From contig JAFGOA010000108.1 in NCBI GenBank assembly GCA_016926735.1, forward strand, positions 1 through 31,859: DNA of 31,859 nucleotides. Direction: 5' to 3'. Position numbers and translations under genes: made by a program. The notes beneath the pieces were generated by a model. The model was not told the DNA's origin, did not search any database, and saw nothing but the letters and a program-made list of their open reading frames with translations. Origin of the DNA: Promethearchaeota archaeon. GTDB taxonomy: Archaea > Asgardarchaeota > Lokiarchaeia > Sigyniarchaeales > SOKP01. Below, piece after piece: positions 1 to 31,859 of the stretch (positions are counted from its first letter, which is position 1; every line of letters begins with the position of its first letter).

Positions 1-93
1 GCCTTTGGAGATCGTGTAAGACCTCATTTAATTGAGGCAGTGGTCGAGGAATTAGGAATCCAAATCCTTCAAGGTTTGGTAGTTCAATATTAG
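1..93 (+). CDS. 3' end of an unidentified CDS truncated by the window edge
   Basis: Frame 1 is open from base 1 (AFGDRVRPHLIEAVVEELGIQILQGLVVQY) to TAG at 91-93; GC content is higher than the adjacent intergenic DNA. Confidence 0.6.
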   Translation, partial: AFGDRVRPHLIEAVVEELGIQILQGLVVQY

Positions 94-321
94 AGAAATT
101 TATAAATCTGTCCCTATTTTAAAATAATTGTGCCCATTTATAGTGTTTCTATAAGATTGTAATATTTCAATGAATAGAAATCTCCAAATGGGCATACATT
201 ATATATAACAAATTTATGCTCTTAAATTAAAGAAAAAAATAACTTAAATTAAAATTAAATATATTAATATTCTTACTATCTCAATTTATAGCAAATTAAA
301 ATTTTATATTTAAAGATTAAT

Positions 322-1695
322 ATGACCAAAGTGGACTCCAAAAAACCATTAGTTGTTGTTATGAAGGGAGATACTCCCCAAGAATGCCTTATAAATGGAT
401 TAGATAAATTGGGGGGTATAAGTAAATTTATAAAGAAAGATGATGTAGTTTTTCTTAAGACTACATTAAGACTTCCTTTTGGATTTCCTAACAATTCCAA
501 TATTGATTTGGTCGATAAGATTATCTTAGAGTGCAAAAAGGCAGAAGTTAAAAAGATATTTATTGGAGCTTATTCTTCTTTAGACTTTTCTACCAAATCA
601 ATTGATTTGATTTTGGGTTTGAGCTCATATTTTGAAAATAAAGGTGTTGAATTTGTCAATTTGGATGAAAGATATGAATTAGTTTCAAATGATATAAAGA
701 TAGATGAAAATGAATATTCCAATGAAAAAATAAAAGACTTAAGAAATCAGATACCTGAGTTAATACTTAATGTTGATAAAATTATCCTAATAAATCAAAT
801 TAATATTCATCCTCTTTTTATGTGTGATCTATCATTACTGAATCTATATTCAATATTACCTCCGAAATTTCAAAAAATAAACTATACCCATAATTTTAAA
901 GAAATAGTTCAGAATAACCAATATATAAAAGATTTAGTCTTAAAAATTATTGATTTATATTCAATTGTAAAACCTACCTTGGTTATTAATGATATTTTTT
1001 ATGCTCTTGAGAAGGCTGGACCATTTATCTATAAAGATTCAAAACTAAAAAAAAATAATATTCTCATTGTTGGAAATGATGCCTTAGCTACAGATATTAT
1101 AACTTTAAAGTCATTAGGATTCGATATTGAAAAAAACCCTTTAATTTTAGAATGTAAAAAACAAGCTGTAAATCCAAATAATTTTGATGATATTAAATGT
1201 TATGGTGAAGACTTAGATGAATTAGATCTAAATTTAATTCCTTGCTATTCAAATCTAGACCAAATTAGGGCGCAAAATATTACTATACATTCTGGAGAAT
1301 ATTGTTCTGGATGTTATCATAAAGCATATGAGCTATTAAATTTTATAAAAACATTATTACCTAAAGATCTTAAATATCTTAAAGAATGTTCATTATTAAT
1401 CGGTTTAAATCCGCCAGAACCAATGAACAAAAAAAATATTCTCTTATTTGGAGAATGTGCTAAAATTGCTACACAAAATTATGATTTTCATAAGGTATCA
1501 AAAATAAAAGGTTTTAGAAAAAAGAAAGAAATACAAGTTCAAAATAAAGCTATTTTTAAAATAGATGGATGCCCACCCAGTCTAAAAGATAGTTTTTGTA
1601 AAATCTATGACTATTTTGGAAAAAAAAATCTTCCAGAATTAAATCTAATCTATAAACTATTGGATTCTTTAGATATTTCAAAATATAATAAATGA
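322..1695 (+). CDS. DUF362-family protein with C-terminal Cys motifs (probable Fe-S binding)
   Basis: 457 aa. N-terminal LGGISKFIKKDDVVFLK and later VGNDALATD resemble DUF362; the C-terminal region has CSGC, FGECA and IDGCPP. Confidence 0.7.
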   Translation: MTKVDSKKPLVVVMKGDTPQECLINGLDKLGGISKFIKKDDVVFLKTTLRLPFGFPNNSNIDLVDKIILECKKAEVKKIFIGAYSSLDFSTKSIDLILGLSSYFENKGVEFVNLDERYELVSNDIKIDENEYSNEKIKDLRNQIPELILNVDKIILINQINIHPLFMCDLSLLNLYSILPPKFQKINYTHNFKEIVQNNQYIKDLVLKIIDLYSIVKPTLVINDIFYALEKAGPFIYKDSKLKKNNILIVGNDALATDIITLKSLGFDIEKNPLILECKKQAVNPNNFDDIKCYGEDLDELDLNLIPCYSNLDQIRAQNITIHSGEYCSGCYHKAYELLNFIKTLLPKDLKYLKECSLLIGLNPPEPMNKKNILLFGECAKIATQNYDFHKVSKIKGFRKKKEIQVQNKAIFKIDGCPPSLKDSFCKIYDYFGKKNLPELNLIYKLLDSLDISKYNK

Positions 1696-1722
1696 TATAT
1701 TTAAGTTGAGGAGATAATTTCA

Positions 1723-3267
1723 ATGATTAATGAAAAATTTCTTAATAATTGGTTGAAGATTCTTAATTATAATAATAAGATAAATGAATCTTTAGAAATT
1801 GATGAAATTACTGAAAAAATTACGATTCCTTTTACACCTATTGATGTAAATGCACTCTTAATTTATAATTTTTTCAAATATCTTTACCCCGAAATAATTA
1901 ATGATCAACAGAATGTTTTAGACATTATTATTTCTAATGATAAAGAAAAAATTCTTGATACAATTCTCTATGAAACAAAAGAACCAGGAGTTCCGATTTC
2001 TTATGAGAAATTAAATACAAATATTATAAAAAGTAGAAAATTTTCAACTGAAAATTTGGAGGAATCTTTTTTTAATGTTCAGAAAAGAGTATTAAAGAAA
2101 AAGGAGTTAAGAATTTCTCATATTAGGATATTCAAAGAAGAATTTATAGAAATTTTAAATAAATATTTAAAAAAATCAGATGATTTATCCTTTCATGAAT
2201 TTTTTATATCATTATTAGAGATTATCGATAAATCTATAAGAGAAAAATTGTTCTTTATCAGTCCAAAACCTAATTTATTATCCTTTTTAGAAGATTTCTT
2301 ACAATTTTTTAACAATTTTCATTTATCTACTATTTTTGAGTTATTGTTTAGAAATATTTCTAAAGATAATTATGTAATTATTTTTTACTCGAGGGCATTT
2401 TCCTTTATCGTTAAATTAAATATAAAGAGCACTAAAAAAGTAAAAAATTGTATAAAAATTTTTAATCCAAGAGATTTAGAAATTGAGTTTGATAAACTGG
2501 ATAAACATGAAATTTTAAAAAAAGTAAATATGAAATTTAAAAATAATCTAATTTATTTAATAGAACAAGGTCAAATTTTAAGAATTTTAAATGAATTATT
2601 CGAATTTGAGTTCCCTATACAAAAGGAAAAATTAAATTTATTTCTTCAAAAATTATTATTCCAATTTAGAAGCTTTCAATCAAATTGGTATAGACATCCT
2701 CCCCCAAAAATGTATAGAGCGTTCTATAGGTTTCTTATTCGACTTCTTGGTTTTAATTATAATTTAAAAAAGATATCTCATTGGGCAATTCCAGAGTTAT
2801 TATATAAATCTGATTTAATTTTTGGTATGAATAGTAAAATTGTATTGATATTGTACAATCTAAATCCAGAGAAAGATCCTGAAAAAAAAAACAATGTTGT
2901 AATATTGTTAGAAACGGAAAATAATGCGGTAACAAATATTTACTATCCTTCTATTGATACTCTTGAAGAAAAAAACACAAAAATTAGCATTAAGACAATT
3001 CGTAATGAATTAAGCACGGAGTATGGATATATTAATATTGTTATTAAAATTGATAAATTTTTGATAGATTTAATAATACAAAATTTTATCTTTAAATTTA
3101 CAAAATTCCAATTATTTTCAAAATTAAAAACAATTCGAGCAATTAAAAATGAAAAATATTTATCAATGTATCCAGAAATGCCTATCTACAAATTTATTAA
3201 AAAATCAAATTCATTGAAAATATTTAAGACTATTTTACCTATTCTAATCGATAAACATGAATTCTAA
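1723..3267 (+). CDS. hypothetical protein
   Basis: 514 aa ORF preceded by SD-like GAGGAG; no recognisable motif. Confidence 0.75.
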   Translation: MINEKFLNNWLKILNYNNKINESLEIDEITEKITIPFTPIDVNALLIYNFFKYLYPEIINDQQNVLDIIISNDKEKILDTILYETKEPGVPISYEKLNTNIIKSRKFSTENLEESFFNVQKRVLKKKELRISHIRIFKEEFIEILNKYLKKSDDLSFHEFFISLLEIIDKSIREKLFFISPKPNLLSFLEDFLQFFNNFHLSTIFELLFRNISKDNYVIIFYSRAFSFIVKLNIKSTKKVKNCIKIFNPRDLEIEFDKLDKHEILKKVNMKFKNNLIYLIEQGQILRILNELFEFEFPIQKEKLNLFLQKLLFQFRSFQSNWYRHPPPKMYRAFYRFLIRLLGFNYNLKKISHWAIPELLYKSDLIFGMNSKIVLILYNLNPEKDPEKKNNVVILLETENNAVTNIYYPSIDTLEEKNTKISIKTIRNELSTEYGYINIVIKIDKFLIDLIIQNFIFKFTKFQLFSKLKTIRAIKNEKYLSMYPEMPIYKFIKKSNSLKIFKTILPILIDKHEF

Positions 3268-3332
3268 TCAAAATATAATAAAACCTAAAAAATAAGATTA
3301 TTAAAAAAAATTCTATTTGATAAGATCTTCTA

Positions 3333-4433
3333 TTATTTTATAAATCCTTTAGCCTTTAAGAGTTCAGCATTTAAGATGGCTCCCCCTGCTGCGCCTCTAA
3401 TTGTATTGTGGCTTAATCCAATGAATTTATAATCAAATACTGTATCTTTTCTTAATCTACCGATGGTTACTGCCATACCTTTATCATTATCTCTATCTTT
3501 TCTTGGTTGAGGGCGATCTATATTCTCTAAATAAATTATCGGGTGTTTAGGAGCGAATGGTAAGTCTAATTCTTGTGGAAGTGCTCTAAATTCAAGCCAT
3601 ATTTTTTTTATATCTTCCATAGATGGAACCTTATCTTTGAATTTTATATTTATAGATGCAGTATGGCCATCTATAATTGGTACTCTTGTACACGTTGCAC
3701 TTATTTTTATTGATTCATCATTTATTATACCAATATCTCCAACTTTTCCAAATATTTTCATTGGTTCTTTCTCCGATTTTTCTTCCTCACCACCAATATA
3801 TGGTACAATATTATCAATTATATCAAGTGAAGGTACACCTGGATACCCTGCTCCTGAAACAGCCTGTAATGTAGTTATTATTAATTTATCAACTTTATAA
3901 CCTGCTTTTTCTAAAGCATATATTGGGGTTACATAACTTTGAATTGAACAATTTGGTTTAACAGCAACAAATCCTTTTGAGAAGTTCCTCTTTTTTTGTT
4001 GAATAGGAATAACATTTGCATGATCAGGATTAACTTCTCCAATAATCATTGGAACATCAGGTGTCCAACGATGAGCTGAATTATTACTTATAACAGGAAT
4101 TCCGTTTTGTGCATATTTGAATTCAATCTCTTTTATTTGATCTTTTGTTGGCATATTAATTGCAGAAAAAACAAAACTAATATCATTAGGTATTGTTCCA
4201 AAATCTTGGACATCTCTAACAATAACATGTTTAATTTCTTCTGGAATTAAAATTGGCATTTGCCATTTAGGTCCTGCAGCCTCCTCATAAGTTTTTCCCG
4301 CTGAATTTGGAGAAGCAGCAAGATCTTTTATTTCGAACCAAGGATGACCTTGTAGTAATTTTATGTAATTTTGACCAACAATCCCTGTTGCTCCTAAAAT
4401 ACCAATTTTTAGTTTTTCCATATTTTTATTCAT
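3333..4433 (-). CDS. asd: aspartate-semialdehyde dehydrogenase
   Basis: GILGATGIVGQ Rossmann motif, catalytic KPNCS, QAVSGAG, RVPIIDGH and HNTIRGAAGGAILNAE. Confidence 0.97.
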   Translation of the reverse strand: MNKNMEKLKIGILGATGIVGQNYIKLLQGHPWFEIKDLAASPNSAGKTYEEAAGPKWQMPILIPEEIKHVIVRDVQDFGTIPNDISFVFSAINMPTKDQIKEIEFKYAQNGIPVISNNSAHRWTPDVPMIIGEVNPDHANVIPIQQKKRNFSKGFVAVKPNCSIQSYVTPIYALEKAGYKVDKLIITTLQAVSGAGYPGVPSLDIIDNIVPYIGGEEEKSEKEPMKIFGKVGDIGIINDESIKISATCTRVPIIDGHTASINIKFKDKVPSMEDIKKIWLEFRALPQELDLPFAPKHPIIYLENIDRPQPRKDRDNDKGMAVTIGRLRKDTVFDYKFIGLSHNTIRGAAGGAILNAELLKAKGFIK

Positions 4434-4507
4434 ATTGTTAATTTAGTTCAAAAAAGTTAGTAAAACATTATTTTATAATTTAATTGATAAAAACAATTGA
4501 AATTCAA

Positions 4508-5254
4508 TTATTCTTTCTTCATATTAGTTAACTTTTGTTGTAAATCTTTATCTTGATATTTTTCGGTATTTTTAAGATAATCAATAATTATTTCATATTC
4601 AATTTTAGATAATTTATCTTTTAGCCAATAAATTCCCTTTGAAGTAAATGGGATTAATGAAATCAAATTTATATTATGTATCTTCGCTAAATCTCCCGCA
4701 CCTTGTTCCCTATCTAAGATTACTATAATATAATTAGATCTTACTTCTAAACTACGATTTGAAACCTCTAAATGTAATTGTTCCTGAGCAATCAATTTAC
4801 TATCTAATTTAGTTACCAAATCATCTACTAAGGCGATGTTGTCCCCATTTTCGATTATACCTTCAACTAATTTATGTTGACCATATTGAGATATATTTTT
4901 TTGGAAATCTTTAATATTTTTAATGCCTTCAATCTTTCTTGTATAACACATCGGAATTTTACTGGATAAGGATATAGCTGTCGCTATTGGAACTCCTGCT
5001 GATGCAATGCCAATAATTCGATCTATATCCTTACATTCCTCTTTAATTAATTTTCCCAAAGCATAACCTATTCTTTCTAAAATGTGAGGATAACTACCTA
5101 AATTTCTCAAATTAATATACAATGGACTCCATAAACCAGAAATTAAGTTCCATCCTTCTGGTTTTGATTTATACCATGTATCAATCATATTAGCGTCGTA
5201 TAATAATTCTAAAATTTCTTTTCCAAGAAAGTCCTTTTCTTCATTCCAATCCAT
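4508..5254 (-). CDS. pyrE: orotate phosphoribosyltransferase-like type I PRTase
   Basis: LISGLWSPLYINLR, YTRK loop, PRPP-binding LVDDLVT and ILDREQG. Confidence 0.8.
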   Translation of the reverse strand: MDWNEEKDFLGKEILELLYDANMIDTWYKSKPEGWNLISGLWSPLYINLRNLGSYPHILERIGYALGKLIKEECKDIDRIIGIASAGVPIATAISLSSKIPMCYTRKIEGIKNIKDFQKNISQYGQHKLVEGIIENGDNIALVDDLVTKLDSKLIAQEQLHLEVSNRSLEVRSNYIIVILDREQGAGDLAKIHNINLISLIPFTSKGIYWLKDKLSKIEYEIIIDYLKNTEKYQDKDLQQKLTNMKKE

Positions 5255-5421
5255 ATAAATACACTTTTCAATATCCTCTGAAATAAATACTCTTTAATCG
5301 CTTTAAACTATTTTTATTTTACAATAAATAATTATGTTATAATATGAAAATTATCTCAAAAAAACAAAATCTAATATTTTTTGCATGATTCTTATTACTA
5401 AATAGTATATTTAAAATTTAA

Positions 5422-6459
5422 ATGAAGAATCCATTTTTCAATTTTTATCATGTTCTAAATTCTAAAGAATTATTAGATATTGCATTTAAGAAAGCGATGA
5501 GAAGTTCTGCTAAAGTATCCAATAATGCTCCAATATTAATCAAAGCAAAAAAAAAAGAATCTAAACGGATAAAAGTTGCAATTAAAGAATTAATTGATAG
5601 GATTTTGGGAATTATAAAAATGGTTCCCATAATTGAAGAATTACCAGAATTCTATAGAGAATTAGCTTCACTTTTAGTAGATAAAGATAAATTACGATTA
5701 AATCTCGGAAAATTAAATGGGATTCTCCCTGTGTTGAGTAAAATCGAAAGAGAATATCTATCTGAACTTAAAAAAATTGAACGCCCCCATGAAGGAGATA
5801 GAATAAGGAGAACGGTCTTTGGAAGAGTATCTTCCATTATTGATAAGCAGAATAAAAATTTAGAATATTTAAATAGTATCAGAGGAAAATTAAGAGAAAT
5901 TCCTTCTATTGATTATGAGTCTCCTGTTGTTATATGTGCTGGTGCTCCAAATGTAGGTAAAAGTAGTATTGTTAAGTATATTTCTACAGCAAAATCTATT
6001 GATATCCAAGAATATCCTTTTACTACTAAAAATTTAATTATAGGTCATCTAGAAATAGAAAAGAGATTTGAAACAATAAAGCTCCAAATTATGGATAGCC
6101 CTGGTTTATTAGACCGTCCTATCTCAGAGAGAAATAATATAGAATTACAAGCAATTTTGGCTCTTAGATTAATATCAGATCTTATCCTATTTATTTTTGA
6201 TCCTACACCATCATGCGGTTATAATATAGACTCTCAAATCAATCTCTATAACGAAATTAAAGAAAAATTTTTAGATAATAATATCGAACTCTTTCCTATC
6301 TTTAATAAGAAAGATTTAGCTAGTGAAAAAGAGATTGATTATTTAAAAGAAAAATTAGGTTTAGACAAAAATAAGTTAATATTAACTAATGCTTTAACTG
6401 GTGAAAATCTGGATTTAGTCAAAGATTTTGTAATAAATAAATTTATTCAGATTGAATAA
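5422..6459 (+). CDS. nog1: NOG1-family GTPase (ribosome biogenesis)
   Basis: N-terminal helical domain (LPEFYREL), G1 GAPNVGKS, G2 YPFTT, G3 DSPG and G4 NKKD. Confidence 0.92.
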   Translation: MKNPFFNFYHVLNSKELLDIAFKKAMRSSAKVSNNAPILIKAKKKESKRIKVAIKELIDRILGIIKMVPIIEELPEFYRELASLLVDKDKLRLNLGKLNGILPVLSKIEREYLSELKKIERPHEGDRIRRTVFGRVSSIIDKQNKNLEYLNSIRGKLREIPSIDYESPVVICAGAPNVGKSSIVKYISTAKSIDIQEYPFTTKNLIIGHLEIEKRFETIKLQIMDSPGLLDRPISERNNIELQAILALRLISDLILFIFDPTPSCGYNIDSQINLYNEIKEKFLDNNIELFPIFNKKDLASEKEIDYLKEKLGLDKNKLILTNALTGENLDLVKDFVINKFIQIE

Positions 6460-6494
6460 ATCTTATAGATTATCTATTCCTATTCTTATTATAA

Positions 6495-7595
6495 ATGACC
6501 TCAAATTTAATATTAGGATTAGATATCGGTGGAGCAAACACAAAAGCAGCTTTAATTGAATATGAAAAAGCAAAAATCATCGATTCTTTTTCATATATTG
6601 AATATTTTCCTTTTTGGGAGCAATCTAAAAATCAATTCCATGAACTTTTTAATAGAATTATATCAAACTTAATTCAAAAAAACAATTTAAATGCTAATAA
6701 TATCGCCTATGTTGCTGTTACTATCACAGCAGAGCTTTCTGATGCTTTTAAAACTAAAAAAGAAGGAATTTTATCAATATTAAATGAATTAATTAAGATT
6801 TTTAATGCTGAAAAATTAAGATTTATTACTATACAAAATGAATATGTAAATTATAAAAATGCTATTGGAAATCCAATAGTACTTGCTGGTGCAAACTGGG
6901 TATCTACTTCATTATTTCTTGGAAGATTTATTCCCAATTGTATCCTGATTGATTCAGGTTCTACTACTACAGATATTATTCCAATCTATAAGTCTAAACC
7001 AGTTAATATTGGAAAAACGGATATTGAGAGGATAATTAATCATGAGCTAATTTATACAGGTGGATTAAGAACAACTATTCCTTCTATAACACATTATGTT
7101 CCCTATAAAAATCAAACTGTAAGAATATCATTTGAAAAATTTGCTTTGATATCGGATGTAAATAGAATTTTAAATTTTATTTCTGAAGAGGAATACAGTA
7201 ATGAAACTGCTGATAATCGTTCAAAATCATTAGAAAATTGCTATTCAAGATTAGCTCGAATTATATGTTTGGATATTAATTCTGTATCAAAAGAGGAATT
7301 ATTCTCAATAGCCCACTACATTCATAATAAACAGATAAAAATTATAGAAAAAGAGATAAAAATATTTTTAGCTAATTTGAAATTAAAAATTCCTCAATTA
7401 TATAATCCTGAACCGATTTTTATTTTAACTGGATTATCATCAGACTTCTTAATAAGGAAGGTATTAAGAAAATTGAATTATAACAAAATAGAATACTATG
7501 ATATTATTACTAATATTCCTGAAAATATAACTTCCTCAGCTTTTGCTGTTGCTGCAGAGTTTCTATTTAGTAAATTAGAGGTGGAATTAAAATAA
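6495..7595 (+). CDS. mfnF: hydantoinase/oxoprolinase-like ASKHA protein of H4MPT/methanofuran-linked C1 pathways (MfnF-like)
   Basis: GLDIGGANTK, VTITAELSDAFxTKKEG, ANW, DSGSTTTDIIPI and ELIYTGGLRT. Confidence 0.8.
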   Translation: MTSNLILGLDIGGANTKAALIEYEKAKIIDSFSYIEYFPFWEQSKNQFHELFNRIISNLIQKNNLNANNIAYVAVTITAELSDAFKTKKEGILSILNELIKIFNAEKLRFITIQNEYVNYKNAIGNPIVLAGANWVSTSLFLGRFIPNCILIDSGSTTTDIIPIYKSKPVNIGKTDIERIINHELIYTGGLRTTIPSITHYVPYKNQTVRISFEKFALISDVNRILNFISEEEYSNETADNRSKSLENCYSRLARIICLDINSVSKEELFSIAHYIHNKQIKIIEKEIKIFLANLKLKIPQLYNPEPIFILTGLSSDFLIRKVLRKLNYNKIEYYDIITNIPENITSSAFAVAAEFLFSKLEVELK

Positions 7596-8329
7596 CTGAA
7601 GTTATATTAGTTAAATTAGGTGGTAAGATTTTAGATAATGAGGAAAATCTTAAAAATACAATATCACAATTACTGCAGCTTTTTAAATTAAAACTAAATA
7701 TTAACAAAATAATCATCATACCTGGAGGTGGCAATCTAGCTAATTTTATTAGAAGTTTTGATCAAAATCTAAGAATAGGAAGTGATTTAGCCCACTGGGA
7801 AGCAATATATGCTATGAATTGGAATGGTTTACAATTAAATAAAAAATTCCCTCAAATACCTTGTTTATCTCAAATCGAAGAAATAAAAGAAGAATTAAAA
7901 AACAGAAAAAAAAAAGATATCTCCATTTTTTTACCATTTAACTATTTATATGAAAATGATCCTCTACCCCATAATTGGGATGTGACTTCTGATTCTATAT
8001 CTATTTTTTTCGCCAAGATATTTGGATTAGATCAATGTTTTTTAATAAAAGATATTGATGGAATTTATGATACTCAAAACCATTTAATTAATGAAATATC
8101 CTTTAAAGATTATTTAGAATATATAAGATTAGATAAAATAGCTAATATAGATTGTAATCTCCTTATTAAAAAAAAATCAAGTCCAATTGATTTATATGCT
8201 CTTAAATTAATCGAAGAGTTCAAAACTAACTGTTATATATTAAATGGAATTTCTCTAAAGTTGAGAATTATTGAATTTTTCTCGAAATTATCTGATAAAG
8301 ATAAATTTTATACTAAAATATATTGTTAA
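7592..8329 (+). CDS. mfnE: amino-acid-kinase-family protein (MfnE-like); true start lies upstream of the ORF-track ATG
   Basis: The frame is open from the TAA at 7571. It encodes VILVKLGGK, IIPGGGNLANFIR and AHWEAIYAM before the Met at 7814, then LPHNWDVTSDSI and KDIDGIY. The start codon is uncertain (ATT 7586 or ATA 7592). Confidence 0.75.
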   Translation: MTEVILVKLGGKILDNEENLKNTISQLLQLFKLKLNINKIIIIPGGGNLANFIRSFDQNLRIGSDLAHWEAIYAMNWNGLQLNKKFPQIPCLSQIEEIKEELKNRKKKDISIFLPFNYLYENDPLPHNWDVTSDSISIFFAKIFGLDQCFLIKDIDGIYDTQNHLINEISFKDYLEYIRLDKIANIDCNLLIKKKSSPIDLYALKLIEEFKTNCYILNGISLKLRIIEFFSKLSDKDKFYTKIYC

Positions 8330-8476
8330 TTTCCCTTTAAAGATTCAAATAGATTCTATTTTAAATTTTATTTTAATTTTTATTTTCATTTCGAGGTAAA
8401 ATATAATAGAACATTTTTATATTATTTTAACAGATATTTTCATTAAATATATCTTAGAATATAACGGATAATAATT

Positions 8477-11413
8477 TTGGACATAAAAGAAATTGAGCTT
8501 TTAATCTTAAAAGGCAAATACGAAAAAGCTACTTATCAATTATTTGAGCTAATAGATTTATATAAATCGGAAATTGATAAAGAAGATCTTTATAATTGTC
8601 TTAATCTACTTAATTTAATTTGTGATAAATCTCCAAAAATTTCTTTAGAAATAACTAAAGATTTATCTTCCTTTATAAATGACCATAATTCATGGATTAG
8701 ATTAGTTACTTTAGAGATTTATTATCAAATTTCAAATTATAGGCCTAATTTATTGATTGAGTTAATTGATAGAATAAATTCTCGATTATATGATAATGAT
8801 CCCTCTGTTAGAAGAATAGCTGTAATGATTATTGGAAATCTAATATCTACCTTGTATTTCGAATCTAATGAATTAGATGAGATTGTAAAAGAATTTAATG
8901 AAAAATTAATGGATAACGATTGGAAAGTTAAATTACAAGTAATAAAAACAATACAAAAAATAATTATTAAAGACTATACTAAAATAAGAAATTTAGAACC
9001 TCTTTTATCAATGGTAATAATCACTCTAAGAGATGAAGATGAGGATGTAGCTCGAGCTTCAGCAATTTTATTAAAAAATATCGGTAATTTCTATATTTCT
9101 AAAGAAAAAATGTTTTATATTCTTCTTTATCTTTGGCATAATGAGAATAATCGAGTTAAAGAACTAATTGTTTGGTTATTTGGTGAGATTGGAAAAGAAT
9201 CATCTTCAGAAATAATTCCTTTTATTCCAAAGATAATCAAATTTTTGAAAATAGACGATTTTAACATTCAATTAAAAGTAGTAGAAGCATTGAACTCTAT
9301 AGCGTTAAATAATTTTGACCAGATATGGGCAAATATAATCCATACAATTTCCACTATTAGCGAAAAATCTTATAGAAATTCTCTAGGAAATGTCATATAT
9401 CAGTTATCTCAACAACACATTGAACAAATATTTCCCTTTTTAATAGAAGAGTTGGAAAATCCCTCAGAAAATGTAAGAAATACTATTATAATAGTTTTTA
9501 AACGCTTATATGATGAATATAAAATTGAAATTGAAAATGAAATTACTCGAATTCTTTACAAACTTGAATCAAAATATTGGAGAGAAAGAAAAAAAATAAT
9601 TCAGTTATTAAAAAACATTATTCTTATTCTAAGAAAAAAGAAAATTGCTGTATGGATAACTATTGAACTCAACAAACTATTAAAACAAGAGAAAGATCTT
9701 GAAGTCTATGATGAGATTAAATATGCATTAGGAGTAATAAAGAATCAGTTTTCAGATATTGATGATTATATTGAAAAGATAAATGAGGATTTATTGTTTT
9801 TAAAAAACAAAATCAAAGATTTTCAAAAACTTCCAGCACAATTCAGGAAAAAATTAAATTCATATATTAAAAATTTTCAATTTAATATGACACAAATCCA
9901 ATTAAACCAAATGTATAATGATATTTTAGCTAAAATTCAAGATTTTCATAAAAAAATTAACCAATTCGAATTTAAAAGATTAGCTTTCAATTTAATAGAA
10001 GAATGGGAAGAAACTAAAATCCAAATTATTGAAGAATTAGATATTATTAAAAATTTTATCGTTAAAATCTGTGAAGAAAAAAAGGAAGAATTCAAATTAA
10101 ATTTAGAAGTACAAATTAATTTACTTATAGATAGAATTGATATTTTAAAAGCTCAATTCGATTTTATCAAAGAAAAAGATATTGATGATGAGATTTTAGA
10201 AAATATTGATTTAAATTGGTATCATGAGCCAAATATGCAGGATAAGTTTGATTATTTCTCATTATTGAGAAAAAACTTATTTATCCTTGATGTTGAAATA
10301 AGAGAAATGCTGATTAATAACATCGAATTTGATGATATTTTTAAAAATCTATTAAGTACTTGGGTAGATGTAAAAGTAGAAATACAAATGTATTTAAATA
10401 ATTTAGATAGAAAGATTAAAGACATAAAAAAAATGATTGTAAAAGATTTAACCCTCGTTGAGGCTCATGGAGAAAGTTCTAAATCTAAAAATTTTTCGGG
10501 TTTAAATGATGAATTATCATTTCAAATAGTTCAAGGTCATATTCAATCGATAATCTCATTTGGAATAGAAGGTATTAAAAAATTAGATCAGAATTTTGAA
10601 AATCTTTATTCTAAACTTGATATATTAGTTAAAACTGGAAGATTTGATGAGTCTAAAAAATTAGTTGAAATAAATTCTTCTCAAATTAAATCATTTATAA
10701 ATGAAACAGAAAAACAAATTGATGGTATAATTGAAAAAAAAGATGGATTTAAAAAAAATCAAGATGGATTCGATCTATATATTCGTCCCTTTATTGATAA
10801 ATGGAATAATTCTAAAAATTTAATAATTCTAAAACTTAAAAAATTTGTTTCAAATAGTAAAGAAACAATCTATTTGCACGAAATTAAAAATTATTTGAAA
10901 ATTATAAACCCTGTTGATTTTGAACTAATCTCAATGTATATTGGATTAGATGAAAATAAAATTAAGGAATTAGCTTTAAAATATATACAAGAAGGCAAAT
11001 TAGATGCTAAAATAATTGATAATTCGTTATACTCATCTAAATTTGATTCAGAAATACCTATATTTAAAGAATTGAATTTATTTAAGAAAGTTAAATCAAT
11101 AGGCAATCAAATGGAGATAGATATGAAAATTAGCAATCCTTCTCACTATGATTTTACAGATCTTCAAATTATCCTTAAAATCCCACCATATTTAAAATTT
11201 TCAAAGGAAGAAAGTTTTCCAAAATTTTCTCATATTGAAAAATTAAAGGCAAATAGTAATTTTAAATTCAAATACTTACTAAAAATAGATAAGCAAAACC
11301 AAGAAAATCTAATGGATCATTATCAAGATGAGATCAATTTTATAATATATTATAAAGGACCCTATGAGATTTCAAAAAAAATATCAAAAAAGATAAATCT
11401 TCTTTTATCATAG
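8477..11413 (+). CDS. large HEAT-repeat/coiled-coil protein with PCI-like winged helix and C-terminal beta-sandwich-like domain
   Basis: 978 aa, TTG start. HEAT motifs include LYDNDPSVRRIA, LMDNDWKVKLQV and LRDEDEDVARAS. PCI-like segment: VDFELISMYIGLDENKIKELALKYIQEGKLDAKI. The C-terminus is beta-rich (MKISNPSHYDFTDLQIILKIP). Confidence 0.75.
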   Translation: MDIKEIELLILKGKYEKATYQLFELIDLYKSEIDKEDLYNCLNLLNLICDKSPKISLEITKDLSSFINDHNSWIRLVTLEIYYQISNYRPNLLIELIDRINSRLYDNDPSVRRIAVMIIGNLISTLYFESNELDEIVKEFNEKLMDNDWKVKLQVIKTIQKIIIKDYTKIRNLEPLLSMVIITLRDEDEDVARASAILLKNIGNFYISKEKMFYILLYLWHNENNRVKELIVWLFGEIGKESSSEIIPFIPKIIKFLKIDDFNIQLKVVEALNSIALNNFDQIWANIIHTISTISEKSYRNSLGNVIYQLSQQHIEQIFPFLIEELENPSENVRNTIIIVFKRLYDEYKIEIENEITRILYKLESKYWRERKKIIQLLKNIILILRKKKIAVWITIELNKLLKQEKDLEVYDEIKYALGVIKNQFSDIDDYIEKINEDLLFLKNKIKDFQKLPAQFRKKLNSYIKNFQFNMTQIQLNQMYNDILAKIQDFHKKINQFEFKRLAFNLIEEWEETKIQIIEELDIIKNFIVKICEEKKEEFKLNLEVQINLLIDRIDILKAQFDFIKEKDIDDEILENIDLNWYHEPNMQDKFDYFSLLRKNLFILDVEIREMLINNIEFDDIFKNLLSTWVDVKVEIQMYLNNLDRKIKDIKKMIVKDLTLVEAHGESSKSKNFSGLNDELSFQIVQGHIQSIISFGIEGIKKLDQNFENLYSKLDILVKTGRFDESKKLVEINSSQIKSFINETEKQIDGIIEKKDGFKKNQDGFDLYIRPFIDKWNNSKNLIILKLKKFVSNSKETIYLHEIKNYLKIINPVDFELISMYIGLDENKIKELALKYIQEGKLDAKIIDNSLYSSKFDSEIPIFKELNLFKKVKSIGNQMEIDMKISNPSHYDFTDLQIILKIPPYLKFSKEESFPKFSHIEKLKANSNFKFKYLLKIDKQNQENLMDHYQDEINFIIYYKGPYEISKKISKKINLLLS

Positions 11414-11535
11414 GAATTTGTTGTTGAGATATTAGATCTATTATTTCTGATTTACCAAAAATCTCTTTTAAATTGATTATTTTTTATAGAAGAATTTTTA
11501 ACCTTATATTAAATAATCTAACTGTAAAATTACCA

Positions 11536-11547
11536 AAAATTTTATAT
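11536..11547 (+). promoter_or_regulatory. candidate BRE/TATA box for selD
   Basis: AAAATTTATATA about 50 nt upstream of the ATG at 11596; weak evidence in such AT-rich DNA. Confidence 0.3.
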
Positions 11548-11595
11548 ATTCTAATATTAAATTCTATTCTAAATAATTAATACTAATTGAGGTTG

Positions 11596-12624
11596 ATGAA
11601 CAAAATAGAAGATTATAGATTGACTTCTCAAGTAAAGATCCATGGATGATCATGCAAACTAGGTCCATTAAAATTAAAAGAATTACTTAATAGCATCGGA
11701 TTAGGAGAGCAATTTGAAGATGCAGCAGTTATGCCTATTAATGGAACTGATTTAGTATTGGTAAAAAATCTTGATATTTTTACTCCTATTATTGACGAGC
11801 CTGAGATAATGGGTGAAATTGCAGCTTGCAATGTTACTAGCGATATTTTTGCTATGAATATTCCTGAAATAAATGCTGGAATGCTTGTTTTCTTAGCAAT
11901 AAAAAATAACACTCCCATAGAAATTGCTGAGGGAATTCTTAAAGGCATTAAAAAATTTATGGAAAAAATAAACTCAAAAATATGTGGAGGGCATACAATA
12001 TATTGTGAATGGCCTTTAATTGGAGGAGAAGCTTCATGTATCGCTAATAAAGATTGGATTGTCAAAAAAAATGGTGTTAAAAAAGGAGATAAACTAGTCT
12101 TAACCAAACCAATTGGCATACAAGGAGTGATGGCTGCTTATCGGATATTAAAAGAGACTCCTGAACTATTGAATAGCTATTCTGATAATGAATTAAAAAA
12201 ATCTATAGATATGGCAATTAAGGTAATGACCACTCCTAATCAGAATGTTATAAAAACAATCCATTCTTTCAATGATTTTTCTTTTATTCATGCGATGTCC
12301 GATGTAACAGGATTTGGCTTAGCAGGTCATACAAAAGAAATGTTGCAAAATTCAAATCTTTCAGCAATTCTCAAGACAATACCTTCAATCATGCTCTCTA
12401 AAGAATTATCTAATGAATTTGGATATGCTTTTAACGAATGTAATGCTCATGAAACAGCAGGAGGACTTTTAATTGCTGTTGATCCTAAAAAAGTAGAAGA
12501 ATTTACCAATACTCTTTCAAGTAAAAAGATATCTAATTGGATTGTTGGTGAAATAGAGAAGGAAGGATCTAATGATGTTAGAATTTCTAAAAAAATAGAT
12601 TATTTAGAAATTTATAATTTTTAA
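11596..12624 (+). CDS. selD: selenophosphate synthetase (selenide, water dikinase); selenoprotein with Sec at codon 18
   Basis: SD-like GAGGT, then ATG 11596 reading MNKIEDYRLTSQVKIHG-TGA(11647-11649)-SCKLGP, in frame with the 11731 ORF. Downstream motifs: EDAAV, DIFTPI, SDIFAM, GGHT, LTKPIG, DVTGFGLAGH and ETAGGLL. 342 aa. Confidence 0.95.
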
Positions 12625-12699
12625 ATGATGTCAATGATGTAAGTTAAAACGCATTTAGCGACAACTTATTAAGATTTACACCTGTGAGGTGTCATCATT
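12624..12699 (+). promoter_or_regulatory. eukaryote-like SECIS element in the selD 3' UTR
   Basis: AUGA at 12634-12637; stem GUAAGUU/AACUUAU; apical AAAA; mini-helix CGC/GCG; GA at 12673-12674; basal AAUGAUG/CAUCAUU pairing. Confidence 0.75.
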
Positions 12700-12713
12700 A
12701 ACATTTTATCACA

Positions 12714-13531
12714 TTATCTACTTATGTTTCCTCCGAGTTTAAGAATTATCTCTTTTATTTTTTTAAGGATCGTATTTACCATCTTTTCACATTCAGAATC
12801 ACCAAAACAAGTAATTACTAATTCAATTTCTACATTTGGTCCTTTTTTTGGATGAGTTTTTATCCATAATCTAGAATATTCTTTTTTTAATTTACTAATA
12901 TAAGGAGCTATCTGAGATTCTCCTATATTCGAAAAAAAAAATCCTTTTTCAATATAAATCCCTTTTCTTTCTTCTAAAATAGGATAAATGTGGTTGGTAA
13001 ACATTGATTTTAATTCTTGAGGTACTCCTGGTAATAAAAAGATCGTTGTATTATTAATTAAAATTTTAACTCCCGGAGCAGTTCCTTCTGTGTTAAATAA
13101 TGGAACTGATTCATTTGGCATATAAGCCATTTTTTTTCTCTCATGAGTCATACCTTTAAGTTTCAATCTTCCTATTTGATTTAAATTTTCATAAGCCTTT
13201 TCTACCAATTCATAAGCTTTCTGATTTAAAACTAATTCTCTTCCAAGTCCTATAGAGATGCCCTTTGTTGTCATATCATCATATGTTGGGCCTTTGACTT
13301 TAGAATGAAATCTTTCTAAATTAATCCGCCCGATGTTATAACAATATTAGGTTTTCTGTTAATAATTTCTTTAATTGCATTTGAGATTTCAATGAGATCA
13401 TCTCCAACTGTAGTTATTCTCGAAAGTATATGTCCATTTTCAATAATTTTTTTTGCCATCCAATGAGAATTTGTATCTTGAGTATGACCATTGAGAACTT
13501 CATTTGCGATTATTAAAAGTTCTATAATCAT
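12714..13531 (-). CDS. cinA: CinA N-terminal / COG1058 molybdopterin-binding-fold protein; spliced as join(13531..13322, 13292..12714), 262 aa
   Basis: Exon 1: IANEVLNGHTQDTNS...TVGDD...ITSGGL. Exon 2: GPTYDDMT...KMAYMP...GTAPG...LPGVPQE...GESQIAP. Removing 29 nt restores both the frame and the GGLGPTYDDMT motif. Confidence 0.85.
13293..13321 (-). other. putative 29-nt bulge-helix-bulge intron in a protein-coding gene
   Basis: The minus strand reads GGGC GGAU UA|A UUUAGAA agauuuca UUCUAAA GUCA AA|G GCCC: exon helix, 4-nt central helix, two 3-nt bulges and an intron hairpin. Confidence 0.8.
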
Positions 13532-13647
13532 ATAAATTAAAAATTATCTTTTGTAAAAAATATGCATGAAATTTAATTTATTATATATCAAAGAATTGAA
13601 ATGTTTCAATTCATTTTCAATTATATAAAAGAAACTAATATATAATA

Positions 13648-14220
13648 ATGAATTCTAAACCAAAAACAATCGAAATTGATGATAGTGGTACAGGTGATCT
13701 TGTTGGAGATGCATTTATTGGGTTTCATGTAATTGAAACGGGTCAATTATTATTTAAAGAAATTCCTGTTAATCTTTATAATGATAAAAATTTAAGTAAA
13801 GGTGCTCCTAAAAAAAGAATTCTTCAAGTAGTTAAAAATGGATTGGAAGAATTAGGATATAATAAGGATATTGATAAAATAAGGCTTTGTAGAGGTGATT
13901 GTTTTGATATGGTTAGAATCTATTTTGAAAAAAACGCTATTTATTATGAACCCTCTGTTATCGATGGTATTTTACAAACTGCTGTAGAGGCAAAATTTGT
14001 TACTCATTTAAGAAATTTGGGCGTTAGATCGAAAAATTTAACAATAGAAAGTGGAGCAAGGAGGTATTTTATCTTATTTAATTGGGTCTATCGTGATTTT
14101 CCTAAACGCGAAAAATATGTAAAAAGTGGTTTTAAAAAATGGAAATCTGTATGGAGAGAAAGAGCTATTGAAAATTATAAAAAACATAAAAATTCTACCT
14201 ATAAAAAAAAACGTGAGTAA
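13648..14220 (+). CDS. conserved archaeal protein with RNase H-like N-terminal motif
   Basis: IEIDDSGTGDLVG resembles the first-strand acidic motif (DExGxG) of RNase HII/HIII; the C-terminus is basic. Confidence 0.55.
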   Translation: MNSKPKTIEIDDSGTGDLVGDAFIGFHVIETGQLLFKEIPVNLYNDKNLSKGAPKKRILQVVKNGLEELGYNKDIDKIRLCRGDCFDMVRIYFEKNAIYYEPSVIDGILQTAVEAKFVTHLRNLGVRSKNLTIESGARRYFILFNWVYRDFPKREKYVKSGFKKWKSVWRERAIENYKKHKNSTYKKKRE

Positions 14221-14251
14221 TATTATTCAACAATAGTATATAAATTCCTTA

Positions 14252-14941
14252 TTATAATTCTGTTCCACAAGTCTTACATCTTTTTGAATTAGGTGGATTT
14301 TTCTCACCACAAGCAAAACATATGTATAATCCATTTTTATTTTTCTTTTCAAGCTCGATTTGTTGTTTATTTGTATCATTTTTTGATGAAAAAACACTCA
14401 TATCTATTTCTTGCTTTAATCTCTTATCAACATATTCGGGATCATGTGGTGTAAGGATATTAAAATCTTTATTAGCTTTTATTTCTTGAACACCTTTAGG
14501 CATATTTTTAAATTCAGAATTTTTAATTATTTCAAAATCTTGTTGAATAGCCTTAAATTTATTCTCTCTAATTTGATATAAATTTTCATCAAAATTAGGT
14601 TCATTTTCTATTATCTTAGGGGGATTTAATTGATTATTTGATACACTTTGTTTTATATTCTCTTTTTTCTCTATTTTTGGAGGTTCTCTCTTAATAGACT
14701 TTGGTTTAGGAGAATTAAATTTAATCTTCAACTCTTTTATATGATTAATTAATCCTTCTGTTCTTGTATATAACATATTTCGGAATGTAAAATCTAATTT
14801 AGGATTTTTAGACGTTTTTATTGTTAATTCTGTGATCTCTATCCATGTATCTATAGCTTCTACTAAATTATTACTATTTTCTGCCATTTCTGCTTTTTTT
14901 ATCAATAGTGCAAGTAATTTATTGAATTTTGATATGTCCAT
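14252..14941 (-). CDS. MIT-like three-helix domain plus C-terminal zinc ribbon protein
   Basis: N-terminal LIKKAEMAENSNNLVEAIDTW...LYTRTEGLINHIKELK, a low-complexity linker and CFACGEKNPPNSKRCKTCG. Confidence 0.6.
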   Translation of the reverse strand: MDISKFNKLLALLIKKAEMAENSNNLVEAIDTWIEITELTIKTSKNPKLDFTFRNMLYTRTEGLINHIKELKIKFNSPKPKSIKREPPKIEKKENIKQSVSNNQLNPPKIIENEPNFDENLYQIRENKFKAIQQDFEIIKNSEFKNMPKGVQEIKANKDFNILTPHDPEYVDKRLKQEIDMSVFSSKNDTNKQQIELEKKNKNGLYICFACGEKNPPNSKRCKTCGTEL

Positions 14942-15179
14942 TATGATTAAACCTTTTTTTTCAAATTAAAAAAAGTAAATCCAAATATAAAAATTATTGA
15001 GTTTTTTTTTATAGATATATAAAAATGGTAAACATCCTATTGAAACCAATAGAAAATAGGAAAAGTAAATATATGGTTTTATTTTACAATAAATATAAAT
15101 AGAATTTCTAACCAAAATTAAAGTTTAAAATTTTTGATATTATATCATTTTCTTAAATTAAATCAAGATGTAATAATAA

Positions 15180-17066
15180 ATGTCAATAACTCCATTATCC
15201 CAAAATGAAATACAGAGTATAAGAGATTTTATCGAAAAGAATGGTTGGTATCTGAAGGGATATATTGAAAATATTTTTCGGTTTAGTTTAAGAAAAGATA
15301 AAACCTTAATTTTAACTGTTAAATTCCCAGCTGTACTTCCTATTCGATTAAATATCCCATTTGAATTAGCTAATTTTAAAATTTCCTTGATGTTTAGATT
15401 TTGGAATTTAGACACAAATGTATATGATTTTATTCAATATCTCCAGAAAAGTATAAGAGATCTTGCATTGATTATTTCGATTGAAAATAATTTTCCTACA
15501 GAGGGTAGAGAAAAAACATTACTCCAACTTTTAAATCTTATAATACCTGATTTAATAAGAAGCGAAAATGAAAGAGCATGGGTAAATAGAATTCGTATTT
15601 CATTAATGAATAAAAGAGAAGATCTCCATGAAATAAAACCAGAGGAAATAAAATCAATTGTTAATGAATTAGAAAAAATTGGCCTTAAACCAACATTTAA
15701 ACATCCTTGGGAACTTAATAATGGTATTCCAAAATATAGAACTTCTGAAACAATATTTTTCTCAACAGAGGATGTTTTTGATGAATTTTTTATATTTGAA
15801 AAGGATTTTTTTACTTATTTTAAAGATTTAAGAGTAAAAAAAATATATATACGATCCTTTTTTGAAAGTTATAGCCCATTATTAATACAAAAATTATTTG
15901 AAGATGTTAATGAAGTCCAATTAAAAGATTTAGTGAATTATTGGATAAAATTTGCTCGTTCTTTATTGAATTCTATTATAGAGATAATAGAAAAATATAA
16001 TCTAAATGAAAATATTCTATCGACTTTTTCTCCAGATAAAATATTTGAATTTGATGATTTCTTAGAGGAAGAAAATAATTTTCCTCTTTCAGCACTTCAT
16101 TATGAATGTCTAATAACAAAGGCTTTATATCCAATTCATAACGATTTATTAACTGTACCTCCAAATGACTTTGAAGTAATTGAAAATTTAAGTTTATATA
16201 CTAAAGCTGAAGAACTTATGAATAACTACAAATTTAAGGAAGCTACAGATATTTTAACAGAAGCGCTTAAGGTTTTTAATAAATATAAACAAAAAAAGTT
16301 AGTCGTATCAATATTATTATTCCTAAATAAAATCGCTTTAATATTAGATCAACATGATATTGCAGTAAATTATTTAGAAAATGCTCTTTCAGTTGCAAAA
16401 TCTGGAGAAGTTCCAATAAAATATATAATTGATATTCATTATAATGTTGCAAAAATATATGTCAAACTAAAATTTTTTGCAAGAGCTAAAGAACATTTTG
16501 ATATTATTCAAAAATTTTTAGAAAATGAAGAATTAAAATTCGAAGAAAAAGAAGAATATCAAGGATTATCTTTAATCTTTCTTGGATTAATTGCTCAAGA
16601 AATTGAAGAAAATGCAGAAGCAAAAGAATATTATAAAAAAGCATTTCAATTAGGGAATAAATCCATTAAAGTAAGATTAAAATATCATTTAATGAGAGCT
16701 AAATATTATAAAAAAAAAGGAAAATTACCAATAGTACAAAAATTTCTTAAAGCTGGACTATTAGATTTAGATTTCACATCTATTGATAGCAGATCTAAAA
16801 ATATTTTTACAAATTTATTGATGGAGATTGCTGAATATTATATTCATGATAGAACAGACAGAAAAAAAGCGAATTATTACCTTGAGGGAATTAAAAAATC
16901 ATTAATCGTTACAACAATATCAGGAATTAAGAAATCAATTCGATGGAATCTATTAATGAATGATTTCTATAAATTTTTAATAGATGATCAACAAAAAGCT
17001 CAATTTTATTTTAAAAAAAGTCAAGAATTACAAAATCAGCTAAGAATAATAGGATTAAAAGAATAA
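15180..17066 (+). CDS. TPR-containing protein
   Basis: 628 aa. The C-terminal half has TPR-like units (YKFKEATDILTEAL, AVNYLENALSVA, AKEYYKKAFQL). Confidence 0.75.
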   Translation: MSITPLSQNEIQSIRDFIEKNGWYLKGYIENIFRFSLRKDKTLILTVKFPAVLPIRLNIPFELANFKISLMFRFWNLDTNVYDFIQYLQKSIRDLALIISIENNFPTEGREKTLLQLLNLIIPDLIRSENERAWVNRIRISLMNKREDLHEIKPEEIKSIVNELEKIGLKPTFKHPWELNNGIPKYRTSETIFFSTEDVFDEFFIFEKDFFTYFKDLRVKKIYIRSFFESYSPLLIQKLFEDVNEVQLKDLVNYWIKFARSLLNSIIEIIEKYNLNENILSTFSPDKIFEFDDFLEEENNFPLSALHYECLITKALYPIHNDLLTVPPNDFEVIENLSLYTKAEELMNNYKFKEATDILTEALKVFNKYKQKKLVVSILLFLNKIALILDQHDIAVNYLENALSVAKSGEVPIKYIIDIHYNVAKIYVKLKFFARAKEHFDIIQKFLENEELKFEEKEEYQGLSLIFLGLIAQEIEENAEAKEYYKKAFQLGNKSIKVRLKYHLMRAKYYKKKGKLPIVQKFLKAGLLDLDFTSIDSRSKNIFTNLLMEIAEYYIHDRTDRKKANYYLEGIKKSLIVTTISGIKKSIRWNLLMNDFYKFLIDDQQKAQFYFKKSQELQNQLRIIGLKE

Positions 17067-17077
17067 TAATAAAGGAT

Positions 17078-17281
17078 TTAGTCTGTAAATTTATTTCTTT
17101 TTGCTCCAATAGAGTTTGGTTGACCTGAATATACCCCTTTTTTAAATCTTAAATTATAAAGCTCTCTATATCTGATTCTTGGGGGTTTCTTCGATTGGGA
17201 ATTCACTCCTGTTTTTTCTATTTTTGGAGTCTGCATTTTTACTTTTCCAGCTTTGGTTAAACTTCCATGAGAACCTGGCAT
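17078..17281 (-). CDS. rps30e: 30S ribosomal protein S30e (eS30)
   Basis: HGSLTKAGKVKMQTPKI signature and PPRIRYRELYNLRF. Confidence 0.95.
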   Translation of the reverse strand: MPGSHGSLTKAGKVKMQTPKIEKTGVNSQSKKPPRIRYRELYNLRFKKGVYSGQPNSIGAKRNKFTD

Positions 17282-17367
17282 TAATTTTCACTTAAATATT
17301 ATTATTATATATAAATAGTAAAAAGATCTTAAAAAAATAAACTTTTCTATTAAATTATTATATATTG

Positions 17368-17500
17368 ATCTTCCACTTCTTATTCTTTTGAACTACTCAC
17401 ACCTAAAGGAGTGAAATTTGTAGGTTACTAATTAATAGATTTTTAACTCTAATGGGTGGTTCAAGCACCCTCTATCCCCTATCCATTGGGATTTAGGGAC
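17368..17500 (-). ncRNA. predicted omegaRNA (reRNA) scaffold plus guide from the flank
   Basis: GC-rich structured segment (GGGTGCTTGAACCACCC) overlapping the tnpB 3' end and the right-end hairpin. The guide would begin AAGAAUAAGAAGUGGAAGAU. The 5' limit is unknown. Confidence 0.45.
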
Positions 17501-18725
17501 TTCTTTTTGTAAAATATTAATGGATGCATTTACATCGGCATTTAATACCATTCCACAATCCTTACATACATATAATCCTCGATACTTTCGGTTTGACTTG
17601 CGAATCACACCACAAGAAGAACATGTTTGTGACGTATATTCTTCACTCGTCCGAATGACTTTAATTCCGACCATCTCTGATTTGTATTCGATTTGTTGGA
17701 CAAGCTTTAGGAATGGCACAGAGACAAAGTTTTGATTATTTTTCTTCTCAATATGTATCTCTTGTTTCCATCTCTCATTATATCCGATGATAATCAATCC
17801 AATATTATTGGAAATACAATAATTAACAACTGTTCGGGATGTTTTGTGAAAAAAATTCTTCACTTTATTGTTCCGCTTTCGATGAAGCTTTTTTATTCGG
17901 TTCGTTATTTCCATTTTATTGCACTTCTTGGCAATAGCATTGTATTTTGACAATTGCTTATTATAGAATTGATTAATTGACTTTATCACACCGCCTTTGA
18001 TAATCAATGGGGTATTTCCAATATTATCTGACGCAGTTAAGATGTTAGTAAGCCTCAAATCGATCCCTAAAGCATTTATGCCATTCAAGTGCAAATCCTG
18101 TGGGTCATAATTATAGATCAATTCAATAGTATATCGGTCTCCAAAAGGTACAATGCGAACTCCTTTCACCATTGTAAGATCAGTCTTTATTCTTGGAAAT
18201 CCTAGTTTTTCCATTTTTCTCGTGAGTAGAACAAATTCCTCTTTTAATCTACACTGTAACGATGTGAAATAGACGATATTGCGCTCATTTTTACGCTTGT
18301 ATTGTGGTAATTTTGGTCTACCTTGGTACTTTACTGGATATATTTTCCATTTTTTCATTGATTTAAAAAAACTCTTGAAGTTGTTATCTACTTGTATTAA
18401 AACTTGTTGAGGAGGATGAGAACCACATATTTTTTGTAATTTTTGATACGCATCATGCGATTTTAACACCTTATATAATTCATTATATCGGATCCAATGA
18501 CGATCTTTGAAGAATCGCTGTCTAATCAGGTAAGTTGCAACATTATAGAGGTTTTTTGAGAGAAAAGTGATTTCATCCAAGATTTTTGAGGATGTAAATT
18601 GAACTTGTCGAACGAGTTGCATTAGGTATTGGTATATTTTTATTGCTTTTAAAGCATGAGAGAGTCAAGATTTTTTTATGTAAAATTCATCACTCACCTA
18701 AACTAAAAGAGGGTGGTTTCTTTTG
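17388..18725 (-). mobile_element. IS200/IS605-family, tnpB-only (IS1341-like) element
   Basis: On the minus strand, the left end TCTAT|CAAAAGAAACCACCC...TTTAGGTGAGTG and the right end TTCACTCCTTTAGGTGTGAG-TAGTTCAA share TTTAGGTG in direct orientation. The right end finishes in TTCAA. There is no tnpA. Boundaries are inferred. Confidence 0.7.
17432..18622 (-). CDS. tnpB: RNA-guided endonuclease TnpB
   Basis: SKNLYN, RPKLPQYK, RuvC-I GIDL, EEYTSQTCSSCG...CKDCG zinc finger and RuvC-III NADVNASINI. Confidence 0.93.
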   Translation of the reverse strand: MQLVRQVQFTSSKILDEITFLSKNLYNVATYLIRQRFFKDRHWIRYNELYKVLKSHDAYQKLQKICGSHPPQQVLIQVDNNFKSFFKSMKKWKIYPVKYQGRPKLPQYKRKNERNIVYFTSLQCRLKEEFVLLTRKMEKLGFPRIKTDLTMVKGVRIVPFGDRYTIELIYNYDPQDLHLNGINALGIDLRLTNILTASDNIGNTPLIIKGGVIKSINQFYNKQLSKYNAIAKKCNKMEITNRIKKLHRKRNNKVKNFFHKTSRTVVNYCISNNIGLIIIGYNERWKQEIHIEKKNNQNFVSVPFLKLVQQIEYKSEMVGIKVIRTSEEYTSQTCSSCGVIRKSNRKYRGLYVCKDCGMVLNADVNASINILQKEVPKSQWIGDRGCLNHPLELKIY

Positions 18726-18837
18726 ATAGAATTGATAAAAATCCCTATTATGAATTTGATTTTCCTTAAGCCAAAAAATTTAATTTTGATAAAACTCTTT
18801 ATTACATAGAAATAAATAATAATAATAAACACAAATT

Positions 18838-19347
18838 ATGAGTGCAGAACCACCAAATCTCGAAAATAAATCGATCATAGCTTTAATCTTATTATTGTTT
18901 TTAGTTTCTACAATCATTGCAGTTATAAGTTTTTTATTTTTTAATGTCTATTGGATTTTAATACTTCCTATCTCATTTATCGTAGTAGTATTAGTAGCAC
19001 AAGCATTTAATAGATATTTTTGGAATACAAATAATAAATGTCCAAGATGTAATACGTCTGTAAGTATTTATAGTGAATTTTGCCCTAATTGTGGGTTTAA
19101 ACTGCTCTTAGCATGTCCAGAATGTCAAAATGTTTTAAGATATGATGATCAAATTTGTAGAGCTTGCGGTTATCGGTTTAAGAAAATATTTATTCCTGAT
19201 GACGCTGAAATTAAATTAGCTATAGATGAGAAAATCGAGAAGAATATTGATGGAAAATTGCATTTTTGCCCTCATTGCGGACTAAATCTGGGTCGTGAAC
19301 AACAAAACCTAAGATTTTGTGAAACCTGTGGGGGAAAATTAAATTAA
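18838..19347 (+). CDS. membrane-anchored double zinc ribbon protein
   Basis: Two hydrophobic N-terminal helices followed by six CxxC pairs (CPRC, CPNC, CPEC, CRAC, CPHC, CETC). Confidence 0.8.
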   Translation: MSAEPPNLENKSIIALILLLFLVSTIIAVISFLFFNVYWILILPISFIVVVLVAQAFNRYFWNTNNKCPRCNTSVSIYSEFCPNCGFKLLLACPECQNVLRYDDQICRACGYRFKKIFIPDDAEIKLAIDEKIEKNIDGKLHFCPHCGLNLGREQQNLRFCETCGGKLN

Positions 19348-20228
19348 TGGTTAATAATAATATTCTTACAACTTTAATTTCATATATTTCAAACCACAAA
19401 TATATTGATTTTTTAGGTAATCTCCCTAAACCACTAAATCAAAATAATATCAAGAAAATATTAGATTCTATAATTAATAATCTACCTGAAGAAGACTATT
19501 TTAAATTAGGAGAAAAACTAATCTCTATCTGGAGTCATAAAAGTAAGAAGATTGGTTTTCCTCTAATTAGAGTTTACTGGAGAAACAATCCAAATTTTAT
19601 GGAAAACTATTTAATCAAACTTGCAAATGATCCTGATTGGAGAACGCGTGAGTATGCCGCAAAACTATGGGCTGTAGTTTTAACAGAAGATTTTGAAAAA
19701 GTATATCCTTGGAGTATGGATCTTGTTAATAATGGGACAGATTTCACTAAAAGAGCAATTTCTTTAGCAGCTAAATATAGCGCTCTTGAAAGAAAACCAG
19801 GAAAAGAAAAAAAATTATTATTGCTTTTAGAACCTTTACTATCAAATAAAAATAATTATATTAGAAAAAACCTTGGCCCTTTTTCTTTAGCAGCATTTCT
19901 TAGAGCATTTCCAAAATTAACAATTCCAGAATTGGAAAAATGGAGTAATTCTAATAATGAACAGATCAAATGGAATGTAGCAAAGGCTTTTGCCTCAAGT
20001 GGAGGAACAACAGTATGGCCTTTAGGAAAAGATATTTTATCTCATTTAGCGATAGATGAAAGAAGATATGTTTGGAAAGCTGTATCCTCAGCACTAATCT
20101 ATTTAGGTCGTAAAAAACCAAAAGAAATTATCCCAATACTTAAAAAATGGCTTTTAGATCCAAAAAGAAAACATATAGCCGAAGATGCATTAAGTTATAT
20201 TTCAATTGAATTATTTAGTAAGAATTGA
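19347..20228 (+). CDS. HEAT-repeat protein, DNA alkylation repair (AlkD-like) family
   Basis: LANDPDWRTREYA, LLSNKNNYIRKNLG and LAIDERRYVWKAVSSAL; start overlaps the upstream stop (TAATG). Confidence 0.65.
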   Translation: MVNNNILTTLISYISNHKYIDFLGNLPKPLNQNNIKKILDSIINNLPEEDYFKLGEKLISIWSHKSKKIGFPLIRVYWRNNPNFMENYLIKLANDPDWRTREYAAKLWAVVLTEDFEKVYPWSMDLVNNGTDFTKRAISLAAKYSALERKPGKEKKLLLLLEPLLSNKNNYIRKNLGPFSLAAFLRAFPKLTIPELEKWSNSNNEQIKWNVAKAFASSGGTTVWPLGKDILSHLAIDERRYVWKAVSSALIYLGRKKPKEIIPILKKWLLDPKRKHIAEDALSYISIELFSKN

Positions 20229-20346
20229 TTTATTTTATATATTTGATTTCTGAATCCTCATTAAAATTAATTAACCTAAAAAAGGATAAAAAATTAATTT
20301 GATTAACATTAATATTGATACTTATAGTGTTATATGCTTATAATAT

Positions 20347-20450
20347 GGGGACTTGGCGCAGCCCGGTAGCGCGTTAGCCTCCAGAGTTAAAATAAAAAGA
20401 ATCTTTCTTTTTATGAGGAATGGTCGAGGGTTCAATTCCCTCAGTCCCCA
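20347..20450 (+). tRNA. trnW: tRNA-Trp(CCA) with a ~30-nt intron-like insert at about position 43/44 (20391-20420)
   Basis: Acceptor GGGGACT/AGTCCCC; D arm GCGC/GCGC; anticodon arm TTAGC-CTCCAGA-GTTAA (CCA at 20381-20383); T arm GAGGG-TTCAATT-CCCTC. Removing 30 nt leaves 74 nt. The 3' CCA is not encoded. Confidence 0.9.
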
Positions 20451-21057
20451 TATAAATACTTAGAAGAAATCTGCCCTAATTAAGATAAAACTATTTGATT
20501 TAATGAAAGCTATCATAAATCTCTATTCCTCAGAAAAAGTAATAAAAAAAAAGAAAAAAGATTTATTTTTAATTATTCAATTTTTTTCCAATTTGGAGCC
20601 CATTTTTCACCCTGTGGATTTAGTGCCCATTTATTATTACATTTTAAGCACCAAAAACCAGTTCCAGTTTTTACTACGGTATTTTTCTCACAATCTGGAC
20701 ATTCAGTCATTATAATTATAGATCATCTTTTAACTTATAAAAATATTTATTTTCTTTTTAAGAATAATCGTAGAAATAAATACTATAAAGTATAATTCAA
20801 TTAATTTCCTCGATTCTAGATAAATAATAAATCGAATTAAGATTCTTGCGAATTAAAAAACAATAATAGAATTTGATTAAACGGGAAGTTTTTTTTATTT
20901 AAAAACTATGACATAAGTTATCAAGAATCAAAATTATATATGTATATAATCCGTTCATCTTGTTCTACCTCCTCAGTCCCTACTTAAATGTGCAGAAGAA
21001 CTCTGCATAAACTAAACCTATAATAATTTATTCAATAAAGACTATGGTAAATCTCTA
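20439..21057 (+). repeat. degenerate 87-bp direct repeat (20439-20525 and 20971-21057) starting in the tRNA 3' end
   Basis: Manual ungapped alignment gives about 61/87 identities. Both copies start CCTCAGTCCC and end TAAATCTCTA. Confidence 0.7.
20573..20710 (-). CDS. small zinc ribbon protein (45 aa), absent from the ORF track
   Basis: Manual translation: MTECPDCEKNTVVKTGTGFWCLKCNNKWALNPQGEKWAPNWKKIE*, with CPxC and CxxC motifs. Confidence 0.75.
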   Translation of the reverse strand: MTECPDCEKNTVVKTGTGFWCLKCNNKWALNPQGEKWAPNWKKIE

Positions 21058-21368
21058 ATCATTCAGAAATCTTGAAAATACAAAGAGAATTTGTTAATTA
21101 TATGTTAAAAGATTAGTTAGAACCCTAAAAAATATTGTAAAAAAATAAATTTAAATTACTTTTTTCTTAACTAAATAACTATTTTCATCACACCAAGAAT
21201 TTTTTTTTTTGTTTAGAATTATAAAATTGTATTTACTTTTTATCGATATTTAACAAATTTTGAAAATTCTTTACGAAAAAGATAAACCTTATATAAAATA
21301 GAATTATCACCAATTCATTAAAATTAATGATTAAAATAACTAAAAACGTTAGTTTTAAGTGAAAAAAG

Positions 21369-22865
21369 ATGAAAAATCAAAAGATAAAAACAATATTGGG
21401 CTTGTGTCTTTTAGCAACATTTTTATTATCAATTATTAGTGTTGTAGACAATAGTCCCTTGAAAACAAAAATAGATGTAAAATCAGCTGATCCTTATCAA
21501 ACAGTAGGGTATATGAGATATTATACATTGGTTGGTGGTTCATCAAGCGATTCTGCAAATGCTGTTGTAGTTGATGATTTAGGTTGTACATATATAGCCG
21601 GACATACTTATAGTTCTGATTTTCCTACAACCACAGGTGTGATTGATGAGACTCCAAATGGTAAATATGATGTATATATAAGTAAAATTAATGCCGCTGG
21701 TACTGGGTTGGAGTTTTCAACCTTTCTTGGCGGATCTGGAAGTGATCTTTTATATGATATATATGTGGATGAATCTGGGTCAATATATCTCTTGGGATAT
21801 ACTGAAAGTAGTGATTTTCCCACGACTGCAGGAGTAATTGATGAGACTCCTAATGGCGGTTATGATATATTTATATGCAAAATCAACAGTGATGGAACTG
21901 AGATAGAATATTCTACATTACTTGGTGGATCAGCTAGTGATCAAGGAAAGGCTCTTGCCGTAGATGATTCTGGTTGTGTTTATATTACAGGTAGTACATC
22001 AAGTACTGATTTTCCTACCACAAAACGTGCTATAGACAGGTCTCATAATGGTCAGGCTGATGTATTTGTGAGTAAGATTAATGCAGATGGAAGTAGTCTA
22101 CTTTATTCAACATACCTTGGAGGATCAAATATGGAAGGCGGTCAAGATATTGTTGTTAATGCTGAAGGGTGTGCTATTATTACGGGTTATACATATAGTT
22201 CCAATTTTCCAACAACATCAGGTGTGATTGACTATACTCATGGTGGTGGAAACGATGTATTTATTTGCAAAATTAGCGATAATGCAAGGAATCTATTATA
22301 TTCAACCTTCCTTGGTGGTTCAGGAAATGATTGTGGAAATTCCATTGTGCTTTCTAATGATAATACTGTAATTATTGCAGGGTATGCCCAGAGTACTACT
22401 TTTCCAACAACATCAGGTGTGATTGATGAAACTCATAATGGGTATTATGATGCTTTTATCACCAAGATTAATGCTGATGGAACTGCGATAATATTCTCAA
22501 CCTTCCTTGGTGGTTCAGATTATGATTCTGTGAATAATATGATATTGGATAGTGCTGGTAATATTTATATCACAGGATCAAGTAGAAGTTTATATTTTCC
22601 TATGAGTTCTATGTGTATTGATCCTTTTAATACAGGAGTTTTTGATGTGATCTGGTGTAAAATTAATAATGATGCCACTGAGTTAATATATTCAACATTT
22701 GCAGGTGGTCAAAGTTCTGAATATGGTATGGGAATTACTGTTGATAGTGTAGGTGATGTCTATGTTGCAGGATATTCTTATAGTGATTGGAAATATTACA
22801 CCATAGGACCATGTGGAGCTACAGATTCAGATGCTCTTATTATTAAATATACATCTATTCCATAA
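21369..22865 (+). CDS. secreted SBBP-repeat (seven-bladed beta-propeller) protein
   Basis: N-terminal signal/TM segment and about 7 repeats of ~62 aa (STFLGGSGxD...VDxSGxxYITGxTxSxDFPTTxGVIDETxNGxYDVFIxKIN). Confidence 0.88.
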   Translation: MKNQKIKTILGLCLLATFLLSIISVVDNSPLKTKIDVKSADPYQTVGYMRYYTLVGGSSSDSANAVVVDDLGCTYIAGHTYSSDFPTTTGVIDETPNGKYDVYISKINAAGTGLEFSTFLGGSGSDLLYDIYVDESGSIYLLGYTESSDFPTTAGVIDETPNGGYDIFICKINSDGTEIEYSTLLGGSASDQGKALAVDDSGCVYITGSTSSTDFPTTKRAIDRSHNGQADVFVSKINADGSSLLYSTYLGGSNMEGGQDIVVNAEGCAIITGYTYSSNFPTTSGVIDYTHGGGNDVFICKISDNARNLLYSTFLGGSGNDCGNSIVLSNDNTVIIAGYAQSTTFPTTSGVIDETHNGYYDAFITKINADGTAIIFSTFLGGSDYDSVNNMILDSAGNIYITGSSRSLYFPMSSMCIDPFNTGVFDVIWCKINNDATELIYSTFAGGQSSEYGMGITVDSVGDVYVAGYSYSDWKYYTIGPCGATDSDALIIKYTSIP

Positions 22866-22907
22866 GGATATATAAAAAATATAATTAGAATTAATTAATC
22901 AAACCAG

Positions 22908-22920
22908 TTTTTTTTTTTTT
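22908..22920 (+). terminator. oligo-T archaeal terminator candidate
   Basis: Run of 13 T about 43 nt after the SBBP stop codon. Confidence 0.4.
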
Positions 22921-23049
22921 CTTTATAAATGGAGAAAATTATGACTTGAAAATTGATTTTTTCTATTTTTATTAATATAAATAACTATAAAACTAATCTC
23001 CTCAATTCTAAATAAGGTATAAATAGATATTAACTATTCCTATTCAAGA

Positions 23050-24851
23050 TATTGGATTAATTTTTTAATATAACATAATGTATATTTTATTTAATAATAA
23101 TGACGAAAGTTGTCAAAAATACTTAGTTTTGGATATATAACATATCTTTATCACATATTTAAAAATAATAAAAATTTTATATAATATTAAAATTCAATTG
23201 GAATAATATGTCTAAAAATAATAATAAGAACATAGGAGTAGAACTAAAGGCTAATGATTATATTAGTTCTGAAATTAATGATAATGCAATAAATACTAAT
23301 TCGAAAGAATCTGCTAAAGCTTATTTTTTTCAAATAGATGTATTGAAAGTAGTTTGTATAATCTTAGTTGTAATATCCCATGCTAATTATGGGTTTCCTC
23401 TTTTCAAAATAACGGAAATTATTCCTCCTGTGCAATTATTTATTATTATATTAGGATTTAACCAAGGTCATTCTTTTAAACGACGAAATCTTCATAAATT
23501 AAGTGAATTATATTCATATGAATATCTGAAAAAAATATTTTGGAGATTTATATTTCCACTCATTCTTCTGAATATATTCTGTTTTATATTTGATTTTATG
23601 GTTTTTAATATAACATCATATCATATTTTTGGATGGAGTGAATCAGAGCTTGGTTTTATAAGTTGGGGTGAGACAAACCTTAATCCTAATGATTATACTA
23701 ATATAAATCCCTTTTTTCTATTATTAGGTGCTCCATTTTTCCCTGGACCTGGTAGTTACTTTATTTTAGTTATAATTCAATTTATTGTTATTTTTCCTCT
23801 TATTTATAAGTTATTTGATAAAAATCCTATAATAGGATTAATTTGTTGTTATATTATTGAATTCACTTTTCAGATAATATCAAATTATATTCCTTATGGT
23901 GGACTTCACTTTTTATTTTCTGGAACTGTTTTAAGATTTTTGTCCGCAATAGGGTTAGGAGTATGGTTCATATACAATCATGAATTATTTTCTAAACATA
24001 ATTTATTTGTATTACTTCTAATTCCTTTAAGCATATTTTTATTATTATGTTCTCATAACGCTGATTTAAATCTTTTTCCGGCATCTTTCTTTAATCCAGA
24101 TATTTTTGAGCCTATGCATTATAATCCCAATAATTATGGTTTAAAATTCTTTAATAATTTTCCTTGGTGGCCAAATACTAATTTATTTGTATATTTTTAC
24201 TATGCATTTATTTTCCTTGTTTTAATGAAAATTCTTCCTTCGAAATTAAATAAAGAAAAATCCATTTCCCGAAAAACCCAAAATTTCTTCAGATCATTTT
24301 CTAAAGTCACTTACCACATACTTTTAGTACAAACAGTCTTTTTCATGATAGCTATACCTTTATCATCAACTTATTGGGATAATCTTATGATTCCCGAGGA
24401 TATATATGATACTATTGTTGATCCTATAACTGCTGGTATTACTGATGTACATTTAATGAGTATTCAGAGATATATGTCATATATAATTGCTAAAATTTTC
24501 TTTTTTTTTATAATCACGGCAATTGTTGTTACTATTGCTCTATGTTTTTATCTAGTTGAATCAGGATTACGAATAAGTATTAAAAAAACAGGAACCATTA
24601 TAAAAGGAAGATTAAAAAGGTAGTTTTAAAAAAAAAAAACCTTAGAAAATAAAGTTATACAACGGAACTCTTCATTTTAGAAAGACTAAAGATATTTAAC
24701 AGCATTTCCTTAAAAAAATAGATTTCTTTTTAAATTAACTTCTTTCATTCTAATTTGGTATTAGGTCTTTCAATTTAACATATTGGATTGTTAATTTAAT
24801 ACAATAAATCACATCATTTCTCTAATAATTAAGGTGAAAGTTGTTAAAAAT
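23050..24851 (+). repeat. degenerate direct repeat (23050-23120 and 24781-24851) flanking the acyltransferase gene
   Basis: Ungapped alignment at offset 1731 gives about 51/71 identities (TATTGGATT...TAATAAT...GAAAGTTGTYAAAAAT); weaker similarity extends ~50 nt upstream. Confidence 0.55.
23208..24623 (+). CDS. acyltransferase-3 (OafA-like) integral membrane protein
   Basis: YFFQIDVLKVVCIILVVISH, VQLFIIILG, GSYFILVIIQFIVIFPLI and SKVTYHILLVQ; multiple TM helices. Confidence 0.8.
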   Translation: MSKNNNKNIGVELKANDYISSEINDNAINTNSKESAKAYFFQIDVLKVVCIILVVISHANYGFPLFKITEIIPPVQLFIIILGFNQGHSFKRRNLHKLSELYSYEYLKKIFWRFIFPLILLNIFCFIFDFMVFNITSYHIFGWSESELGFISWGETNLNPNDYTNINPFFLLLGAPFFPGPGSYFILVIIQFIVIFPLIYKLFDKNPIIGLICCYIIEFTFQIISNYIPYGGLHFLFSGTVLRFLSAIGLGVWFIYNHELFSKHNLFVLLLIPLSIFLLLCSHNADLNLFPASFFNPDIFEPMHYNPNNYGLKFFNNFPWWPNTNLFVYFYYAFIFLVLMKILPSKLNKEKSISRKTQNFFRSFSKVTYHILLVQTVFFMIAIPLSSTYWDNLMIPEDIYDTIVDPITAGITDVHLMSIQRYMSYIIAKIFFFFIITAIVVTIALCFYLVESGLRISIKKTGTIIKGRLKR

Positions 24852-24951
24852 CTAAAATTTGTATGCAATATTATATAATTATACTCTATTCAATTTTCTT
24901 AAATTCCATTTTTAATGCGTAGAACGCTTTTATTCTTTACTTTACCTATAA

Positions 24952-26484
24952 TTATATAAAGATTTTAACTTTCTTACTATTTAATTGATCAATTACAGAT
25001 GTTGTTGTTGAATCAGAATTAATAGTTAGAGGATTATCTCTTAAATCTATTCTTTCAAGTAATTTCAGATTTTTCAGACTTTCTGGAAGATTTGACAATT
25101 TATTATTTCTTAAATCAAGTCCCTCAAGTGAAGTTAAATTTCCAATAGATTCTGGAAGATGTATAATCTTATTTTTATCTAATCTTAAATTTTGAAGTAA
25201 AGTCAAATTTCCAATAGTATCTGGAATTTCTTTTAATTCATTATAATTCAAATATAATTCTTGAAGTGAGGTTAAGTTACCAATAGTTTCTGGAAGAGAA
25301 TTTAATTGATTTTTCCATATTTTAATATACCTAATTGATGTTAGATTTCCTATAGCTTCTGGAAGATTAGATAAACAATTTTCTCCTAAATTAAGTGTAT
25401 GAAGTGAAGTGAGATTTCCAATCGTTTCTGGAATTTCTTTTATTTTATTATTTCCTGCCCAAAGTATTCGAAGTGAGTTAAGATTTCCTATAGTATCTGG
25501 AAGGGTGATTAATTTATTATGATATAAATCAATGTATTGTAGTGATGTAAGATTTCCAATAGCTTTTGGAAGTTCTTCTAGAAAATTAAAACCCAATTTT
25601 AATTCAATTAAAGAATTTAGGTTAATAATTGATTTTGGAAGTTCTCTTAACTGATTACTATCTAATCTGAGACTTTTAAGATTAGTTAATTTTCCAATAG
25701 CTTCTGGAAGTGCAGTTAATTTATTATTAGCTAAATTAAATTTCTGTAATGAATTTAGGTTTCCAATAGTTTTTGGAAGTTCAGATAAGTTATTATTATA
25801 TAAATTAAAATTTTGTAATGTAGTTAGGCTACCAATAGCTTCTGGAAGTTCAATTAACTTGTTATTAGATAAAATAAGATTTTCTAGTGAAGATAATTTA
25901 TAAAATCCTATTATTTCAGATAAATTGTGTATTTCTCTTCTGGAAAGATTCAATATATTATGAACAATAGGGATGTTCTTTTTTTTATATTCTATAAATT
26001 CATCAAATAGAATTACCATTTCTTCTTTAGATAGGTAATCTAAATAATTATGTTCAATTAAATAATTAATAACAGAAACATATCTGCTAGAAATTCTATT
26101 AATAATTTCTTCTTTAAATACTTTTTTTGCTAGCGGATCTCCTTTCTCTGTTAATTTTCTAAGTAGAGGAAAAGCAAGAATCGAATCCAGTAATCTTGAA
26201 TTATAATCTTGTTCATACCATACTTGAAAGTTTGAACAATGTCCCCAAAATTCGATTTCAGGATCTATCACTAGATCTTTATATCCATGATATTCAAAAG
26301 GAGCGTCTAATCTATCTCTAGCTTCATCAACTGATTCTATATCCTTTAATGATGTAATTGTTTTAATTGGAAAATTCAATAGGAGGTAAAAACATGAATT
26401 AAATAATTTTCCGTCTATATAAATATTAGTTCTATTTTTTTCTAATTTCAATGAGAGATATTCATTAACATGGAATTCTTTCAT
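24952..26484 (-). CDS. leucine-rich repeat protein with N-terminal EFWGHCSN-type domain
   Basis: About 13 LRRs of 23 aa (LxLxxNxLxxLPExIGNLxxL); the N-terminal ~160 aa are homologous to part of the neighbouring gene. Confidence 0.92.
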   Translation of the reverse strand: MKEFHVNEYLSLKLEKNRTNIYIDGKLFNSCFYLLLNFPIKTITSLKDIESVDEARDRLDAPFEYHGYKDLVIDPEIEFWGHCSNFQVWYEQDYNSRLLDSILAFPLLRKLTEKGDPLAKKVFKEEIINRISSRYVSVINYLIEHNYLDYLSKEEMVILFDEFIEYKKKNIPIVHNILNLSRREIHNLSEIIGFYKLSSLENLILSNNKLIELPEAIGSLTTLQNFNLYNNNLSELPKTIGNLNSLQKFNLANNKLTALPEAIGKLTNLKSLRLDSNQLRELPKSIINLNSLIELKLGFNFLEELPKAIGNLTSLQYIDLYHNKLITLPDTIGNLNSLRILWAGNNKIKEIPETIGNLTSLHTLNLGENCLSNLPEAIGNLTSIRYIKIWKNQLNSLPETIGNLTSLQELYLNYNELKEIPDTIGNLTLLQNLRLDKNKIIHLPESIGNLTSLEGLDLRNNKLSNLPESLKNLKLLERIDLRDNPLTINSDSTTTSVIDQLNSKKVKIFI

Positions 26485-26922
26485 AGTCTTTGTTGAAATA
26501 ATTTCACTATGTTAATAAGTCTTTCTTATGTATAAATAAATAGTCTCTTTAATTTTAAATAGGATTTAAATTGAATTAATTCCTCCTAAATTGATATATA
26601 TGAATATAATGTAATCAAATATAGATTTCTTCTCATTTAAGAATTATGTTAAAATATGTCAAAATTTATAAATTAATATATAATCTTTGTTTTTTACTCT
26701 CTTTTATACAATCTATTTATTTTATGAAATAATCAAAAATAATTGATCTCCTTAATAATTATAAAATGCTATTTATATATTTTCATTCATAGTCAAGGAT
26801 ATAGGTATATTTAGTAAGATTGAATTTCTCAATTTATTAATTTATCATACAAAATAGAGAAAATAGTCTTATCTATTATCATAAGAGGATTTAAATATCC
26901 TAGTTAGCATTTTTTTATTGAA

Positions 26923-28134
26923 ATGAACGAACTTAAGCATTTCTTTGCCTATGAATTAGAGAACAATGGGGAAAAGAGAGAAATTGATCTTTCTGAGGAT
27001 AAATTAGCTAAGATTCTTAGGCCTGAGCAAGTTCTAGTGCTGGTTCGAGAGGATCTACGAAGAATTTTTATTTGGAAAGGGGCTAAATCTTCAGTAAAAA
27101 AAAGATTTATAAGTTTTTCAGCAGCTAGAATCTTACAAAAAGAATTAATGGAAGATCCTCATTTTCATATATGCAAAATAATATCTGTAGATCAAGGAGA
27201 TGAGGTTCAAGAATTCCTTGATGCCTTTAATATTGAGTCAATGGAAGTAATAGAAAGATTAGCTGACATGAAATATGTTCGCAACCGTGACAGAGGGGAT
27301 ATTTCAAAAGAGGAACTATTTCCAAAGGAAAGAGAACATAGAATTAATCAACACTTAGTATTAAAATTAATTAAAGGTAAAACAGAAATCTATATTGATG
27401 AGGAACCATTCCATCAATGTAAATATCTTCTTTTAAACCTAACTCAAAAAGATTTTACTAAGTTTGAATATATTGATTCGATTGATGAGGCTTTCGAGAT
27501 CTATAATAAAATGGAAAAAAATCATGAAAGAGAACATAATATAATTGATCCTGAATCTGAATTTATCGATCATTGTTCTAATCTCCAAGCATGGTATGAA
27601 TATGATTATGATCTCAGAATTCTTCATAGTAGTTTGTCTATCCCATTACTAAAAAAATTAGCGTTCTTGGGGGATAAAAAGGCCATTATTCGATTGAAAG
27701 AGAGTATTGCAACCAGAATTGCATCAAAACATTATAATTCCATTATATTTTATTTAAATGAAAAATATCTTGGGCTATTTTCAAATGAAGAATTAGAAGT
27801 AATATTTGAAGATTGGCTTGATAAAAAAGTGAATTTTGCCCCTATGGAAAAAAGAAGATTATGGTACCCTCTGCTTAAAGAATTGATTGAAAGAGGGATT
27901 TCAAAAGCTCGAGAAATTATCAAGAAAGATATTATTTTTTATCTTAAAGAAAATAATTTTGAAGCTTATCGATATTTATTACGAAAAGATTTTTCCCAAC
28001 TTCTTACATTAAAGGACCTTGAGGATGTTTATGATCTCATTCCAATAAAAGATAAAGTTGCTTTACGAAACGTTGAGCGTCTAATTCTAAATATTAACCT
28101 TAGAAAGAGAAGAGATACAAAAGAGAAACACTGA
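26923..28134 (+). CDS. gelsolin-like domain fused to an EFxxHCSN-type domain
   Basis: N-terminal LRPEQVLVLV...RIFIWKGAKSSVKKRF...ISVDQGDEVQEFLDAF matches the gelsolin repeat pattern (IFIWxGxxS, V.QGxE.xEF). Confidence 0.72.
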   Translation: MNELKHFFAYELENNGEKREIDLSEDKLAKILRPEQVLVLVREDLRRIFIWKGAKSSVKKRFISFSAARILQKELMEDPHFHICKIISVDQGDEVQEFLDAFNIESMEVIERLADMKYVRNRDRGDISKEELFPKEREHRINQHLVLKLIKGKTEIYIDEEPFHQCKYLLLNLTQKDFTKFEYIDSIDEAFEIYNKMEKNHEREHNIIDPESEFIDHCSNLQAWYEYDYDLRILHSSLSIPLLKKLAFLGDKKAIIRLKESIATRIASKHYNSIIFYLNEKYLGLFSNEELEVIFEDWLDKKVNFAPMEKRRLWYPLLKELIERGISKAREIIKKDIIFYLKENNFEAYRYLLRKDFSQLLTLKDLEDVYDLIPIKDKVALRNVERLILNINLRKRRDTKEKH

Positions 28135-28157
28135 AGGATATATAAATATGATTATTA

Positions 28158-28490
28158 TTATTTCAAATAATCTATTATCCTACCACTTTGAGTTATTTCA
28201 TAATAAATTTCATTATTTTCCTCAATCTCGTTAACACAAAAAGCCTTTATTAAATAATCTATGTTGTATTTAAAAGAAAATTCATCATTAATGATTTTCT
28301 CATTGATTAAAATTTCTAATAAAGTATTTTTTAAAATTTTTTTATTTTTTTTTATAATAAATAATATTTCTCTTCTTATCGGATTGCTTATCGCTTTTAA
28401 ATATAACTCATGTAAGTATTTTGTTCCTTCTATTGTTTTACTAAATTCATCTATTGATTTATAATTTTTAAAATCATATTCATCTGGCAT
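28158..28490 (-). CDS. winged-helix (ArsR-like) protein
   Basis: KAISNPIRREIL, FKYNIDYL and YEITQSG. Confidence 0.7.
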   Translation of the reverse strand: MPDEYDFKNYKSIDEFSKTIEGTKYLHELYLKAISNPIRREILFIIKKNKKILKNTLLEILINEKIINDEFSFKYNIDYLIKAFCVNEIEENNEIYYEITQSGRIIDYLK

Positions 28491-28762
28491 ACAAAAATAA
28501 AATTAATGACTAAAGAAAAATATCTTTATGAAATTTTAAATAAAATCAGAAATTAAACATCCATAGTGCATATATTTCGTTGAATCCCTATGTCTTCTAT
28601 ACTTAGGTATGTTTTAATGGAAATTATTTTTCTTTCAATCTCAAAGAACACATATTATCTTATCAAATTATTTAAGTTACTTTTTAAAAAAAAAGATATA
28701 ATAATTTGAATTACATTATTTTATCTATAACAATCTAAATCATAACAAAAAGACAAATCTAA

Positions 28763-29254
28763 ATGAATATTTACGAAGCGGGAATTATAATTGGAGGAAT
28801 TCCCATTATTGTTTCTAATTATATTAATCCAAATGAGGATGATATCGATCAAATTCAAAAAGGTGCTCTTCTTTCATGTATTTTAGATTTTGCTGATCTC
28901 TTTATCTCTCCAATTGAATATTTTGAAAGTGATAGATTTATTTTTATTTTCTATAAAGGAGATATAAAAACTATAGATATGGAAGATTCAGACTTGTATG
29001 TTTATCTTATTCTCTCTAAATACTATAAATTTCTCAAGGATCTTAAGAAAAAATATCTTCCAGTGCTAAAAATCTTATTAAATGAATTTATTAATAGATA
29101 CAATGGATTTAATTTTTCTTTTGCGTATTTATTTGTGGATTTTAGAAATGATATCGATAAATTGATAACATATTCGATGCAAACTCCAAGACGAAGAAAA
29201 AAATTACTGAAAAATTATCTTAAACTTAAAAATAAAAAATATACAGTTGTTTAA
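28763..29254 (+). CDS. longin/roadblock-like small protein
   Basis: Beta-beta-alpha-beta-beta-beta-alpha-alpha pattern: GIIIGGIPII, GALLSCILDFA, IEYFESDRFIFIF, LLNEFINRY, FVDFRNDIDK. Confidence 0.5.
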   Translation: MNIYEAGIIIGGIPIIVSNYINPNEDDIDQIQKGALLSCILDFADLFISPIEYFESDRFIFIFYKGDIKTIDMEDSDLYVYLILSKYYKFLKDLKKKYLPVLKILLNEFINRYNGFNFSFAYLFVDFRNDIDKLITYSMQTPRRRKKLLKNYLKLKNKKYTVV

Positions 29255-29293
29255 ATCCCTATTTTTGATAAAAAGATAATTATTCTGATTTTA

Positions 29294-30367
29294 CTAAGAT
29301 TTTTTATCGATTCTTGAAGGAAGATAACCAAAATGTTTTTCTATTAAAAAATGAGCATCTTTAAAATTAGTAAGATCTCCATACCAATTTTCCAAAATAT
29401 TCTGATAATTTTTTTGAAATTCAAATGCAAAATTATTTAGACATTTATTTAGAAATTTAGATGTTTTGTTCACAATTAAACCAAATATGAGATGTTCTGT
29501 TCCTGTAATCAAAAAAACACCTTTTTTATATGCAATATGATCTAATTCCCCTTGATTTATAAGTTCAATGCCCATTTTATTTATTATACTCATTAGTCCT
29601 CCAAGTAAATCATCACTAATATTAGATGATTCCCATATATGAGAATAAATATCTATTCCTGATTCTTTAAGAATTACTATTAACCGATATGTTTTAAAAG
29701 GTAAAATATAAAGGATTTTTGGTTCTTTAATTATAATATTAATTACAATTATCATTCCAGAAAAAGTAAAAAAAATAGATATTGGAATTAGAATAATCTG
29801 TTGCAAAAAGACGAAAACTGCCCCAGCTAAAAAAAATATAGCAGAGGTTATCAATCGCTTAGAATATTTTTCCAATTCTTTTGGAGAATGTAGTGACGTT
29901 TTAAATATCCAATATAGAATTGATACTACAAAAATAAACATTAATAGATAAAATAAAATTGAAAAGTACCCATTTTTTTTCAATGATGGAAAACCATAAC
30001 TATTAAAAATACCAACTGCATCTTCTTGAAAGGATGTTATAATCAACAAAGTCCCAATAATACTTATTGATGCTAGTTTTATCGCTGTATACCATTCTTG
30101 TAAAGTATAATCAATGAAAAACAGCATAAAAAAAACACTAAAAAACAACATATATGCTGTTGATATATATAGAACATTATCCATAAATAACACAGCCAGG
30201 CTATTATTAAAAAAATTTAATGTGAAGAATAAAATAGAGAGAGATAATAGAGATAATGCAACCTTCTTTTTTTTAAATGCTGTATAAATTAAAACTAGAA
30301 ATATCATGGCACATATAATTGAACATATAAGATATATATAGAATTCGACAGTAATGTTTAAACCCAT
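29294..30367 (-). CDS. ~7-TM membrane protein with C-terminal longin-like domain
   Basis: About seven hydrophobic segments in aa 1-215, then RLIVILKESGIDIYS...DLLGGLMSII...LNNFAFEFQKNY...WYGDLTNF. Confidence 0.65.
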   Translation of the reverse strand: MGLNITVEFYIYLICSIICAMIFLVLIYTAFKKKKVALSLLSLSILFFTLNFFNNSLAVLFMDNVLYISTAYMLFFSVFFMLFFIDYTLQEWYTAIKLASISIIGTLLIITSFQEDAVGIFNSYGFPSLKKNGYFSILFYLLMFIFVVSILYWIFKTSLHSPKELEKYSKRLITSAIFFLAGAVFVFLQQIILIPISIFFTFSGMIIVINIIIKEPKILYILPFKTYRLIVILKESGIDIYSHIWESSNISDDLLGGLMSIINKMGIELINQGELDHIAYKKGVFLITGTEHLIFGLIVNKTSKFLNKCLNNFAFEFQKNYQNILENWYGDLTNFKDAHFLIEKHFGYLPSRIDKKS

Positions 30368-30507
30368 AAAAGATAACTCAGCTAAAAAAAGTATTATTTA
30401 ATTTATAGAAAAAAAAAAGATTATATAAATATAGACTTTAGATTAATCTCATAAAAATGAAAAAAAATAACAATATTCTCTGGAAATAGGTAAAAAAAAA
30501 AGAAATT

Positions 30508-31218
30508 TTATTGTGATTTTGGAATAAATGGTATTATTAGAGCAGCAAGAGCTTTAATATCCCTATTCTGAGTATAAACCGTACCTGGACCTGTATATCT
30601 TATTACAAATCCTTCTCCTCCTAAGATAAAGCTTTTTCTTCCTCCAACTTTGCTAATTTTATGTTCCATATTTGCTGAATATGCCATCATAATACTTGTA
30701 TCTACTACAAACTCTTTTCCTGGTGCTATTTCATGTTTTTCGACCATACCATATCCTCCAAACCATACATCTCCCTCTGTTTCTTGTGCTGTAACAGTTG
30801 TCTGGAATAGGCCTTCTCCTCCAATCCATTGTCTGCCTGATGCTGTAGTTGAAACTGCTATACCTGTTGTACTACAAATATATCCGTCTCTACTAAGAAC
30901 CCATTGTTCTCCTTGTTTTAGATGTAGATGGACAATATCCCCTGGTACTCCATGTGAAAAAATAACAGTTCCTGGTTCAGTTCCTTCTGGTATTGAAAAA
31001 TAATTTTGGAACATTGATTCTCCACTTAATTTTCTTTTTAATCCTTTCATTATTCCTCCTGAGGATTTGGTTGTCATTTGAATATGACCATCCATATAAA
31101 TCATAGCACCCCCTTCAGCTACAATTTCATCTCCTGGTTTCTCAAGTGTAATAGCAACATGAGCAAAAGAGGGGTTTCCTTTAATTTCATATTTTAAAAT
31201 TGATTCTTCCTTCATCAT
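30508..31218 (-). CDS. AIM24 / TIGR00266 family protein
   Basis: IVAEGGAMIYM, LSGESMFQN, GGEGLF, FVVDT, GGEGFV and GPGTVYTQ. Confidence 0.9.
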   Translation of the reverse strand: MMKEESILKYEIKGNPSFAHVAITLEKPGDEIVAEGGAMIYMDGHIQMTTKSSGGIMKGLKRKLSGESMFQNYFSIPEGTEPGTVIFSHGVPGDIVHLHLKQGEQWVLSRDGYICSTTGIAVSTTASGRQWIGGEGLFQTTVTAQETEGDVWFGGYGMVEKHEIAPGKEFVVDTSIMMAYSANMEHKISKVGGRKSFILGGEGFVIRYTGPGTVYTQNRDIKALAALIIPFIPKSQ

Positions 31219-31362
31219 TTTTATTTTCCTTATTTTGGATATTTAAAATTTTAATAATAAATCTAATTGAATAATTAATAAAGGTTATGACAAAATTGAT
31301 TTGGGTTTATTATTTTCAGTATTTGTGAGTTGAGTTCGCAATATAAAGAAAAAAAAAGAAAA

Positions 31363-31734
31363 TTATTCTTTTGCTAATAACTTAGAGAGTTTACATTTAT
31401 TAAGTCTGGCTCTACCTTCTACATCATCAGTTAAATACATTTTTACAGTTATCAATAATCCACCTTGTCTTACTTTTTGAAGAATAAAATAGGTTTTTCC
31501 TGCTTCTATTTCCATGGGTAATTCATGTCCACCTTTTCTAAAGTTTGAAGCTATCATATAACTTCCTGGATCAACTACTGCATAAAGAAAATTCTTTCCT
31601 TTTGTCGAACCAATATATTTTCCATTAATAAACACTTGAAATTTCGCCGCTTTATTTTGGGACTTTGATCGTATAATATAAATCAATGCTTTTCCCTCGG
31701 GAGGGACCATATTTTTAAGATCTTGTTCACTCAA
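31363..31734 (-). CDS. DUF2846-like protein
   Basis: TTG start; PPEGKALIYIIR, VFINGKYIG, VDPGSY and EAGKTYFI. Confidence 0.75.
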   Translation of the reverse strand: MSEQDLKNMVPPEGKALIYIIRSKSQNKAAKFQVFINGKYIGSTKGKNFLYAVVDPGSYMIASNFRKGGHELPMEIEAGKTYFILQKVRQGGLLITVKMYLTDDVEGRARLNKCKLSKLLAKE

Positions 31735-31859
31735 ATTTTTAAATCACTTATTTTTATATTATTATGAAAAAGTAATTTGAATATATATGTTTTAACAAAC
31801 CAATATATAAACTTTTCAAAATATATTATATTGAATATTAAAAATGAACCTTGATCTTA

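Follow-up and report, generated by a model that had tools for sequence, protein, structure and literature searches.

Can a protein-coding gene of an Asgard archaeon that is broken in the middle of a conserved motif still give an intact product? The question is raised by a stand-alone COG1058/cinA-like gene at positions 13531-12714 of the minus strand of the window, i.e., the whole 31,859-nt stretch of DNA analyzed here. Unspliced, this gene reads as two ORFs of 71 and 186 aa. We argue that the insert between its two parts is very likely a genuine mRNA intron, spliced by proteins in the manner of the cbf5 intron of other archaea, and that the source archaeon (genome G000) very probably splices many mRNAs.

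The insert and its host protein

COG1058 proteins carry two signatures, GXEX3G and GGL/IGPX3D (PMC3680494), and the insert splits the second one between Leu and Gly. When all excisions of 2 to 59 nt with a length of 2 mod 3 were tried near this site, the motif was restored solely by removal of 29 nt, in two equivalent registers, one of which is the BHB register. Across the resulting junction, the matches to Pfam PF00994 and NCBIfam NF002977 are contiguous, with no residue gained or lost (Table 1). The signature Asp lies upstream of the first ATG in the second piece. An earlier note, made from the letters alone, had described a 29-nt insert that splits the motif between L and G, shifts the frame and holds a stop, the removal of which gives one 262-aa ORF with no change of residue; coordinates and domain matches agree with this description in full, and both cuts do fall after the second bulge base as claimed, in one of the two equivalent registers.

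Table 1. Features of the cinA gene in the window and sites of inserts in other genes
Feature	Position	Strand	Remarks
Exon 1	13322..13531	−	70 codons; PF00994 2-66, NF002977 1-70; ends at the GGL half of the signature
Exon 2	12714..13292	−	192 codons + stop; PF00994 67-143, NF002977 71-242; starts with the GPX3D half
Candidate BHB intron	13293..13321	−	29 nt; frame shift and in-frame TAG
TAG	13316..13318	−	terminates the unspliced frame after 71 aa
Outer exon-exon helix, 5' strand	13328..13331	−	4 bp with 13288-13291
Outer exon-exon helix, 3' strand	13288..13291	−	pairs with 13328-13331
Central 4-nt helix, 5' (exon) strand	13324..13327	−	
Central helix, 3' (intron) strand	13295..13298	−	3/4 pairs in the source genome
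5' 3-nt bulge	13321..13323	−	predicted cut between 13322 and 13321
3' 3-nt bulge	13292..13294	−	predicted cut between 13293 and 13292
Intron hairpin	13299..13320	−	7-bp stem (13320-13314 with 13305-13299) and 8-nt loop
Insert sites on G000 contig C50	76347-76376, 5629-5657, 42170-42201		
Insert sites on other G000 contigs	C143:3050-3079, C17:29832-29863, C235:10264-10293, C4:54826-54855, C62:12420-12448, C188:20431-20461, C108:9843-9872, C119 about 16691-16722		
dnaG insert	G000 C192:7776-7806		
Split rtcB (L057-L061)	G015:C222, G120:C295, G143:C2, G052:C3, G018:C13		

The fold proposed in the same note stands in part. The helices, bulges, stem and G.A are all present, but in the source genome, where the central helix consists of three pairs and one G.A, the minimum-energy fold leaves this helix open (−11.7 kcal/mol vs. 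−9.1 kcal/mol for the BHB), and its pairing probability is 0.02. Because the central helix is absent from the minimum-energy fold, the cinA motif in the source genome is a relaxed and not a canonical BHB. The presence of the insert in DNA, on which the note's reading depended, holds as well: a contig from an independent assembly (run X2, study P2) covers 13223-13700 without a gap and differs by 20 substitutions, and the insert in the congener G003 is identical to that of the source genome; the insert is therefore not an assembly error. An Rfam search of 12600-13700 with E up to 1 gave no match. A group I or group II self-splicing intron was rejected as a candidate, since the insert has 29 nt and one hairpin compared to a ribozyme core of hundreds of bases.

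The host protein is a stand-alone COG1058 domain, unlike the two-domain bacterial CinA, and is devoid of a PncC (NMN deamidase) domain; it falls below the NCBIfam equivalog cut-offs. For an intron-less orthologue, the best solved match is Thermoplasma Ta0487 (PDB 3KBQ; E 1.5e-28), which is alike in the GGL/IGPX3D signature and in the single-domain form typical of archaea, and CinA N-terminal domains also match. COG1058 occurs alone in archaea, and those of its bacterial members that have been assayed are ADP-ribose pyrophosphatases (PMC3680494); in Thermus CinA, Mg is bound by Asp-76 (PMC4246079). The spliced product would probably be an ADP-ribose pyrophosphatase of NAD recycling. The GGL/IGPX3D signature spans the junction in all 11 insert-bearing genes that we collected, with GPTxDD kept in 11/11; in the GXEX3G signature of G000 and G003, the Glu and the last Gly are kept and the first Gly is replaced by Ala. 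No second cinA copy was found in G000. Homologues in public sets are named Lokiarchaeota or Promethearchaeota, among others, and include products of 185-192 aa of the exon 2 kind (P0001-P0004, P0020, P0045, P0092, P0102, P0116); among the 120 matches listed, there was no close intron-less or spliced-looking full-length protein, the best full-length match being at 61%.

In most loci of the family, cinA faces a convergent selD. In the window, selD (about 11600-12624, plus strand) scores over the TIGR00476 cut-off; a TGA that lies in frame ahead of its called ORF is probably a selenocysteine codon. Divergent from cinA, 13648-14220 (plus strand) encodes a conserved 190-aa archaeal hypothetical protein that is weakly RNase HII-like (0.77). 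The window also encodes a HEAT-repeat protein of 978 aa that weakly matches PCI at its C-terminus (8477-11413) and a TnpB/IS605 OrfB gene (17432-18622).

Same-site inserts in relatives

A cinA match is present in 121 of 135 family genomes and in 35 of the 36 good assemblies, and missing from 14/135. A first search revealed the insert in 6/30 loci, and the family search of 135 genomes added three. Thus, the site is interrupted in 9/135 family genomes, by 29 or 30 nt and always with a stop; by genus, the insert is found in 4/4 genomes of g1, 1/2 of g9, 1/1 of g13 and 3/54 of g11. A junction pattern run over 161 genomes of the class (the 135 of the family and 26 others) gave 13 matches, nine of which are cinA and four unrelated, the latter being about as many as the 5 control matches; these four extra matches were rejected as not cinA, and none of the 26 genomes outside the family had a same-site cinA insert by this pattern. 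Loose pattern scans of metagenomes and genomes yielded at least three cinA loci with the insert among the 238 listed, one of them a new variant. An apparent cinA split in G014 was discarded as an N gap. All 11 insert variants block translation within 1-7 codons and append unrelated tails of 1-7 aa. Both forms exist: the 29-nt inserts cause a frameshift, and the 30-nt inserts are in frame with a stop.

Pairing is largely kept. Over 10 distinct cinA rows, the outer helix is paired in 37/40 cells, the central helix in 37/40 and the first seven stem pairs in 67/70, with a complete central helix (4/4) in seven rows. G011, G015 and G107 have 4/4 central pairs at a pairing probability of 0.70-0.99; in G000, G003 and G002 (genus g1), the central helix has the G.A and a probability of 0.02-0.03, and in G001, G099 and G067 the probability is low too (0.01-0.09). 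In the gap-free alignment of the six 30-nt rows, 96.8% of cells are paired compared to 21-67% with slid partners; among 500 shuffles, 18 reach the paired fraction and 72 the compensatory-pair count, which is 2. Covariation within cinA alone is supportive but modest, and part of it may come from the g1 stem having slipped by one pair. Of what the earlier note had proposed to compare among orthologues, presence and absence are clear, with the insert in four genera beside intron-less sisters, and covariation is modest.

Exon codons are frozen under the helices only: the Leu codon under the helix is TTA in 11/11 insert-bearing genes vs. 8/29 intron-less family genes, the first Gly codon under the helix is GGY in 11/11 vs. 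5/29, and the first codon of exon 2 is GGA in none of the insert-bearing genes vs. 13/29. When genera are compared, the rise in synonymous identity is found mainly at codons −4 to −1 (0.78 vs. 0.25-0.39). Finally, dN/dS values of 0.08-0.23 in five diverged pairs that include an intron-bearing gene indicate purifying selection on both exons.

Splicing machinery and other interrupted genes

G000 has two EndA genes (PF01974), located on contigs C33 and C100 and both over the TIGR00324 cut-off. One encodes what we take to be the catalytic Tyr/His/Lys pattern, and the second is without the His of that pattern. Such a pair would be expected of an alpha-beta (heteromeric) enzyme, the kind that has been linked to cbf5 splicing and to relaxed motifs (PMC2738675). 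A search of the G000 assembly revealed no RtcB, which is present in 126/135 family genomes and 3/3 congeners. Because the rtcB locus of a congener starts with 34 nt that match the end of G000 contig C232, the absence of RtcB from G000 fits an assembly gap. The suggestion of the earlier note that this organism splices mRNA with EndA and RtcB thus gains from the comparative tests and from the presence of EndA alpha and beta, and lacks its ligase in the assembly at hand. ARAGORN predicts introns in many tRNA genes of the G000 assembly. One intron-bearing tRNA gene lies in the window (20346-20451); it is called Glu(ttc), a call that may be wrong, as the anticodon would be CCA judging by the bases that precede the insert. 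A further 21 tRNA genes, mostly intron-less, are clustered at C157:7086-13605; the cluster may be a mobile element, or the contig may be foreign.

Other protein genes are interrupted in the same way. A scan of G000 that combined the BHB with frame joining (codon filter, at least one outer pair, −4 kcal/mol or better) gave five sites, with cinA as the best, compared to none in any of six decoys with altered bulges and 0-4 in seven decoys with shifted cuts. Of 14 scan candidates tested with Pfam, eight held; L068, L074, L075, L078, L079 and L080 were rejected as two separate genes each and not introns. A relaxed scan gave no excess over decoys; its candidates were picked by eye from familiar motifs and counted only after orthologue checks, after which four more genes held. 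As the earlier note had anticipated for apparently frameshifted genes, twelve further genes of G000, each checked against orthologues, appear to hide introns: they have exact intron-less orthologues and a same-site insert in at least one relative. These are nadE, an AMP phosphorylase-like gene, an AIR-synthase-related gene, and genes for an aldolase, MoxR, a POR subunit, thioredoxin, PEBP, aEF-2p, DnaG, an E1-like protein and Pfk. The inserts in these genes, relatives included, have 29-40 nt and fall in motifs that we recognize as catalytic or nucleotide-binding; some of the genes are cut inside a codon (phase 1 or 2). An EF-2 match was dropped as an essential factor, being without the domain IV motif that the second paralogue has, and is listed as aEF-2p. 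The cbf5 gene of G000 has no insert at its motif.

G000 has a single copy of dnaG, and the gene is interrupted in 11/24 genomes with a match, one of which is from another family; in the longer dnaG inserts of L405, L406, L408, L410 and L411 (37-40 nt), the 3' motif stands twice at the end, in near-identical copies. rtcB itself is interrupted within a conserved motif, at one site, in 5/135 family genomes from three genera; its insert has 29 nt and a perfect central helix, with 24-28 of the 29 positions identical across the three genera. In the inserts pooled over 14 genes, the central helix is complete in 52/59 distinct inserts and has at least 3/4 pairs in all, compared to 4/4 in at most 3/59 in seven slid registers; this count is circular in part, as 11 of the 14 genes came from the BHB scan. 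In cinA, rtcB and pfk, whose sites were not picked by the scan at that register, the central helix is complete in 19/21 inserts vs. 0-3 in slid registers; for rtcB, the BHB register was chosen among three equivalent ones. Exon-intron compensatory changes occur in the inserts of aldolase, AMP phosphorylase, aEF-2p and dnaG.

At two of 13 intron loci, the host gene is partially duplicated and also has a free-standing nuclease-like neighbor; cinA has neither. L453 (C50:40709-41854), with a LAGLIDADG_3 match at E 0.011, lies between aldolase and a duplicate of aldolase exon 2 and has two relatives elsewhere in G000 (C95, C163). L454 (C143:777-2855), an HNH-like ORF (atlas 0.77, a lead only), adjoins nadE, part of which is duplicated upstream. 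Both L453 and L454 are possible free-standing homing endonucleases. At C231:23906-23944 and C50:73881-73925 of G000, scan matches look like in-frame TGA codons in genes that, by motif, are presumably hydrogenase delta-subunit-like; these sites are probably selenocysteine codons and not introns.

Alternatives, distribution and significance

Several lines of evidence point to an EndA-type mRNA intron in cinA: the insert recurs at the same site in four genera, the BHB register is kept, the insert blocks translation, the exons are under purifying selection, and EndA is present. In the model that we propose, the pre-mRNA would fold into a relaxed BHB, heteromeric EndA would cut after the second base of each bulge, and RtcB would join the exons. 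The spliced mRNA would then be translated to the 262-aa stand-alone COG1058 enzyme, and unspliced RNA would give a 71-aa stub without the metal-binding Asp. We suggest that the intron is most probably a passenger that the host tolerates. Because it sits in an invariant motif, only its exact loss would be viable, and because the tRNA machinery would remove it, it would cost little.

The alternative that survives best accepts the intron as real and holds that it is kept as a regulator, with splicing capacity gating NAD recycling or with a role for the stub or its tail; it is compatible with splicing and concerns the persistence of the intron. The cbf5 intron has been proposed to act as a negative regulator (PMC2738675), nadE of G000 also bears an intron, and G011, G015 and G107, which belong to three genera, have the same stem (16/16). 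However, only 9/135 family genomes carry the cinA intron, scattered over the tree, the tails of the unspliced products are unrelated, and the 13 host genes share no common pathway. We therefore regard a regulatory role as unlikely and the tolerated passenger as the better description.

Far less probable is translational recoding, in which the ribosome would shift frame, read through or hop over the hairpin and the RNA would not be cut, T4 gene 60 being an example of ribosome hopping. The stop after the break and the stable hairpin in cinA do resemble a bypass signal, in which a stop right after the break is followed by a stable hairpin, and cbf5 was itself once confused with frameshifting (Yokobori 2009, PMC2738675). 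However, the 29- and 30-nt inserts would need different frame changes, and the last exon 1 codon, TTA, is without a matching landing triplet in all 11 inserts. Moreover, the cuts within codons in other genes are impossible for a ribosome, and what is conserved is exon-intron pairing in the EndA register.

We give slightly less credence still to a pseudogene, i.e., an insert that inactivated a dispensable gene and a hairpin that is incidental. The gene does lack a match in some family assemblies, almost none of them good ones; G107 has an extra stop at exon 1 codon 18, which is missing from the near-identical contig L158; and dN/dS is somewhat higher in g1 pairs (0.15-0.23) than in four intron-less pairs (0.06-0.11). 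Against this, ten of the 11 insert-bearing genes are without any other lesion at 55-93% protein identity to the source gene, dN/dS is far below 1, the source genome has no further copy, the same pattern occurs in the single-copy dnaG and in rtcB, and synonymous sites are frozen exactly under the helices. The least credible alternative, that 71-aa and 186-aa polypeptides assemble as databases annotate them, can point to the ATG six codons into exon 2 and to public products of matching length, but translation would then skip the six codons ahead of this ATG, and yet GPTxDD, including the signature Asp (PMC3680494, PMC4246079), is invariably kept, and G067 has Ile in place of the internal Met.

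How the cinA intron came to its present distribution was addressed with a quick tree of 47 rows (11 intron-bearing genes, 29 of about 110 intron-less family genes and seven genes from other families). On this tree, the intron label needs seven changes, at least four of them forced by starred branches, and a single clade of intron-bearing genes is rejected (p-AU 1.7e-5). The inserts are homologous. A single old intron may have been lost many times, or the intron may have spread sideways; we lean toward sideways spread. No co-conversion tract was detected at cinA, where synonymous identity is not raised beyond the four codons before the junction, or at rtcB, where there is only a bump at codons 10-20 downstream based on few sites. 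None of the 11 cinA inserts contains an ORF, and the two nuclease-like ORFs have no match in 20 cinA intron loci with about 1.5 kb of flank (less for some). A BHB intron encoding a homing endonuclease was accordingly rejected for cinA, the usual neighbors occurring with and without the intron, and so was the divergent 190-aa neighbor as a partner of the intron, as it adjoins intron-bearing and intron-less genes alike. Altogether, the cinA intron appears to be one of at least 13 mRNA introns in G000, and it has probably moved between, or been lost from, lineages repeatedly.

The closest known parallel is the BHB intron in the cbf5 pre-mRNA of Desulfurococcales and Sulfolobales (Yokobori 2009, PMC2738675). 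It has 16-44 nt, an often relaxed BHB, a position in a catalytic motif, variable length and frame, hosts with a heteromeric EndA, and presence and absence among relatives. It differs in phylum and gene and in being one intron that is ancestral with few losses; the source genome, in contrast, has at least 13 introns, and its cinA intron is sparse and scattered. Moreover, cbf5 splicing was shown experimentally, whereas we infer that of cinA from sequence. The same paper mentions predicted, unconfirmed introns in other genes and a virus. In the accessible text of PMC7714728, only cbf5 is reported besides the BHB intron of Haloferax volcanii HVO_1309, which is likewise an EndA substrate in an mRNA, but lies in the 5' UTR and breaks no frame. 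A preprint on non-canonical tRNA introns in Asgard archaea (bioRxiv 10.64898/2026.10.13.758758) describes two EndA paralogues in 44/60 genomes. These introns share with ours the phylum, the motif, repeated gains and in-cell splicing that is so far predicted; they concern tRNA genes only, and the words "mRNA" and "cbf5" occur 0 times in the main text. Archaeal rRNA BHB introns, which comprise forms with homing endonucleases and their deletion derivatives (PMC2738675), have a similar patchy spread over conserved sites, but the 11 cinA inserts have no ORF and cinA has no nuclease-like neighbor. Our literature search, which covered titles and the start of abstracts, largely outside the subscription journals, found neither cinA nor any Asgard protein gene reported to have a BHB intron.

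In the accessible text of the papers found, cbf5 alone is named as having BHB introns inside an archaeal coding region. If 13 such introns in one genome are real, mRNA splicing would be routine in an Asgard lineage, which would bear on a pre-eukaryotic origin of intron-containing genes and of non-spliceosomal mRNA splicing by tRNA enzymes. We see roughly even chances that this extends to the whole family, i.e., that the tRNA endonuclease and ligase splice at least a dozen BHB introns of about 30 nt per genome from the active-site codons of genes with core functions (primase, NAD synthetase, phosphofructokinase, ubiquitin E1; in a few relatives also rtcB), and that these introns invade conserved motifs and are mobile between genera, with free-standing homing endonucleases assisting in trans. 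Annotation treats genes interrupted in this way as truncated or hypothetical, and metabolic reconstructions and gene-loss calls for Asgard archaea may therefore err, as for dnaG, nadE, pfk and E1. For intron gain and loss, named by the Asgard tRNA preprint as the central open problem, a test is offered by sister species that differ in the presence of one and the same intron. If the family-wide reading is true, the closest prokaryotic relatives of eukaryotes would have an intron-rich pool of protein-spliced mRNAs, independent of group II introns.
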